Below, piece by piece: positions 1-64,000 of a stretch of 64,000 nucleotides of DNA. Position numbers and translations under genes: made by a program. The stretch's first letter is position 1; each line of letters begins with the position of its first letter. Source of the stretch: Bdellovibrionales bacterium (GTDB taxonomy: Bacteria; Bdellovibrionota; Bdellovibrionia; Bdellovibrionales; UBA1609); NCBI GenBank assembly GCA_965200875.1, contig OZ241456.1, positions 224,001-288,000 of the forward strand, written 5' to 3'. The notes under the pieces are model-generated. The model saw only the letters and a program-made list of their open reading frames with translations, was not told the origin of the DNA and ran no database searches.

Positions 1-47
1 TAATTTCTTACAGCTTAAAAAAAAGCTTATGGAGCCAAGGGTTTTTT

Positions 48-1178
48 ATGAAACTTATGATTTTATGGATATTGGTTTTTTTGCTGTCTTTAAACTCGTC
101 GCCACCTCAGGATGTGATTTCAGAGGTTTCAAACCCGCTGACTTTACATTTGTTTTTAAGGGGTATGGTAAATGCAGAGGTTTCTTCACCCCCCCCTCTC
201 CCCCCGGAAGAAAAGAAAAATTTAAAAGCTAACCTCTCCTCGCTTTCAGAAGAAGAGATCACTTTGCATATCAGGAAAGGAATGTCTCTTGATGAGGTGG
301 CAAGGCTTTTAAAGGCAAAAGGACTTTTGCGAAGTGTTTTTTATTTTAAAATGTGGGCCTCCCTAAAGGGAGCTAGCAAAAAGATAAAATCCGGAGAATA
401 TGTTTTTAAAAAAAATGTTTCTTCCCGGGAGATATTGGCCACTCTTGTGGAAGGCCGGGTTAAGCTTTACCCAATTACTTTTCCGGAAGGGTATAACATA
501 TATGAGATGGCTTTGGCTTTAGAGAAAAAAGGTTTTTTGAAGAAAAAAGATTTTCTTTCCCTCTCTCAGAATCCGGAGTTTGTTTATGAGTTGTTAAAAG
601 AAAAAAGACCTTCCCTAGAAGGTTATCTTTTTCCTGACACTTACCATATTCCACGGCCTTTGGATCCGAAAAAACTCCTTTACAAAATGACCAAAAAATT
701 TTTTACCGTTTATGGCGAAGTTAGCCGGAAAACTGTAAAAACTCCTGGAACCAGAGGAATTAAGCTTACCCGGCATGAGGCTTTGATTTTAGCCTCTATT
801 GTGGAAAAGGAAACCGGTGCCACTCAGGAGCGAGAAAAAATTGCTTCGGTTTTTTATAATCGTTTAAAAAAAGGAATGCGTCTAGAAAGCGATCCCACTA
901 TTTTATACGGGATGATGTGGGAGAGAGGAGGACTTATCCCTCTTAATATTCGAAAAAAAGATATTTTACGAAAAACCCCTTACAATACTTATCGCATATC
1001 AGGTTTTCCCGCAGGGCCTATTGGCAATCCGGGCGAAGGTGCTCTGAGAGCGGTTTTTGAACCGGAAAACTCCCCCTTTTTTTATTTCGTGAGCCGAAAT
1101 GACGGCACTCATGTTTTTTCTAAAACCTATCAGGAACATGAAAGAGCTGTGGATCGCTTCCAACGAAGGACTAAATGA
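48..1178 (+). CDS. mltG: Endolytic transglycosylase MltG
   Basis: ASIVEKET catalytic motif, RLESDPT, PYNTY...GPIGNPG and YFVSRNDGTHVFS; N-terminal hydrophobic anchor. Confidence 0.93.
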   Translation: MKLMILWILVFLLSLNSSPPQDVISEVSNPLTLHLFLRGMVNAEVSSPPPLPPEEKKNLKANLSSLSEEEITLHIRKGMSLDEVARLLKAKGLLRSVFYFKMWASLKGASKKIKSGEYVFKKNVSSREILATLVEGRVKLYPITFPEGYNIYEMALALEKKGFLKKKDFLSLSQNPEFVYELLKEKRPSLEGYLFPDTYHIPRPLDPKKLLYKMTKKFFTVYGEVSRKTVKTPGTRGIKLTRHEALILASIVEKETGATQEREKIASVFYNRLKKGMRLESDPTILYGMMWERGGLIPLNIRKKDILRKTPYNTYRISGFPAGPIGNPGEGALRAVFEPENSPFFYFVSRNDGTHVFSKTYQEHERAVDRFQRRTK

Positions 1179-1181
1179 TTA

Positions 1182-3299
1182 CTAGTACCAATCCCTATCT
1201 GTCAAATGATCCTCGATTTTGTTGTCAAGCCCTCTAAAACCTTTTATAAATTCGGCAGAAATCAATTTCACAGAATAGCCAACTCGTCCGCCGTAAATAC
1301 AGCCATTAGCAATCTTCCCTTTTGTTGTTCCGTCCAATATATTAAAAAAATCATGTCCCCACTTGTCACAATGCCCGAATTTGGTGTTGTCGATATTGTT
1401 ATAAAACTCCCCGGCTTGATATTTGTTTGTCGGGGGATTCCAGCCGGTGAGTAGTTGATCAAGGTTTCCTATTTTATACCAAGGTTTTGGAACAGGTGGC
1501 GGGGGTACATGAGAACGGATCTGGATCCATGGGGGCTGGATGTGAGTAGATACTCCGGTCTGCTCTAAAATGCCACTTCTGTAAAAATTGTTATTGGTGT
1601 CTCTGAATGTGCCCAGATCCCCTCTTAAACTGTTGGCCGTTTCCCCACCGGCTTCTTCAAAAAGATTTTTGATTTTTGGAAAGTGGGTTTGCATGTAATA
1701 GGGTAAAATAGTGAAATAAGTCACATCGAAAATATCTGGAGATATCGCCACTAGCTCCCATTTTCGGGCTAAAATCCCTAAGCCAGGGGGTATTAGACCT
1801 CTAGCCAAAGGGTCTCTATCATCATGATAATTGTCTTTTGAGTAAAATAAGATATTTTTTTCATTTCTGTTAGTGCTTTTTATATGATTAGCCCAGTAGT
1901 AATGTACATAAGGTGATCTCAAACCATATTCGTCTCCTGGATAGCGGGAATAATTGGGAGTGAATTTTTTGTCAAGTTCCATAAGATTTCCACTGGGTGA
2001 TTGGCCACCATTCTTGGGTTTTGGCAGTCGAGGATCTGCTTTTTTTGGTTGCATTGGGCCTATGGTGCCTCCAAAGGGTTTGGCAAAAGCTTTGGCTTTT
2101 AGGTTCACTTTATCCGCTCCAAAGGAGGGTAAAAAGATTTGATTTTTATATTTCAAATCAGCTTTTACAGTGTAGAAAATCATAAAGTTTTTGTTTTTAT
2201 AGAGACCGGCAGAGGGTGCACAGAAGAAATCATTTTTACAATCAGGCCAGGGATTTTTATTTGTGTTAAGTATCTGTGTAAGCTGGAGGATATCGTGGTT
2301 TGAAGCTGCTGCTGGCCCATTTCGCAAATAATCTAAATTTTTTTGGCAGTTTGTTTTTGATCCCTTGAAGTTGCCGAAAAGTCCCAGATGATATAAGGGT
2401 ATGTCCTTCAACCACTCTTTAGGGTTCTTTCCTTTTAGGGAGTTAAATTGCTTAAAAGACTTTTTTGGTTCCTCTTCAAAAGCTTTTCTGTTTATAAAAG
2501 TTAAGTTTTTTTTAAAAGTTTTTAAGACTCCCTTCTCTATAGATTTTCCGTCAAGATCTGTGCCATATAGATGATCAGGACGACCGGACATAGTTTCTGC
2601 AAGATGATATATCATCTTTTTTCTGGCACTTTGGTCCATATGAAAATGCCTAAAGGTCCAAGCTCCAAGTAGCCAGGAATTATAGCCATAAATGTCACAA
2701 TGTTCCTTAAGTTGCTCTTGAATTTTAAGCCCGGTGGCTCTTATCTTGTTTAAGGCACTGGAGAGACTTCCTAAAGTTCCGCTGAGTGTGGGCACGCTGG
2801 GTGCCTTGATATCCTGTAACATTTTATGGCAGAGCATATCTTTGGTTTTTTCTAGTTTGACAGTGCTGACGGTGCCTCCTGTTTTTTGTATAGGATCTCC
2901 CCAGTCCTTATGACCCACGCAGAAAAAATAAGGCCCCGGGACTGTTGTTGGATGAAAAGCGGGAAGAGAGTGTTCTCGATTTTCGACCGGGAGCGCGGGT
3001 TTCCAAATTGGAACATTGGTCAGACCTATATTCCCCAGCACCCGATATCTCCAGGTCATAAGTTTCCAAGACTGGCGGATTTGGTAGTTTATATGAGCAA
3101 TGGCGTTTAGCATTTCTGCCTGTTTCATAGCACCGTAGTAGGCGGCGATATCGACAGAATTTTGAAGATTGATTTTATCATGCACCACTAAAGTGATATT
3201 TAAGGACATGGCAAACAGAGTAAACAACACAGGAAAAAGCAGAATAATAAAAATGGCCAACTGCCCTGTATTTTTACGGCTGTTTTTTTGATTTTTCAT
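1182..3299 (-). CDS. TadG/Flp pilus-assembly-related large protein (Tad domain)
   Basis: Pilin-like N-terminus (KNTGQLAIF + TM + KINLQNSVDIAAYYGA). Start set at ATG 3299; ORF track starts at 3335. Confidence 0.7.
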   Translation of the reverse strand: MKNQKNSRKNTGQLAIFIILLFPVLFTLFAMSLNITLVVHDKINLQNSVDIAAYYGAMKQAEMLNAIAHINYQIRQSWKLMTWRYRVLGNIGLTNVPIWKPALPVENREHSLPAFHPTTVPGPYFFCVGHKDWGDPIQKTGGTVSTVKLEKTKDMLCHKMLQDIKAPSVPTLSGTLGSLSSALNKIRATGLKIQEQLKEHCDIYGYNSWLLGAWTFRHFHMDQSARKKMIYHLAETMSGRPDHLYGTDLDGKSIEKGVLKTFKKNLTFINRKAFEEEPKKSFKQFNSLKGKNPKEWLKDIPLYHLGLFGNFKGSKTNCQKNLDYLRNGPAAASNHDILQLTQILNTNKNPWPDCKNDFFCAPSAGLYKNKNFMIFYTVKADLKYKNQIFLPSFGADKVNLKAKAFAKPFGGTIGPMQPKKADPRLPKPKNGGQSPSGNLMELDKKFTPNYSRYPGDEYGLRSPYVHYYWANHIKSTNRNEKNILFYSKDNYHDDRDPLARGLIPPGLGILARKWELVAISPDIFDVTYFTILPYYMQTHFPKIKNLFEEAGGETANSLRGDLGTFRDTNNNFYRSGILEQTGVSTHIQPPWIQIRSHVPPPPVPKPWYKIGNLDQLLTGWNPPTNKYQAGEFYNNIDNTKFGHCDKWGHDFFNILDGTTKGKIANGCIYGGRVGYSVKLISAEFIKGFRGLDNKIEDHLTDRDWY

Positions 3300-3459
3300 A
3301 AAGTTAATTTTGGGGAAAAACCCGAAAAAAGTCAAAAAAAACCTCTGGTTGTCTGGAACAAGGATCTTGTGTTTTTTTGCAAATATGAAAAACTTCAGAG
3401 AAAAAGCCCCGCATTACAGGGTTTGAAAATTTTTCTTTTTGCTGATAGAAAAAAGCAAT

Positions 3460-4374
3460 ATGCGTGCTCTCACCCGAAGGTTTTTTTTAAGCCTTTTGGC
3501 TTTATTTACAGTTTTAAGTTTCAGTTTTTTTCTGATTCATCTTGTACCAGGGGATCCGGTGGATCTGATTTTAGGAGATCAGGCTTCGGCTTTGGACCGG
3601 GCAAAATTAAAGAAAAATTTGGGTCTGGATCAAAGTTTGTGGAGTCAATATATTCAGTTTTTGGGAAATCTTTTAAAAGGGGATCTGTCTTTTTCTTTAC
3701 ATTCCGGGGAGCCTGTTTCCCGAAAATTGTTTTTAGCTCTTCCCGCTACTTTTCAGCTGGCGTTTTTTGCTCTTCTTTTGTCTGCTCTGTGGGGGATTCC
3801 AGCCGGACTTTTCTCCGCTCTTAAAAAAGGCGTTTTAGAAAAAGCTCTTTCTTTTGTTGCGGTTTTGGCTATGTCTTTGCCGGTGTTTGTTTTGGCACCA
3901 GTTTTAATTTGGTTTTTCGCGCTTAAGCTTTCCTGGCTCCCTGTCAGTGAAAGAGGAGTTGGGTTTAAACACTTTATTTTACCAGCTTTGAGTTTGGCTT
4001 TGCCCTTGGGAGCGGTTTTACTTAAGATGAGTCGGTCAGCCTTGTTGGAGGCTCTGGAAAAAGATTATATTCGAACGGCCCGCGCAAAAGGGCTTTCTTT
4101 TTTTCGTGTGGGCTTGACACATGGTTTTAGAAACGCTCTTGTTCCTGTTGTAACAATTTTGGGACTTCAAAGTGGAGCACTCCTGACCGGCACAGTCATA
4201 GTGGAAAGTATTTTTGACTGGCCCGGACTTGGGCTTTTATTGCTGGAGGCTATTCAGAGAAGAGATTATCCTGTTTTTCAGGGAGCAGTTTTGTTGATTG
4301 CCGTAATCCATGTGCTGGTAAACCTGATTGTGGATATAATTTATATATTAATTCACCCTAAAATGACTTTTTAA
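3460..4374 (+). CDS. Peptide ABC transporter permease (DppB/OppB-like)
   Basis: PGDP motif, EAA loop DYIRTARAKG, ESIFDWPGLG, RDYP; ATG at 3460 preferred. Confidence 0.9.
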   Translation: MRALTRRFFLSLLALFTVLSFSFFLIHLVPGDPVDLILGDQASALDRAKLKKNLGLDQSLWSQYIQFLGNLLKGDLSFSLHSGEPVSRKLFLALPATFQLAFFALLLSALWGIPAGLFSALKKGVLEKALSFVAVLAMSLPVFVLAPVLIWFFALKLSWLPVSERGVGFKHFILPALSLALPLGAVLLKMSRSALLEALEKDYIRTARAKGLSFFRVGLTHGFRNALVPVVTILGLQSGALLTGTVIVESIFDWPGLGLLLLEAIQRRDYPVFQGAVLLIAVIHVLVNLIVDIIYILIHPKMTF

Positions 4375-4419
4375 TCAAGTCACTGGTTTGGCATAAGTTA
4401 AAAGCTTTCTTAAGTATAT

Positions 4420-5229
4420 ATGAAAAAAATAAATGTAAAAATTATAATAGGATTAAGTGGGCTTTTTATTATTATTATTTGCGCTTTGCTGGCTCCCTGG
4501 ATTCGTCCCTATAGTTCTTTGGATATGGAGCTTGGGCATTTGTTGGAACCTCCAAGTTTTGCTCATCCCTTTGGCCGGGATGAAAACGGCGTGGATCTTT
4601 TGTCCCAGGTGTTGTATGGTGCCAGGGTTTCTCTCACAGTGGCTTTCGTGGTGGTTTTTTTAAGCCTTCTTACAGGTCTTGTGATTGGCTCCCTCTCTGC
4701 TTGGTTTGGTTCTTTGGTGGATCAGCTGTTAATGCGACTGGTGGATATGGTGTCGGCTTTTCCTCGTTTTTTGTTAGCCTTGTCTGTTTTGGCCATGCTG
4801 GGGTCCAGTTTGTTTAATTTGATTTTAGCGATGTGTCTTTCCGGTTGGGCCGGCTTTGCTCGTCTCATTCGTGCCGAGATTTTGCATTTAAAAAAGGAGG
4901 AATATGTTTTAAGTGCTTTATCTTCGGGCGCAAGCTTCATCAGAGTTTTGATTTTTCATATTTGGCCTAATTTGCTGGGGCTTTTATTGGTTCAGTCTGC
5001 CTTTTCCCTAGTGGCGGTGGTGATAGCTGAAGCCGGGTTGGGTTTTTTGGGCTTAGGCGTGCCTCCAGAAACCCCGAGCTGGGGAAGACTGCTCAGTTCA
5101 GGAAGGCAGGTCCTAGAATCAGCCCCTCATTTAAGTGTTTTTCCCGGCCTTGCCTTGTTTTTTTTGATTTTGAATTTTCAGCTCTTAGGAGATGGTCTTA
5201 GAGATTTTTTTTCCGCAAAAATCTCTTAG
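4420..5229 (+). CDS. Peptide ABC transporter permease (DppC/OppC-like)
   Basis: HPFGRDENGVD, YGARVSL, EAGLGFLGLGVPPETPSWG, LGDGLRD. Confidence 0.9.
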   Translation: MKKINVKIIIGLSGLFIIIICALLAPWIRPYSSLDMELGHLLEPPSFAHPFGRDENGVDLLSQVLYGARVSLTVAFVVVFLSLLTGLVIGSLSAWFGSLVDQLLMRLVDMVSAFPRFLLALSVLAMLGSSLFNLILAMCLSGWAGFARLIRAEILHLKKEEYVLSALSSGASFIRVLIFHIWPNLLGLLLVQSAFSLVAVVIAEAGLGFLGLGVPPETPSWGRLLSSGRQVLESAPHLSVFPGLALFFLILNFQLLGDGLRDFFSAKIS

Positions 5230-5248
5230 GAAAATTAGGGGAAAGCAA

Positions 5249-6361
5249 ATGAAATGGGGATCTTTGATTTGGATGGGTATAAAAGGAAAAAGCCTTTCCA
5301 ATCAGGAAAAAAAAGATATTCAGCAGGAGGAAGTTTCAGGTCTTGTTCTTTTCAAAAGAAATATTGAGTCTTTGCCTGAGCTTTTTGAATTATGTAAGGA
5401 GATTCAAAGTTTAAAACCGGCTCCTCTTATTATGATGGATCGTGAGGGGGGATCTGTGGATCGTCTGCGACATCTTTCGGAATATCCTTCCTGGCCTAAG
5501 CCGGCAGATCTTGTACGAGTTTGTTCTCTGAGGGAAATTGAGCAAAGCTCTTTTTATCAGGCCCTAGAAATAAAAGCCTTGGGAATTTGCGCAAACTTTG
5601 CTCCCGCTTTGGATCTGCCTTCTGTTTTTAATCCGCTGTTTAAGGGTCGACTTTTAGGAAAAACCCCTCAACAAATTGCTGAAAGAGCGATCGCTTATAT
5701 GAGAGGTCTTAAAAGAGCCGGTCTTGCCACTTCGGCAAAGCACTTTCCAGGACATGGGGGTGTAAGAGAGGACTCTCATTTCTCGCTACCAGTGGATCAA
5801 AGGAAACTTAAGAATTTAAGGGCTTTCGATCTCTTTCCTTTTCAAAAGGCCATAGACTTTAATGTGGAAATCATGATGACAGCTCATGTTCTTTATTCCA
5901 AAGTGGATTCTTTCCCGGCGACTTTATCAGAGTTTTTTTTAAAAAAAATTTTAAGAGAGGAGATGAAGTTTAACAATCTGATTGTGTCAGATGATCTGGA
6001 TATGGGAGCTTTGCGGGGTAAAGATCATCCTCCAGCGGAAGTGATGGCAAAGGCTCTTTTTGCCGGAGTAGATGTTTTACTGAAGTGTGAGCCTTCTGAA
6101 AATTTTAAGGAACTTTTAGAGGAGGCTGAAGAGGTATTAAGTCTTAAGGCCAGGGATTTTTTTAAAAAGTCCGGGCTTAAAAAAAACTGGAATATTTTGA
6201 TAAAGGAAAAACTTTTTCGGATAAAACAGTTTAAGCAAAAATATGGTCATATAAAGCCTCTTTCCTCTTTTGAGAATTTGATAAAATCCGCCGGAGATCC
6301 AAAAGTGCATCGCTGGTGTGAAGAACTTCAGAGAAGAATCAAAGGAATGGAAAACCTTTAG
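5249..6361 (+). CDS. nagZ: GH3 beta-N-acetylhexosaminidase
   Basis: DREGGSVDRL, KHFPGHGG..EDSH, MTAHV, SDDLDM; ATG at 5249 preferred. Confidence 0.88.
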   Translation: MKWGSLIWMGIKGKSLSNQEKKDIQQEEVSGLVLFKRNIESLPELFELCKEIQSLKPAPLIMMDREGGSVDRLRHLSEYPSWPKPADLVRVCSLREIEQSSFYQALEIKALGICANFAPALDLPSVFNPLFKGRLLGKTPQQIAERAIAYMRGLKRAGLATSAKHFPGHGGVREDSHFSLPVDQRKLKNLRAFDLFPFQKAIDFNVEIMMTAHVLYSKVDSFPATLSEFFLKKILREEMKFNNLIVSDDLDMGALRGKDHPPAEVMAKALFAGVDVLLKCEPSENFKELLEEAEEVLSLKARDFFKKSGLKKNWNILIKEKLFRIKQFKQKYGHIKPLSSFENLIKSAGDPKVHRWCEELQRRIKGMENL

Positions 6362-6458
6362 TGCTGTAAAATTCAGGAAAAATAAGAAGAAGGCTTGAAA
6401 ATTATTTTGAACAAGCCAGATCAATCTTCCGAAAAGAAAGTTTGAGGGTTTTGATTTT

Positions 6459-7538
6459 TTGGAAAATCCAGACTTTATAAGGAATAAATTTATGAATCGG
6501 TTTTTAACATTTTTTTTGGTGTCTTTTGTTTTGCATATTGCCGTGGGGGCGATACTGCTTTCCCAAACCGGGATCTTAGGAGGCAAAACCTTCAACAAAG
6601 GAATTAGTGAAGTGACGGAATTTCCTGAAGAGGGAATTGAAGACGGAAATACAGAATTTCCCTCAGAAACTCGTTCTTCTGAGTCCCAGAAAAAAGAGTT
6701 TAAGGCTAAAAAGCCCTCGCAAAAAAAATCCGCGCCTGAAAAAAATTCAAGCGAGAGAGGGACTAAAAAGCCCTCGCAAAAAAAATCCAAGCCTGAAAAA
6801 TCTGTTAAAGCTCCTTTAAAACCTGTCCAAAAAAAACTTTCCCCGCCCGTTCCAAAAGAAAAGCTGGATGAGACCAGTGAAAAGCCCGTATCAGCTGGAA
6901 ATATCCCGGCAACAAAAGATATTCCTAAACCCCTTGAAGATAAAAAATCGCAAGCTGTGGATGAAAAAGCCACCGGCCAAAAAGAAGTTCACGAAAGTCC
7001 TGAGAGTTTGAAATCGGAGACAGAAGATGAGGAAATCATCAAAGAGCTTAAAGAGGAGATCGGAGAGGAAAAAACTTTGGATGTGGAAAAACCCTCTGAA
7101 AAAGTTTTGCCATCCCCTGTGGCTGAGGATTCCAGAGTTTCTTCCTCCTCTGGAGGAGGGGGAAAAGAACCTGAACAAAAAACTGTTTCTTCTAGGCTTC
7201 CTTTGGATCTCAGAAAAGCTAGAAAATACAGTCAGTTAAGGCAAATGGATGGCAACCCAGTTCCTGTTTATCCCAATGAGGCTTTAAAAAAAAGATGGGA
7301 AGGCCGGGTGGAGCTTGTCTATTATGTAAACCAGGCGGGTTTTGTGGAAAAAATTCAGCTGAAACAATCTTCCGGTTATTCTCTTTTAGATAACTCAGCA
7401 CTCAGGGCCTTAGGCCGTTATCGTTATTATCCTGGGCAGGAGGGTTGGGTTGTTCATCCCGTGGAATTTATGTTGGAATTAGAAAAAGAAACCCTAGAGG
7501 TGGCTCCCTTGGGGACACGAGCTCCTGGAGGTTTTTAA
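6459..7538 (+). CDS. Energy transducer TonB family protein
   Basis: TM anchor with SFVLH, long K/E/P linker, C-terminal PVYP..A....EGRVEL...SSGYSLLDNSA domain; true start may be ATG 6492. Confidence 0.85.
   Translation: MENPDFIRNKFMNRFLTFFLVSFVLHIAVGAILLSQTGILGGKTFNKGISEVTEFPEEGIEDGNTEFPSETRSSESQKKEFKAKKPSQKKSAPEKNSSERGTKKPSQKKSKPEKSVKAPLKPVQKKLSPPVPKEKLDETSEKPVSAGNIPATKDIPKPLEDKKSQAVDEKATGQKEVHESPESLKSETEDEEIIKELKEEIGEEKTLDVEKPSEKVLPSPVAEDSRVSSSSGGGGKEPEQKTVSSRLPLDLRKARKYSQLRQMDGNPVPVYPNEALKKRWEGRVELVYYVNQAGFVEKIQLKQSSGYSLLDNSALRALGRYRYYPGQEGWVVHPVEFMLELEKETLEVAPLGTRAPGGF
6706..6800 (+). repeat. 38-bp direct repeat (57-bp period) in the TonB linker, KKPSQKKS(A/K)PEK x2
   Basis: ctaaaaagccctcgcaaaaaaaatcc(gc/aa)gcctgaaaaa at 6706-6743 and 6763-6800. 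Confidence 0.9.
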
Positions 7539-8332
7539 AAAGCTCCTCGGATATTTAATGTGTGTAATATTTCCTGGTTTTTTTGGGTTTGGCTTAAGCC
7601 GTAGTCTATCCCCATCTTTTGAGTGGTAAGTCCCATTCCTCCAGAAAACAAAAACACTTTATCGGTAAAGTGCCACTGACCTCCAAGACGCAGGATCAAA
7701 ACCCGAGCGATGGTGAACATTCCCCCCCCGGCCATACTCCATTTTTTATCCGGGTTGTAAAGGGTGTCTACTCTTAAATGCAACCATTCGTAAGGTTCAT
7801 AAGCAAGTCCTAAGCCCCATTTTCTTTCTCCCGTGTAAGCTCCCTCCAGCGGAAGGATATGATCCCAGGTGATTCCTAAGGAAAAAACAGATCTCTCAGG
7901 TTTTATCAGAAAGCCGGCTTGAAGATTCCAATTTGCTTTTTCATGGGCTTCCCATCGGCTAAGCCCTAAGCCTAGACTCCATCCTGGCAGGATGAAGCTT
8001 GCTATGCTGAGTTGGAAGTATTGATCTCCAGATCCCCGCTCCCGTAAGTAGCTGAAAGATACCGGAAGACCTGAGTTTTCTAGGAGGGAAACCCCCCAAT
8101 AGGCCTTGCTTTCTTCTGTTTTAAATGCGTAAAACCCAGCCCCTTGGAATCCTTGAACATGAGCTACACCCGCCGGATTGAGTAGATGATACTCTGCTCC
8201 TTTTTGAAAAGCCGCCCTGCCGGCGTTTCCGAAGGAGAGGGCAAGAGGCCCCGCCGGTTTTAAAGCACTGGCAAAAAAAGGAAAACAAAGCAGTATTATT
8301 TTAACAAAATTTTTTTTTGAAATGATATTCAT
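7535..8332 (-). CDS. Putative outer-membrane beta-barrel protein
   Basis: Signal peptide, G.AG.A...NPAG motif as in FadL/PorV-like barrels, alternating aromatic strands, C-terminal Phe. Confidence 0.55.
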   Translation of the reverse strand: MNIISKKNFVKIILLCFPFFASALKPAGPLALSFGNAGRAAFQKGAEYHLLNPAGVAHVQGFQGAGFYAFKTEESKAYWGVSLLENSGLPVSFSYLRERGSGDQYFQLSIASFILPGWSLGLGLSRWEAHEKANWNLQAGFLIKPERSVFSLGITWDHILPLEGAYTGERKWGLGLAYEPYEWLHLRVDTLYNPDKKWSMAGGGMFTIARVLILRLGGQWHFTDKVFLFSGGMGLTTQKMGIDYGLSQTQKNQEILHTLNIRGAF

Positions 8333-8377
8333 CTGTAAACGGAAATAAAAGAGGATTTTAAAAAGATATAAACAATT

Positions 8378-8611
8378 TTAATTCCTCTCAACCTTGCTTA
8401 AAATATTATCCATCTTGATATTTAATTCCTTTTGAGACTCTTTAAGCTCTTTAAGCTCTTTTTCCATACGGGCTTGATTTTCCTTTACTGGCTGTAAAAG
8501 AATTTTAAAGACAAAACCTAATCCCGCAAATACAGAGCAAAAAGATATAACTGAAGTCAATACCAATGCAATTAAAGCCGTTACCAAGGTTACATTTAAA
8601 GTTATTTCCAT
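8378..8611 (-). CDS. Small membrane-anchored coiled-coil protein
   Basis: N-terminal TM then heptad-like ELKELKESQKEL; SD-like AAGGCGGTG upstream. Confidence 0.65.
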   Translation of the reverse strand: MEITLNVTLVTALIALVLTSVISFCSVFAGLGFVFKILLQPVKENQARMEKELKELKESQKELNIKMDNILSKVERN

Positions 8612-8706
8612 AACACCGCCTTTTTTTGATTATTGAGTTATTATACCATCGTTTTTTCTTTTTACAAACAAGTAACCTGTTTTATTAAAGGTTTTTTCAT
8701 GTTCGA

Positions 8707-9945
8707 TTAATTATTTTTTCGGACACAGATGGAAAGGTACTGGGGACAGTAATCAAAACCGTTACGTGTATTAGCGCAAGAGCTACTCCGTCCCAGGCGA
8801 AGAAATGGGGTATTGTAACAAACTGAGCTGTTTGTCTTAAGGCTGATACATTTTCTGTCGATATTGATATGCCAAGCATCTCCCAACACTTTTTTGGCAA
8901 CAGTGAGGGCTGCTCCCTTAGCGTTGCTGGTGGGGCATAAAGCTTCATCAGGTTGAACTCTGTGATTGGAGTCTTCAGCGTTTAAGGCGGATTCTAAAGT
9001 GGGGTATTTGTCTTTGTATCCTGCTGTCTGGAGGTTTTGTTCATATCGTTTCTGAGCACTCCAAGCTCTTTCAGGATGTCTTCTTATTTCAAATCGAAGG
9101 TCCTCTGGGCAGTTCCATTCTTTTTGTGCCGGGGCTGATGGCAGTTTTTTTTCGGAAATGGAATTTAAGTGATATCTGTTATTGCCTCGATCCTGAACAG
9201 CCACTTTGTACATTCGTCCATAAAAATCTACTCCCTTGTCCCCGTTTGTTTTATGAATGATTTTGTTTGAATGTCCCCAATAAAAAATACCCAGTTGCAT
9301 ACTCTTGTTCAGTAACATGATGTAAGATGCTTGTTTGCTGGGATCCAGGTGAATCTCAGCGGAAATGGGTTCTCCCTCTATTTCTCTTAAACGGGAGGGG
9401 CCTTGAGTAATCAGCTCATCCAGATGTCTCCAGAGCCTGATGTTAAATGCTATAGAATAACCCCCAGAGAATATGTTTATTTTATGACGAAGGAAAAAAA
9501 GTGGCATGGCTCGCGAGGTGGTGGAGCTTTCTATTAAAGTTTTTAAGTCGCTTGCGTCCAGCTTTTTTCTTAAAAAATATTCGCTTAAGCGAAGTCCACT
9601 TCGCTCAAAATAAGCTCCGGCTTTAAAAGTAAACAGAGCAGGGTTTTCACAGGTCATTAAAGCAATGGTGTCCAGTGACAGATCGTAGGGAAAATAAGTA
9701 AAGGCTTTAGGATCTTTCGGGGGTGGTTCTGCCTCTTCCTCGGTTGCGTTATCGTCATTGTTAATAATTTCCTCTGCCTCCTCCACGCTTTTTGGCGGTT
9801 TAGGAGCGGGGGCTGTTTCTAGATTGGAATTGAGAGACCTTAAAATTTCCGCTTTTCGGCTGGCCGCGCCGGAGCAGGTATTGAAAAAAAAGACAATTAG
9901 CGATAAAAGCAGGAAAAAGGGGAAAAGCAAAAAAAAATTTTTCAT
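8707..9945 (-). CDS. Secreted Cys-rich hypothetical protein (probable lipoprotein)
   Basis: Hydrophobic signal MKNFFLL...FFNTC from ATG 9945; several C-terminal Cys; sigma28-like promoter upstream. Confidence 0.75.
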   Translation of the reverse strand: MKNFFLLFPFFLLLSLIVFFFNTCSGAASRKAEILRSLNSNLETAPAPKPPKSVEEAEEIINNDDNATEEEAEPPPKDPKAFTYFPYDLSLDTIALMTCENPALFTFKAGAYFERSGLRLSEYFLRKKLDASDLKTLIESSTTSRAMPLFFLRHKINIFSGGYSIAFNIRLWRHLDELITQGPSRLREIEGEPISAEIHLDPSKQASYIMLLNKSMQLGIFYWGHSNKIIHKTNGDKGVDFYGRMYKVAVQDRGNNRYHLNSISEKKLPSAPAQKEWNCPEDLRFEIRRHPERAWSAQKRYEQNLQTAGYKDKYPTLESALNAEDSNHRVQPDEALCPTSNAKGAALTVAKKVLGDAWHINIDRKCISLKTNSSVCYNTPFLRLGRSSSCANTRNGFDYCPQYLSICVRKNN

Positions 9946-10031
9946 AATATCTTTCACTAGTAAGAAATTTTTTTGTAAAACAGTTTTTTCCACTGGGCAA
10001 AAGCCTATTGGAAAATTCTGAAACACATAAT

Positions 10032-10059
10032 ATATCGGAGTTTAGAGTGTAAAACATGA
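10032..10059 (-). promoter_or_regulatory. Putative sigma28 (FliA) promoter
   Basis: Minus strand TCATG-N15-TCCGATAT upstream of the 8707-9945 gene. Confidence 0.45.
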
Positions 10060-10847
10060 GTAAAAAATGCTTTGTCGTTTTATTATTGATTTTTTCCGGG
10101 AAAACGGAGGCTTATATTCCCTCTTACTCTCTTATCCTCTCTCATTTGGCCTATTTCCAGGGAAAAGGCGGGTATCGTATCGAACAGGAGCTTTTCTTTA
10201 AAGGTGCCAGGCCTTTTTCTTTAAAGGAGATATGGTGGATAAAAGATCCAAATTATATTCGTCTGGATGTAAAATCCGCTCAAAAAGAAAAGCTTTATTT
10301 TCGATTTATTTATGAGAAAAACAAAAAATGGTTTAAGGATGAGAAAGGGCGTCTTAAAAATCAGCTCATTTCTTATTATCATTTGGAAAGACCTTTTCAT
10401 TTAAGAAGTGCAAGAGAACTTGGGAAACTTTTTTCTTTTTGGAAAGTGGCTCCCTTTCCGCCGGCGGAGAGAAAACCAGGTGTCGGGTTTGAGCCTTTTT
10501 TACGGCTCAGCCGAAAAGGGGGGGTGATTCAGTATGAGACAGGTCTTGGAAAAGCGCGGGTTTGGGTGGAACAGGATGAATTTGTGATTCGCTCTTGGAA
10601 ATGGAGCACAGGAGAAACTTTAATGGCCTGGAATTATAGACTTTACCCCGGCCATTTCTTTTTTCCCTCAAAAAGGCTTTTTACTCAAAATGCCACAGAA
10701 ACGGAAATACAGGTTAAAAAAGTACAAAGTTTGAAGCTTACAAAAAAAACTTTTCGGAAAACCCAGCTTCTGCCAAATGTATTGGATCCTGAGCTAACTT
10801 CCATTGTCCAAGAAAGAATGCGTGAGTTTTATGGAAAGTTCAGATAA
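10056..10847 (+). CDS. Exported hypothetical protein (possibly LolA-like fold)
   Basis: Signal peptide ending TEA-YIP; beta-rich pattern. Confidence 0.6.
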   Translation: MSKKCFVVLLLIFSGKTEAYIPSYSLILSHLAYFQGKGGYRIEQELFFKGARPFSLKEIWWIKDPNYIRLDVKSAQKEKLYFRFIYEKNKKWFKDEKGRLKNQLISYYHLERPFHLRSARELGKLFSFWKVAPFPPAERKPGVGFEPFLRLSRKGGVIQYETGLGKARVWVEQDEFVIRSWKWSTGETLMAWNYRLYPGHFFFPSKRLFTQNATETEIQVKKVQSLKLTKKTFRKTQLLPNVLDPELTSIVQERMREFYGKFR

Positions 10848-10864
10848 CTTTTTTTAATGGAGGA

Positions 10865-12877
10865 GTGAATAAAATGCTTCCGCTATCCTCTTCGAAAGCC
10901 TCTTTAAAAACATATCACTATGAGGTGGCTTTGCCGTTGGCTTTGAATAAAAATTTAATCTATGCCTCCTCTGAGGTTTTTGAGCTAGGCACAAGTGTAT
11001 TTGTGCGTTTAAAAAACCAGAAAATGAGAGGGGTGGTTTTAAGGGGTAATGATGTAAAAGAAAAATCTTTTAAAGTAAAACCCATTTTATCGCGTGATGA
11101 GAGTCGGGAAACTCTCTCCCCTTCCCGTTTGAAATGGTTGTTATGGCTTTCGGAATATTATCAGCATAGTCCGGGAATGGTGATTCATTTAAGTTTTCCT
11201 CCTCCTGGAAAAACTATTTCCAAGGTTTCTTCTCTACCAGAGAAAGAAAGTTCAAAATCACCTTTTTTATCTGTTAAAAAAAATACTTTAACAGCTGAGC
11301 AGAAAAACTGTCTTCAGCAAATTCAACAATACCCGGAAAATCAATTTCGGACACATCTTTTGCACGGAGTGACGGGTTCGGGGAAAACGGAGATTTATTT
11401 TCATTTGATTGAACCAGCTTTAAGGCAGGGCAAAAGTGTTTTGGTATTGGTGCCGGAAATTGCTCTTACTCCACAACATATAAAGAGGTTTTCCCTTCGT
11501 TTTCCAGATCTTGTAGCTTGTTTTCATTCCGGCCTGAGTCCAAAAGAAAAACGTTTTCAGTGGAAGGACTTGTTAAAAGGAAGAAAAAAAATTCTCATAG
11601 GTCCTCGTTCAGCTCTTTTTTGCCCTCTGCCGGACATGGCATGGATTATTGTGGATGAGGAGCATGAATCTCATTTCAAGCAGGAGGAGAAGTTAAAGTA
11701 TCATGCTAGGGATTCTGCGGTTTACTTGGGGAAATGTTTGAATATTCCAGTGGTTTTGGCTTCTGCTACACCCAGTCTGGAAAGCTGGCAAAATGTCCGT
11801 CTCGGAAAATATGTGTATCATGGTTTGAAAAAAAGAGTCTTCAACACGCCTCTTCCGCAAGTGGAAGTGGTGGATATGAAAAAAACAAAAAATCAATTTC
11901 TTCCCTTCTGGTTAAGTGAGGAGCTTTATCAGGCTCTTAAGTCTGCTTTGAAAAACCAAGAACAATCGGCTTTGTTTTTAAATCGCCGAGGGGAAAGTTC
12001 TTATGTGTTTTGTTCGGTTTGCGGGAAATGTTTTTCCTGTGCCAACTGCGATATTTCCCTGACTCAACATCAGGAGTCTCATCTGCTTTGCCATTACTGT
12101 GGCTTTCGGGAGGAAAAGCCCTCTTTTTGTCCGGATTGTGGGGCTGAAAAAATTTTTTCTTTCGGAGTGGGTACAGCCTCTTTACAAAAAGACCTGAAAA
12201 ATCTCTTTCCTAAAGCTCGCATTCAGAGGGCGGATCGGGATGAAGTGAAAACCCATAAAGAATGGGAATCAGTCCTTTTACGGGTGGAAAAAAGAGAAGT
12301 GGATATTATTGTAGGCACTCAAATGATAGCCAAGGGCCTGGACTTTCCTCACTTGAATTTAGTGGGATTTATTCTGGCAGATCAGGGTTTGAATTGGCCT
12401 GACTTTCGATCTGCGGAAAAAAGCTTTCATCTGCTCACTCAGATGACAGGTCGGTCCGGTAGAAGGAAAAAAATGGGGCAGGCACTTTTACAGAGCTATA
12501 ACCCCTCTCACTGGGTGATAAAAGCCATGAAGAAAGGAAGTTATGAGGAGTTTGCAGAAGAAGAGCTGAAATACAGAAAAAAACACCTGTATCCCCCTTT
12601 TGGAAAACTTTCTTTGGTGCGTGCAGAGGCACTTTCTGCCTCAAAGGCTTATCAGTCCGCTTTGAAAGTTCGGGATCATTTAAAGAATCTGAAGGGTCTT
12701 ACCATCCTGGGACCTGCCCCCGCGCCCCATTTTCGCTTAAGAAACAAATACCGCTATCATCTGCTTTTGAAAAGTGTTGATTCTTCAAAGATAAAACAGG
12801 CAGGGTTAATGATACAGGAGATAAACCCATCTCGGGTGCGGATTTCCGTTAACAGGGATCCGGTTTATATGTTTTAA
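10865..12877 (+). CDS. priA: Primosomal protein N' (replication restart helicase)
   Basis: HGVTGSGKTEIY, VPEIALTPQ, DEEHE, SATPS, four CxxC zinc knuckles, GTQMIAKGLDFP. Confidence 0.96.
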   Translation: MNKMLPLSSSKASLKTYHYEVALPLALNKNLIYASSEVFELGTSVFVRLKNQKMRGVVLRGNDVKEKSFKVKPILSRDESRETLSPSRLKWLLWLSEYYQHSPGMVIHLSFPPPGKTISKVSSLPEKESSKSPFLSVKKNTLTAEQKNCLQQIQQYPENQFRTHLLHGVTGSGKTEIYFHLIEPALRQGKSVLVLVPEIALTPQHIKRFSLRFPDLVACFHSGLSPKEKRFQWKDLLKGRKKILIGPRSALFCPLPDMAWIIVDEEHESHFKQEEKLKYHARDSAVYLGKCLNIPVVLASATPSLESWQNVRLGKYVYHGLKKRVFNTPLPQVEVVDMKKTKNQFLPFWLSEELYQALKSALKNQEQSALFLNRRGESSYVFCSVCGKCFSCANCDISLTQHQESHLLCHYCGFREEKPSFCPDCGAEKIFSFGVGTASLQKDLKNLFPKARIQRADRDEVKTHKEWESVLLRVEKREVDIIVGTQMIAKGLDFPHLNLVGFILADQGLNWPDFRSAEKSFHLLTQMTGRSGRRKKMGQALLQSYNPSHWVIKAMKKGSYEEFAEEELKYRKKHLYPPFGKLSLVRAEALSASKAYQSALKVRDHLKNLKGLTILGPAPAPHFRLRNKYRYHLLLKSVDSSKIKQAGLMIQEINPSRVRISVNRDPVYMF

Positions 12878-13004
12878 ACAGGTGCTCGATGGAGCTTTTT
12901 TTAAAATTTTGTTGCGTTTTCTGTAAAAAACATGATAACTCTCAAGTTTACACAGATTTTTTTACGGGCGGTTGATTCGTCTGTTTAAAACCGGGAAATA
13001 CATA

Positions 13005-13946
13005 ATGCAAACTGATTTGAATATAAAAAATATGCTTTCCGCCGGAGTTCACTTTGGCCATCAAATTCAAAGATGGAATCCGAAAATGAAACCTTATGTT
13101 TATACTTCCAAGGGAGGTATTCATATTATTGATTTGCAAAAAACCTTGGTGTTTGCCAAAAAGGCTTTGAAATTTGTGGAATCTGTAACAGCAAAAGGTG
13201 GCACTTTTATTTTTGTGGGTACCAAAAAACAGGCAATCTCTCTTGTTCGTTCCTCAGCTGTGGAAGCCGGCCAGTTTTATGTCACTAAGCGGTGGCTTGG
13301 GGGCACTTTAACCAATTTTCAAACGATTAAAGTCAGTGTCGATCGCATGAAAAAAATTGACCAAATGAGGGAAAGAGGGGACCTAGAACCTTTTTCCAAA
13401 AAAGAACGGGCAGGAATTGAAAAAGAATATGATCGTCTTAATAATTATTTGGAAGGCATCCGGGACATGAAGAAAAACCCTTCTGCTTTGTTTGTAGTGG
13501 ATATTAACCGGGAAAGCATTGCTGTTGCAGAAGCCCGCCGTTTAAATATTCCTGTGGTGGCTTTAGTGGATACCAACTGTGATCCAGGACAAATCGATTA
13601 CCCCATCCCCGGAAATGACGACGCCACCCGTTCCATAGAATTTTTTGTTAATTTAGTAAAGCAGGCCTGTATGGAAGGTCAAAAAAAATGGACTCAAAAT
13701 CTCAGGCAAAAAACTGGCTCTGCAAAAAAGGAAAGCTCCAAAAAAACTTTGCACCGCTTAACCTCCTTAGAAAAACCTAGTAAAAAAGCGGAAGGTGGTG
13801 ATGACGGTCCCACAGTAGTAAAGGTGTTTAAAGCCAAAACCCGGAAACTGGTGGCAGCCGGGACAGCAGAGGATGTGGAAATTTCTATGGAATTGGAAGA
13901 AAAAAAACTTCTTAAAGAAAGCAAACCCCCCACTCAGGAAAAATGA
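13005..13946 (+). CDS. rpsB: 30S ribosomal protein S2 with long C-terminal extension
   Basis: AGVHFGHQ..RWNPKM, RWLGGTLTN, DTNCDP, PGNDDA; ATG at 13005 preferred. Confidence 0.97.
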   Translation: MQTDLNIKNMLSAGVHFGHQIQRWNPKMKPYVYTSKGGIHIIDLQKTLVFAKKALKFVESVTAKGGTFIFVGTKKQAISLVRSSAVEAGQFYVTKRWLGGTLTNFQTIKVSVDRMKKIDQMRERGDLEPFSKKERAGIEKEYDRLNNYLEGIRDMKKNPSALFVVDINRESIAVAEARRLNIPVVALVDTNCDPGQIDYPIPGNDDATRSIEFFVNLVKQACMEGQKKWTQNLRQKTGSAKKESSKKTLHRLTSLEKPSKKAEGGDDGPTVVKVFKAKTRKLVAAGTAEDVEISMELEEKKLLKESKPPTQEK

Positions 13947-14629
13947 AAGGTCTTAAGAAAATGAGTGTTATGGAAATTAAAAATTTAAGAGCCAAAACCG
14001 GAGCAGGAGTGTTGGATTGTAAGGAAGCCCTTAAGGAATCCGGGCAGGATTTGAACAAAGCTTTGGAATGGCTTAAAAAAAGAGGCTTGGCACGGGCAGA
14101 AAAAAAAGCTTTCAGGGAGGCTAAAGAGGGAAAAGTGGCCTCTTATTTGCACGGAGAAGGCCGGATTGGTGTGCTGGTGGAAGTTAATGTGGAAACAGAC
14201 TTTGCTGCGCGATCAGAAGATTTTAAAACCTTTGCCCATCAGCTTTGTCTTCATATAACGGCTTTGAATCCGCTCTTTATCACCCGGGACGAAGTGCCTG
14301 AGCTTATACAAAAAAAAGAAGAAAATATCTTTCGTGAGCAGGCTCAACGGGAAGGAAAAAAAAGTTCCGTGCTGGATAAAATAGTGGAAGGCCGGATGAA
14401 TAAGTGGTTTTCTGAAACTTGTTTGGAAGAGCAGATTTTTTTAATCAGTGCACAAACGGAGCATCCTAAAACTGTGAAAGAATGTGTGAAGGATATGATT
14501 GCCAAATTAGGGGAAAATGTGGTCATTCGCCGGTTTCAGCGGTTTGAACTGGGAGAGGAAATATCAAAAAATCCAAATATCAAACAACCCCCGGGGGGGA
14601 TAAGTACTTCAGGTACAAGAGAATTTTAG
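13943..14629 (+). CDS. tsf: Elongation factor Ts
   Basis: [32 protein letters not shown]; follows rpsB. Confidence 0.96.
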
Positions 14630-14654
14630 GGGAAATGAGTGGAGAGGTTTTAAG

Positions 14655-15371
14655 TTGAGCCAGCCCAGGTACAAGAGAATTTTAGTGAAAATCAGTGGAG
14701 AAGTTCTTAGCGGAAAGAAAAGTTTTGGCATTCACTACCCCACTTTGTCGCGTTTAGCGGAAGAGCTTATGGAAGTTCATCAGCTGAAAGTGCAGATTGC
14801 TTTAGTGGTGGGAGGGGGAAACATATTTCGGGGCATGTCGTCCCATGAGTCCCAGGGAATAGACAGAGCCACTTCCGATTACATGGGGATGCTGGCCACC
14901 TGTATTAATAGCCTAGCTCTTCAATCCGCTCTGGAAAAAAAAGGAGTGGAAACTCGTGTGCAGACTGCTTTACCGGTTTCTGAAGTGGCCGAACCTTATA
15001 TTCGCCGTAAAGCCCTTCGTCATTTAAAAAAGGATCGTATTGTTATTTTCTCTGCGGGCACGGGGAATCCTTATTTTACGACAGATACGGCGGCTGCTCT
15101 CAGAGCTATGGAAATGGATGTGAATATTTTGTTAAAAGCCACAAAAGTAGATGGAGTGTATGCAGAAGATCCGGAAAAAAATAAAAACTCCAAAAAATAT
15201 GACAAATTAAAGTATATTGATGTTTTAAACAAAGGTCTTAAAATTATGGACTCTACGGCCATAAGCCTTTGTATGGATAATCAAATGCCTCTGATTGCTT
15301 TTAATTTGAGAAAAAAGGGCAATATTGCCCGTATCGTAAAAGGGGAAAAAGTGGGGACTCTCATTCATTGA
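14655..15371 (+). CDS. pyrH: UMP kinase
   Basis: [38 protein letters not shown]. Confidence 0.97.
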
Positions 15372-15387
15372 GAGAAGGAAGTATAAA

Positions 15388-15948
15388 ATGGAAATGGGAG
15401 AAATTAAAACAGAAACGCAAGCCCGAATGCAAAAAGCCTTTCAGCATATTCAGGATAAAGTGAAAAAAATGCGCACAGGTTCTGCACATAGCTCGCTTTT
15501 AGAGGGAGTAAAGGTGCAATCTTACGGAAGTGAACAGGAGCTTAAGCATATAGCGTCCATTGCCTGCCCGGATGCTCGATCTCTTGTGATTTCCCCGTGG
15601 GATCAAAACACTTTAAAAGATATTGAATCCGCGCTTTTAAAAACGGACTTGGGTATAACTCCTCAAAGGGATGGAAAGGTAATCCGGTTAAAAGTGCCGG
15701 AGCTTACAGAGGAAAGAAGAGAGGAGTTAATAAAGGCTTTTAAAAAGGATGTGGAAAAATCCCGAGTGGAGTTTCGGCAAATTCGAAAAATAATGAATGA
15801 GAAAGTGAGAAAAGCCTTGAAGGAAAAGCTTATTGGTGAAGATATAGCAAAAGACACTGAAGCAGATATTCAGGAGTTAACAGATCAATTTATTAAAAAA
15901 GTAAATGAGCTTTCCGAAAAAAAACAAAAAGAACTGTTGCAAGTTTAA
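15388..15948 (+). CDS. frr: Ribosome recycling factor
   Basis: RTGSA, ISPWD, PELTEERR; conserved position after pyrH. Confidence 0.95.
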   Translation: MEMGEIKTETQARMQKAFQHIQDKVKKMRTGSAHSSLLEGVKVQSYGSEQELKHIASIACPDARSLVISPWDQNTLKDIESALLKTDLGITPQRDGKVIRLKVPELTEERREELIKAFKKDVEKSRVEFRQIRKIMNEKVRKALKEKLIGEDIAKDTEADIQELTDQFIKKVNELSEKKQKELLQV

Positions 15949-16666
15949 ACTCCCGCCGGATTTTCAGCATTTAGCGGTTATCATGGATGGTAACGGGCGT
16001 TGGGCCAAGCAAAAAGGCTGGCCTCGTTATTTCGGGCATTTTCGTGGCGTAAAGTCTCTTTGGAAAACCGTTAAAAATTGTTCCCGCTTTGGTATCCCTT
16101 ATTTGACTGTGTTTGCGTTTAGTACGGAAAATTGGAAACGATCTTCTAAGGAAATATCTGTTATTATGAAGTTGATTCAACGAGCACTTTTCAAATACAA
16201 AAAGGATTTGGATCGTTATCAAATTCGCCTCAGGATTTTAGGGGATTTAGAGGAATTAAGTCTCTCAGTCCGGGAGCTTTTTGATAGCATGGTGGATCAG
16301 ACCAAAAACAACAAAGGGCTTCAGTTAATAGTGGCGGTGAATTACGGAGGCCGAAGAGAAATCATTAAGGCTGTGCAATCTATGGTTGATAAAGTAAAAG
16401 CCGGACAAGTAAAATCAGAGGATATAAATGAAAAGAGCTTTTCTGAATGTCTTTCTTCCTCTTTGTTTCCACCTCCAGACATGATTATCAGGACAGGAGA
16501 TGTTAGCCGACTTTCCAACTTTTATTTATGGAGTGCCGCTTATTCCGAAATTTATGTGACACCTGTTTTATGGCCGGAGTTTAACGAAGAAGAGCTTGAG
16601 CGGGCCTTAAAGTTTTATGCGAACACTCAGAGGAGGTTTGGAGCTGTGCCCTTGGAAAGCGAATAA
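15905..16666 (+). CDS. uppS: Undecaprenyl diphosphate synthase
   Basis: HLAVIMDGNGRWA, FSTENWKR, NYGGR, IRTG..RLSNF. Confidence 0.95.
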   Translation: MSFPKKNKKNCCKFKLPPDFQHLAVIMDGNGRWAKQKGWPRYFGHFRGVKSLWKTVKNCSRFGIPYLTVFAFSTENWKRSSKEISVIMKLIQRALFKYKKDLDRYQIRLRILGDLEELSLSVRELFDSMVDQTKNNKGLQLIVAVNYGGRREIIKAVQSMVDKVKAGQVKSEDINEKSFSECLSSSLFPPPDMIIRTGDVSRLSNFYLWSAAYSEIYVTPVLWPEFNEEELERALKFYANTQRRFGAVPLESE

Positions 16667-17595
16667 TGAAATCCAATAACTTTATTTTAAGAATCCTAAC
16701 TTCCCTGGGGCTGATAGCTGTTTTGAGCTTGGCATGGGTGGGACTTCCGAAAGCCGGAATGTTTTTTCTGGTATCTTTTTTCGTAGCCGTTTTGATTTGG
16801 GAATATTATAAACTGGTGTTTTACAAGCAATTTTCTAAGAGGATTTTCGGGCTGTTTTTTTTGGTGGTGTTTGGTTTTTACCTGTTTTTTATGTCACCTT
16901 TGTTTTTTTCGTTTTTGAGCCAGCCCAGGGCCGGGAATAAAGGATTTTTTCTACTTTCCTTTTATGGCTTGTTGGTTATAGGTTTTTGGGGATTTTACCT
17001 GTATCAGGCTCGTTTAAGAAAGTTTGAAAAACTAGGCTTGGGTCTGAGGGGAGGGTCTTCCCGGAAAGATCTCATCTGGCAGATAGGCTCTGTAATATCT
17101 GAAAAAAAGATATTTTTTGGTTTTTTAGCTTTGTTCTATATAGCTTTTCCCGCGGGATGGTTTTTGAATGTGTTTTTTAGAAGGGAAGAGCACTCGAATA
17201 TTTTGCTGGTGATTTTAAGCCTTGTTTTTGTGGGAGATATTTTTGCTTATATGGGAGGTCGGATTTTAAAAGGAAAAAAATGGGTACCTTTTCTTTCACC
17301 TAAGAAAACTTGGTCTGGTTTATGTTGCGGTTTAGGGGGGAGTGCTTTTACAAGCGGGCTTGGGTTTTCCTTGATAAACGGCAGTTTTTCCTTGTTTTTT
17401 CTCTATTTTTTATTTGGGGCTTTTGGTTTTTTACTGGCTCAAACTGGGGATTTGTTTGCTTCTTTGTTGAAGAGGCGGGCTGGGGTTAAGGATAGTGGTT
17501 CTCTTTTGCCGGGACATGGTGGCGTGTTGGATCGCCTAGATGGTTTTTTACTGGCTTTCCCTTGCGTGTATTTTTTTGTAAGTGGGTTTGTTTAA
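16666..17595 (+). CDS. cdsA: Phosphatidate cytidylyltransferase
   Basis: SPKKTWSG, GDLFASLLKRRAGVKDSG.LLPGHGGVLDRLD. Confidence 0.95.
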   Translation: MKSNNFILRILTSLGLIAVLSLAWVGLPKAGMFFLVSFFVAVLIWEYYKLVFYKQFSKRIFGLFFLVVFGFYLFFMSPLFFSFLSQPRAGNKGFFLLSFYGLLVIGFWGFYLYQARLRKFEKLGLGLRGGSSRKDLIWQIGSVISEKKIFFGFLALFYIAFPAGWFLNVFFRREEHSNILLVILSLVFVGDIFAYMGGRILKGKKWVPFLSPKKTWSGLCCGLGGSAFTSGLGFSLINGSFSLFFLYFLFGAFGFLLAQTGDLFASLLKRRAGVKDSGSLLPGHGGVLDRLDGFLLAFPCVYFFVSGFV

Positions 17596-17630
17596 AGCGT
17601 CTGGATTTTCCCCTTTAAAGGGATTGTTTT

Positions 17631-17660
17631 TTGACTTTTTTCGCCGGGCTTTGCTATAGT
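17631..17660 (+). promoter_or_regulatory. Putative sigma70 promoter for rseP
   Basis: TTGACT-N18-TATAGT with extended -10 TG. Confidence 0.5.
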
Positions 17661-17755
17661 TCAGGATGTTCATAGTAAATATTCTTATGACCCATCCGCA
17701 GGGGAGAATGGACAAACCAAAGTGGATAGGGCTGTTCTTTCGGAGTGTGTAAAAA

Positions 17756-19432
17756 GTGTCTTTTTTCGTAAATGTGTTTTTTTCCATAACCGGAGTACTC
17801 ACTTCTCTTTTTCCGTTCGTGGTTTTGCTGGGAATATTGGTTTTTATCCATGAGTTTGGTCATTTTATAACGGCTCGTTTGTGCGGAGTAAGAGTAGAGG
17901 TGTTTAGCCTAGGTTTTGGAAAGAAGCTTTTAAAATGGAAAAGAGGAGATACGGTTTATTGTGTGAGCCTTTTCCCCTTAGGGGGATATGTAAAAATGTT
18001 TGGCCATGAATATGAAAAAGAGATAGAGGAAAAAGAAAAACCTTTTGCTTTTCTTCATAAAAAACTCTGGCAGAAAACATTAATTGTTCTGGCCGGGCCT
18101 TTGATGAATTTTTTTCTGGCGGGTTTTATTTTTGCTGGGCTTAGCATGGCAGTGGGGGAAAGAACAATAGAACCAGTGATAGGAGAAGTGAAGCCGGATT
18201 CTCAAGCCGGAAAAGCTGGCCTAGCTTATGGTGATCATATTATCTCCATTGATAAAGTTCCGGTAAAACGAATAAAAGATGTAAATAGCCTAGTTTTTAA
18301 AAAACCAAATGCGGTGTTGAGTCTAAAAGTGAAGACCCTAAACGGGGAAACACAAATAAAGCAAGTTTCCTCTACTGCGGGAAAAACACATGGTAAGTGG
18401 GGCTTTCTGGAAACAGGCGGGGTTATTGAAGGGCTTGAATTTTCCACAGCAATGGCTGGAGTGGGGGTTTTTGATCCCCTAAAACCTGCGGGCAAAGCGG
18501 GTTTAAAAACTTTTGATAAAATTTTATCTGTGAATGGAGAAAAAATCAAAAGCCGAAAAGAGCTGTTTGATCGATTGAGCCATCCTCCTTTAGATGATCC
18601 GGATTTTTCCTGGGAAATGAAAATTCAAAGAGGGGCAGAGGAAAAAACTTTAACTCTTCAAAAACCCCGGAATTATAAAACAGATGTTTCTCTTTTGGGC
18701 TTAGCTCCTGTGGAACTATTTATTGCGGATTTGAGGAAAGGGGGGGCAGCAGAAAAAGCTGGGCTTAGGAAAGGGGATTTTCTTTTTAAGGTAGATGGAA
18801 AAGCCATTACCAGCTGGTCTTTTTTCGCAAAGGAAATTAAAAATTTTAAAGAAGAAAACGGCGCTTTGAATTTGGAAATCATAAGAGAAGGGAAAAAACT
18901 TTCTTTTTCCGTTACACCAGAAATAAAAATGCAGATTATCAACGGTGTGGAAAAAAAAGATTATATGTTGGGTGTTGTGGCTCAGCCCTTTTATGGATTT
19001 TCCGGCGAGGTGAATTTTGAAAAACAAAAAAATCCCTTAAACGCCTTGGCCGTGGGTTTTGGCAAAACATTTCACTGGTGTGCCATTGTGGGGATTTTTA
19101 TCGGGAAACTTGTTACAGGAAAAATTTCCAGAAGGACTCTGGGAGGTGCTATCTCCATAGGAAGAGAAGCTTATAACAGTTATTCATACGGCTTGACGCA
19201 TTTTTTCAGTCTCATGGCTATTTTGTCCGTTCAGCTTTTTTTGCTCAATATTTTGCCGATCCCTCTTTTAGATGGAGGACACTTATTTTTTTATGCGGTC
19301 GAGTTTTTTAATGGCGCGCCTCTCAGTATGAAAAAAATGATAATCGTTCAAAAAGTGGGACTTTTATTCTTATTGTTTTTATTGATATTTACGACTTTTA
19401 ATGATTTGCATAATTGGCTTTTTGTTTGGTAA
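17756..19432 (+). CDS. rseP: RIP metalloprotease RseP with multiple PDZ domains
   Basis: HEFGH, PLGGYVKM, AGPLMN, NILPIPLLDGG; about three PDZ-like AG.AGL..GD units. Confidence 0.94.
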   Translation: MSFFVNVFFSITGVLTSLFPFVVLLGILVFIHEFGHFITARLCGVRVEVFSLGFGKKLLKWKRGDTVYCVSLFPLGGYVKMFGHEYEKEIEEKEKPFAFLHKKLWQKTLIVLAGPLMNFFLAGFIFAGLSMAVGERTIEPVIGEVKPDSQAGKAGLAYGDHIISIDKVPVKRIKDVNSLVFKKPNAVLSLKVKTLNGETQIKQVSSTAGKTHGKWGFLETGGVIEGLEFSTAMAGVGVFDPLKPAGKAGLKTFDKILSVNGEKIKSRKELFDRLSHPPLDDPDFSWEMKIQRGAEEKTLTLQKPRNYKTDVSLLGLAPVELFIADLRKGGAAEKAGLRKGDFLFKVDGKAITSWSFFAKEIKNFKEENGALNLEIIREGKKLSFSVTPEIKMQIINGVEKKDYMLGVVAQPFYGFSGEVNFEKQKNPLNALAVGFGKTFHWCAIVGIFIGKLVTGKISRRTLGGAISIGREAYNSYSYGLTHFFSLMAILSVQLFLLNILPIPLLDGGHLFFYAVEFFNGAPLSMKKMIIVQKVGLLFLLFLLIFTTFNDLHNWLFVW

Positions 19433-19542
19433 ACGGCTTTGATTGAAGGAGAGGGGGAGACTTTTCTTCCAGTCTTGTTTTTATCAAGCCCCCTTCCCTG
19501 CGTGTGCTCTCGTGAAAAACCAAGTCCCGGATTTGATATATT

Positions 19543-20238
19543 ATGAGTCGGAAGTTTTGTTTTTTAGTGGAAACCACCAGTCCTAAAGGTTCTTTAGGCT
19601 TATATTCTTTTCAGGAAAGAGGTATTCAACCCATAGAGGTTAAAACCTGGGAAGGCTCTGCTCATAGTGCTTTAATCACTTCCGCGTTTGAATCTCTCTT
19701 AAAAATTTTTCAGGATTTAAACCCCACTTTAAACAAAAAGGCTTTTTTGGCCTTAGGGGCTGGGCCTGGTCGGTTTACAGGTGTGCGAGTGGGGGTAAGT
19801 TTTGCTAGGACCGTGGGTTTTGCCTTAAATCTGCCTTTATATCCGGTTTCTTCTCTGAAAATTCTAGCGGAATCTCAAAAGGGGGAGGAAAAACCCATTT
19901 TAGTTTTATTGAATGCTTTTAAGAATAGTTTGTATATGGCTCTTTATCGCCGGAAAAATTCTTTAATGGAGGAGTTGATCCCTCCTTGCGTGGTTTTGGC
20001 CCGGGATTTACCGGAAAAAATTAAAACAAAATGTATTTGCGTGGGGGACGGATACAAAGCTTATAAAGATATTTTCCCATCAGAACTAAAGGGCTACTTA
20101 GAGATAAAGGAAAATATTTTTCCACACACAAAATATCTGGCTGATTTTTTGCAAAGGGAGTTTGATGTTTCCGGCCTTATTTCCTGGAAAAAGCTTAAGC
20201 CAGTTTATTTAAGATCGCCCGTGAGGCTTGTAATATGA
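19543..20238 (+). CDS. tsaB: tRNA threonylcarbamoyladenosine biosynthesis protein TsaB
   Basis: VETT, GPGRFTGVRVG, VSSL, VGDG, PVYLR. Confidence 0.9.
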   Translation: MSRKFCFLVETTSPKGSLGLYSFQERGIQPIEVKTWEGSAHSALITSAFESLLKIFQDLNPTLNKKAFLALGAGPGRFTGVRVGVSFARTVGFALNLPLYPVSSLKILAESQKGEEKPILVLLNAFKNSLYMALYRRKNSLMEELIPPCVVLARDLPEKIKTKCICVGDGYKAYKDIFPSELKGYLEIKENIFPHTKYLADFLQREFDVSGLISWKKLKPVYLRSPVRLVI

Positions 20239-21227
20239 AAAAATCTTATTTTCAAGTAGTAGTTCCGCGGGCAAGCGAAGGCCAGAGGTTGGATATGTTT
20301 CTTTCTCCTTATATGTCTAGCCGGTCCAGTGCAGATAGCGTAATCAGAGAAGAACTGGTGAAAATCAAAAAATCCGGGAAATATTTTGCTATTCTAAAAC
20401 CTTCCCACAAAGTGAAAGCCGGCGAATTTTATAGGGTTTCTTTTCCTAAAAAAGACATTTTTCCGCCAAAAGTTCTTAAGCCTTATGATTATAAAATTCC
20501 GATTTTGTATGAAGACGAGCAGGTATTGGTGATAAATAAGCCTGCGGGAATAGTTGTGCATCCTAGTCCCGGACATGAGCAGGATACGGTGATAAACGCT
20601 TTGCTGGAAAAAGTGAGTTTATCCCCCGGTGTGGATCCTTTAAGACCCGGAGTGGTGCATCGTTTGGATAAAGATGTAAGCGGTTTGATGCTTTTAAGCA
20701 AAACCAAAGTCGCAGAAGAGTTTTTGATAGAGCAATTTAAGCATAAAAAAGTCAGGAGACTTTATCGTGCTTTGGCTTTGGGAAAGGTCAGACAAAAAAC
20801 CTCCACCTGTGTCAGTTTTATAGGGCGTCATCCCAGAAATCGGAAAAAATTTTGTTCTTTTAAAGAAGAAGTGGCAGGATCTCGAAGAGCTGTTGCCCAT
20901 TATCGAGTGCTGGAGTCCTTTCAGGGTAAAATTCATCATATTGAATGCGAATTGGAGACAGGCCGGACTCATCAAATCCGGGTGCAGTTAAGTGATATGG
21001 GTCTACCGGTCTTGGGAGAGGAGCTTTATTCTTCCCGCCGTTTTCAAAGGAGGGTTTTAAATGAGTTTTCTTTAAAAAAAAATACATTTTCCTTTAAACG
21101 ACTCGCGCTTTATTCTGCTTTTTTGACATTTATTCATCCAATAGGCGGTAAGAGAGTTTCTTTTTCTGTGGATTGGCCGGAGGAATTACATTTTTTAATG
21201 GAGCAGTTATTATTTAATTTGAATTAA
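20235..21227 (+). CDS. rluD: RluA/RluD family pseudouridine synthase
   Basis: S4 domain RLD, NKPAGIVVHP, HRLDKDVSG, ETGRTHQIRV. Confidence 0.85.
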   Translation: MKKSYFQVVVPRASEGQRLDMFLSPYMSSRSSADSVIREELVKIKKSGKYFAILKPSHKVKAGEFYRVSFPKKDIFPPKVLKPYDYKIPILYEDEQVLVINKPAGIVVHPSPGHEQDTVINALLEKVSLSPGVDPLRPGVVHRLDKDVSGLMLLSKTKVAEEFLIEQFKHKKVRRLYRALALGKVRQKTSTCVSFIGRHPRNRKKFCSFKEEVAGSRRAVAHYRVLESFQGKIHHIECELETGRTHQIRVQLSDMGLPVLGEELYSSRRFQRRVLNEFSLKKNTFSFKRLALYSAFLTFIHPIGGKRVSFSVDWPEELHFLMEQLLFNLN

Positions 21228-21233
21228 AATATT

Positions 21234-21261
21234 TCAGGTTTTTGGAGCTTTCAGCCGACAA
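21234..21261 (+). promoter_or_regulatory. Putative sigma28 (FliA) promoter
   Basis: TCAGG-N15-GCCGACAA ending 9 nt before ATG 21271. Confidence 0.5.
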
Positions 21262-21270
21262 GTATAAAAT

Positions 21271-21735
21271 ATGAAAAAGTGGTCTTGGACAATTTTTTTA
21301 CTTATTTTCTTTGGCTTGAATGTTTTTTCTGTTGCCATTTTGTTTTCCCCCTCCTCTAGGAAATGGGTGAGGAGCCAGGTGGTATCCGAAAGACAACAGA
21401 TGTTGTCCAAGGTTTATGGGGATTTAATGCACAATGGTTCTTCTATAAAAGTGGTGAAGCTTAAGTCTATTACAGGTATTGTGTTGGAGTTTTATTCCTC
21501 GGCGGAAAATGGCATTCGTCATCTTGTGACTCGTGTTGAAATTCCAAACGCGCGGGATGGCTTTTTTGATCATCGCGGACAGGCTTTACAGCTGGCTGTG
21601 GTAGATCTGGATGGAGACGGCAAAATGGAGCTTTTATCCCCCACTTTTGATGAAAATCTGCTCGCTCAATTAAACCCCTATCATTATTCACCAGAATGGG
21701 ACGCCTTTGTGCCGTTTATCTTCTCTGATGACTAA
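21271..21735 (+). CDS. Membrane-anchored hypothetical protein with DxDGDG calcium-binding-like motif
   Basis: N-terminal TM; VDLDGDGKMELL. Confidence 0.7.
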   Translation: MKKWSWTIFLLIFFGLNVFSVAILFSPSSRKWVRSQVVSERQQMLSKVYGDLMHNGSSIKVVKLKSITGIVLEFYSSAENGIRHLVTRVEIPNARDGFFDHRGQALQLAVVDLDGDGKMELLSPTFDENLLAQLNPYHYSPEWDAFVPFIFSDD

Positions 21736-21739
21736 AAAA

Positions 21740-22108
21740 TCAGACAAGCTTGGGCCATAGCTCAAATAGGCATTCTCTCCAATATACAGGGCTTTCTTGA
21801 GAAAACTCCATATTCACTTCAAAGTTTCCTTGGCCTAAGTGCTTTGCACCAATAACTTTTCCCTCTATATCCATTTCCATATCAGGAATATATATATCAA
21901 TGTTCTTATGCCAGAGAGTATGTAAATCCCACTGAAACTTAAGAGAGTCCATTACCATATCCTGATAATTAAAGGTCAGGTTAAAGCCTTTTGGGCTTAC
22001 TTCAGAGACAAAAGCTTTTTTCACAATAAGACTTTCCTCCTGGGATAAAGCGATGGAAGTGGCTTTTACCCCTGTTGTTTTTTGTATTTCTTTTAGAGAG
22101 ATGTGCAT
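21740..22108 (-). CDS. Hypothetical protein, possibly degenerate PilZ-like
   Basis: EVSPKGF and beta-strand pattern reminiscent of PilZ; purine-rich RBS and sigma28-like promoter upstream. Confidence 0.55.
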   Translation of the reverse strand: MHISLKEIQKTTGVKATSIALSQEESLIVKKAFVSEVSPKGFNLTFNYQDMVMDSLKFQWDLHTLWHKNIDIYIPDMEMDIEGKVIGAKHLGQGNFEVNMEFSQESPVYWRECLFELWPKLV

Positions 22109-22128
22109 GATAATATTCCTTCCTTGCT

Positions 22129-22156
22129 AATGGTTCGAAAAAAATGGTTCGAAAAA
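22129..22156. repeat. Perfect 14-bp tandem duplication in 5' UTR
   Basis: aatggttcgaaaaa x2 (22129-22142, 22143-22156). Confidence 0.9.
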
Positions 22157-22191
22157 GCAGGTGTACTTTTTGTTTGTACTCTTATTGGTAA

Positions 22192-22218
22192 GTATCGGTT
22201 AAAGGACTAAAGTCTTTA
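22192..22218 (-). promoter_or_regulatory. Putative sigma28 (FliA) promoter
   Basis: Minus strand TAAA-N15-ACCGATAC. Confidence 0.6.
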
Positions 22219-22274
22219 ATATTTTTTTGGGAGCTTTATTTAAACACCTGAAACTGTATTTTGAATCCGGTTTT

Positions 22275-22865
22275 TTACTGAAAATGACCGCCCTTTAATA
22301 CCGTTAAAACCATTTTTAACAGGGTTTTAAGAGGTTCAAAGACTGTTTGTCCCTGTTCAGCGCATGCAGTGAAGTCAGGATGATTATAATGATTAAGGCT
22401 TGTGCGCATTTTCGTGACAGAATGAATATCCGGGAGATCTCTTTTGTTATACTGTATTACCATTGGGGTATTTTCCAGGGATACTCCGTCTTCGTTCAGA
22501 TATTTTTTCAGGTTTTCCATAGAGAGTTTGTTCTCCGGCAGTTTTTCTTTTTGGGAATCGGCTACAAAAACCACGCCATCCACCCCCTTTAGGAGTAGTT
22601 TTTGAGAGGTTTCAAACATGTCGCCGGCAGGAATGGTATAGAGGTGAAATCGGGTTTTGAATCCGCGAATGGAACCAATATCTAAAGGTAAAAAATCAAA
22701 AAAAACGCTCGGTTTTGTTTTTAAAGGGATGGAGAGTATATCTTCTTTTTGTTTCTGAGTGTTGCGACAGATCCATTTTATGTTGCTGGTTTTGCCGGCC
22801 CCGGGCGGACCATAGTAGATGATTTTGCAGTGAATTTCTTTGGAATTGTAATTAAAAAGTGACAT
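22275..22865 (-). CDS. mglA: MglA-family small GTPase (catalytic residues altered)
   Basis: KEIHCKIIYYGP..GKT, FFDFLPL, RGFKTRFHLYT, LKGVDGVVFVADSQ, QYNKRDLP. Confidence 0.93.
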   Translation of the reverse strand: MSLFNYNSKEIHCKIIYYGPPGAGKTSNIKWICRNTQKQKEDILSIPLKTKPSVFFDFLPLDIGSIRGFKTRFHLYTIPAGDMFETSQKLLLKGVDGVVFVADSQKEKLPENKLSMENLKKYLNEDGVSLENTPMVIQYNKRDLPDIHSVTKMRTSLNHYNHPDFTACAEQGQTVFEPLKTLLKMVLTVLKGGHFQ

Positions 22866-22888
22866 TCAGTTTCTTTCTTGTTCGGGCC

Positions 22889-23503
22889 TTATGTAAGCAG
22901 ATCCACTCTGTTTTCCAGAGCGCGCCCTAGGGTTTGTTCATCAATATAATCAATATCTCCGCCAAAGGGAATACCATGAGCTAGGCGTGAGAGTTTAATG
23001 TGTTTATCTTTCATTAATTTTCCAATATATAAAGTGGTTATATCTCCTTCCATATCTGCATCTAAAGCTAAAATAATTTCCTTTATTTGTTTTTTCTCAA
23101 TGGTTTTCATAAGAGAATGGAAAGTTAAATCGTCAGGGGTGATATTATTTAATGGGGAAAGAGCACCGTGCAAAACATGATACTGCCCTTTGAATTTTCC
23201 AGAGGCTTCAATATGTGCAATGTCGAAAGGTTCCTCCACGACACAGACCTGATCTTTTCTTCGAGCCGGGTCAGTACACAAATAGCAGAGTTTTTCCTCT
23301 TCTGTTAAAGTGAGACAACCAGGACATCTTTTGATATTGGTTTTTATGTCTTTTAAAGCCTGCCTGAGTTGTTGAATTTCTTTTTCAGGGACTTTTAAAA
23401 GCCAGCCAGCTAAGCGGTTGGCACTTTTGGGACCAATCCCCGGCCATTTCTTTAATTCATGGATGAGGCGATCTAAAGAGGGAACATGGTGTTTGTTTAT
23501 CAT
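22889..23503 (-). CDS. recR: Recombination mediator RecR
   Basis: PGIGPKSA.R HhH, C4 zinc finger, VVEE, YHVLHG.LSP, EG..T Toprim. Confidence 0.96.
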   Translation of the reverse strand: MINKHHVPSLDRLIHELKKWPGIGPKSANRLAGWLLKVPEKEIQQLRQALKDIKTNIKRCPGCLTLTEEEKLCYLCTDPARRKDQVCVVEEPFDIAHIEASGKFKGQYHVLHGALSPLNNITPDDLTFHSLMKTIEKKQIKEIILALDADMEGDITTLYIGKLMKDKHIKLSRLAHGIPFGGDIDYIDEQTLGRALENRVDLLT

Positions 23504-23581
23504 AGTGAAAGGACCTTTTAAAGCTCTTATTTTTTTATGGTTTTAACACTTTGTCAATTTTTAGTGCTTTGTTGTATGAAA

Positions 23582-25108
23582 TTAACAGTCTTTGGTATCT
23601 AAAATATCTGCGTCGAAGGCTTTTTGAACTTCCCGGATGAAGGGGTGTTTTTGAATATTTATGTTTTGGTTTTCATCGGGTTTTAGAGAGTGATTTCCAA
23701 AGTTTAGGTTTATTTTGCTTTGTGTGGGAGAAGGAAGGAGAGCCTTTTCTGGTATGTTTTTTTCCGCTGTATCTTTTTTATCCGGGTTTTTGAGCAAGGT
23801 TTCATTGGTTTTTTCCAGCTTGTTTCTTTCTGTTTCATTTTTGTCATCAGGTTTTTTGAGCGAGGTTTGCATGGTTTTTTCCATTCCTTTTGCCAATTCT
23901 GCTTTTAGAGGTTTTTGGGGATGCAGAGTTTTAAAATCTTTTTCCGGGCTAGATTTTACAGGGTTTGGTGGGTCTTCTTTTTTGGGGCTCCCTATTCCGC
24001 CAAAAAGCTGTTCTATATAAGGGGCTTGGCTCATTTTCAGCAAAAGCATTTCCAAAAAAATTTTTGAGTCTTCTGTGCGACCTATATCCCAAGAACCTTT
24101 TAAGCTCATATCTAAAAGCAAATGTATATCTTCTGAGGAATGAGATTCAGCCCATTTTGAAAGTTTTGTTTTTTCTTCCTGAGAGAGAGGCACCAAGTGC
24201 TTTAGGGAGTCAGCCGGGGAAAGCTTTAACAAAAGTAGATGTCTAAGCTCTTTTATCAGGCTTTGTAAAAACCCTGCTGGTTCACTCCCCTTTACCTGAA
24301 GTTGCCCCAGGATCTTTAGTATATCATTTGGCTTTCTTTTCAGGAGGCTTTTTAGGGTTTCTAAGAGCAAAGAGCGATCAGTTAGCCCCAATATTTCGCT
24401 CACATCTTGCGCGTTAAATTTCTTATGGCAAAATGTGATCATTTGATCCAAAAGCCCTTGAGCATCCCTAAGAGAGCCTTCAGCAGCTTCTGCCAATATC
24501 CAAAGAGTGCTATCTTCTGTTTGTGCTTTTTCTGCTTGACAGATTTTTTTCAGCTGCTCATAAATTATGTCATCACCAATTTGGCGAAACTGCAAGATTT
24601 GGCAACGAGATAAAATGGTGGAGGGGATCTTTCTCATTTCTGTAGTGGCCATAATAAAAACGGCGTGTGTAGGAGGTTCCTCCAGAGTCTTTAGTAGGGC
24701 GTTGAAAGCACTTATGGAGAGCATGTGCACTTCATCAATAATATATATTTTGTAGCGACCAGAGGGGAGATAGGTAATGGTTTCCTTTAATTGTCTTATG
24801 GCTTCCACTCCATTATTGCTTGCGCCGTCAATCTCCATGACATCCAGTGAGCGACTTTCATCTATGTCTTGGCAGGTTTTGCAACTATTGCAGGGAGTGA
24901 GGTTTTTTAAGTTTGGGCAGGAAAGGTTTTTGGCTAAAATACGGGCGGTGGAGGTTTTGCCGGTTCCTCGAGGTCCTGCGAAGATAAGAGCGGGGTGCAG
25001 ACGGTTTTCTTTTAAACTGTTTTTAAGAATCCGCACTACAGAGGGTTGCCCAACAAGGTCTTTAAGGATCGCGGGTCTCCATTTTCGGGCTAACACCTGA
25101 TAAGACAT
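23582..25108 (-). CDS. dnaX: DNA polymerase III subunit gamma/tau
   Basis: MSYQVLARKWRP (ATG 25108), GPRGTGKT, EIDGASN, IIDEVHMLS..AFNALLKTLEEPP, SRC. Confidence 0.96.
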   Translation of the reverse strand: MSYQVLARKWRPAILKDLVGQPSVVRILKNSLKENRLHPALIFAGPRGTGKTSTARILAKNLSCPNLKNLTPCNSCKTCQDIDESRSLDVMEIDGASNNGVEAIRQLKETITYLPSGRYKIYIIDEVHMLSISAFNALLKTLEEPPTHAVFIMATTEMRKIPSTILSRCQILQFRQIGDDIIYEQLKKICQAEKAQTEDSTLWILAEAAEGSLRDAQGLLDQMITFCHKKFNAQDVSEILGLTDRSLLLETLKSLLKRKPNDILKILGQLQVKGSEPAGFLQSLIKELRHLLLLKLSPADSLKHLVPLSQEEKTKLSKWAESHSSEDIHLLLDMSLKGSWDIGRTEDSKIFLEMLLLKMSQAPYIEQLFGGIGSPKKEDPPNPVKSSPEKDFKTLHPQKPLKAELAKGMEKTMQTSLKKPDDKNETERNKLEKTNETLLKNPDKKDTAEKNIPEKALLPSPTQSKINLNFGNHSLKPDENQNINIQKHPFIREVQKAFDADILDTKDC

Positions 25109-25381
25109 AAACACCTCTTTTTTAATACTGTACAAAGGTATATTTATGAAAAAAAAACTCATAAAACAAGGCTATTGTGTTGTAAGGCTTGTTTTTTTTA
25201 TTGTAAAGAAAATTATGGAACAAATTTCTCTGTTTTCTCTTTTCCCCAAGCCAGAAAAAAAATTTTCAGGCCCTGCCTTCCTCTTTTGTGTATAAGGGCT
25301 TGCCGGTGGTTTTAAATCGAAGGCCGTATCAAAGATCTCTTAAGTTATATGTAAAAACAAAGGACTCGATCATACTCCCAT

Positions 25382-25414
25382 AACAATCAGTTATGTCTGA
25401 TATAACAGATTGTT
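25382..25414. promoter_or_regulatory. 33-bp near-perfect palindrome (operator-like)
   Basis: aacaatcagttatgtc-t-gatataacagattgtt; 14 of 16 arm positions complementary; lies between divergent dnaX and LRR gene. Confidence 0.55.
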
Positions 25415-25547
25415 TGTTTACCCCTATTATGTGTAAAATGTTCATACTTTTTCGAGTATTATGCCGTTTTTGCTTTCTTAAGGAAATATATCTTTGCTTT
25501 TTATTTCTTCTTTCCTTATAAAAAAAGATTCTTTTAGGAGGTGTTGA

Positions 25548-27170
25548 ATCTTTAAAATAATAATTATTTTAATCTTAATTTTAAGCGTGGGATGTCGTAA
25601 GAAAGACACCCCTCCTCTTACTGTTTCCGGTGAGGAAGGGAAAGAGGGTTCTTTGGTTAGCGGAAACACCCCGCCTGCTCCTTTAGGAGAAGATTCTGAT
25701 TCTAACGGGGTTCTTCCTGTCAATGTTCCTGAAGAACAAAAAAGCGAGGATGATAAGGCTTTTCCACCTTCTGAGTTTTCTTTGGCAGAGGTTTCAATGT
25801 TGGACTCATCAGGAGGTAAAAAAGATACTAAAAACTTACTTGCAGATTCTGCAAAACCTCCTGAAACAAAAGCTCCTCTGAGTGAGTCAGTATCTTCAGA
25901 ATCAGCTTTTGATTTCTTTCAGTTTTTTAATGTATGCGCATTTCCACGCAGTTTGCGGGATGCGTTGGAACAGGAATTAAAAATAGATTGTGCGGATATG
26001 ACTGTAGAACATATATCACAGGTGACCCGGCTCTCTTTAAGAAATATTGATGAAGAGCAAACCCGCTTGCTTAGTCAAAAGTACACAGATTTTTTTCCGG
26101 TGCTTTATGATCTGGATATATCTAATAATCCTGATATGCAGGATATTCCTGAGTTTGCCCTTAACATTTACGATTTAAAAAAGCTTGATATCTCTAGGAC
26201 CGGCATAAGCGAGTTTCATGAAAGTATATGTAACTTGGATCTTACCACTTTAATAGGTAGCCACAATAACTATAAAGGCCACGAAGTACCCTTTGAAACT
26301 TTTTGTCTTTTTAGTTTAAAAGTATTGGATATGTCTTACAGCAATATTCTCTATGTCGATCAATATATTGGAAAACTTTCTCACTTGGAAGAACTTTATA
26401 TGTCCGGGAACAATCTGGTTTACACTCCCCGCGTGTTTAAACTTCCTCATTTGATGTTGGTGGACTTTGATAATGCAGATTTAAGCAGGAATTGTAAAGC
26501 TGAAGAGGAGAAAAAAGAATGCCAAGAAGATTTGTTAAGTGATGTTCGTAGTTCTTATAAAGCTGATGGTTTCTTGGAACTGGATTTTCCAAGAGGTGAG
26601 CCTTTGCGGGGAATGTACATAAATTTAGCCCGCCAGAGTGAAGAGCTTATGAGGCAATGTGAAGAAGAGGATAGTGATAAATATTGCCCCAATTTTATTA
26701 CAGAATGCAAAGATTCTCCAGAAAACGACAAAGCCCAGTGTATGTTGGATGTTTTTGAAGACTTAAGAGCGATGGATAAACACAAGATCTTTAGAGATAA
26801 GTGTTATACTACATGGGTGGGTTATCTTGTGGATAACAACTCGCCTGAATTTTTAAATAAAACAATCCGGGGAATAACAATCAGAGAATTAAAATATCTC
26901 ATTGAAAACCGGGAACCTTTTTGGTCTCTTTATTGGTTACGGTTGCCGTGGAAAGGGAAGAGCATATTGTTCGGATTGATTGATTTAGCTCCTGAAAAAT
27001 TTCCACCACAAGAGTGGGAGGTTGAGCAAGAGTACTACCGGGAAAGTGGGCCAGCTTCTGCTATAAAAGCTTTTTTTGCATTCGATCGCTATTGGTGGGT
27101 TCCAGAGGACTGTCCTCATTTGCCATCAGATTTAAGAGATCGAATAGAAGAAATTGATAATAGAAATTAA
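25548..27170 (+). CDS. Leucine-rich-repeat lipoprotein
   Basis: LRR units (LDISNN, LDISRT, LDMSYS, LYMSGNNL), Cys-rich C-terminal half; the lipoprotein signal lies upstream of the ORF-track GTG (25587) and begins at ATC 25548. Confidence 0.8.
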   Translation: MFKIIIILILILSVGCRKKDTPPLTVSGEEGKEGSLVSGNTPPAPLGEDSDSNGVLPVNVPEEQKSEDDKAFPPSEFSLAEVSMLDSSGGKKDTKNLLADSAKPPETKAPLSESVSSESAFDFFQFFNVCAFPRSLRDALEQELKIDCADMTVEHISQVTRLSLRNIDEEQTRLLSQKYTDFFPVLYDLDISNNPDMQDIPEFALNIYDLKKLDISRTGISEFHESICNLDLTTLIGSHNNYKGHEVPFETFCLFSLKVLDMSYSNILYVDQYIGKLSHLEELYMSGNNLVYTPRVFKLPHLMLVDFDNADLSRNCKAEEEKKECQEDLLSDVRSSYKADGFLELDFPRGEPLRGMYINLARQSEELMRQCEEEDSDKYCPNFITECKDSPENDKAQCMLDVFEDLRAMDKHKIFRDKCYTTWVGYLVDNNSPEFLNKTIRGITIRELKYLIENREPFWSLYWLRLPWKGKSILFGLIDLAPEKFPPQEWEVEQEYYRESGPASAIKAFFAFDRYWWVPEDCPHLPSDLRDRIEEIDNRN

Positions 27171-27190
27171 ATGAAAGAGGATAGTAAAAA

Positions 27191-30100
27191 ATGATAAAAC
27201 ACATAATAAAAACAGGATTCAGATTTACTCTTTCCTTATCTTTGGTTTTGGTGCCTTCTTTATCATACCCACAAGTTTCTGGCCATCCTGTTCCTGATCC
27301 TTCTGCCATTCAGAAACTTTTGGATAGTCTTAAAGCGGAGTCTCAGGGAAAAGATATTTCTCCTGAAGTTCAGGAGGCATCTCGTATTCTTGAAGAAATG
27401 GAAGAGGCTTTTCAAGAAAATCGTTTATCAGAATATATAGACTCCAAACCAAGTTTAAAGGAAAAATTTGATGTACTTTCCCTTGGAAATCAGGAAGTGA
27501 AAATCCTAGATTATAAAGAGGATATCAAACGTAAGGTTTATTTCGATACAAGTAATAATGACTTTTTTTCTTATAAGAGAAAGATTTTAAATATTGATGT
27601 GGAGTTTAATGAAGAGGGGAAGTTGGTGTTTAAAGGAGTGGTTGTTTCAGGGGATAAAAAAGAGCCTAGTCTGATCAGAAGGGGCATTGCTTGGCTTAAA
27701 AGATTGGTTGTTTCAGAGGATAAAACTCCGGAAAATTCAAAGGATAAAACTCCAGGAAGGAGAATTGGCCTCGTTCACACTTTTAATGATGTGGAAAAAA
27801 AAGATGTTATCTCTTGGGATTATGATAAAGAGTTTTTGGTTCTTCTGCATAAGAAAAGAGGTCTTGTTTTATATAATACGATAATAGCTCGCGAGTTCTT
27901 GTTGGGATCCGCGCCAATTCCATCTATTAGTCTTCTAGGTTCCAAGGCTCTTTTAAATCTGCTGAAAAATGAGGAAAATATAAAACTGGAGTTTATACAT
28001 AGAGCCGTATCTCCTCCGCTTTTTTCAGGGTTGGAGGAAGAAAGAGCTAGGGATAAGGGTTTTCAGGTGAATTTAGATGGAAAGCCTATATTTACTGCCG
28101 GGGATTTATTGGTTTCTCGTACAGATTCTGAAGGTAAAAAGCATATAGTGAAGCTTATATCCCGGAAAGATGTTACTATTGCTAAAGTCAATATGTATCA
28201 GGTATTATACCATTTAGTTCAGATTAAAAATCTAAATACTAACGAAATGCACAATCCTTCTCTTTTTCAGCATTTTAAAACAATCCTCTCAGCAACTTTT
28301 CATAGAAAACCTATCGGTTTTTTTAGTAAATTCGCAGAGGAGAAAATTTTAGAGCATATACGGATGTTTTTAGTTTATAGAATTCAAGAGAAAGATAGGG
28401 ATGTATTTACACTGGAAGAGTGGAGGAATAACTGGCAAATGATAGAGGCTGATCTAAACCCTCGTAAATTAGTTGATAGATCAAGAAATGAGGGGAATAT
28501 GCCTTCATTCGAGGAGATTGCAAAAAAAATAAATCCGGAAGATTTATCCGTTTTCGAAAGCGAAAAACAATCTCGACTTAAAAAGGTTTTGGAAAGGTAC
28601 ATACCTCCTGCTTTGTTTGAATATTTTAAAAACAATCAATTTTGGCCAGAACATGGAATAAAAGTCCTGACTGGGGCGGTTTTTTTTGTGTGGATTACTA
28701 TGGAGGGCTTATTTGATCGACCAAGGCTTGACTGGAATTCAAATTATGCGCAGAGTGTCGCTCAGCATCTTGTTCTTTTAGGGGGGGTTCTTTTGTTTGC
28801 TACTTATGTATTCGCTGCGTACAGTATATCGTTTACAAAGATTATTAAGCCCATTGTTGGTTTGTTTTCAGGAGAGGCAAAACTTTCACTGGAGCAATTT
28901 ATTGAGAAATGGGATAAAAAAAACACACCAGAGAGACTAACGAGTTTTGGATTTCGGATAGCAAGTCTCTTTCTTCCGATTTTTGACACTATATCTAGAG
29001 TTTTTGGCGGAAAGAATTTTTATGAGGCTTTAAGGCATGGAATTAATCCTTTGCAAAAAATAACTCCTGAATCTCGTTTGGGAAAAGATTTCGCACTTAA
29101 TAAGCCTTTGCGTGTTGGGGGTGGGTGGCCCAGCTACAGAGGATCAGCTTTCAAAAAAAGAGAACAGATGATTCCGGCCTTAAAGGAAACGAAGAGCCGA
29201 GTGGAGGGTTTATCGCTCTTAATGACTTACTATGCTCTTTCCGGTAAATCAAATTTTGATCTTACGAGATTGCTGACGGGTCCTGAAACAGTGAGGGGGG
29301 GTATCATCATAGATTATTATATGGAAGAAGTCGTCGAGAATAAGGAAAAAAAGGATAAGAAAAGAAGCGTACTGGAAGTGCTTTGGGTGTCTCAAAAGCT
29401 AAGCAAGTATATTTTGAAATCGAATATCGATACAACTCGTCCTCTATACGACTGGGATGTTGCAATGATAGAAAATGATTTTTATCAAAAAGCCTTGGAT
29501 CTGGCTTCAAAAGTAAAACCTTTATCATTGGTTGATTTAAACATACTGTTTAAGGTTCCGGAAAAGTTTGCAGAGTATGGTAGAGGTGTTTTAAACTGGA
29601 ATACAGAAAAAGCGAAAATATTAAAGTCTATTTTACCTGCAAAGCCAATAGTAGACCAATATTGGAGTGGACTGATTATGGATCATTTGCTGATGGTGCT
29701 GGCTACATTAACAAGTGGGACTCCCCGTGGAGAAGCTTTTTATGGAAATATGAGTGGAAAAGCCGTTGATCGTTTTAATGTTACTCAATCAAGTGCTGAG
29801 CATTTGAATGAGGTGAATGTTAATATTTTACTGCACACTGCTTTAAGTGCGAGGCAACAATTACAATATCTTTATGATGGAAAATATGAAAGACTGAGAA
29901 CTTTATATAAGTCTTTAGATCAATTATATAAACCTTTTTTAACAGAATATTTCCGTCCTACGAATAATAAAGCCAAGTTCTGGTCATATTTTAAGGATTG
30001 GTTCTCTTTTCCCGTTCACTGGGGACACAGGATATATGAGGGTGATGATACACGAGAAGAGCGAGTGGATGCGGGAATACAGGCTCATAAGTTTGTAAAA

Positions 30101-30952
30101 GGAGCTTTGGGTTTTTGGATGATGACAATTCCTCTTATGCTTATTGCAAGGGTGTCTTTGACGCCTGAATATTCTTTTTGGTCTAATTTTAAAGGTGTGC
30201 TCTATTTTGTAAGTATGGGATTTTTCCTTTTTGCATTACCTCAAGTATGGGCAATATGGCATAACTCCATGTATAACAAAAAAGCAGAAGAGAGAAAAGC
30301 TCTTATAGACCACATAAAATTTGTCTTGGACAGAATGGAAAAAAGAAATTATACATCTGTTTCCTACCTGAATGAAGATTATAAAAAAGCTATCTTGGGT
30401 TTTAAAAAACTTTACGATTCTTCTAAAAAGTTTCGAAAAGAGATATCTTCAAAAATCAATACTCTTGATCCAAGACTTAAAGAATTAATATTGCAAGCTG
30501 ATTTTAGAGGAAGGGAATCACTGGAGATTATGGAGAGTGAATTGCGGGAAATTATTGAGTCTCAAACTATGGAGGAAAAAGTGAGACAAATGAAAGTTAT
30601 TCGTCCACTTTTAGATACAGCACACTTGCCTACAGAAGCAAACAAACTAGCATATGATTCTATTTTACTCCTTACTCTTGGAGTGTTCAGCAATCTGGCT
30701 TTTGTATATGCATCTGAGAAAAGCTTTGCGACTCTTCGTTTGAAAGCTGTTGTGTTATGGATTGCGCTATTTTATGGTTTCGGAAAGGTAGCCAATTTCT
30801 TGGGTGAATATAGTCTTCGCGATCACCGGAGAGGACAGAGTATCAAGCCCTTAAGAAAAAAAGCTGAAAACGTTGGAAGAATAATAAGAGAACCCGTCGC
30901 GACTATTAAGCGATGTGTGTCAGCGTTTAAGAGAAACCAGCGCGAAGAATAA
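27191..30952 (+). CDS. Large exported/membrane hypothetical protein (1253 aa)
   Basis: Long open frame, signal peptide, several hydrophobic segments in the C-terminal two-thirds; no family recognised. Confidence 0.8.
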   Translation: MIKHIIKTGFRFTLSLSLVLVPSLSYPQVSGHPVPDPSAIQKLLDSLKAESQGKDISPEVQEASRILEEMEEAFQENRLSEYIDSKPSLKEKFDVLSLGNQEVKILDYKEDIKRKVYFDTSNNDFFSYKRKILNIDVEFNEEGKLVFKGVVVSGDKKEPSLIRRGIAWLKRLVVSEDKTPENSKDKTPGRRIGLVHTFNDVEKKDVISWDYDKEFLVLLHKKRGLVLYNTIIAREFLLGSAPIPSISLLGSKALLNLLKNEENIKLEFIHRAVSPPLFSGLEEERARDKGFQVNLDGKPIFTAGDLLVSRTDSEGKKHIVKLISRKDVTIAKVNMYQVLYHLVQIKNLNTNEMHNPSLFQHFKTILSATFHRKPIGFFSKFAEEKILEHIRMFLVYRIQEKDRDVFTLEEWRNNWQMIEADLNPRKLVDRSRNEGNMPSFEEIAKKINPEDLSVFESEKQSRLKKVLERYIPPALFEYFKNNQFWPEHGIKVLTGAVFFVWITMEGLFDRPRLDWNSNYAQSVAQHLVLLGGVLLFATYVFAAYSISFTKIIKPIVGLFSGEAKLSLEQFIEKWDKKNTPERLTSFGFRIASLFLPIFDTISRVFGGKNFYEALRHGINPLQKITPESRLGKDFALNKPLRVGGGWPSYRGSAFKKREQMIPALKETKSRVEGLSLLMTYYALSGKSNFDLTRLLTGPETVRGGIIIDYYMEEVVENKEKKDKKRSVLEVLWVSQKLSKYILKSNIDTTRPLYDWDVAMIENDFYQKALDLASKVKPLSLVDLNILFKVPEKFAEYGRGVLNWNTEKAKILKSILPAKPIVDQYWSGLIMDHLLMVLATLTSGTPRGEAFYGNMSGKAVDRFNVTQSSAEHLNEVNVNILLHTALSARQQLQYLYDGKYERLRTLYKSLDQLYKPFLTEYFRPTNNKAKFWSYFKDWFSFPVHWGHRIYEGDDTREERVDAGIQAHKFVKGALGFWMMTIPLMLIARVSLTPEYSFWSNFKGVLYFVSMGFFLFALPQVWAIWHNSMYNKKAEERKALIDHIKFVLDRMEKRNYTSVSYLNEDYKKAILGFKKLYDSSKKFRKEISSKINTLDPRLKELILQADFRGRESLEIMESELREIIESQTMEEKVRQMKVIRPLLDTAHLPTEANKLAYDSILLLTLGVFSNLAFVYASEKSFATLRLKAVVLWIALFYGFGKVANFLGEYSLRDHRRGQSIKPLRKKAENVGRIIREPVATIKRCVSAFKRNQREE

Positions 30953-30971
30953 GCGATGTATGTCAGCTTTT
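30907..30971 (+). repeat. 22-bp direct repeat spanning the stop of the 1253-aa gene
   Basis: taagcgatgtgtgtcagcgttt (30907-30928) vs taagcgatgtatgtcagctttt (30950-30971), 2 mismatches. Confidence 0.85.
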
Positions 30972-31011
30972 TGATGTGTGACTTCAAAGAAATTTATTTC
31001 AAACTGGGGCA

Positions 31012-31899
31012 TTAGGGCATTAAATGAGCACTGATATACTGAGAGGTTTTTTGACTTTTACCTTTTGGAATGCGGGCGCGCCAGTTTTCCATGTAGTGGG
31101 GAATACGGTCTCTTAAAAGCTCCGGATTAAGTCTTTTTATTTTCGCATAAGGTTCTTTGATGTAACGGGCCATAGCGCGCAAATTTGTCCCTCCTGGCAG
31201 GTAAAAAAATTCGTACTTATGAGGAAGTTTAATTTTTAAATAATTAAACCCGTAAAGTGCAGGGGCTTTGGCAATGGTGATGGCCGCTATAAGCTGTGGA
31301 ATATATTGTGCGGTTTCGTAAGGAAAGTCATATTTTTGAGCTAAGGACCAAAAGTTTTTTGTTTTGTGTTTTTGAATAAGACGCATGAGTCTTTGTTCTC
31401 CCATATTATAAGCTGAAGCGGCAAGCCACCAATCTCCAAACTGTTTATAGAGGAATTGCAAGTACTGGGCGGCGGCGCGGGTGCTTTTTTCAAAGTCCTT
31501 TCTTTCATCCAGCCAATAATGTTTTCTAAGGCCAAAGCGGGAGGCTGTGGGTTGAATAAATTGCCAATACCCTAAAGCTTTGGCTTTGCTTTCCGCATGG
31601 GGTGAAAAACCGCTTTCAATCATAGCCATATAGATGAGATCAGCTGGGAGCTTTTGGTTTTTTAAAATCTCTTTCATAAGAGGTGCATAGCGATAAGATC
31701 GTTCAAGCCATATACGAAAGCGATTCGAATAGTTTTTTTGAAAGAGGCGAATCCACTGCTCCACCCAATAATTACTGGTGACCGGCAAATCAGAAAAAGG
31801 GTTTTTTAAAATAATGTTTTTTTTTAAAATTTTCGCCGGCAAAAAGAGTGGAAAAACAAGCAGAAGAAAACATAAAAAGAAATTTCTTTTTTTCATCAT
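31012..31899 (-). CDS. Lytic transglycosylase (MltD-like SLT domain)
   Basis: AMIESGF, ALGYWQFI..TA, DERKD, ASAYNMGE, ETAQY. Confidence 0.9.
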   Translation of the reverse strand: MMKKRNFFLCFLLLVFPLFLPAKILKKNIILKNPFSDLPVTSNYWVEQWIRLFQKNYSNRFRIWLERSYRYAPLMKEILKNQKLPADLIYMAMIESGFSPHAESKAKALGYWQFIQPTASRFGLRKHYWLDERKDFEKSTRAAAQYLQFLYKQFGDWWLAASAYNMGEQRLMRLIQKHKTKNFWSLAQKYDFPYETAQYIPQLIAAITIAKAPALYGFNYLKIKLPHKYEFFYLPGGTNLRAMARYIKEPYAKIKRLNPELLRDRIPHYMENWRARIPKGKSQKTSQYISAHLMP

Positions 31900-31973
31900 C
31901 GTCTTATTGTTCAGTTTCTTTTTCCGGAAAGCAAGTCAGTATGAGTTATAGATTTTTTCGGCTTTTTTCTGCA

Positions 31974-31988
31974 TGACATTATATGTCA
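31974..31988. promoter_or_regulatory. Palindromic operator-like site TGACAT-N3-ATGTCA
   Basis: Perfect 6-bp arms in the divergent transglycosylase/csrA intergenic region. Confidence 0.45.
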
Positions 31989-32061
31989 ACCCTATAAAAA
32001 AGCCTTAAAAACCGGTTTTTTTGATTAAAATGTGTAATTTTTTTAATATTTGTACTTAAAT

Positions 32062-32090
32062 TTGACAAATCACACAATAAGCATTATTTT
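32062..32090 (+). promoter_or_regulatory. Putative sigma70 promoter for csrA
   Basis: TTGACA-N17-TATTTT. Confidence 0.45.
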
Positions 32091-32157
32091 GCAGTCTGTT
32101 CTGAGGTATATTTTTTTAAATTTGAAAGGAAAGTAAGAAGAGGCAAGGAGGTCTGTT

Positions 32158-32361
32158 ATGTTGGTACTGACTCGTAAAGTGGGAAGCAGTATTGTGATCG
32201 ATGATCATATAAAAATTCAGGTGGTTCAAATCAAAGGTCGTCAGGTGCGTTTGGGTATTTCGGCTCCTAAAGAAACCAGAGTGAATCGTGAAGAAGTTCA
32301 GCGAAGATCTCAGGAAAAGCGGGAGTTACAAACCTCTTCTCTGGACAGGCTCTCTCTTTAA
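32158..32361 (+). CDS. csrA: Carbon storage regulator
   Basis: MLVLTRK.G..IVI...VRLGISAPK...REEV; SD AAGGAGGT. Confidence 0.95.
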   Translation: MLVLTRKVGSSIVIDDHIKIQVVQIKGRQVRLGISAPKETRVNREEVQRRSQEKRELQTSSLDRLSL

Positions 32362-32408
32362 AATTCCTTTTTATCTGAATGAAGCATTGAATAAAGTAAT
32401 ATGCACTT

Positions 32409-33158
32409 ATGATGGAAGATATGGAAAATTTTAGCCTTTTAGGGCCGGGCTTGGGTTTTTATGAAAAAAAACCAGAACCCACCAGTGAAAAAAATCTGGC
32501 TTTGCCGGATCTGCCAAATTTGGATCTATCAGAGGATTTTGATTTGGATTCTGCCGGTGCTTATGAACATTTGCTTTCTGTTTTGGAAAAGCCTTATCTT
32601 GGGGAGAGGGCCGATCCTGCCCTCGGTGGTTCAAGAGCTTTTTCCTCCTCTGTTTCGCCATTGGTAAGTGTTCCAAAAGTTCTACCTGCTCCTCCAGAAA
32701 AAGTGTCACCACTTGCCCCTCCAGAAAAAGTGCTACCTGCCACTCCGGTGTATTTTTGTTTTTCTCCCAAAGCTTATCTGATGGATGCTTTCGTGGTTTC
32801 TTTGTTGTTTTTTCCGCCTCTTTTGTTTTTCGCTTTTTTGACAGAGCCTTTTCCTCTTCAAGCCTTAAAGGTTTTATGGCTCCAAGTGTTGGTGGTCTTT
32901 TTTCTCTTTGCTCAGGTTTATTGTTTTTTATGTAGGCTTTTTTGTTTTGAGACTTTTGGAGAGTCCTTTGCTAAAATAAGACTCTTTACACGACATTCTC
33001 AAAGTAAGTCACCACCACATCCTTTCAGGCTTTTTTGGCGATTTTTATTATCCATTTTGACAGGGATAATTTTAATGCCTTTTTTTTCTCTCGTTTTTGG
33101 AAAAGATATTATGGCCCGCTTGACCGGGCTTTATTTTCAAAAAAACATAAAGGAGTAA
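32409..33158 (+). CDS. RDD-family membrane protein
   Basis: Pro-rich linker with APPEKV repeats, then AYLMD...TM...ETFGE...RLFWR pattern. Confidence 0.65.
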
Positions 33159-33159
33159 A

Positions 33160-33978
33160 ATGAAAACATGGATTATGGTCAGAGAATATCAGGATATTCT
33201 CTTAGAAAAAACTCAAGATGGTGTAGCCAAGATCACTATCTCAAGACCTGAGGTGAGAAACGCTTTTCGTCCGCAAACAGTAAAGGAAATGAAAACCGCT
33301 TTGGACTGGGCAAGAGACGAAAGCTCTGTTGGAGTGGTGATTTTAACCGGCGAGGGGGAAAAAGCTTTTTCTGCTGGTGGAGATCAAAAAGCCCGCGGGG
33401 TGGGTGGTTATGTGGATAAGGATGGTGTTCCAAGGCTTAATATTTTGGATGTGCAAAAGCAAATCAGAAGCCTCCCTAAGCCTGTAATTGCTATGGTGGC
33501 AGGTTATGCTATTGGAGGAGGGCATGTTCTTCATGTAGTTTGTGATCTGACAATTTGCGCGGATAACGCGCGTTTTGGACAAACCGGCCCTAAAGTAGGC
33601 TCTTTTGACGGGGGCCTAGGGAGTGCTTATCTGGCACGCATTGTGGGGCAAAAAAAAGCCAGAGAAATATGGTACCTTTGCCGGCAGTATGGAGCCAAGG
33701 AGGCTTTGGAAATGGGGTTAGTGAACTGTGTGGTGCCTTTGAAGGAATTGGAAGCAGAGACTTTAAAATGGTGTCGGGAGATATTAAAGCATTCTCCGAT
33801 GGCTCTTCGTTGTTTGAAATCCGCCTTGAATGCAGATTGCGATGGTCAGCAGGGTTTAATGGATTTAGCGGGAAATGCCACCTTGCTTTATTATTTAAGT
33901 GAAGAGGCTCAAGAGGGCAAAAAAGCTTTTTTGGAAAAAAGATCGCCTGATTTTTCCAAGTACACCCGCTATCCTTAA
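33160..33978 (+). CDS. menB: 1,4-dihydroxy-2-naphthoyl-CoA synthase
   Basis: [38 protein letters not shown]. Confidence 0.97.
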
Positions 33979-33990
33979 GCGGTTTTATGT

Positions 33991-34866
33991 ATGAAATATA
34001 TTTTTTTATCGGCGCGGTTTAAGCCTCTGATAGTGGGTGCCGGGCCTTTGTTTTTTGGGATTTTTTTATCTTTTTCCAGCTGGGATAGCTTTTCTTGGCT
34101 TTTAAATGGTTCTGTTTTTTTATCTGTTTTTTGTATTCAGATCGCTACACATTTTTTTAATGATGCTTTGGATTTTCTGAAAGGGGCGGATACTCCCTCC
34201 CGAAAAGGGCCTAAGCGTCCCGTGCAAAAAGGGTTGGTGTCTCCTTCCCTTTTGTTTAAGGCTGGTTTTTTATGTTTATTTTTGGCAGGCTTAAGTGGTC
34301 TCTACATAGTATGGCAGGGAGGATGGTTTTTTTTGTTCGTGGGTCTTTTGAGTTTGGCTTTGGCTTACTTTTATACCGGCGGGCCTTATCCTCTGGCTTA
34401 CACCGGCCTAGCTGATTTTTTCGTGCTTTTGTTTTTTGGCCTTATTCCTTCCTCTTTTGTGTTTTATCTGAATGCCGGTTTTTGGAGTATGGACTCCTTT
34501 GTAGCGGGTTTTCAATGTGGGCTTTTGGCCTTAAGCCTTCTCACAGTGAATAACTTAAGAGATGAAGAGGAGGACCGGCAGGCCGGGAAAAAAACCTTGG
34601 TGGTGCGTTTTGGCCGGAAGTGGGGCATAAGGGAATGGACTTTGGCACATTATCTGCCGTATTTTCTTGGGGCTTATTGGTTTTTTAAAGGATCTTTAAA
34701 GCTTTGTTTTCTTCCTTTTATTTTGTTCCCCTTTTCTGTTTATATGCAAAAGCTTCTGGAAAAAACTTTTGAAAAGGAGAGCTTATATGGACGAATATTT
34801 GCCAGCTCTCTTTTATATTATCTGTTTTTTGTTTCTTTATTGTGTTTGGGATTTCTCTGGGGATAG
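33991..34866 (+). CDS. menA: DHNA octaprenyltransferase
   Basis: [38 protein letters not shown]. Confidence 0.93.
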
Positions 34867-34879
34867 GTCAAAAAAACTT

Positions 34880-35860
34880 ATGGATTTTTTATCAGAAAAC
34901 CCTTTAAAAAAAGTTTGGTTTGCTCCTTATGAGTTAAAAAGAAAGGGAATAAATCAGATTCGTAAAGGTACTTTGTTGAAAGTGGAGTTTGCCGATGGCA
35001 AAACCGGCCACGCCGATCTGCACCCTTACCCAGAAAAAGGGGAAGCGGACTTAAAAACCCAATTAAACAGGTTAAAAGAAAAAAAAATCTCCAGCTTATG
35101 TTTAAGAGCGTTCCATATTGCTAGGGTGGAGGCTGATGCGCAAGCAAAGAACATTAATTTGCTAAGCACTTTATCCGTTCCTTTGAGTCATTATTTGATT
35201 TTGGATGTGGAAAAATTTTCCAAAGCTGACTTGGAAAAAGAGCTTGAGCGGGGTTTTAAAGTTTTTAAAGTAAAATTAAATCATCCCTTGCACCGCCAAA
35301 GCAAAAAGTTATTGGCACTTATGCAGGCCGGGCGTGGAAAGTCCCTTAAGTGGCGTCTGGATTTTCATACTCGCCTGAGTGTAAAGCAGTGGGAAAAATG
35401 GCAAAGGGAATATTTAAAGCAGATACCCGCTGAAGATCTGGATTTTATAGAAGCCCCTTTTAATTACCAAGAAAGCTTTTGGCAGAAAAATAAAAAAATT
35501 TCTTTGGCCTTAGATGTATGGGAAGGGGAAAACACTTTGCCAGTTTCGGTTTTGGTTTGGAAAATTGCCAGAAAAAACCCTGAGGATTTATCAAAAAAAC
35601 TCGCAAGAAATCTCTTTAAAAGAGTGATTTTTACGCACTCGCTTTCCCATCCATTGGATCAGATAGCCAGTGCTTATTTTTCGGCCAGCTTTTATAAAGT
35701 CCATCCGGGTTTAAGGGAAATATGCGGTTTGGTTCAAAAGGATATTTATGAGGGTTTTACTTTGCCGGATTTCGGACCAGTGTTTCCTAAGTTATCCGGC
35801 CCGGGCTGGGGGCTGGATATTTGTTATCTCTCGAGTTTGCCTTGGAAAAAACTTTTTTAG
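34880..35860 (+). CDS. menC: o-succinylbenzoate synthase (divergent)
   Basis: Enolase-superfamily FKVK, RLD, FIEAP, LALD, GPGWG; between menA and menE; ATG 34880 preferred. Confidence 0.78.
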   Translation: MDFLSENPLKKVWFAPYELKRKGINQIRKGTLLKVEFADGKTGHADLHPYPEKGEADLKTQLNRLKEKKISSLCLRAFHIARVEADAQAKNINLLSTLSVPLSHYLILDVEKFSKADLEKELERGFKVFKVKLNHPLHRQSKKLLALMQAGRGKSLKWRLDFHTRLSVKQWEKWQREYLKQIPAEDLDFIEAPFNYQESFWQKNKKISLALDVWEGENTLPVSVLVWKIARKNPEDLSKKLARNLFKRVIFTHSLSHPLDQIASAYFSASFYKVHPGLREICGLVQKDIYEGFTLPDFGPVFPKLSGPGWGLDICYLSSLPWKKLF

Positions 35861-35946
35861 TGGCCCTTAAAAGCCCTTTTCGGTTGATGGAAAATATGTT
35901 AAGTGTAAATAGTAGCCCTTGAAAAAGTATATAATTTTAAAGCACT

Positions 35947-37098
35947 TTGATCTTCAAAATGTCGTTTTATAAAGTAAATCCTTTAAAGGTGGATTGGGAG
36001 TCAGAGGATTCTGCTCTTTTTTTTAACGAGCGGAATGCAGAAAAAAAGATTTTTATCTCTTATATCAATCGTCTTCCCAGTTTAAAATCACATATATGGC
36101 TTTCCACTTCTGGTCGGACTCAGCAAAAATGGATGGCTCTTTCCAAAAAATCTTTACTGACTTCTGCTAAGGCCGTAAATCAGCATCTTAAAGTCTCTGC
36201 AAAAGATCGTTGGGGTCTTTCTCTCCCTTTGTTTCATGTAGGAGGGCTTTCCATTTTGGCGCGCGCACATTTATCCCGCAGTGCTTGTATTTCCTATAAG
36301 GGAAAATGGCAGGTGAGATCTTTTTTAGATTTTTTAAACAGATATCAAATCACTTTAAGCGCGCTTGTTCCCGCTCAGGTGTACGATCTCGTAAAAGCGA
36401 AGATAAAATGTCCTCCATCCCTTCGCTTAGTGGTGGTGGGTGGTGGTGCTCTAAGTGAAGCCTTATATCGTTCCGCGAGAATGTTAAATTGGCCACTTCT
36501 GCCCTCTTATGGTTTGACGGAATGCAGTTCTCAAGTGGCGACTCAGGAAATAGAACATTTGTCAAAAAAAGAGTCTTCAAAATTGAAAATTCTTTCTCAT
36601 GTTCAGGTTAAAGTGGATGATCAGGAAATTGCTCTTCGGTCGGAAAGTCTTTTTACCGGTTTTGTGCCTCTTTTACCGAATCTTCGAGGGGAGTTTCAAG
36701 ACACTAAAAAAAACGGATGGTATTTTACAGGGGATAAGGGGTATATGGAAGCTCCATATTTATGGATCGAAAGCGCGCGTCAGATAAAAATCCTGGGGGA
36801 AAAAGTGAATATGAAAATTCTGGACGAGAAATTAATGAATATTTTGTTGAAAAGATCCAGATTTGGACATTGTTTTCTTCTCCCTTTGCCCAGTGAAAGA
36901 GAGGGCTTTCAGATAGCTTTGGTTTCCGATATTTTTCAACGGGACATTTTATCCAGCATCATTCAACAATTTAACAAAAAGGTATCCCCTTTTGAGAGAA
37001 TCCGACAATTTTACTTCGTTCCAGAGATGGAGCTTACCAGCCTTTCCAAAGTTTCAAAATCCGCATTGCAAAAAAAACTTGGCTTTCCTTCCCTGTAG
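35947..37098 (+). CDS. menE: o-succinylbenzoate-CoA ligase
   Basis: STSG, LPLFHVGGL, SYGLTECSSQ, TGD; in men cluster. Confidence 0.85.
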   Translation: MIFKMSFYKVNPLKVDWESEDSALFFNERNAEKKIFISYINRLPSLKSHIWLSTSGRTQQKWMALSKKSLLTSAKAVNQHLKVSAKDRWGLSLPLFHVGGLSILARAHLSRSACISYKGKWQVRSFLDFLNRYQITLSALVPAQVYDLVKAKIKCPPSLRLVVVGGGALSEALYRSARMLNWPLLPSYGLTECSSQVATQEIEHLSKKESSKLKILSHVQVKVDDQEIALRSESLFTGFVPLLPNLRGEFQDTKKNGWYFTGDKGYMEAPYLWIESARQIKILGEKVNMKILDEKLMNILLKRSRFGHCFLLPLPSEREGFQIALVSDIFQRDILSSIIQQFNKKVSPFERIRQFYFVPEMELTSLSKVSKSALQKKLGFPSL

Positions 37099-37168
37099 CT
37101 TCTTAAAATCAAAGTTTTTGTAAAGAATGTTTGCTTGATTCCTGATAAGGATAATATAGTTACCTCTA

Positions 37169-38101
37169 ATGATGAAAGAAAAATTGGATTTAACAAAGGG
37201 TCTTTCTCCGGGCATTCCCCAGCTGGAGCATCTTTACCAAAATTTATTTTCCCGGGGAAAAACTTTAAGGGCTTTTATGATATGCCAAGTGGCGGAGGGT
37301 TTAAAGCTTTCCAAAGCGGAAACAGAGAAACTCTGTAATATCGTGGAGCGTATTCATCAAGCTTCTATTTTGCACGATGATGTCATTGACGCCTCTCCTA
37401 TTCGAAGAGGTGCTCTTTCCAGCTGGATGCAGTACTCCATGAAAAAAGCTGTTTTAGCTGGGGACTACCTGTTGGCTCAAGCTTCCAGTGACACAGCGGA
37501 GATGAATAATATCCCTTTGATGAAAATCACAGCGGAGATGTTAAAAAATCTGGTTAAAGGGGAGTGGATGCAGGATATGCTGAAAAACAAGGAAACCATG
37601 TCTGATTTAAGAAAAGTGCATGAGTTGAAAACCTCCTCTCTTTTTCAGTGGAGCTTGCGTGCTCCCTTTTTGGTTATTAATCGCTTTGAAAGTAAATTGC
37701 ATGAATATTTGGAACAGGTGGGGTTGCTGATGGGGATTTTATTCCAAAGAGCGGACGATTTATTGGATTTTGATATCAGGAACAAAGAAAACAAACAGGG
37801 CTTTAAGGATTTAGCAGAAGGATATTTTAATTCTTTTGCCGTTTATTTATCAGAGGGCAAAGGCAGTGAATTTCGTGCGATTTTAAAAACTTGCCGTTCC
37901 TTAGGAGAAGTGAAAGACCTTACAGGTGCTGAGGCGTTTGAACAGACTTTGTGCTCTTTTGATAAAATAAACGCAAAGCTTATTACGGACTGTCTACAGG
38001 CGATTGACCGGTTAAAAGAGTGTTTGCAAACTCAGGAGCAGTCTCTTCTGGAGGAGCTTAAAAAATGGCCTGCCTGTTTTTATTGGAGAAAGAGTGTCTG
38101 A
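37169..38101 (+). CDS. Polyprenyl diphosphate synthase
   Basis: GK.LR, HDDVID...RRG, AVLAGD, FQRADDLLD. Confidence 0.9.
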   Translation: MMKEKLDLTKGLSPGIPQLEHLYQNLFSRGKTLRAFMICQVAEGLKLSKAETEKLCNIVERIHQASILHDDVIDASPIRRGALSSWMQYSMKKAVLAGDYLLAQASSDTAEMNNIPLMKITAEMLKNLVKGEWMQDMLKNKETMSDLRKVHELKTSSLFQWSLRAPFLVINRFESKLHEYLEQVGLLMGILFQRADDLLDFDIRNKENKQGFKDLAEGYFNSFAVYLSEGKGSEFRAILKTCRSLGEVKDLTGAEAFEQTLCSFDKINAKLITDCLQAIDRLKECLQTQEQSLLEELKKWPACFYWRKSV

Positions 38102-39017
38102 ATTTCAGGATTGGCGGAGCAGATTTGAAGAAGTTTCCGCTCTTTTACAGGAAAAAGAGAAAACTTTAAAAGAGTATCGGAAAGTTATTCAGCAAAGCCA
38201 TCAGCTGATGAAAGAGGTGATGGATAAGCTTTCTTTTGAGTTAAAAATTGCCCATCAAATTCATCGTATTTTGCTTCCGGTGGAACTGCCGATTATTGCA
38301 GGTTGTGAGTTCAGTTTTAAATTTCGTCCGGCAGATGGGGATGGAAAAAGTAAGGATTTTTACGAGGTTTTGCCTCATCCGGCCAGTAAGTCTTTCAGTA
38401 TTATCATGTCCAGCTGTTCCTCTCATGCTTTGTCTGCTTTGATGTTTTCTGCCCGTTTAAAAATGTTGGGTCGGGGAGAGAGAGTGGATCACCTTAAACC
38501 GGATGAATTTGTGGCCCGCTTGATCGAAGAAATTAATATTGATATTTCCAACTTTTCAGAAACCCGAGCTTATCCCCTCCGAGGAAAAACTTCTCTTTTT
38601 TATGCTCTTGTCAGTCAAAAAACCTATCAGATGTCCTATTGTTTGGTAGGGGATATTTTTGCTCTGACGCAATATGCAGAAACCGGGGAGATGGAGCAGA
38701 TGAAAACTTCTGCAGTTTCTTTGGAAGAAGAGCAGATAGATCAGTTAAAAACATATACGGTTTCTTTAAATGGCCGTGATCGTTTGGTGGTGTGCAGTCC
38801 TGGAATCTTGTTTTGCAAGTCTCCTGAAGGAAACTCTTATTCTTTATCTGCCCTTAAGGAGTCTCTTCAAAATGAGTCCTCTTCCTCAGTGCATGAAGTG
38901 AGAAACCGGATTCTTTACAATTTGAAATCTTTTGCCAAGGGTCAGCCTTCCATAAGAGATCAAAGTGTTATGGTAATGGATGTGAAAAGCCGTATACTGA
39001 AGTTAACAAAAAGTTAA
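38094..39017 (+). CDS. SpoIIE/PP2C-like domain protein (degenerate active site)
   Basis: ELKIAHQIH..LLP, KDFYE, L.GRDRLVVCSPG, RDQSV topology; several metal-binding Asp missing. Confidence 0.7.
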   Translation: MSEFQDWRSRFEEVSALLQEKEKTLKEYRKVIQQSHQLMKEVMDKLSFELKIAHQIHRILLPVELPIIAGCEFSFKFRPADGDGKSKDFYEVLPHPASKSFSIIMSSCSSHALSALMFSARLKMLGRGERVDHLKPDEFVARLIEEINIDISNFSETRAYPLRGKTSLFYALVSQKTYQMSYCLVGDIFALTQYAETGEMEQMKTSAVSLEEEQIDQLKTYTVSLNGRDRLVVCSPGILFCKSPEGNSYSLSALKESLQNESSSSVHEVRNRILYNLKSFAKGQPSIRDQSVMVMDVKSRILKLTKS

Positions 39018-39026
39018 GGAGTGTAA

Positions 39027-39683
39027 GTGGCCCTTGAAGAATTAAAAAGCAAAAAACAAAGAGTTAAGCGTGTGGTGCACCTGCTTAAGAGGTATCGTCC
39101 CCTGGCGGAATGTGCTCTTTATCATAAAAATCCTCTTCAGCTTTTAGTGGCGACCATACTCAGTGCACAGTGTACAGATAAAAGAGTCAATGAAATCACT
39201 AAAACCTTGTTCAAAAAATACCCCACAGCTAGGGCCTTTGCGAAAGCTCCTTTGAAAACTTTGGAAAAAGAAATATACTCCACCGGTTTTTATCGTGCCA
39301 AGGCAAAAAACATTCGGTCTGCCTGTCAAAAAATTCAAGAGGAGTTTAAGGGTCAGGTTCCAGGTAGGCTAAAGGATTTGCTGACTTTGCCGGGAGTAGG
39401 GAGAAAAACAGCCCATGTCATTTTGGGCACAGCCTTTCGCATCAGTTCCGGGGTGGTGGTGGATACTCATGTCCGGCGGATTTCCAATAGATTGAGCTTT
39501 ACAAATTCTCAAGATCCGGAAAAAATAGAAAAAAACTTATGTAACCTGCTTTCAAAAAAAACTTGGATTTATTTTTCTCATGCTTTGATTTTACATGGGC
39601 GGGAGGTGTGTAAAGCTCGCTCTCCAAAGTGTCATGTCTGTTTTTTGCAGGAACTTTGTCCCAAGAGAGGGGTGGAAAAATAA
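39027..39683 (+). CDS. nth: Endonuclease III
   Basis: LSAQCTD, LPGVGRKTA, VDTHV, Cx6Cx2Cx5C Fe-S motif. Confidence 0.96.
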   Translation: MALEELKSKKQRVKRVVHLLKRYRPLAECALYHKNPLQLLVATILSAQCTDKRVNEITKTLFKKYPTARAFAKAPLKTLEKEIYSTGFYRAKAKNIRSACQKIQEEFKGQVPGRLKDLLTLPGVGRKTAHVILGTAFRISSGVVVDTHVRRISNRLSFTNSQDPEKIEKNLCNLLSKKTWIYFSHALILHGREVCKARSPKCHVCFLQELCPKRGVEK

Positions 39684-39710
39684 TTCAGTTTTGAGGAAAG
39701 GTTTTATGTT

Positions 39711-40703
39711 TTGAAAAAAATTATTGTTTTGTTGCTCTTGGGCTTTATGGGTTTTGGGATTTACTGTCTTCTTCCGAAGAGTTCTGTCTCTTCAAAAAAA
39801 ATATTAAGAGTGATGACTTATTCCTCTTTTGTGAATGTTTTTGGCCCAGGACCGGCCCTTAAAAAAGCCTTTGAAAAAATATGCGATTGCCGTGTGAAAT
39901 GGATTAAAGTTCCAGACTCCACTTTGTTTGTGCAAAGACTTTCCTTGCGAAAAGATGGCTTTAAAACAGATGTGGTGTTGGGTTTGGATCAGATTTCTTT
40001 AAAGCTTGCAAAGACATTGCCTTGGAAAAAAACTAGGGTGGCCCCTAGCATTTTTATCCCCCTAGCTAGGGAGTTTTTGTCGGATTCTTTTGTACCTTAT
40101 AATTGGTCGCCCATGAGCTTTATTTCTCGTCAAAAAACAAAAGTACTTGGTCTGGAGGATCTGCTGAATAAAGAATTTCAACACAATATTTCTCTTCCCG
40201 CCCCTCGTGTTAGCACAGTGGGATTTCAGTTTTATTACTGGATATGGCTGGTTTTTAAGGAAAAAACCGGCGAATTTTTAAAATCCCTTAAAAATCAGCT
40301 TTATGGTCTTCCTTCTTCTTGGTCCACTTCTTATGCTCTTTTTCAAAGAGGCCATGTTGCTCTAAGCTTTTCTTACTTAAGCTCTTTGCTGTATCATCTG
40401 GAACAAAATCAAAAAGATTTTTATTTTGTGTCTTTTAGGGAAGGGCATCCTTTTCAGGTGGAATTGGCTGGAGTTTCCGGTTTTTGTAGGGAATGTAAAT
40501 TGGCGGGGGACTTTATACATTTTTTGCTGAAACCGGACACACAAAATATTCTTAAAACGAAAAATTATATGTTTCCGGTTATTGCTTCTTTGTCTGAAGA
40601 CTCTTTATTGCCAGAGGGAAATTTGATTCGATATAATCAATTAAATATTTTTCTTGAGGAAAAGAAAAAACGGCTTTGGGAATGGGAGAAATGGATGAAA
40701 TAA
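39711..40703 (+). CDS. thiB: Thiamine ABC transporter substrate-binding protein
   Basis: TYSSF..FGPGP.LK..FE..C.C, DVVLGLD, PR.ST.G, WS.SY, GHP.QVE, NYMFPV. Confidence 0.85.
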   Translation: MKKIIVLLLLGFMGFGIYCLLPKSSVSSKKILRVMTYSSFVNVFGPGPALKKAFEKICDCRVKWIKVPDSTLFVQRLSLRKDGFKTDVVLGLDQISLKLAKTLPWKKTRVAPSIFIPLAREFLSDSFVPYNWSPMSFISRQKTKVLGLEDLLNKEFQHNISLPAPRVSTVGFQFYYWIWLVFKEKTGEFLKSLKNQLYGLPSSWSTSYALFQRGHVALSFSYLSSLLYHLEQNQKDFYFVSFREGHPFQVELAGVSGFCRECKLAGDFIHFLLKPDTQNILKTKNYMFPVIASLSEDSLLPEGNLIRYNQLNIFLEEKKKRLWEWEKWMK

Positions 40704-40805
40704 CTGGCCTGTGGGATTAAAAAATTAAACTCCTTTGCCTTTTGTCCTTTGCTCAGGAGTAGAAATGTTTTGAAACTTTTTTTTAGTTGTTAAGAGAAAA
40801 AAACC

Positions 40806-42353
40806 ATGCCGGCAAATAAAACTGCGTTAATATCAGTGTTCCTTATATCCCTTGTGCTTTTCCCGGTTTTTGTTTTTTTGTTTAAGCTCTCCTCTTTTCG
40901 TGTTTCTCTGGATTTCCTGTGGATGGAGGTTTTGTTTTCCTCTTTTTTACAAGCAGGTTTAAGCACTTTTTTCTCCATTGGGCTTGGTTTTTTCGGCTCT
41001 CTTGGGTTTTTAGGGTTTGCAGGAAAACAGGTGAGCCTTTTCAAGGTGGAATTGTTTTGTCTTTTGCCCGCCTTGCTTCCTCCTTTAGTTCCTGTGCTGG
41101 CATGGGTAAATGTTTTGGAATTTTTTTTTAAAATTCCTTTTTCTTTTTATTCTGTGTTGTTTGCTCATGTATTGATGAACACAGGTCTTGCTTCCGTGTT
41201 TTTCTTCCGGCTTTTTTGTGCACAAACAGATAATCTTCCCTCTTGGGCTTTTTTGCATGGAGTCTCTTTATGGTCCTTTATGAGAAAAATGTTGTTTTTT
41301 GAATGGAGAAAAGATCTGGTTTTTCTGAGTGTGTTGATATTTTCTTTTTGTTTTACCAGTTTTTCTGTTCCCCTTTTGGTGGGAGGGACTAGTGGCCGGA
41401 CTTTGGAGGTTTTTATTGCAGAAAAACTGAAAGATCCCTCTGCTTGGCCAGAGGCTTTGTTTTTATTTTTTGTGGAAACAATATTTATCTGCCTGTTTTT
41501 TATTTTGCTTTATGGAAGGAAAGAGCAAAGCACTGGTGTAAGGAGGGAAACAAAGCTTTTTTATGGGCCTTCCTCTCAGTCGAATGTCTCAGAAGAGCTG
41601 GTTTTCTTCAGAAGATTCATTGGGTCGAAAAAATTTAAGCTTTTTTTGTTTTTGCCACTCTTGCCGTCCCTGTTGATTTTTTTAGGACTGGGAGATGTTT
41701 TTTCTTCAGACACTCTTTGGCGGGATTTGTTTTCAATTAAAAAAACCATTTTAATATTTTGGGTGCGTACATTATTGGTAGGAATAGGTACTGGCATTTT
41801 TGTTTTTGTATGGCTTTCTGTTGTGGCGTTTTGTCTGCGGGATCTTTTTTTGCGCCGGTTTCTTGTTGCCTACTATGGTTCTTCTGTGGCTTTTATGGGT
41901 TTTGCCTTTTTACTTATAGGCTCAGATGGTCCTTTGGAGCTTTGGTTTAAGGGGTCTTTAGGTTTGAGTTTGCTTTTTTTACCTCCTGTTTGGCGTTTAA
42001 TGGGGGAGTCTTTGTCAAGACGGCTTGGAAATCAGATTCAGCTGGCAGATCTGATGGGAGCGGGTCGAAAAATGAGTTTTTCGAAAATCGTATTTCCTCA
42101 ATCTGTAAATGTATTTTTATTTCTTTCCGGGGTTTCAGCCTTTTGGGCCTCAGGAGATTTTGCTTATTCTTCCATTGTGGCAGGAGAAAAGGCGCACCTA
42201 GCTTTATTGATTCAGGATCTGTTTTCCTCTTATCGTTTTGAGTTGGCGACTGCACTCACCTGGCTCTTGATTTTTACCGGTATGTGTTGTTTTTCTTTAT
42301 TTGTGGGGGTGAGTTTTGTCTTTTATAAAAAATTTAATTTGCCGGCAAGGTGA
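40806..42353 (+). CDS. thiP: Thiamine ABC transporter permease
   Basis: Duplicated permease (QAGLST, AHVLMN, FCFTSF..PLLVGG..TLEV) between thiB and thiQ. Confidence 0.75.
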   Translation: MPANKTALISVFLISLVLFPVFVFLFKLSSFRVSLDFLWMEVLFSSFLQAGLSTFFSIGLGFFGSLGFLGFAGKQVSLFKVELFCLLPALLPPLVPVLAWVNVLEFFFKIPFSFYSVLFAHVLMNTGLASVFFFRLFCAQTDNLPSWAFLHGVSLWSFMRKMLFFEWRKDLVFLSVLIFSFCFTSFSVPLLVGGTSGRTLEVFIAEKLKDPSAWPEALFLFFVETIFICLFFILLYGRKEQSTGVRRETKLFYGPSSQSNVSEELVFFRRFIGSKKFKLFLFLPLLPSLLIFLGLGDVFSSDTLWRDLFSIKKTILIFWVRTLLVGIGTGIFVFVWLSVVAFCLRDLFLRRFLVAYYGSSVAFMGFAFLLIGSDGPLELWFKGSLGLSLLFLPPVWRLMGESLSRRLGNQIQLADLMGAGRKMSFSKIVFPQSVNVFLFLSGVSAFWASGDFAYSSIVAGEKAHLALLIQDLFSSYRFELATALTWLLIFTGMCCFSLFVGVSFVFYKKFNLPAR

Positions 42354-42957
42354 CTTTGAATTGAATATTCCTTTAATGGAATGGCCGGACAAAAAAGTGA
42401 TTGCACTTTCCGGGCCTTCCGGTTCTGGAAAAAGCACTTTGGCTTTGGTACTTTGTGGATTGAAACCAGCAAAAAAAGGTTTTGAGTGGATTTTTAAGGA
42501 TCGTAATTTGGCTTTGCTTTCACCACCAGCTCGGAATATTTCTCTTTTGTTTCAGAGTCTTGAACTTTTTCCCAATATGAATGCAAAACAAAATATTTTA
42601 TTTCCTGCGGAGGCACGAAAGATGTCTAAAGAGGCAATGGAGAAGCGCTTTTTTTTGCTGACAGATAGGTTACAGATTTCTTCTGTTTTAAAGTGTCCAG
42701 TGCAGGTTCTTTCCGGTGGTGAGAGGCAACGGGTGGCTTTGGCCAGGGCTTTGATGGTAAAGCCGGATTTTTTAATCCTAGATGAGCCTTTTTCCTCCCT
42801 AGACGATTCCCTTAAAAAAGAGGCTGGTTTTTTGGTTCAGGAAATTTTAGAGGCGGAAAAACTACCGACGCTTTTAATTTCCCATAGCAAAGAAGAAATA
42901 AAGGCTTTGGCTCATCAGGTGTTTTTTATTCGAAACGGGAGGTTGGTGTCTGATTAA
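42316..42957 (+). CDS. thiQ: ABC transporter ATP-binding protein (ThiQ-like)
   Basis: GPSGSGKST, LSGGERQRVALARA, LDEPFSSLD. Confidence 0.75.
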   Translation: MSFIKNLICRQGDFELNIPLMEWPDKKVIALSGPSGSGKSTLALVLCGLKPAKKGFEWIFKDRNLALLSPPARNISLLFQSLELFPNMNAKQNILFPAEARKMSKEAMEKRFFLLTDRLQISSVLKCPVQVLSGGERQRVALARALMVKPDFLILDEPFSSLDDSLKKEAGFLVQEILEAEKLPTLLISHSKEEIKALAHQVFFIRNGRLVSD

Positions 42958-43010
42958 GGTTGATAACAGAGGCTTGATATGGTCAAAACAGACTGGAGTC
43001 TGGATTTTAA

Positions 43011-45140
43011 GTGATGTCTGATTTTAAAAGAAAAGTTTTGCTTTTTCCTCAGGGAAAAAAACCTCCTCGTTATTTTGTGCGTATTAAGAGCCGGCAGGGT
43101 CAGGAGCTTAAGCTGGCTGATCCTCGCATAACCCGTGTGGCTTTGGCTTTAATGGATATGCAGGCTTTCTTGGGAGGTGCGGCCAGTCACTGGGGAGGGC
43201 CTTCGGCTTTTGTGGAGGTGGTGTCAGCACTTTATGGCTTGGTTTTTCATTATGCCAATCAGGAAAATCGTCCCTGGTATGATTTGTTTCATTTAATAAA
43301 CGATGCCGGCCACTGTGAAAACGGACTCTATGCCCTGAAAGCCAACTATAATATGGCAGGCCTAGATTTTTCAGACTTAAAAGGTTTTAGATCTCTCCAA
43401 AGTCCTTTGACCGGACATGGGGAAGCGCATCTTTTCCCGGAAGGGGTGTATTTGAGCAATGGCCCCTTAGGGTCCACTTTGGCCCAAGCCCAAGGGCTTT
43501 GCCTAGCAGACAGGTTAATGGGGCTTAAGCGATCCACGATTGTTTTAATGTCAGACGGAGCTTGTATGGAAGGCGAGGCCAAGGAGGCTTTTTCTTCTAT
43601 CCCCGGATTTTTTCAGAAAATGAACCCGTTTATTGTAATCGTAAGTGATAACAACACCAAATTGAGTGGGCGCATTGATAAAGACAGTTTTTCCTTAAAT
43701 CCTTTTTTTAAATCTTTGGAGCTTTTAGGTTGGGAGTATAGGGAAATTAAGGCTGGTCATAATTTGCAGGTTTGTGTGGATACACTGGAGGATCTGTTGT
43801 GCAGGTTTTGTTTTCCTTTAAGCTCAAAAACCCCCTTGGAGGAAGCTCAATCTGTTTCGAAGATGAATAAAAAACCGCTTTTTATTCGTGTGAAAACTGT
43901 AAAGGGCTACGGGGTACGGGAAACAGAAGAGGCAGAGCATGGAGGGCATGGATTTCCTCTTAAGAGTGCCGAACGATTGCGGGAATTTTTGGAGGAAACT
44001 TATGGAGGAGAGGATATCCCGGATGAATTTATCCAGTGGGCAAAGGATTTAAAAAGCCAAAGGAATAAAAAAGATCTTAAACCATCTTCTGTTTTCCCAA
44101 AGGATCGTGTGGAAGTTTCTTCAGCCTTTCTTTCTGTAAGATCTTTTTTGGATCAAAAAAAAGTAAAAGCTCAGGAAGGTATTGGTCGCGCTCTTATTCA
44201 TGCGCGTAAAAAGCAAGGTTTGCCTGTGGTATCCATAAGCTCCGATTTGCAAGGTTCCACAGGGACACTTCCGTTTCGAAAAAAATTTCCCGACTTTTCT
44301 TTTGATATGGGAGTGGCCGAGGCCAATATGATATCCACCGCTGCGGGTTTTTCCAAGCAGGGTTTTTTTCCTGTGGTGGATACTTTTACACAATTTGGAG
44401 TCACCAAGGGTGCACTTCCTTTGTTTATGGCCAATCTTTCTCAAGCACCTTTGATTGCTGTTTTTTCTCATGCGGGGCTTCAGGATGCAGCAGATGGTGC
44501 CTCTCATCAGTGTTTGACTTATTTAAGTCAGACTTGCGCTCTTCCCATGACGGATGTGTATAGTGTGAGTTCAAGCCGGGAGGCTTTTTCTTTGATGACT
44601 CAGGCTTTGGAGTCTTTTGCTTTGGCTTATCAAAAAGGCAAAATTCCCAGGACAAAGATTTTCTTCTTAGGAAGAGAGACTTTTGCTCCTTCCTATTTGC
44701 CGGAAGAATATGCCTATAAGCTTGGAAAAGCACAAGTGGTTTATTCAGAATTAAAAAACCGCGGAAAAGGAATCACTCTTTTAGCTTTAGGGCCTTTGTT
44801 GGAGCAGGCTTTAAGAGCGGGTTTCCTGTTGATGGAAAAAGGGTGGAAAGTGATGGTGGTAAACGCTTCCATTATTAACCGCCCGGATATGGATACTCTT
44901 GTTTACTGTTTACAAAACACAGATTTTCGTTTGCTTACAGTGGAAGATCATCGCCTGCTAGGAGGTATGGGATCTTTGGTGGCGCATGAGTTGGCTCTCA
45001 AAGGAATTAAAGGGGATATGCTCTCCCTTGGAGTAAAAAGTGATTTTGGCCGAAGTGCTTATAAATCCCATGAGCTTTATAAAAAGGAAAAACTTATGGC
45101 AGAAGACATTTTGGAGGCTGTTATCTCTAAGTGGTCTTAG
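43011..45140 (+). CDS. Transketolase-family TPP-dependent enzyme
   Basis: SHWGG, DAGH, LTGHGE, GPLG, SDGACMEG..N TPP motif, GVAEANM, DGASHQ, VEDH. Confidence 0.85.
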   Translation: MMSDFKRKVLLFPQGKKPPRYFVRIKSRQGQELKLADPRITRVALALMDMQAFLGGAASHWGGPSAFVEVVSALYGLVFHYANQENRPWYDLFHLINDAGHCENGLYALKANYNMAGLDFSDLKGFRSLQSPLTGHGEAHLFPEGVYLSNGPLGSTLAQAQGLCLADRLMGLKRSTIVLMSDGACMEGEAKEAFSSIPGFFQKMNPFIVIVSDNNTKLSGRIDKDSFSLNPFFKSLELLGWEYREIKAGHNLQVCVDTLEDLLCRFCFPLSSKTPLEEAQSVSKMNKKPLFIRVKTVKGYGVRETEEAEHGGHGFPLKSAERLREFLEETYGGEDIPDEFIQWAKDLKSQRNKKDLKPSSVFPKDRVEVSSAFLSVRSFLDQKKVKAQEGIGRALIHARKKQGLPVVSISSDLQGSTGTLPFRKKFPDFSFDMGVAEANMISTAAGFSKQGFFPVVDTFTQFGVTKGALPLFMANLSQAPLIAVFSHAGLQDAADGASHQCLTYLSQTCALPMTDVYSVSSSREAFSLMTQALESFALAYQKGKIPRTKIFFLGRETFAPSYLPEEYAYKLGKAQVVYSELKNRGKGITLLALGPLLEQALRAGFLLMEKGWKVMVVNASIINRPDMDTLVYCLQNTDFRLLTVEDHRLLGGMGSLVAHELALKGIKGDMLSLGVKSDFGRSAYKSHELYKKEKLMAEDILEAVISKWS

Positions 45141-45361
45141 TGTTTTTCGGAAGAGTCTTTTTCAGGTTCTAAGGGATCAGGAGTGGCCGAGGATTTCACG
45201 GTGTTATTTTTTTTGGTTGTGTCTGATTTTCCTTCCAGACCTTTTTTAAAGTCTCTTAAACCTTCTCCTAAGGCTTTTCCAAATTCCCGGATTCTTTTAT
45301 GTCCGAAAAGCAAAAGTAAAATAACCAAGACTATTAAAATCTGTGGGATGGATGGGTACAT
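45137..45361 (-). CDS. tatA: Twin-arginine translocase TatA/E
   Basis: TM + FG hinge + amphipathic GKALGEGLRDFKK. Confidence 0.9.
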   Translation of the reverse strand: MYPSIPQILIVLVILLLLFGHKRIREFGKALGEGLRDFKKGLEGKSDTTKKNNTVKSSATPDPLEPEKDSSEKH

Positions 45362-45520
45362 GACGGATTCCCCCTTTTGTCTAGAAGACTTTTTTTATTT
45401 CTACCAAGTATGGTTTAACAAGTTATAAATATAACAAAATAAGCTCTTTGAGCAATATTTTTTTAAGAATCCTAGTTAAATCAAGGTATTTTTGACGAGA
45501 TTCACTGTCTAAATCAAGGC

Positions 45521-46474
45521 TTATAAGTCGAATTTCAGATTTCCATCATTCCAGATTGTTGAAAGTCTTTCGCAGGCGGGATCCGTCCAATCATCAGAAT
45601 TATCTGTAATCTCAAGCCCTCCTTCTGCATAATCCGCTTCGATAAAGCTTTCCACTTCTTCAAGCATCAATTCCCCGGCAATGTTTTTCCTCAAGTCCTG
45701 ACCTCCTTTTTTTGCGACATACTTTCCGGCAGAATAAGAACCTGTGAGATGACAATAAACGGCCAACACACAAGCCGGATAAGTGTAATTACTTTGGTAA
45801 GAATAGTAGGCAGGTATTGGGTGATTAATATGATAATCACAAAGATGACCAGCCACTATTTGCTTATGCGTGTAAGACATTAATGTCATATTGTCTTTTT
45901 GGTTTGTGACTTCAAACAGATGTTTTTTTTTCTCCGTAACAGGTTCTTTAAGACCTGATAAAAGAGCATTATCATCCCATAGAGTTGTTCGGGCATTTTG
46001 TCGCAGTAAAGCCATTAAAATCAAACGAATGGGATTTTGATTTACGCGATACGAAAATACATCCTGTTCGGGATGAGAGGCCAGCCAAAAGAGGACTGCC
46101 TGTGCCTCGCGCCTAGAATATTTATTAATTCTTACCAGCCAGGATTTTTCGGAAATAGTGAGAACAGATTGTAGGGTATTTAAATTGATATTTACCAGAT
46201 TATCTTCATTTGGTTTTTTAAAAACTTTTGTTATAAGTGTGTGCATTTTTTCAACAAGGTCGGCAAATTCCTTAAAACATTTTTCTTTGTTTTCCCATTC
46301 CAAGAAAAGCTCTTCACATTTTTGCTTGCAGTTTTTGTGTTGATTACAACACTTATCTCCTTGGCAGGATAATAATTTTTGTGTCACCTTGTAGGTTTTT
46401 TTCAAAGAGCTTACTTTCTCTTTGACATTACAACTCAGTAAAAAAAACAAACTTATAAATATAAAACTTTTCAT
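45521..46474 (-). CDS. Cys-rich lipoprotein, paralog A
   Basis: Lipobox LLS-C; CQGDKCCN, ACVLAVYC, EGGL, WTDPAC. Confidence 0.8.
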   Translation of the reverse strand: MKSFIFISLFFLLSCNVKEKVSSLKKTYKVTQKLLSCQGDKCCNQHKNCKQKCEELFLEWENKEKCFKEFADLVEKMHTLITKVFKKPNEDNLVNINLNTLQSVLTISEKSWLVRINKYSRREAQAVLFWLASHPEQDVFSYRVNQNPIRLILMALLRQNARTTLWDDNALLSGLKEPVTEKKKHLFEVTNQKDNMTLMSYTHKQIVAGHLCDYHINHPIPAYYSYQSNYTYPACVLAVYCHLTGSYSAGKYVAKKGGQDLRKNIAGELMLEEVESFIEADYAEGGLEITDNSDDWTDPACERLSTIWNDGNLKFDL

Positions 46475-46542
46475 TTCTTCTCATTTTTTCAAGATGGATA
46501 GGAGGGGCGGGAATCCTCCACTTTTTTTATGAACCGGGATGG

Positions 46543-47589
46543 TTATAAACCTAGTTGGATCTGGCCATTATCCCAAAAATGCTGTAAATTACTACAAGCC
46601 TTATCTGTCCATCTTTCCACATCATTAGCGGGTATAGCCTGATGACCACTTCCGGTTAACCCTCCCTCACTTGCTGGGGTTTTTATGAAGTTGATCATAT
46701 TGTTGTTATTTGTCATCCGGGCTATATCTTTCCTGAAATCACTGTTTTGTGTGTTATTCACTGGTGGAGCTATTTTGCAATAAACAGCCAGCACACAAGC
46801 TTGTTTCCTAAAGTCATTGGCTTTTTGCCGATCGGGAGAATGGGAGGAGGGAGTAGGATGGTTTTTCTCAGAGCATAAGCCATCGTCACTGGTTATGATT
46901 TCTTGGTGAATATACTGAATAAAGCTTTTATTTTTATTTGTATTGGCTGTAAGAAGAGTATTGTTTAGGCTGTCACCGACATTCATTTCAAGGCCGTTTA
47001 AAATGCCCTGATCGCCACCTGTCTGAGTGGCTTTTTGAAAAAGCGTTTTAATCATCTCGCGTCCGTCTTTGTTTTTTGTATTTTCAAATATTTCTATTGT
47101 GGGAAGGGTTTCGATTATCCAACTCAATGCCCATTCCGCCTGCTCTTTAGAATAATTATCCACTCGGGTTTTTAAAAGATTGGATCCCCATTCTTTAACT
47201 GTGCCACATATTAAACCTATATCCACTTCATCTAAATTGTTCAGGCTCTCCAAAGTGGGCTTTTGTAACACTTCTGTAAATATACTCACCAGATTTGCCA
47301 CTGTATCTTTGCTCAAAGCCAGACATTTGTTGCCCAAATCTCCGCTTAAGCTCAGATAATCACTGCCGGTACATCCGTCATCACAGTTTGAATTTTCCTG
47401 ATTACAACAGCTCTCCCCTTCACAGACTGGTAGAGTACAATTCAATACCCATTCTGTGTCGGCTTTATCATCATCTCCGTTTCCGGTTGCTGCGGGTGGA
47501 TCAGGAGGAGGAGGGGCTTCTTCTTTGGGGGAGCAGGTAAGGATGAATAAGGCAATTAAAAACAAAGATTTTGCTAAAAAAAAATTCAC
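46543..47589 (-). CDS. Cys-rich lipoprotein, paralog B
   Basis: Lipobox ILT-C; CEGESCCN, ACVLAVYC, EGGL, WTDKAC. Confidence 0.8.
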   Translation of the reverse strand: MNFFLAKSLFLIALFILTCSPKEEAPPPPDPPAATGNGDDDKADTEWVLNCTLPVCEGESCCNQENSNCDDGCTGSDYLSLSGDLGNKCLALSKDTVANLVSIFTEVLQKPTLESLNNLDEVDIGLICGTVKEWGSNLLKTRVDNYSKEQAEWALSWIIETLPTIEIFENTKNKDGREMIKTLFQKATQTGGDQGILNGLEMNVGDSLNNTLLTANTNKNKSFIQYIHQEIITSDDGLCSEKNHPTPSSHSPDRQKANDFRKQACVLAVYCKIAPPVNNTQNSDFRKDIARMTNNNNMINFIKTPASEGGLTGSGHQAIPANDVERWTDKACSNLQHFWDNGQIQLGL

Positions 47590-47679
47590 TTTGTGTTTTT
47601 TCCTCTTTCAAAGTTTTGAGCTTGCTCTATGAAGGCTTTGCCGTTGGCTGGTTTTTTATATCAGGACTTTGCAAAAGAG

Positions 47680-48885
47680 TCAAGTTTTCCCTTGATGAGG
47701 AGTATTTCCATAATTTTGCTGACTTAAGGTGTTCCATTCTTTCAGATAGAAATGAATATCCGGTGGAGGCTGAATATCTTTTTCATCAGGTTCAATATAA
47801 GTGGCTGTCATTCCATCAAAGCCTTTAAAAGTTTTAGAATGACTTTTTTTCCCGATTTGGCTTTCAGGAACCAGTTCCACCTTTCCTCCTCCTCCTGGTA
47901 AATCCACTGCCAGTCGGGGGACGGCCAGGCCGGATAAAATTCCCCATAATTGTTTTTGGATCCATTTGGAGTTTTTGATGGAGGTGCGTAAGTGATCTGT
48001 TCCCAAGGAGGGATCGCACTGAAACATGTAATAAGGTCTGGCTCTTAAGAAAAGAAGCCGGCGGGAAAGTGCCTGCACCATTGCGGGGTGATTATTAACG
48101 GAGTTGATAAGAACCATCTGATTATAAACAGGAATCCCCTGATCGGCCAAAATATTTAAAGCCCCTGCGGACTCTAAAGTGATTTCTGCCGGATGATTAA
48201 AATGACTCATTATAAAAACCGGCTGATATTTTTTTATCATATTTGCAAAAGCTTTTGAAAAACGCATAGGGCAAACTGCCGGCATTCGTGAACCAATTCG
48301 TATAATTTCAATATGTTCTGTAGATCTTAAATCCTTCAAAATTTTTTCTAACAGAGGATCTGCCAAGGTAAGAGGATCCCCACCGGAAAGAATCACCTCT
48401 CTGATACCTGGATTTTTTTTTATATACTCTAGGGACTTTTCATATTCTTCTTTTTGTATGATGCTTTTTTCCACAGCCGTAAATCTTTTTCTTGTGCAAT
48501 ATCGGCAGTAAATAGGACATAAATCCGTTACTAAAAAAACCACGCGATCTGGATAGCGATGAATAATATGTTTTTCAGGGCTGTGATGTTCTTCTCCCAG
48601 AGGATCTTTCAGAGCTTGTTTGCCGTTTGCTTTTTCTTGAACACGAGGTGTAATAATCTTTCTGAGTGTAGGGTGGGTCCTAGCCAGCTGAGCATAATAA
48701 GGAGTGCTTTGGGTAGAAAAATCATTTTCGGGAGTAAAGCCTTTTTGTTCCTCTAGAGTCAGGGGAAAATATTTTTCATACTCTTCTTTTGTTTTTAGGG
48801 AAGAGCGGATTTGCCATTTCCAGTTAAACCATTCTTCTTGGTTTACTCTTTCTGGAATTTTTACGGACTCAAAATGAAATTTCAT
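47680..48885 (-). CDS. KamA-family radical SAM enzyme (lysine 2,3-aminomutase-like)
   Basis: W.WQ, DPLGEE, HRYPDR, CPIYCRYCTR, SGGDPL, HFNHP.E, PYY, DLPGGGGK. Confidence 0.9.
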   Translation of the reverse strand: MKFHFESVKIPERVNQEEWFNWKWQIRSSLKTKEEYEKYFPLTLEEQKGFTPENDFSTQSTPYYAQLARTHPTLRKIITPRVQEKANGKQALKDPLGEEHHSPEKHIIHRYPDRVVFLVTDLCPIYCRYCTRKRFTAVEKSIIQKEEYEKSLEYIKKNPGIREVILSGGDPLTLADPLLEKILKDLRSTEHIEIIRIGSRMPAVCPMRFSKAFANMIKKYQPVFIMSHFNHPAEITLESAGALNILADQGIPVYNQMVLINSVNNHPAMVQALSRRLLFLRARPYYMFQCDPSLGTDHLRTSIKNSKWIQKQLWGILSGLAVPRLAVDLPGGGGKVELVPESQIGKKSHSKTFKGFDGMTATYIEPDEKDIQPPPDIHFYLKEWNTLSQQNYGNTPHQGKT

Positions 48886-48896
48886 AGCTTGTTTTT

Positions 48897-51053
48897 TTAT
48901 AAGGAAAAGTGAGCGTATTTGGCAATAAATTTTTTTACTTTTTGATTTTTAAAAATAACACTTATTCTCAAGTCGTCTCCACTTCCCTCTATTTTTTGAA
49001 TTTTCCCGGTGCCAAAGTGCGGATGGCATACAGTTTGCCCCTCTTTGTATTTTGAATGATGTCTTTTTTTGTTTTTCCGGGAAAACCATCTGGTTTTTTT
49101 GCCAAAAGGTATTACTTGGATAAACTCTTCTGGGATTTCTTGTAAAAATTGGCTGGCCTGATTATATTGGGTTTTTCCAAATTTATTTCTTTTGATCGCA
49201 TAAGAAAGATGCAGTTTTTTTTTCGCTCTGGTCATGCCCACATAAGCGAGTCGTCTTTCTTCTTCTAGGTTATGCTCATCTGTATTTTGAAAAAGAGGAA
49301 ATAACCCTTCCTCTAAACCTGTTATGAATACGGTGTTAAACTCCAGACCTTTTGAGACATGAAGGGTCATTAATGTAATACCAGATGATTCTTTTGAGGC
49401 AGGATCAGCCGGCGCGAGTAAAGCTGTTTCTTCTAAAAACTCTTCCAGAGAGTTGGTTGTATTTTCTCTGTTGAATTGGCTTATGACATTGCCTAATTCC
49501 TGTAAATTCTCCAGACGACTGATGGATTCAATGGAGTTTTCATTTTTTAAATTTCTTTCGTAGCCGGTTTTTTCCAGAATTTCTTTGTAAAAATCAGGGA
49601 GAGACAAAGTGTTTTTCAGGTTGTTTAAATATTCCATTGTTTGTATAAATTCCAGGATGCCGGCACGGGCCGTTCCTTTTATCTGGTTTGTTTCAGAAAA
49701 GTACTTCATGGTTTCGTAAAAACTTTTTTGGGTCCGCTGACTTTCTTCTGAAAGAAGATGTATCGTATTGTTTCCAATCCCTCTTTTTGGGCTGTTCAAT
49801 ATTCTTTTTAAAGATACCTCATCTTGGGGATTGGCAATAAATTTTAAATAAGAAAGAATATCTTTTATTTCCCGCCGATCATAAAATTTTAAGTTTCCCA
49901 CTATTTTATAAGGTATGTTTCGACTCCTTAGGGAATCTTCCAATACCCGGGATTGGGCATTTGTTCTATAAAAAACAGCAAAATCCTCGTAGGAGTAGCC
50001 TTGATCCCGGCAATAAGAGGTAATAATATTTGCGATGAGGTAAGCCTCTTTATATTCGTCTTCCAGTTCATACAGCTGAATGAGATCTCCGGTGGGGTTT
50101 TTTGTAAAAAGATTTTTTTTCTGCCTTAAACTGTTGTGGCTGATGAGGGCACCAGCTGCGGAAATAATATTTCCTGTTGAGCGGTAATTTTGTTCCAGTT
50201 TTACGATTTCGCATTCGGGAAAATCCCGATCAAAATTCAAGATATTGGAGATATCTGCTCCTCGCCAAGAGTAGATGGATTGATCTTCGTCTCCCACAAC
50301 ACAAATGTTTCTGTGTTTTTCCGCTAGGGTTTTTATAATCAGATATTGAATGTGATTGGTATCCTGATACTCATCCACAGAAATATATCGGAATTGATCA
50401 CGGTATTTTTCTAAAAGCTCCGGGAATTTCAGGAATAACTTGTAAGTTTCCAGCAGTAGCCCTTCAAAATCGAAAGCCCCTGCGGAATACAGTTCTTTTT
50501 GATAATGAAAATACAGTTCTTGAAAGCGATTTCCATAAGCCGGAAAATTGGTTTTGTCAATATCCTCCGGATCCATCCCTTGACGCTTAGCGAGAGCAAT
50601 CTGGGCAGAAAAGGTTTTGGGGTTATGCACTTTTTCATTTATGTTTAAGTCTTTCATAATTTTTTTTACTAGGGAAAGTTGGTCTTTATTGTCATAAATG
50701 GTGAAAATGGATTGGTTGGTGATGAGTTTTTTGTGTTCTTTTAAAATCCTAGCGCAAAGGGCGTGAAAGGTGCTGATCCACATTCTTCCTTTAAGAGGTA
50801 TGTTTAAATCTTTAATAAGATCATGCACTCTTTCCTGCATTTCCCGGGAGGCTTTGTTTGTGAAAGTGACCGCTAAAATCTGGTGAGGAAGAGCTTTTTT
50901 TTGCTTGATGATATGGGCAATGCGATGGGTGAGTACACGGGTTTTTCCTGATCCGGCCCCTGCGGACACCAATAACGGACCATCTAAGATTTTTGTCGCG
51001 GAAAGCTGGCCCGGGTTAAAAGTGTGTAGGGTTTTTTCAAGGGTTGAAGACAT
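48897..51053 (-). CDS. UvrD/PcrA DNA helicase
   Basis: AGAGSGKT, DEYQDTN, VGDEDQSIY.WRGA, LEQNYRS, KGLEF, EERRLAYV; C-terminal V.HP.FG.G domain. Confidence 0.95.
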   Translation of the reverse strand: MSSTLEKTLHTFNPGQLSATKILDGPLLVSAGAGSGKTRVLTHRIAHIIKQKKALPHQILAVTFTNKASREMQERVHDLIKDLNIPLKGRMWISTFHALCARILKEHKKLITNQSIFTIYDNKDQLSLVKKIMKDLNINEKVHNPKTFSAQIALAKRQGMDPEDIDKTNFPAYGNRFQELYFHYQKELYSAGAFDFEGLLLETYKLFLKFPELLEKYRDQFRYISVDEYQDTNHIQYLIIKTLAEKHRNICVVGDEDQSIYSWRGADISNILNFDRDFPECEIVKLEQNYRSTGNIISAAGALISHNSLRQKKNLFTKNPTGDLIQLYELEDEYKEAYLIANIITSYCRDQGYSYEDFAVFYRTNAQSRVLEDSLRSRNIPYKIVGNLKFYDRREIKDILSYLKFIANPQDEVSLKRILNSPKRGIGNNTIHLLSEESQRTQKSFYETMKYFSETNQIKGTARAGILEFIQTMEYLNNLKNTLSLPDFYKEILEKTGYERNLKNENSIESISRLENLQELGNVISQFNRENTTNSLEEFLEETALLAPADPASKESSGITLMTLHVSKGLEFNTVFITGLEEGLFPLFQNTDEHNLEEERRLAYVGMTRAKKKLHLSYAIKRNKFGKTQYNQASQFLQEIPEEFIQVIPFGKKTRWFSRKNKKRHHSKYKEGQTVCHPHFGTGKIQKIEGSGDDLRISVIFKNQKVKKFIAKYAHFSL

Positions 51054-51064
51054 AGTTTTACCAT

Positions 51065-51739
51065 TTATAGTTTTTCTAATTTAACATTGGAAAAGTTAGG
51101 ATCTTCTTCCAGTTCCTTTAAAAATTTTTCCGCAGCTTCTTTTGATTTAAAAGTTCCGATGTACACTTTATAGGAATTTTTAAATTTTTTAAAAAAAATT
51201 TTCCAGTGGGGAAATCGTATTTTTAACTGTGTTGATTTTTCTATGGCGGACTTTTTATGCTCGTACTGAGCAATAAGCAGAGTGTGTAAGGTTGTTGTTT
51301 GCTTTGTTTGTGTTGTGTCAGTGGTTTTTGTGTCATCAGCGGGTGTTTTGTCAGGGGATTTTTTGTTAGTGGCTGACAATTTGTTGACGGGTTCTGGTTT
51401 TCTAACGGGAGCACTTTTTTGGGAGACTTTATCAGAGAGTGTTTTTTTATAAAGATTTACCTTTTCTCTTTGGCTTTGTTTTGTATTTGATGGTGGCCAT
51501 TCAGGGGAGGACATCTGTTGATTTGGAAGCATATCCGGCTGGATTCTTTTGGATGGCTTTTTTTTTGCAGAGGATAAAGTCATTTCTCTTCCCAGAAAAA
51601 AAGCCAGAGAGAAGGAAAAGACAATCATAATAAAAACAAAGCTTAGTTTATAAAATTCTTTTTTCATTATGCGGTCAATACTCCAGGAAAAAGTCTTTTT
51701 ATACAACTGAAAAGCTAATTTGGTAAGGTGTAATGTCAA
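51065..51739 (-). CDS. SPOR-domain membrane protein
   Basis: TM, low-complexity linker, C-terminal YKVYIGTFKSKEAAE; start uncertain. Confidence 0.7.
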   Translation of the reverse strand: MTLHLTKLAFQLYKKTFSWSIDRIMKKEFYKLSFVFIMIVFSFSLAFFLGREMTLSSAKKKPSKRIQPDMLPNQQMSSPEWPPSNTKQSQREKVNLYKKTLSDKVSQKSAPVRKPEPVNKLSATNKKSPDKTPADDTKTTDTTQTKQTTTLHTLLIAQYEHKKSAIEKSTQLKIRFPHWKIFFKKFKNSYKVYIGTFKSKEAAEKFLKELEEDPNFSNVKLEKL

Positions 51740-51787
51740 AAATTTAGCTCTGATACATCATTTTTTTGTCTTTTTTTCTCTAAAACT

Positions 51788-52432
51788 GTGGTTTCAATCC
51801 GTTTTTTCAGGGTTTTTAGGAAATTTTTAAGACAAAAGTCTGTCAGGCCCTTATGTTGCTTTGTTTCATTATGGGAGTGGCCGTTGTCAGATAAAAATTC
51901 CGACTTTTATTTTACTGAAGAAAAACCCTTCGTTCCATCAAATCGGGCGAGTGAGGAAAGATTTTCTTTTTTTCTTAAAATTGTGTGTTTGTTTGCATTC
52001 TGTGGGAGTACAGCTTTGTGGCTGATATCAAATCAACCCCATTTAGGAAGTCCTTCAAAGTCCAGCCGGGTCGTGCAAAGTGTATCATCCGCCTCTCTTT
52101 TTGAAGATCAGGAGCTGGCTCTGGATTCTTTTTTTGTTTTGCTTAAATCGAATCAAGGTCGTCAGTTAATAAAGATGGAAGTGGTGTTCCATCTGAATGA
52201 TCCACAGGTATTTGCTGAGGTTCAGCAATCTGTTACGAGAATAAAAGATCATATTGTATTTATTCTTTCCCATCAAAATGTGTCTGTTTTTTCTGATTCA
52301 GAAAGAAAACACCTGCTGGAGCAGGAGATTATCCATCAGCTTAACCTGTTTCTTGTTTCCGGGAAAATCGAGGATATGCGATTAAAAAAAACTTTTTTAA
52401 ACAATTCCGGTGTTGAGCTTCCGGATTTATGA
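51788..52432 (+). CDS. fliL: Flagellar basal-body-associated FliL family protein
   Basis: TM then LDSFFVLL..., RIKD.IVFILS, EII.QLN.FL..GKI pattern; true start probably downstream of 51788. Confidence 0.7.
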   Translation: MVSIRFFRVFRKFLRQKSVRPLCCFVSLWEWPLSDKNSDFYFTEEKPFVPSNRASEERFSFFLKIVCLFAFCGSTALWLISNQPHLGSPSKSSRVVQSVSSASLFEDQELALDSFFVLLKSNQGRQLIKMEVVFHLNDPQVFAEVQQSVTRIKDHIVFILSHQNVSVFSDSERKHLLEQEIIHQLNLFLVSGKIEDMRLKKTFLNNSGVELPDL

Positions 52433-52445
52433 AGAGGAGAAAATA

Positions 52446-53222
52446 ATGAGAAAAAATAAAATGATGAAAATGGCTACACGGGGGGCAAGTCAATTAACAC
52501 TAGAGGAAAGGCAAAAGTTGATTGAACAATACACTCCTTTAATTCGGTTTATAGCTAAAAAGATTTCCATTCGCCTGCCAGCTAATATTGATGTGGAGGA
52601 TTTGATATCCAGCGGAGTCATTGGTTTAATGGATGCCATAGACAAATACGATTCCACAAGAGATAATAAGTTTAAAACTTATGCTGAGTTTCGTATTAGA
52701 GGTTCTATTTTAGATGAACTAAGAGCGCAGGATTGGGTGCCACGTTCTGTGCGAGATAAAGCAAAAATGCTTGAACGAGTAACGGCCAACCTAGAGTCGG
52801 AATTAGGTTATCCTCCTACGGATACAGAAATCGCGGAGCGACTGGGTTTGACAAGCAGTGAATTTTATAATCTGGTAAATCAGGTACGACCAGTTAATGT
52901 ATTATCCATTGATGAAGTAGCTAATTTCAGCAATGTGGATCGAAAGTCTTTTTTGAGTCTTCTACAAGGAGAAAGTGATCCTTTTTTCTATTTGAGTGTA
53001 AAGTCCATTAAAAATGCGTTAAAAAGGATCATTGAAGAGCTTCCAGAAAGGCAAAGAATTGTGCTTTCCCTTTACTACTACGAAGGGTTTAATTTGAAAA
53101 AGATTGGTGCTGTTCTAGGGGTTACGGAAAGCAGGGTGTCTCAGCTTCACGCACAAGCCATTAAGCGTCTTAAGGTGAAGATTGAACAAAGGTTTAAAGA
53201 GCATGAATTGAAAGTCGCTTAA
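52446..53222 (+). CDS. fliA: RNA polymerase sigma factor FliA/WhiG (sigma28)
   Basis: DLISSGVIGLMDA, FKTYAEFRIRGSILDELR..DWVPRSVR, VTESRVSQLH; SD GAGGAG before ATG 52446. Confidence 0.95.
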   Translation: MRKNKMMKMATRGASQLTLEERQKLIEQYTPLIRFIAKKISIRLPANIDVEDLISSGVIGLMDAIDKYDSTRDNKFKTYAEFRIRGSILDELRAQDWVPRSVRDKAKMLERVTANLESELGYPPTDTEIAERLGLTSSEFYNLVNQVRPVNVLSIDEVANFSNVDRKSFLSLLQGESDPFFYLSVKSIKNALKRIIEELPERQRIVLSLYYYEGFNLKKIGAVLGVTESRVSQLHAQAIKRLKVKIEQRFKEHELKVA

Positions 53223-53225
53223 TGT

Positions 53226-54131
53226 TTAATGTGTGGTAGATTTCTTTTTGGAAAAAGCACTGAGTTTTTCTGCTAAAAAAAACAACCCACCACCTATGCA
53301 AAAAAAGGCGATACAGTTTATAATTTCTAAACTTTTTTCTAAGGAAACCAAGTTTTCATAAGGTATTACTTCCGGTAAACTGCCCGTAATGCAACCTATA
53401 GCCATACAGAAAAAAATATTTTTTCGTTTTTTCAAGAAGAAACGAATAAAATAAAAGGCACAGAGCAAACCTAATCCGCCACCTGTTAAAAACATCAAAA
53501 TATATTTCATAAGCCAATCTGTTAAGGCGTTTAAAATAAAAGAGTATGTGCCTAGAAGCCATAAAACCATTGAACCAGAAAGACCGGGCAGGATAGAGGC
53601 AAAAAAGCCAAGAAATCCAGATATGAAAAACAGCAAAAGGGAGGGAGAGGAATGGGAGACACTGGGAATCATTTTAAGAAGAATAAAAATGCTGGCAGTC
53701 GTCAGAAGAATCAATAAGAAACTGCTGATTTTTTTGTCTGTTAATTGAAAAAGTTTGGGGAGAGATGCAACTATCAGCCCAGAGAAAACCGAGTAAACTT
53801 CTAAAGGGAAATGTGTCAATAATTGAGATATCACTTTTGTTAAAGAAAAAATTGCCAACAAAATTCCTGCTCCGAGAAAAAGAAGAAAGACAATATCATC
53901 TTTGTTTTTTCTTGAGAGACGAGTGAGATTTGTGATGGAAAAAAAACATTTTTCATAAATACCCATGATAAGAGCCAAAGTTCCGACAGACACCCCCGGC
54001 AAAAGGCTAGCTGATCCTAAAATAAAACCTTTTAAGATCCATTCGATCTTCTGAAAAATATTTTTTTTAAAGGTTTTATTTTTAACCGGTTTCATTTTTC
54101 TTATTTTTCCTTCTTCTTGAATATATATCAT
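53226..54131 (-). CDS. DUF368 family membrane protein (undecaprenyl-phosphate translocase-like)
   Basis: Two PG.S motifs: KG..G...PGVS.GT.ALI.GIYE and ILPGLSGS..L..LG.Y. Confidence 0.85.
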   Translation of the reverse strand: MIYIQEEGKIRKMKPVKNKTFKKNIFQKIEWILKGFILGSASLLPGVSVGTLALIMGIYEKCFFSITNLTRLSRKNKDDIVFLLFLGAGILLAIFSLTKVISQLLTHFPLEVYSVFSGLIVASLPKLFQLTDKKISSFLLILLTTASIFILLKMIPSVSHSSPSLLLFFISGFLGFFASILPGLSGSMVLWLLGTYSFILNALTDWLMKYILMFLTGGGLGLLCAFYFIRFFLKKRKNIFFCMAIGCITGSLPEVIPYENLVSLEKSLEIINCIAFFCIGGGLFFLAEKLSAFSKKKSTTH

Positions 54132-54432
54132 TTGATACCTGTTAAAACCAGGCCCTTAGTATAAAGAACTTTTTAATGTTTATATCCAGTATGCAGGATT
54201 CTTCATGAGGATTTTCCGGCAGTTTTTTTCCTATACAGAGGGAGGTGAAAAAATATATTTATATGTAAAGCTTATTTACTCATACCTCAGCACTCGGGGC
54301 CTGCGTTTTTGCCTCGTGGTGGATATAGTAGTCCGGTTCTGAGTAAGTCTGTTTAGTGGACAAGTGCAGTCAAATCGCTTATCCTGAAAACTGGCAAGTC
54401 CACTCTCAGAAAATTCAAAATTAGAGGTTTAT

Positions 54433-55362
54433 ATGAATTTTTTCTTAGGTTTCCTGTTTTTTGGTTTTTTGGCATTATCTAATTGTGGTTTTTTTCAGGA
54501 TTCAGATGAAACAGAAACAGAAAGGGAGGGAGAGGAAAGAGCACAGGACAGGGAACAGAGCAGAGAACGGGACAGTGGTCGGGCCGGTGGTCGGGAACAG
54601 GCAGGAAATGTCCCATCCGCTTTAGAGCATGAACTAAAGGAAAAAAAGCCTTTGGGACCCATACATGTATGTGACCGAACAGAGCTAGTTAAACAGGCTA
54701 TTCTCGTGCAATTACAACAACCGGATTGTAATCAAGTGACCGCTTTGGATTTAAGTACTATTTCCGCATTGGATTTGAGTGGAAAACAGGTGCGCGTTCT
54801 TGAAGAAGGGGATTTTTCAGGATTGATTTCTTTGACCACTCTTGATCTTTCCCATAATCATCTATCTGATTTACCGGTGAATATTTTTAAAGGGCTTGGT
54901 GCTTTAGAAATCCTATCTCTTTCTCATAATCAGCTATCTCATCTTCCTGTAGGAGTGTTTGATGAGCTTTTGTATTTGGAGATGCTTTCCATTACCAATA
55001 ACTCTCTCACTGATTTATCAGCCGGAGTGTTTGTAAACCTCAGCGTTTTAAAGCAGCTGGATCTTTCCAATAATCAATTAAAAGTGCTTTCCGCCGGAGT
55101 GTTTGATAAACTTAAATCTCTGGAAATTCTTGCTCTTTTTGGCAATAAATTGATCATTTTATCGGAAGGAATTTTTGATGATCTCAATTCTGTAAAGACG
55201 CTTTCTCTTTTTGATAATGATTTAACCACTTTTCCTGTGGGGTTTTTTAATGAACTGAGAGCTTTAGATACCCTTCTTCTTCATGGTAACTCATTTACTG
55301 AGATAGAAAAAAATCGTATAAAAAAGGAACTGAATGGAAGAGTGGCGACACTGCGTATTTAA
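54433..55362 (+). CDS. Leucine-rich-repeat lipoprotein
   Basis: Lipobox LSN-C; VCDRT..V..AI...C..VT cap; about 7-8 24-aa LxxLxLxxNxLxxLxxGxFxxL repeats. Confidence 0.9.
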   Translation: MNFFLGFLFFGFLALSNCGFFQDSDETETEREGEERAQDREQSRERDSGRAGGREQAGNVPSALEHELKEKKPLGPIHVCDRTELVKQAILVQLQQPDCNQVTALDLSTISALDLSGKQVRVLEEGDFSGLISLTTLDLSHNHLSDLPVNIFKGLGALEILSLSHNQLSHLPVGVFDELLYLEMLSITNNSLTDLSAGVFVNLSVLKQLDLSNNQLKVLSAGVFDKLKSLEILALFGNKLIILSEGIFDDLNSVKTLSLFDNDLTTFPVGFFNELRALDTLLLHGNSFTEIEKNRIKKELNGRVATLRI

Positions 55363-55444
55363 AGGTCGCCCGTGAAAAACCTCTGAAAAAATAATACCCA
55401 CTTACGACAAAATTCTTGGGAAATTCATACCGGTTTTAAAGGTT

Positions 55445-56203
55445 TTACTCTTTATCTTTTTCCTCCACTAAAGCAGGAAGATATTTATGATAAGGTCTTC
55501 CGCCTAAAAGGCTTAATACACGATTATAAAGATTTTTATTGTTAATCAGAGCACCGGCTGTTCCCTCTCCTTCATCTATTTTTTTCAATATGCTGTTAAG
55601 GGTTTTTAAAATTTGAGATAGTTCTCTGGATTTATTTTCAGAAAACATCCGGGAAAAATCTTGAGCGGTTTTGCTTAAATGTTTAAGGGTTTGCTCGGAG
55701 TTAAGAGTGCGTGTAAAAATCAATAATTCCTCCAAAATCTCGGATATTTTTTCCCCCGTGGCTTCATTTCCCAAAGCTCCCAATATTCCCGGAACAGGCT
55801 GGGTAGGAATGTAACTGTTTTTAGGAAGCTTTTGTCCCTGTTTGCCTTTGGTTATAATGGTGATATATTTATCTCCCAGAAGACCTTTTGTAGCTAGGGA
55901 CGCAAAGGCTTTATCTGTAATAAAAGGAGTGAATTTATGCAAAATGGATACCACTACCTGTACATGACCTGTTTCCGGTATGAAGTGAATACCTGATACA
56001 TTTCCTGCCGACAAACCGTTTATCATAACGGCACTCCCCACGAATAATCCATCCACGGTTTCAAATTTCAGTTTATACTTGGAAATCAGATTAAAATAGG
56101 TTTTATCATCACCTATTAACGCCACATAAGCGAATAAACAAAGTGTCCCTGCCAGTATAAAAACACCTACTTTAAGTTTTATTCTTTGTTTACTTTGCTT
56201 CAT
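55445..56203 (-). CDS. mlaD: MlaD/MCE family protein
   Basis: KVG.F + TM, GL.VGS.V...G..AG.V, T.GLLGDKYI, GEGT.GALIN. Confidence 0.88.
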   Translation of the reverse strand: MKQSKQRIKLKVGVFILAGTLCLFAYVALIGDDKTYFNLISKYKLKFETVDGLFVGSAVMINGLSAGNVSGIHFIPETGHVQVVVSILHKFTPFITDKAFASLATKGLLGDKYITIITKGKQGQKLPKNSYIPTQPVPGILGALGNEATGEKISEILEELLIFTRTLNSEQTLKHLSKTAQDFSRMFSENKSRELSQILKTLNSILKKIDEGEGTAGALINNKNLYNRVLSLLGGRPYHKYLPALVEEKDKE

Positions 56204-56948
56204 AATTTTCTCCTTTTTTAATACCTTTAATAAAATTATTTAAAAGAGTGCCATGACTTTTTTTTAAATTCTGAGGGGTGTCTATAGCTTGTATTTTTCC
56301 CTGCCCCAGTAAAGCAATACGATCACAAACCCTTAACGCTGTTGGCATATCATGTGTTACCAACATGGCACTGGTTCCCTTTTTTTGCAGTTTTAAAATT
56401 GTATTTTGCATATTCCGTTTTTTATAGGGATCCAAACCCGTGGTGGGTTCATCATACAAAATAACTTTTGGCTTGGTAATGGTTGCCCGGGCAATGCCCA
56501 CTCTTTTTTGCATTCCTCCTGAAAGCTCCGCCGGGTACATGGACTCATTTCCTTTTAAATCAAATTCCTGCAATTCCTGTAAAACCGCCTCTTTGATTTT
56601 GCTTTCCGACCAATTCGTATGTTCTCTTAGCGGAAAAGCTAAATTTTCATAAACATTCATGGAATCAAACAAAGCACCTCCCTGAAAAACATAAGACACT
56701 TTTTTTCTGATGAAAACATATTGCTCCTCATTTGAGCTTAAAACATCTGTTTGTTCAAAAAATATTTTGCCACTGGTAGCCTGCTCCAATCCAATGATAG
56801 AGCGAAGCAAGGTGGATTTACCCTCTCCAGATCCTCCAATCAAGCCTAGGCATTCCCCGGGATTCAGAAAAAAGCTCACACCTTCTAAAACTTTTTTTTC
56901 CTTAAAAGAAACATACAAGTTTTTGACGGTAATTATCGGGTTTTGCAT
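56190..56948 (-). CDS. mlaF: MlaF-like ABC ATPase
   Basis: GGSGEGKS, FQGGALFDSM.V.EN, LSGGMQKRVGIARA, YDEPTTGLDP. Confidence 0.9.
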   Translation of the reverse strand: MQNPIITVKNLYVSFKEKKVLEGVSFFLNPGECLGLIGGSGEGKSTLLRSIIGLEQATSGKIFFEQTDVLSSNEEQYVFIRKKVSYVFQGGALFDSMNVYENLAFPLREHTNWSESKIKEAVLQELQEFDLKGNESMYPAELSGGMQKRVGIARATITKPKVILYDEPTTGLDPYKKRNMQNTILKLQKKGTSAMLVTHDMPTALRVCDRIALLGQGKIQAIDTPQNLKKSHGTLLNNFIKGIKKGENYEAK

Positions 56949-57040
56949 GTATCACATTCCTTTGGTTTTTCATTTCCGTCAGGCCACACTGATTTTTCTC
57001 TTGGAAAAAGGGAGGCTTGACTCATCTATTTTTCAGGTTT

Positions 57041-57796
57041 TTACACCATCATCCAATAAAATTTTGTTAACAGATAATCTCCCAACACAATTAAAACAGA
57101 AGAAAACACAACCGATTTTGTAGTTGCATTTCCCACTTCATAAGTGCCCTGACTCACTTTTAAGCCAAAATAACAGGCTGTTAATATAATAAAAGAAGAG
57201 AAAAAATAAGTCTTTATGTAACCGGAAAAAAAATCATGTAAGGTGGGAGTGTCAAAAGCTTTGCGAAAGAAATACACCACATCCAGATTCAGCTCAGAAT
57301 ACCCTACCAAGGCCCCACAGACAATGGAAACCAGACAGGAAAACACGCATAAAATCGGGACTGCCACTAAACCTCCTAGGAAGCGGGGGATGACAATCCT
57401 CTTAATGGGAGAAGTTCCCAAGGCCAAAAGCGCGTCAATTTGTTGAGTGACTTTCATAGCACCAATCTCTGCTGTTATTCCTGCCCCCACTCGACCGGCC
57501 AAAATGAGGCTCGTAAATACAGGGCCAAATTCCCTGAATATGGACAAAGATAAAATCTTTGGACTGTATATTTTGCCTCCAAATTTTTCAAGAGTAAGAC
57601 CAAATTGTAAAGTCAAAACCATTCCTCCACAGGCAGCTGTAACAAAAATAATAGGTAGAGATCTCCACCCTATTTCATAAATCTGGCGCAAAAAAATATT
57701 AAAATAAAATGGCCGGGTTTTTAGTTCTAAAATAATATCCCGCAAAAGAAGAACAATGCCTCCAAAAAAATGCACAATTTGCATAATCCAATTCAT
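57041..57796 (-). CDS. mlaE: MlaE-like ABC permease
   Basis: REFGPV, AGRVGA.ITAEIGAMKVTQQIDA, VG.ATT.SVV. Confidence 0.92.
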   Translation of the reverse strand: MNWIMQIVHFFGGIVLLLRDIILELKTRPFYFNIFLRQIYEIGWRSLPIIFVTAACGGMVLTLQFGLTLEKFGGKIYSPKILSLSIFREFGPVFTSLILAGRVGAGITAEIGAMKVTQQIDALLALGTSPIKRIVIPRFLGGLVAVPILCVFSCLVSIVCGALVGYSELNLDVVYFFRKAFDTPTLHDFFSGYIKTYFFSSFIILTACYFGLKVSQGTYEVGNATTKSVVFSSVLIVLGDYLLTKFYWMMV

Positions 57797-58389
57797 GGCG
57801 CGCGAAACTCCTGAAGGAAGTTTTTAAACACCGGAGTTTGATCAGAAATATTTTTTTGTGGGTTTGTTGTCAAAAAAACCAGCGCGTAAAAACATTTTTC
57901 TTTCTTAAATAAAAAAAGTTCCATAGAGGTTTTTGAATCTGGCGGTTTTAAGGACTTGAGCTTTAGATAATTTGCTTTTTGATTTTGATGATGGGTTTGA
58001 TTTTTATAAATCACACGAAAATTCTTTAAGTCTCCTAAAAAATCTTTTTGAAATTCTTCCAAAGAAGTGAACGGAGTCGCAGAAGAACAGTTGGAAAAAA
58101 AAGAAAGTATATTTCCTCCTGCCTGATCTTGCCAAGAAGCATCCATTCCCTTTTGTGGGATCTTTTTATAGGGCTTAGGTGGAGCTTTAAAAGTCACCCC
58201 TTCAGCACTGTGATCTTTCAGCATATTTAAGTCAAATGATATACAGGAGCTGTAAATTAAAAATAAGAAAAAAGGGATAAAATATATTCGCAACGCATTA
58301 TTAATACGCAAAACGGAATTTTTAAAGGCTTTTTCTTTTTTGTGGATTTTCTCCAAACAAAAAAACATACACTGTTTCATAGCCCACAA
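57793..58389 (-). CDS. Putative lipoprotein cotranscribed with mlaEFD
   Basis: Internal signal/lipobox LRIYFIPFFLFLIYSS-C, so true start is likely the TTG near 58293; stop overlaps mlaE start. Confidence 0.6.
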   Translation of the reverse strand: MWAMKQCMFFCLEKIHKKEKAFKNSVLRINNALRIYFIPFFLFLIYSSCISFDLNMLKDHSAEGVTFKAPPKPYKKIPQKGMDASWQDQAGGNILSFFSNCSSATPFTSLEEFQKDFLGDLKNFRVIYKNQTHHQNQKANYLKLKSLKPPDSKTSMELFLFKKEKCFYALVFLTTNPQKNISDQTPVFKNFLQEFRAP

Positions 58390-58513
58390 TTTCCCATAAC
58401 TTTATACGGCTTTCAAGAAAGACTGCACCTTATAATTTTAGTCTTTCCGCATTAAAACCTTGTAAAAAGCCGTCTTGCAGGACTTTTAAGGAGAATAATA
58501 AAGAATAATTTTA

Positions 58514-59200
58514 TCAACGGCCACCTTGACCACCGCCATAAGGGTCCTCCAGATCTGAGTTATTCAGATCAGCTGTTCCTATCTCGGAACTGTGGTTGGT
58601 GGTCCCATAGTAAACTGTCACACTCAACAAGCCATTTACTTCTGGAGTGCTGGCTTCACTTCTTAAAATCACAGAACTTACATTTGTGCCTGAAAATCGC
58701 ACATAAAAACCTTTATAATCGTTCCAATGCCTAGCCGTTCCTTTTAATGTGATGGGTACTAAAATAGAATAAGGATTAAAAGGAACATACGCATTTCCCG
58801 GGCAGATCCCACCCTCAAAAAACGGCATTTCTCCCTCCTGGTAAGGTTTAATGGTCAAAGTTGCTTCAGAGGGCAGTTCCTGTTTTTCAAACTGAATTTT
58901 TATATCCGCTCTGGAGTCAAAGTACTCACATTTATAACGGCCAGTATAAAAACCGCAAGGGTCACATTTCCGGCTTTCTCTTAAAAGATCTCTGTATTTG
59001 GCAGGATTGGTAAAATCTATGTTCCCGGCCCAAAATAATTTTATGGCCTTTTCATCAGTCTCCTGTTCGCCCTTTGGTGTTTGGTTGGAGGGGGCGGGAT
59101 TTTTAGGCTTTGCAGGATTATTCGGTTTTTTGTCCAAATGGCAAGCCATTAAAAAAAAGGACATAAAGCAAAGAAAACAAACATAACTTAATATTTTCAT
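58514..59200 (-). CDS. Hypothetical lipoprotein
   Basis: Lipobox LMA-C, Pro-rich linker, several Cys. Confidence 0.75.
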   Translation of the reverse strand: MKILSYVCFLCFMSFFLMACHLDKKPNNPAKPKNPAPSNQTPKGEQETDEKAIKLFWAGNIDFTNPAKYRDLLRESRKCDPCGFYTGRYKCEYFDSRADIKIQFEKQELPSEATLTIKPYQEGEMPFFEGGICPGNAYVPFNPYSILVPITLKGTARHWNDYKGFYVRFSGTNVSSVILRSEASTPEVNGLLSVTVYYGTTNHSSEIGTADLNNSDLEDPYGGGQGGR

Positions 59201-59245
59201 TGTCTTTCCCCTGAATGTTAATTAAAATCTAGCCTTCAAACCCCT

Positions 59246-59273
59246 TAATCGGCTGTTTTTTTGGTGTTCTTAA
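59246..59273 (-). promoter_or_regulatory. Putative sigma28 (FliA) promoter
   Basis: Minus strand TTAAG-N15-GCCGATTA upstream of the 58514-59200 gene. Confidence 0.6.
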
Positions 59274-59365
59274 ATAAAACATTTTATAGTGCTTGGAAAA
59301 TTCAGGATAAATGACAGTTTTTTTGGTGTTTCCCCTTTCTGTGTGTTAAAATGGTAAATCAACAC

Positions 59366-59722
59366 GGGGGCGAGTGGCTTCGACGCAGGTCATGAAGCTT
59401 CGGGAGCATGCAGAGGCGCGTGAGGACCTCTTAAAAAACATGTACAAAAACTAATTGGCAACTTTTTTCCAGTTGCTCTTGCTGCTTAATTTAAACAAGT
59501 GGTCGCTAACCGCGCTTTTGACGATGAGGTGTGGAAGGCGTTGATTCAGTCGTCTCGGCTTTTTACTGTTTTGTCAGGGTAGATAGGCTTAAACTTACTG
59601 ATAAAAACCCGATGGGTTGTGTTGGTACCAGCCTTTCGGTGTGTTTTGTATCAACTAAGCATGTAGCTGGCCTGAATGTGGATTATTTGCGGACACGAGT
59701 TCGACTCTCGTCGCCTCCACCA
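59366..59722 (+). ncRNA. ssrA: tmRNA (SsrA), tag (A)GNFFPVALAA
   Basis: 5' GGGGGCG..GGCTTCGAC; 3' T-arm GAGTTCGACTC and CGCCTCCACCA with G3:U70; tag frame 59457-59489; extended -10 TGtTAAAAT at 59344-59352. Confidence 0.95.
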
Positions 59723-59830
59723 TTTCTAGGAAAATAGCAGACTTTTTCACGGGCCACTAAATAAGGCGTTTTGCCCCGCGCCCGGCTTTGAAAGTCTTGC
59801 AGTTTTTTCCATTAAATATATAATAATTAT

Positions 59831-60676
59831 ATGTTCTTAAATCGATTTTTTCTCAAAGTTATTCTCTTCTCTCTTATAATAATGAGTGGTTGTGATGTGT
59901 CTGTACAAAATAATTCTGAAGAGATCCCGGAAAACACCGTGGATATTTTTGTGCAACCCGGTGAACCTTTGATTTTTCTGGAATCGGCGGGGGATAAAAT
60001 ATGCAGACGAGGTCTCCCGGATGAATCCATTTATGGACTGGATCCGGAGGAAAAAACAGATCAGGCAGAAAGTGAGGAAGAGGGGGAAGAAGAAGGAACA
60101 CAGACAGAAAGTGAATCTCAAACAAACGATCTCATTTCAACATCAGTGGATGAAAATTGGTTTGAAATGGGTCTTTTGATAGTGAACAAATCCAAAAAAT
60201 ATCATCTTATAGTGAGGGACCTGCAATTTAAGATAACGGCTACTTGGGGTGACGAAATTTTAAGCTCAACAGCCAATCTTGGTTCTGGATATTGCGGTTC
60301 AAGTCCCCTTTACATCATACCTCCCACTCCTGAAGGTTCAAAAAACTCTTATACGGGAGATAAATATGAACCTTTTAAGCAAAACTATGTAAACAATCTT
60401 ACTTTATTCATCAGTGGAGTGCCTATTCCTGATGGTCCTCCCACTTACAAGGAAAAAGAGGGTGACACCAACTCAGCTGTAAATGCCACCCGGAGGGAAG
60501 GACAAAGTGCCACCCAAACCGCTGAGCAAACAGAAGAAGTGTTTGTGCTTACTTATCTCCCCACTTATAGAGTGCAACTTGTTGCACATGGCTATTGGAT
60601 CGACAAAAGAAGAAACATGGTGGCTAATTTCAGAAAATCAATCCGGTTTTCACTATCTTCTCAATTTCTTAATTAA
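59831..60676 (+). CDS. Hypothetical lipoprotein
   Basis: Lipobox MSG-C; acidic linkers. Confidence 0.75.
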   Translation: MFLNRFFLKVILFSLIIMSGCDVSVQNNSEEIPENTVDIFVQPGEPLIFLESAGDKICRRGLPDESIYGLDPEEKTDQAESEEEGEEEGTQTESESQTNDLISTSVDENWFEMGLLIVNKSKKYHLIVRDLQFKITATWGDEILSSTANLGSGYCGSSPLYIIPPTPEGSKNSYTGDKYEPFKQNYVNNLTLFISGVPIPDGPPTYKEKEGDTNSAVNATRREGQSATQTAEQTEEVFVLTYLPTYRVQLVAHGYWIDKRRNMVANFRKSIRFSLSSQFLN

Positions 60677-60762
60677 TCCCCAGTGAAAACCCCTTTTTAT
60701 AAAACTAAAAAACCAAGTTGTTGTTAAAAAGTGTTTCTTAAAGAGACACTTTTAATTATTTT

Positions 60763-60790
60763 TTAAGCTCCAAGATTTTTTTGACGATGA
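60763..60790 (+). promoter_or_regulatory. Putative sigma28 (FliA) promoter
   Basis: TTAAG-N15-GACGATGA upstream of 60910. Confidence 0.4.
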
Positions 60791-60909
60791 AGAAATATAT
60801 AAACATTGATTTAAGCTGAACCTATTTAGGAAAAGGTTTAGCTTTCAAAAGCAATTTTATCTTGGACAAAATATAAATCCAAGAAACATGTTTACAAAGG
60901 AGATTTTTC

Positions 60910-61428
60910 GTGAAAGCACAAAAATGTGAACCCAACTCTCCTCTTGTAAAGTCCATTGTAAACTTTATATCCCAAAGTCGAGGGCTGAGCTTTCTGGAAA
61001 GCAGTTCAGATGAATTAATTATCTGCCAGAGTGTGGACGGAAAATATTTAAAAGTAAATACAAATACTATTACTGAGGTCTTGTCTCGCAAGGATTCCAA
61101 AAAAGATCTGTTTTTACAGGTAAATTTCTCAAATGGAAAAAAAGTGATTTTGACAGACAACTTGATTGGATTCAAACCCGCTATTTATTCTGATCTGGAT
61201 ATGAATCGTTTGCCAAAGGTGGTAACCACACCGGACTTAATCAGCTTTATTGAAGTGTTGGAGGACTCTTTGTATGATACAGAAGTCAGTATGGATGAAA
61301 TTGAAGATGTAAAGCAATATTTTGAATCTGTTCTTATGGGAGCGGAAGCCATTGGTTTCAATTTAATCTGTGAAAAAATATGGATAGCGCGCCTTTTAAA
61401 CCATCAGATATCCACAGGCAATGCCTGA
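60910..61428 (+). CDS. Hypothetical cytoplasmic protein
   Basis: SD AAGGAG + GTG start; 172-aa frame; no family assigned. Confidence 0.75.
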   Translation: MKAQKCEPNSPLVKSIVNFISQSRGLSFLESSSDELIICQSVDGKYLKVNTNTITEVLSRKDSKKDLFLQVNFSNGKKVILTDNLIGFKPAIYSDLDMNRLPKVVTTPDLISFIEVLEDSLYDTEVSMDEIEDVKQYFESVLMGAEAIGFNLICEKIWIARLLNHQISTGNA

Positions 61429-61498
61429 TTATTCTTATCACCCACAAAAAATCCTCTTGATTTTTTAAAGAAATACAATACAAAATACCTGAAAGGGG

Positions 61499-61574
61499 GG
61501 GGGTGTAGCTCAGCTGGGAGAGCATCCGATTTGCATTCGGAAGGTCGCAGGTTCAATCCCTGTCACCTCCACCA
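61499..61574 (+). tRNA. tRNA-Ala(TGC)
   Basis: 76-nt cloverleaf: GGGGGTG/CACCTCC acceptor with G3:U70, anticodon stem TCCGA/TCGGA, loop TTTGCAT, TTCAATC T-loop, encoded CCA. Confidence 0.97.
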
Positions 61575-61647
61575 TTATTGATTTTGATAACAGAACTTAA
61601 AAAAAGAGATACAGACAAGGTTTTGGATATAAAAAAGAGGATCACTT

Positions 61648-62178
61648 ATGGACAAACAAAACCAATATATAAAATCAATGGAATTTTGCCAAGCTACTAT
61701 TAAAAGAATGGCTGATAATTCTTTCCGTTTGAAACAATGGTTTCTTTTAGCTGTAACCGCAATGTTCACTGTCTTTTCCAAAATTATCTTTTCTGAAAAT
61801 CAAGAATTTCATATAGACAGTCTCTTTCTTCTGGCTCCCTTGGTTATCTTCCCTTATCTGGATGCTTATTACTTGCAACAGGAAAGGCTTTTCAGAGAGA
61901 TTTACAATGATTTTATGAATTGTATAAACAACAATGAATCAAAAAGAAAACCCTTTGATATGAAACCCACAAAGGAGCAAAGAGTGAAATTTTCTATATG
62001 GAATGTGATTTTTTCGATCAGTGTAGCTCCATTTTATTTCATTATTATTTGTGTCTTGCAAGGGTTTATTGTTTATCGATCTTCTATTGACAACCCTTGG
62101 TTTTGGATGGGTGTTTTGCCGATTTTATTGATTATCTTGGGATTGATTTTTAAGAAAAAAACTTCACACCAAAAATAA
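61648..62178 (+). CDS. Multi-TM hypothetical protein (RMAxNSFxxKxW / LDAYYLxQERxFR type), candidate defence effector
   Basis: About 4 hydrophobic segments and the stated motifs; first gene after tRNA-Ala, near TIR genes. Confidence 0.7.
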   Translation: MDKQNQYIKSMEFCQATIKRMADNSFRLKQWFLLAVTAMFTVFSKIIFSENQEFHIDSLFLLAPLVIFPYLDAYYLQQERLFREIYNDFMNCINNNESKRKPFDMKPTKEQRVKFSIWNVIFSISVAPFYFIIICVLQGFIVYRSSIDNPWFWMGVLPILLIILGLIFKKKTSHQK

Positions 62179-62206
62179 GAATCAGTTGGTCCTGAATAAG
62201 AAGATA

Positions 62207-62313
62207 TGGATGACCAACCTTTCCTGGGGCTGGTTACCCTAATATGTGAAGTTATCCTTCTTATAAGGTATAAGGAGGGTTAATAAAACTTTTAACATAA
62301 AGGAGGTCATCCA
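62207..62313 (+). ncRNA. Structured left non-coding end of IS110 (candidate bridge/seek RNA)
   Basis: Nested stems: tggatgacc/ggtcatcca, ccttt/aaagg, tatgt/acata, aagtt/aactt, tccttcttata/tataaggaggg. Confidence 0.55.
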
Positions 62314-62793
62314 ATGAAAAAGAACATACTCCATGTCGGGCTTGATGTCGATGATAAAGCCTTTCATGGCACAGCTTTTTACTCAAAAACAGGGGAAATA
62401 TTTGAATTTTCCTGCCGACCCAATAATGCCTGTTTGCTGAAAAAACTGCAAACTCTCCAAAAAAAGGGCTTTAAACTCCATACTTGCTATGAAGCCACAT
62501 ACATCGGATACAGCCTGCACCGCTTTTTAATGAGTAAAGGCATTCAAAATAGCATCATTGCTCCATCTTTGATCCCAAAAAACCCAGGAAAATGTGTTAA
62601 AACTGATCGCATAGACAGTAAAAATCTGGCCATTTATTTCTCCAAAGAACTTCTTACAGCCATATGTGTACCAGACAAGAGTGATGAAGAGGTCCGGGAT
62701 GTTATCCGTTCCAGAAGCTTTTTAGTTCGTTTAGTGGACAAGTACTTTTTCACAGACACATTTTGCAAGAAAACAATCAATTATAGACTTTGA
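62314..62793 (+). pseudogene. IS110-family transposase, truncated (N-terminal DEDD domain only)
   Basis: VGLDV (D11), CYEA (E60), KTDRID (D98/D101), APSLIP, E.VRD..R.R; similarity appears to end near residue 139 and the C-terminal domain is absent. Confidence 0.88.
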
Positions 62794-62794
62794 T

Positions 62795-63304
62795 TCAATT
62801 TCCGGCATTTCTTGCCGCTTCCTCAATCCAACTCCCTATATTATGATAGCCATTATCATTAACCCAATCATAGGTTTTGTAAATATAGTCATATCCATTA
62901 TGTAATTGAGATAAAGGTGTATTTCTTCCATTGTTATTAACTGTTAAAACATCCAATGGATTTTGTCCTAGACAATCAGTAACCTCATCTTTATTTTTTA
63001 TATTATGAATATGGATGCCTAAGATACCTTTTCCTTCTGCATAACTCTTTTGAATTTCATATTTAACATATTCTCTTGTGCTGGTTTTCGCTCCAATTAG
63101 AACTACAGTTACAGAAGTTCCTTTCATTTCTCTGTTGATCCAATTTTTTATAGCTTGATCTCCTTGTTTTTTTACTGACTCCCAACTTGCATCATCCCAA
63201 AATCCGGCTGTTGTATTTCCTTGAGTAATCCATGAGTTTCTGACCTAGCTTACTCGCCAATTATCTCTTTGATAATGAAAACTGAAAAAAACATGCCTAG
63301 CCAT
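62795..63304 (-). pseudogene. TIR-domain (ThsB/MTH538-like) gene with in-frame TAG at codon 20
   Basis: Manual translation from ATG 63304: MARHVFFSFHYQRDNWRVS*VRNSWITQG...WESVKKQGDQAIKNWINREMKGTSVTVVLIG...YVKYEI; the ORF track only shows the part from 63127. Confidence 0.88.
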
Positions 63305-63315
63305 AAAACTATCTC

Positions 63316-63690
63316 CTATTGAAAAATCTTTTTTAAATTTTCCCAACTCCAGCTGTAAAGCCGTCCGGCATCAGGGACTCGCTTATAATTTTCATCATTC
63401 CGGCCAATAATCTGAGCAATGTTTTTATTATTCTTTCTGGCCATATAAACCTCTTTTAAAACTCCAGGGGCTTTGTGGGTTTTTTCACCAAGAACCACCA
63501 AAACAACATCCACGCTTTTTATTCGATTTTCTGCTTCTTCTTCCCAATTTCTTTCCGGGGCGGCTTCTTTCATTGAACAATCTGTCACTTCAAAAGGAGA
63601 GTCTGGATTTTTGGATTGTCCAATAATAAGGTCCTTTAAGTATTTGTCATTATCAAAGTCAAAGCTGATAAATACACGGGTTTTATTCAT
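63316..63690 (-). CDS. TIR-domain protein (ThsB/MTH538 DUF1863-like)
   Basis: RVFISFDFDND, W....ENRIKSVDVVLVVLGEKT, GVLKEV putative catalytic Glu, WSWENL. Confidence 0.88.
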   Translation of the reverse strand: MNKTRVFISFDFDNDKYLKDLIIGQSKNPDSPFEVTDCSMKEAAPERNWEEEAENRIKSVDVVLVVLGEKTHKAPGVLKEVYMARKNNKNIAQIIGRNDENYKRVPDAGRLYSWSWENLKKIFQ

Positions 63691-64000
63691 CTTCAGAAAA
63701 ACCTCTTTGCTTTAATTCTGTTAAAAGATTTTCACTGTATCTTCTGTCTTCAAAATATTTCTTATCTCTTTCCATTTCTTCGTTAGGTAAGTTATTTAGT
63801 GCTTTTTCTACATCAAATATTGGCAAACCTTCTAAAAATGAAATTCCCAGTCTGACATTTTTTGGATATGTTTTATAAAACCTTTTTTCCATAGATACCG
63901 CTTTATTTCCTTGTTTTTCTTCTAGTATAATTGTGGGAATATCCATAAAATGGTCCCGGTGTTTTCGGTCCTCCGGGATGTTGATTTTTCTTGGTGTTTT
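63683..64000 (-). CDS. C-terminal part of an unidentified protein (gene runs beyond the window)
   Basis: Frame is open to base 64000 (KTPRKINIPEDRKHRDHF-MDIP...); stop overlaps the TIR start by 8 nt (ATGAATAA). Confidence 0.7.
   Translation of the reverse strand, partial: KTPRKINIPEDRKHRDHFMDIPTIILEEKQGNKAVSMEKRFYKTYPKNVRLGISFLEGLPIFDVEKALNNLPNEEMERDKKYFEDRRYSENLLTELKQRGFSEDE

Follow-up and report, generated by a model that had tools for sequence, protein, structure and literature searches.

A partly decayed TIR and membrane-protein gene pair, likely of the type V Thoeris kind, in a variable slot beside tRNA-Ala of a Bdellovibrionales bacterium

Results

The window, that is, the whole 64,000-nucleotide stretch of DNA analysed, corresponds to positions 224001-288000 of contig OZ241456.1 (hereafter C1) in a 1.87-Mb genome, and the contig was also read beyond the window edge with the numbering continued. 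Near its right end lies a tRNA-Ala(TGC) gene (61499-61574, plus strand; ARAGORN and Rfam), the left border of a variable slot. The tRNA is followed on its 3' side by a gene for a 176-aa membrane protein (61648-62178, plus strand), an IS110 fragment (62196-62730, plus strand), and four minus-strand genes, which in the direction of reading are a 75-aa gene (63903-64130), a 69-aa ORF (63683-63892), TIR-1 (63316-63690), and TIR-2 (62795-63304). An earlier description made from the letters alone (the sequence-only reading) had placed an island at this tRNA, with a multi-TM gene, an IS110 remnant, and a minus-strand operon with an 8-nt overlap, then an 11-nt gap, cut by the window edge. Each of these holds, and on the extended contig the operon ends 130 nt beyond the edge. 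The turn to more AT-rich sequence described after the tRNA is also present but mild: GC is 34.3% over 61575-64000 where the contig as a whole has 37.0%, which puts the segment at the 15th percentile among windows of its size.

The slot 3' of tRNA-Ala is variable. A second genome has a glyoxalase gene directly after the tRNA, representing the empty slot; in the source genome that gene starts at 65232, 3.6 kb further along, and the four other genus members examined carry different genes in the same place. An integrative element with att repeats was considered and set aside, as the 9.4 kb after the tRNA contain no copy of its 3' end (10-25 nt), and the island genes seen include no integrase. The promoter and terminator scan of the locus gave signal at the level of shuffled sequence.

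The product of the plus-strand gene matches four PADLOC PDC-M50A models (best PDLC04686, E 2.8e-28) and no Pfam family at cut-off. It carries the motifs of the PDC-M50A family (R20, S25-F26, K29, and LDAYYL-QER), its predicted structure is all-helical (pLDDT 79), and its hydropathy profile has three clear segments above threshold and a weaker fourth, such that model and hydropathy agree with the about three membrane helices of a type V Thoeris effector. Among 87 other members of the family, two hydrophobic segments are found in 52 and three in 31. Compared with typical members of 130-145 aa, the protein has an extra C-terminal hydrophobic helix (residues 150-168), a feature common to a clade of about 27 close relatives. 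The family is large, with 441/481 pattern matches in GTDB and 2587 proteins retrieved with a Bacillaceae query, and occurs in B. thuringiensis. With the predicted model as query, Foldseek returned nothing at E <= 0.001, and a further fold search turned up no more than helical bundles of a generic kind (Z <= 8.1); an Atlas search retrieved 30 unnamed clusters, the nearest named cluster being 8xMP at 0.86. Neither a SLATT nor a Macro match was found for the protein. The membrane gene is the likely effector of the locus, probably of the ThsF type.

The type V Thoeris effector, ThsF, is described in the text of a December 2025 preprint as a protein with three TM segments that is annotated as DUF2270 and predicted to form a heptamer (Yirmiya et al., bioRxiv 10.64898/2025.12.03.692087). 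Comparing PDC-M50A with true DUF2270 proteins yielded a weak in-register hhalign alignment (E 0.007, probability 5%), and DUF2270 similarity was seen in 5 of 88 PDC-M50A members at E <= 1 (best E 0.002), below the Pfam cut-off. PDC-M50A is nearer to 8xMP than to DUF2270 (11 of 88 members, best 3e-5; hhalign E 3e-4); the 8xMP model reaches E 0.15 on the membrane protein itself, at 12 bits versus a cut-off of 30. Between 8xMP and DUF2270, no signal was detected (hhalign E 0.18; 0 of 5 members).

TIR-2, at the 3' end of the minus-strand operon, is a 169-codon ThsB gene of a type I-like clade, per its PF08937, PADLOC, and PDB matches. Translated with its internal stop read as X, it retrieves PADLOC ThsB1 at 1e-68 and PDC-M50B at 1.4e-64. 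The ThsB structures in PDB 6LHY and 9B7D, which we take to be B. cereus ThsB, match TIR-2 over its length (E 5e-32), and Glu83 of TIR-2 aligns on their Glu85. In the published work on ThsB, defence is lost when Glu85 is changed to Q (Ofir et al., bioRxiv 10.1101/2021.01.06.425286). Given the PF08937 match and this alignment, the locus holds a ThsB-type TIR with the catalytic Glu that is expected of type V Thoeris. Both TIRs are short stand-alone ThsB-type domains matching PF08937 and carry the Glu-containing motifs GVLKEV and YVKYEI, just as the sequence-only reading described them.

The TIR-2 gene is interrupted by a premature TAG at 63245-63247 (codon 20), which makes it a pseudogene in the source strain and bears out the partial decay that had been ascribed to the operon. 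The same TAG is present in a separately assembled 13.7-kb contig with 0 differences, possibly from the source sample, and three related-strain contigs of the same run have a Gln codon at this position. A sequencing error at the TAG is not supported, the letters being identical in contigs from two runs of one sample, possibly that of the source. Recoding or suppression of TAG was likewise rejected: 177 long ORFs end in TAG, reading TAG as Gln raises the coding density only from 0.79 to 0.80, the genome uses table 11, and none of its 36 tRNAs has a CTA (amber) anticodon.

The IS110 fragment between the convergent membrane gene and TIR-2 consists of the 5' 535 bp of the element (the left end and the first 139 codons), the 3' part having been lost. 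It is 100% identical to C1:1794517-1795051 and 99.4% identical to C1:1686975-1687509, and a dispersed repeat of about 32 bp with more than 10 partial copies in the genome is found at the truncation junction (62745-62776). In two related-strain contigs, TIR-2 follows the end of the membrane gene with no IS110 in between, and in one of them about 100 nt separate the convergent stops; these related-strain comparisons are drawn from one sample. The convergent module of membrane gene and TIR-1 > TIR-2 is intact in these relatives. Because it is kept there without the IS, we regard the fragment as a later insertion. An inversion, or the loss of an intervening effector, driven by the IS was rejected on the ground that the IS-free strains have the same convergent layout.

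TIR-1 is an intact gene encoding a 124-aa ThsB-type TIR (PF08937, E 2.4e-8) with its Glu at position 80. Its product is 34.7% identical to the caspase-linked TIR of the source genome, which belongs to an intact TIR-caspase operon at C1:1266667-1268018, about 1 Mb from the island. We placed both island TIRs in a tree of 81 rows, made up of TIR matches 110-250 aa long that lie no more than 150 bp from a membrane gene, together with 12 reference rows; it was rooted at the midpoint solely for display. TIR-2 falls with 37 TIRs adjacent to PDC-M50A genes (support 99/99). TIR-1 falls with TIRs linked to caspase, 8xMP, and SLOG genes (99/94), a group that contains no PDC-M50A-adjacent row; elsewhere, the members of its clade are paired with caspase, 8xMP, or TIR-SLOG genes, per the tree and the neighbours of plasmid-borne relatives. 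No close relative of TIR-1 was found among the TIRs at 85 PDC-M50A loci, and no 8xMP gene exceeded the cut-off in the source genome. At least two related strains nevertheless keep TIR-1 in close linkage with TIR-2 and the membrane gene, and it is likely an extra, second sensor from another TIR clade.

Upstream of TIR-1, the sequence-only reading had placed a single gene of unknown kind. That open frame, which is 129 aa long in full, proves to be a shadow frame that runs across two separate genes: the 69-aa ORF (orfU'), which overlaps TIR-1 by 8 nt, and the 75-aa gene heading the operon, a GIY-YIG-like mini gene here called giyA (63903-64130, or C1:287903-288130), with its 3' part in the window at 63903-64000 and its 5' 130 nt beyond the edge. 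The 129-aa frame overlaps giyA in another reading frame. Support for giyA comes from a codon-position test, in which five homologues gave 148, 58, and 37 substitutions at positions 3, 1, and 2, respectively, of the giyA frame; the longer frame carries stops in three of the five.

The 69-aa ORF encodes a soluble protein of a family without assignment, with no hydrophobic segment. Searches of Pfam, PADLOC, NCBIfam, and PHROG, made in part with the 129-aa frame and in part with the 69-aa ORF, returned no match. The ORF has four database homologues, three of them exactly 69 aa long (66-68% identity), and a profile built on it, run over 108 other genomes in the family, recovered it from 3. The homologues in these three genomes each lie behind a small membrane-anchored ORF, with no TIR in any of the three fetched loci, one of which ends at a contig end. 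In one related strain, the place of the 69-aa ORF just before TIR-1 is taken by different DNA with its own AGGAGG. For three of the four database homologues, the contig has the same size as one carrying a close membrane-gene homologue (9217, 9538, and 4960 bp); going by these sizes only, the ORF and the membrane gene are probably linked within one sub-lineage. The sequence-only reading had proposed that its new system would fall if the upstream gene did not co-occur with such TIRs in other genomes, and this applies in part: the ORF occurs without TIRs in all three genomes and is replaced in one strain, but is probably linked to the membrane gene in the sub-lineage. The 69-aa ORF is not an effector candidate, and both it and giyA are accessory genes.

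Across genomes, PDC-M50A and ThsB-like TIRs are found together frequently. PDC-M50A occurs in 6 of 200 other genomes of the order, and all six copies adjoin a TIR. For a broader view, we combined these six with 79 loci kept from GTDB, many of them kin, to give 85 loci, and searched them with a ThsB-centred TIR profile that may undercount TIRs. A ThsB-like TIR lies less than 500 bp from PDC-M50A in 58 of the 85, always co-directionally (58/58); at these 58 loci, 37 TIRs are TIR-2-like and 0 are TIR-1-like. Two or more TIRs are present at 20 of the 85 loci, and 27 have no ThsB-like TIR within 500 bp. In 251 evenly drawn genomes of another phylum, a ThsB match was present at two of seven PDC-M50A loci. 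Thus PDC-M50A is not confined to TIRs, and the link is strong without being exclusive. The reverse test agrees: when plasmids are searched with TIR-2, both of the top two matches have a PDC-M50A gene beside them, in one case divergently. The third-best lies in a type I ThsA1-ThsB operon, and the TIR-2 clade therefore also serves a 3'cADPR effector. A TIR was found near 2 of 15 8xMP genes and near none of 12 true DUF2270 genes.

Discussion

The locus belongs to the PADLOC candidate system PDC-M50, for which a literature search under that name found no paper. Both components, M50A and M50B, are matched here about 0.6 kb apart. The locus departs from that system in being convergent rather than operonic, in having M50B as a pseudogene (intact in relatives), in carrying a second TIR of another clade, and in the 176-aa M50A with its extra C-terminal helix.

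The locus fits the type V Thoeris that has been described. Per the text of the preprint, types V-XI have been validated and roughly 18 further effector types are predicted and unverified; type V occurs in about 1.2% of genomes, one of two cloned type V systems responded to 3'cADPR, and type V TIRs share one cluster with those of types I and IV (10.64898/2025.12.03.692087). The present locus likewise sets a ThsB with a catalytic Glu, from a type I-like clade, beside a small multi-helix membrane protein with weak similarity to DUF2270. It differs in its convergent layout and broken TIR-2. By these comparisons the locus is likely type V Thoeris; we stop at likely because the DUF2270 similarity is weak, 8xMP is closer, and none of the 12 DUF2270 loci has a TIR. 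The type V strains named in the preprint did not appear among the best 120 of 2587 homologues or in 7 named clusters, and our search for ThsF, DUF2270, and type V Thoeris returned only Yirmiya et al. among the matches listed. Other literature drawn on comprised 10.64898/2026.04.20.719644 and PMC13712596.

Other types share less with the locus. TIR-2 resembles type I ThsB along its full length, but no island protein matches ThsA or SIR2 models. Unlike in type II, the membrane protein is all-helical and has no Macro match. TIR-1 falls in the short-TIR clade of type IV Thoeris (Rousset et al., bioRxiv 10.1101/2024.10.24.620036), yet the island has no caspase gene, the genome's caspase operon being the distant one. 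TIR-1's clade is also that of TIR-8xMP and TIR-SLOG loci, although no 8xMP or SLOG gene is present here, and type VII and TIR-8xMP systems differ in that the membrane protein lacks a SLATT match and scores below the 8xMP cut-off. The earlier remark that the visible partners resemble no SIR2-SLOG, TM-Macro, or caspase effector was therefore correct for the island. Its proposal of a new Thoeris-like system does not hold: the pair matches both components of PDC-M50 and fits type V Thoeris, and with a known family match and upstream genes that are not effectors, the locus is an ordinary, partly decayed member rather than a new system.

On balance, we consider it probable, with some reservation, that we are looking at a PDC-M50 pair in partial decay, likely of type V Thoeris, with the signal of TIR-2 acting on the membrane effector. 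TIR-2, which is broken in this strain but whole in its relatives, would detect phage and produce a cyclic ADP-ribose signal from NAD, probably 3'cADPR in view of its clade. The membrane protein encoded convergently is predicted to form oligomers that this signal opens, which would arrest or kill the cell. TIR-1 would most simply add a second specificity, as divergent ThsB genes do in Thoeris, but could instead signal to the TIR-caspase operon elsewhere on C1. From Thoeris biology we infer the sensing step, the nature of the signal, the forming of pores, the activity against phage, and the equation of the membrane protein with ThsF. In the source strain, the pair probably no longer works, unless the membrane protein can be triggered by TIR-1.

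The reading that competes most closely keeps the same logic of a TIR signalling to a membrane pore but assigns PDC-M50A to ThsJ (type IX) or to one of the unverified effectors, with ThsF being a sister family such as 8xMP. We regard this as rather unlikely, though it deserves more weight than the other alternatives. It could draw on the weak DUF2270 similarity of PDC-M50A, on the 8xMP genes that also stand beside ThsB-type TIRs, and on the type IX TIR, which also makes 3'cADPR and whose effector is without a name in the preprint text (10.64898/2025.12.03.692087). Against it, 8xMP shows no DUF2270 signal, and its TIR partners encountered here fall outside the type I-like clade of TIR-2.

The remaining alternatives concern the other genes of the operon. 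It is quite improbable that TIR-1 is a separate sensor, with a signal such as N7-cADPR, acting in trans on the type IV caspase, or an orphan whose own effector has been lost, with the membrane gene orphaned by the stop in TIR-2. The grouping of TIR-1 in the tree, away from every PDC-M50A-linked TIR, would suit such a role, as would the intact TIR-caspase operon in a genome with no 8xMP gene over the cut-off. The coupling of TIR-1 to TIR-2 and the membrane gene in related strains argues the other way, and divergent ThsB genes feeding one effector are normal, as the multi-TIR PDC-M50A loci illustrate. We give the least credence, very little indeed, to a new TIR system with the 69-aa ORF, with or without giyA, as effector or regulator. 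The 8-nt overlap with TIR-1 and the contig sizes that suggest linkage to the membrane gene speak for it, but the ORF product is short and soluble with no family match, three homologues follow membrane-anchored ORFs in loci devoid of TIRs, one related strain has other DNA and a ribosome-binding site of its own before TIR-1, and PDC-M50A already supplies a known effector candidate at the locus.

Read as a PDC-M50 pair, the locus is one more, partly inactivated example of a widespread combination of TIR and membrane effector. It illustrates a route of decay, in which the sensor has acquired a nonsense codon and a piece of IS110 has come to lie between the genes, alongside intact versions in co-occurring strains. 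Those intact relatives pair PDC-M50A with a TIR clade, that of TIR-1, unseen beside it at the 85 other loci, and so offer a test, set up by nature, of whether two signals can be read by a single effector.

We would also like to note the giyA family. Its alignment shows a conserved G-x-T, R14, E44, and Y64; its Atlas neighbours include GIY-YIG clusters at 0.89, a lead only, and a giyA paralogue matches in Pfam at a sub-threshold E of 0.05. Both the GIY-YIG label and the idea of a circular permutation derive from the motifs of GIY-YIG nucleases (GIY...YIG strands with catalytic Tyr, Arg, and Glu), one alignment, and the sub-threshold matches. A PDB profile search with giyA gave two rows, both at chance level, and JGI metagenomes gave one locus, a 14-residue match in a housekeeping context that we judged to be chance. 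A literature search on a giyA-like leader gene found no paper.

The wider giyA family has nine copies in the source genome and is present in 19 of 108 other genomes, mostly in variable spots without clear defence character. Seven intact giyA-type genes were seen, six preceding other genes on the same strand and one standing alone. Intact copies head the present operon, a TIR-8xMP pair, and CD-NTase, Schlafen AlbA_2, and DUF6765 genes, and one lies about 400 nt before a HARE-HTH nuclease-like gene. Copies that are broken stand ahead of a second CBASS, of an AAA_13 gene, and of a further AlbA_2 gene. A bolder reading, which we consider improbable, would make giyA a minimal, possibly permuted GIY-YIG-like leader, as regulator or capture module, shared by unrelated defence cargo in this lineage (CBASS, TIR-8xMP, Schlafen, and this TIR pair) and heading a two-signal Thoeris hub here, where two TIRs, one type I-like and one type IV-like, would feed the membrane effector and the distant caspase. 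Why giyA recurs as the first gene of different defence operons is a lead that specialists may find useful.

Mini GIY-YIG-like genes and their cargo

The minus-strand TIR operon is headed by giyA (window 63903-64000, running onward to G000 C1:288130 in the source genome), a GIY-YIG-like gene with homologues in loci L004, L005, L006, L030, L034, L035, L041, L042, and L047. Genes of the giyA type are 73-76 aa in size and repeatedly head unrelated defence cargo, including CBASS, TIR-8xMP, Schlafen AlbA_2, and AAA_13. Their products carry the YIG-like motif at the start and a Y-x-x-Y-x-Y strand at the end, an order which may represent a circular permutation. A truncated giyA copy is found upstream of a CBASS-like operon (L041, G000 C1:1689549-1692378), which is composed of a CD-NTase, a 147-aa gene, and a gene labelled patatin-like by eye.

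A second mini GIY-YIG-like gene, giyB, lies past the window edge on the plus strand (4475-4696 of L001, the locus around the window's right end), sharing giyA's slot in divergent orientation. Small membrane-anchored ORFs occur downstream of several paralogues. The 69-aa ORF between giyA and TIR-1 has a homologue in L218 of genome G060 (1471-2135, minus strand), where a gene, presumably DUF2188-like from its motif, is followed by a small membrane ORF and the homologue.

Other TIR loci

The source genome also harbors an intact TIR and caspase operon, a type IV Thoeris (L026, G000 C1:1266667-1268018), whose TIR is 34.7% identical to TIR-1. Elsewhere (L022, G000 C1:1534724-1535934), a ThsB TIR adjoins a 175-aa gene that retrieved no Pfam or PADLOC match and possibly corresponds to a Thoeris effector type that has been predicted; similar pairs were found in two further genus members (L023 in G012 and L015 in G002). 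Loci L016 (G012) and L017 (G006), with the gene order SLATT/DUF4231 gene, ThsB TIR, and SEC-C-containing gene (246-252 aa), resemble type VII Thoeris with the last gene as an ancillary component.

Structural features and strain variation

A plus-strand tmRNA gene (window 59366-59722) was detected by Rfam (137 bits), though it is absent from the ARAGORN output. The IS110 fragment's cut-off point coincides with a 32-bp dispersed repeat (window 62745-62776) that has many genomic copies. At L001 1420-1578, contigs of related strains join the end of a 172-aa gene to the opposite-strand tRNA region, which suggests a local inversion among strains.
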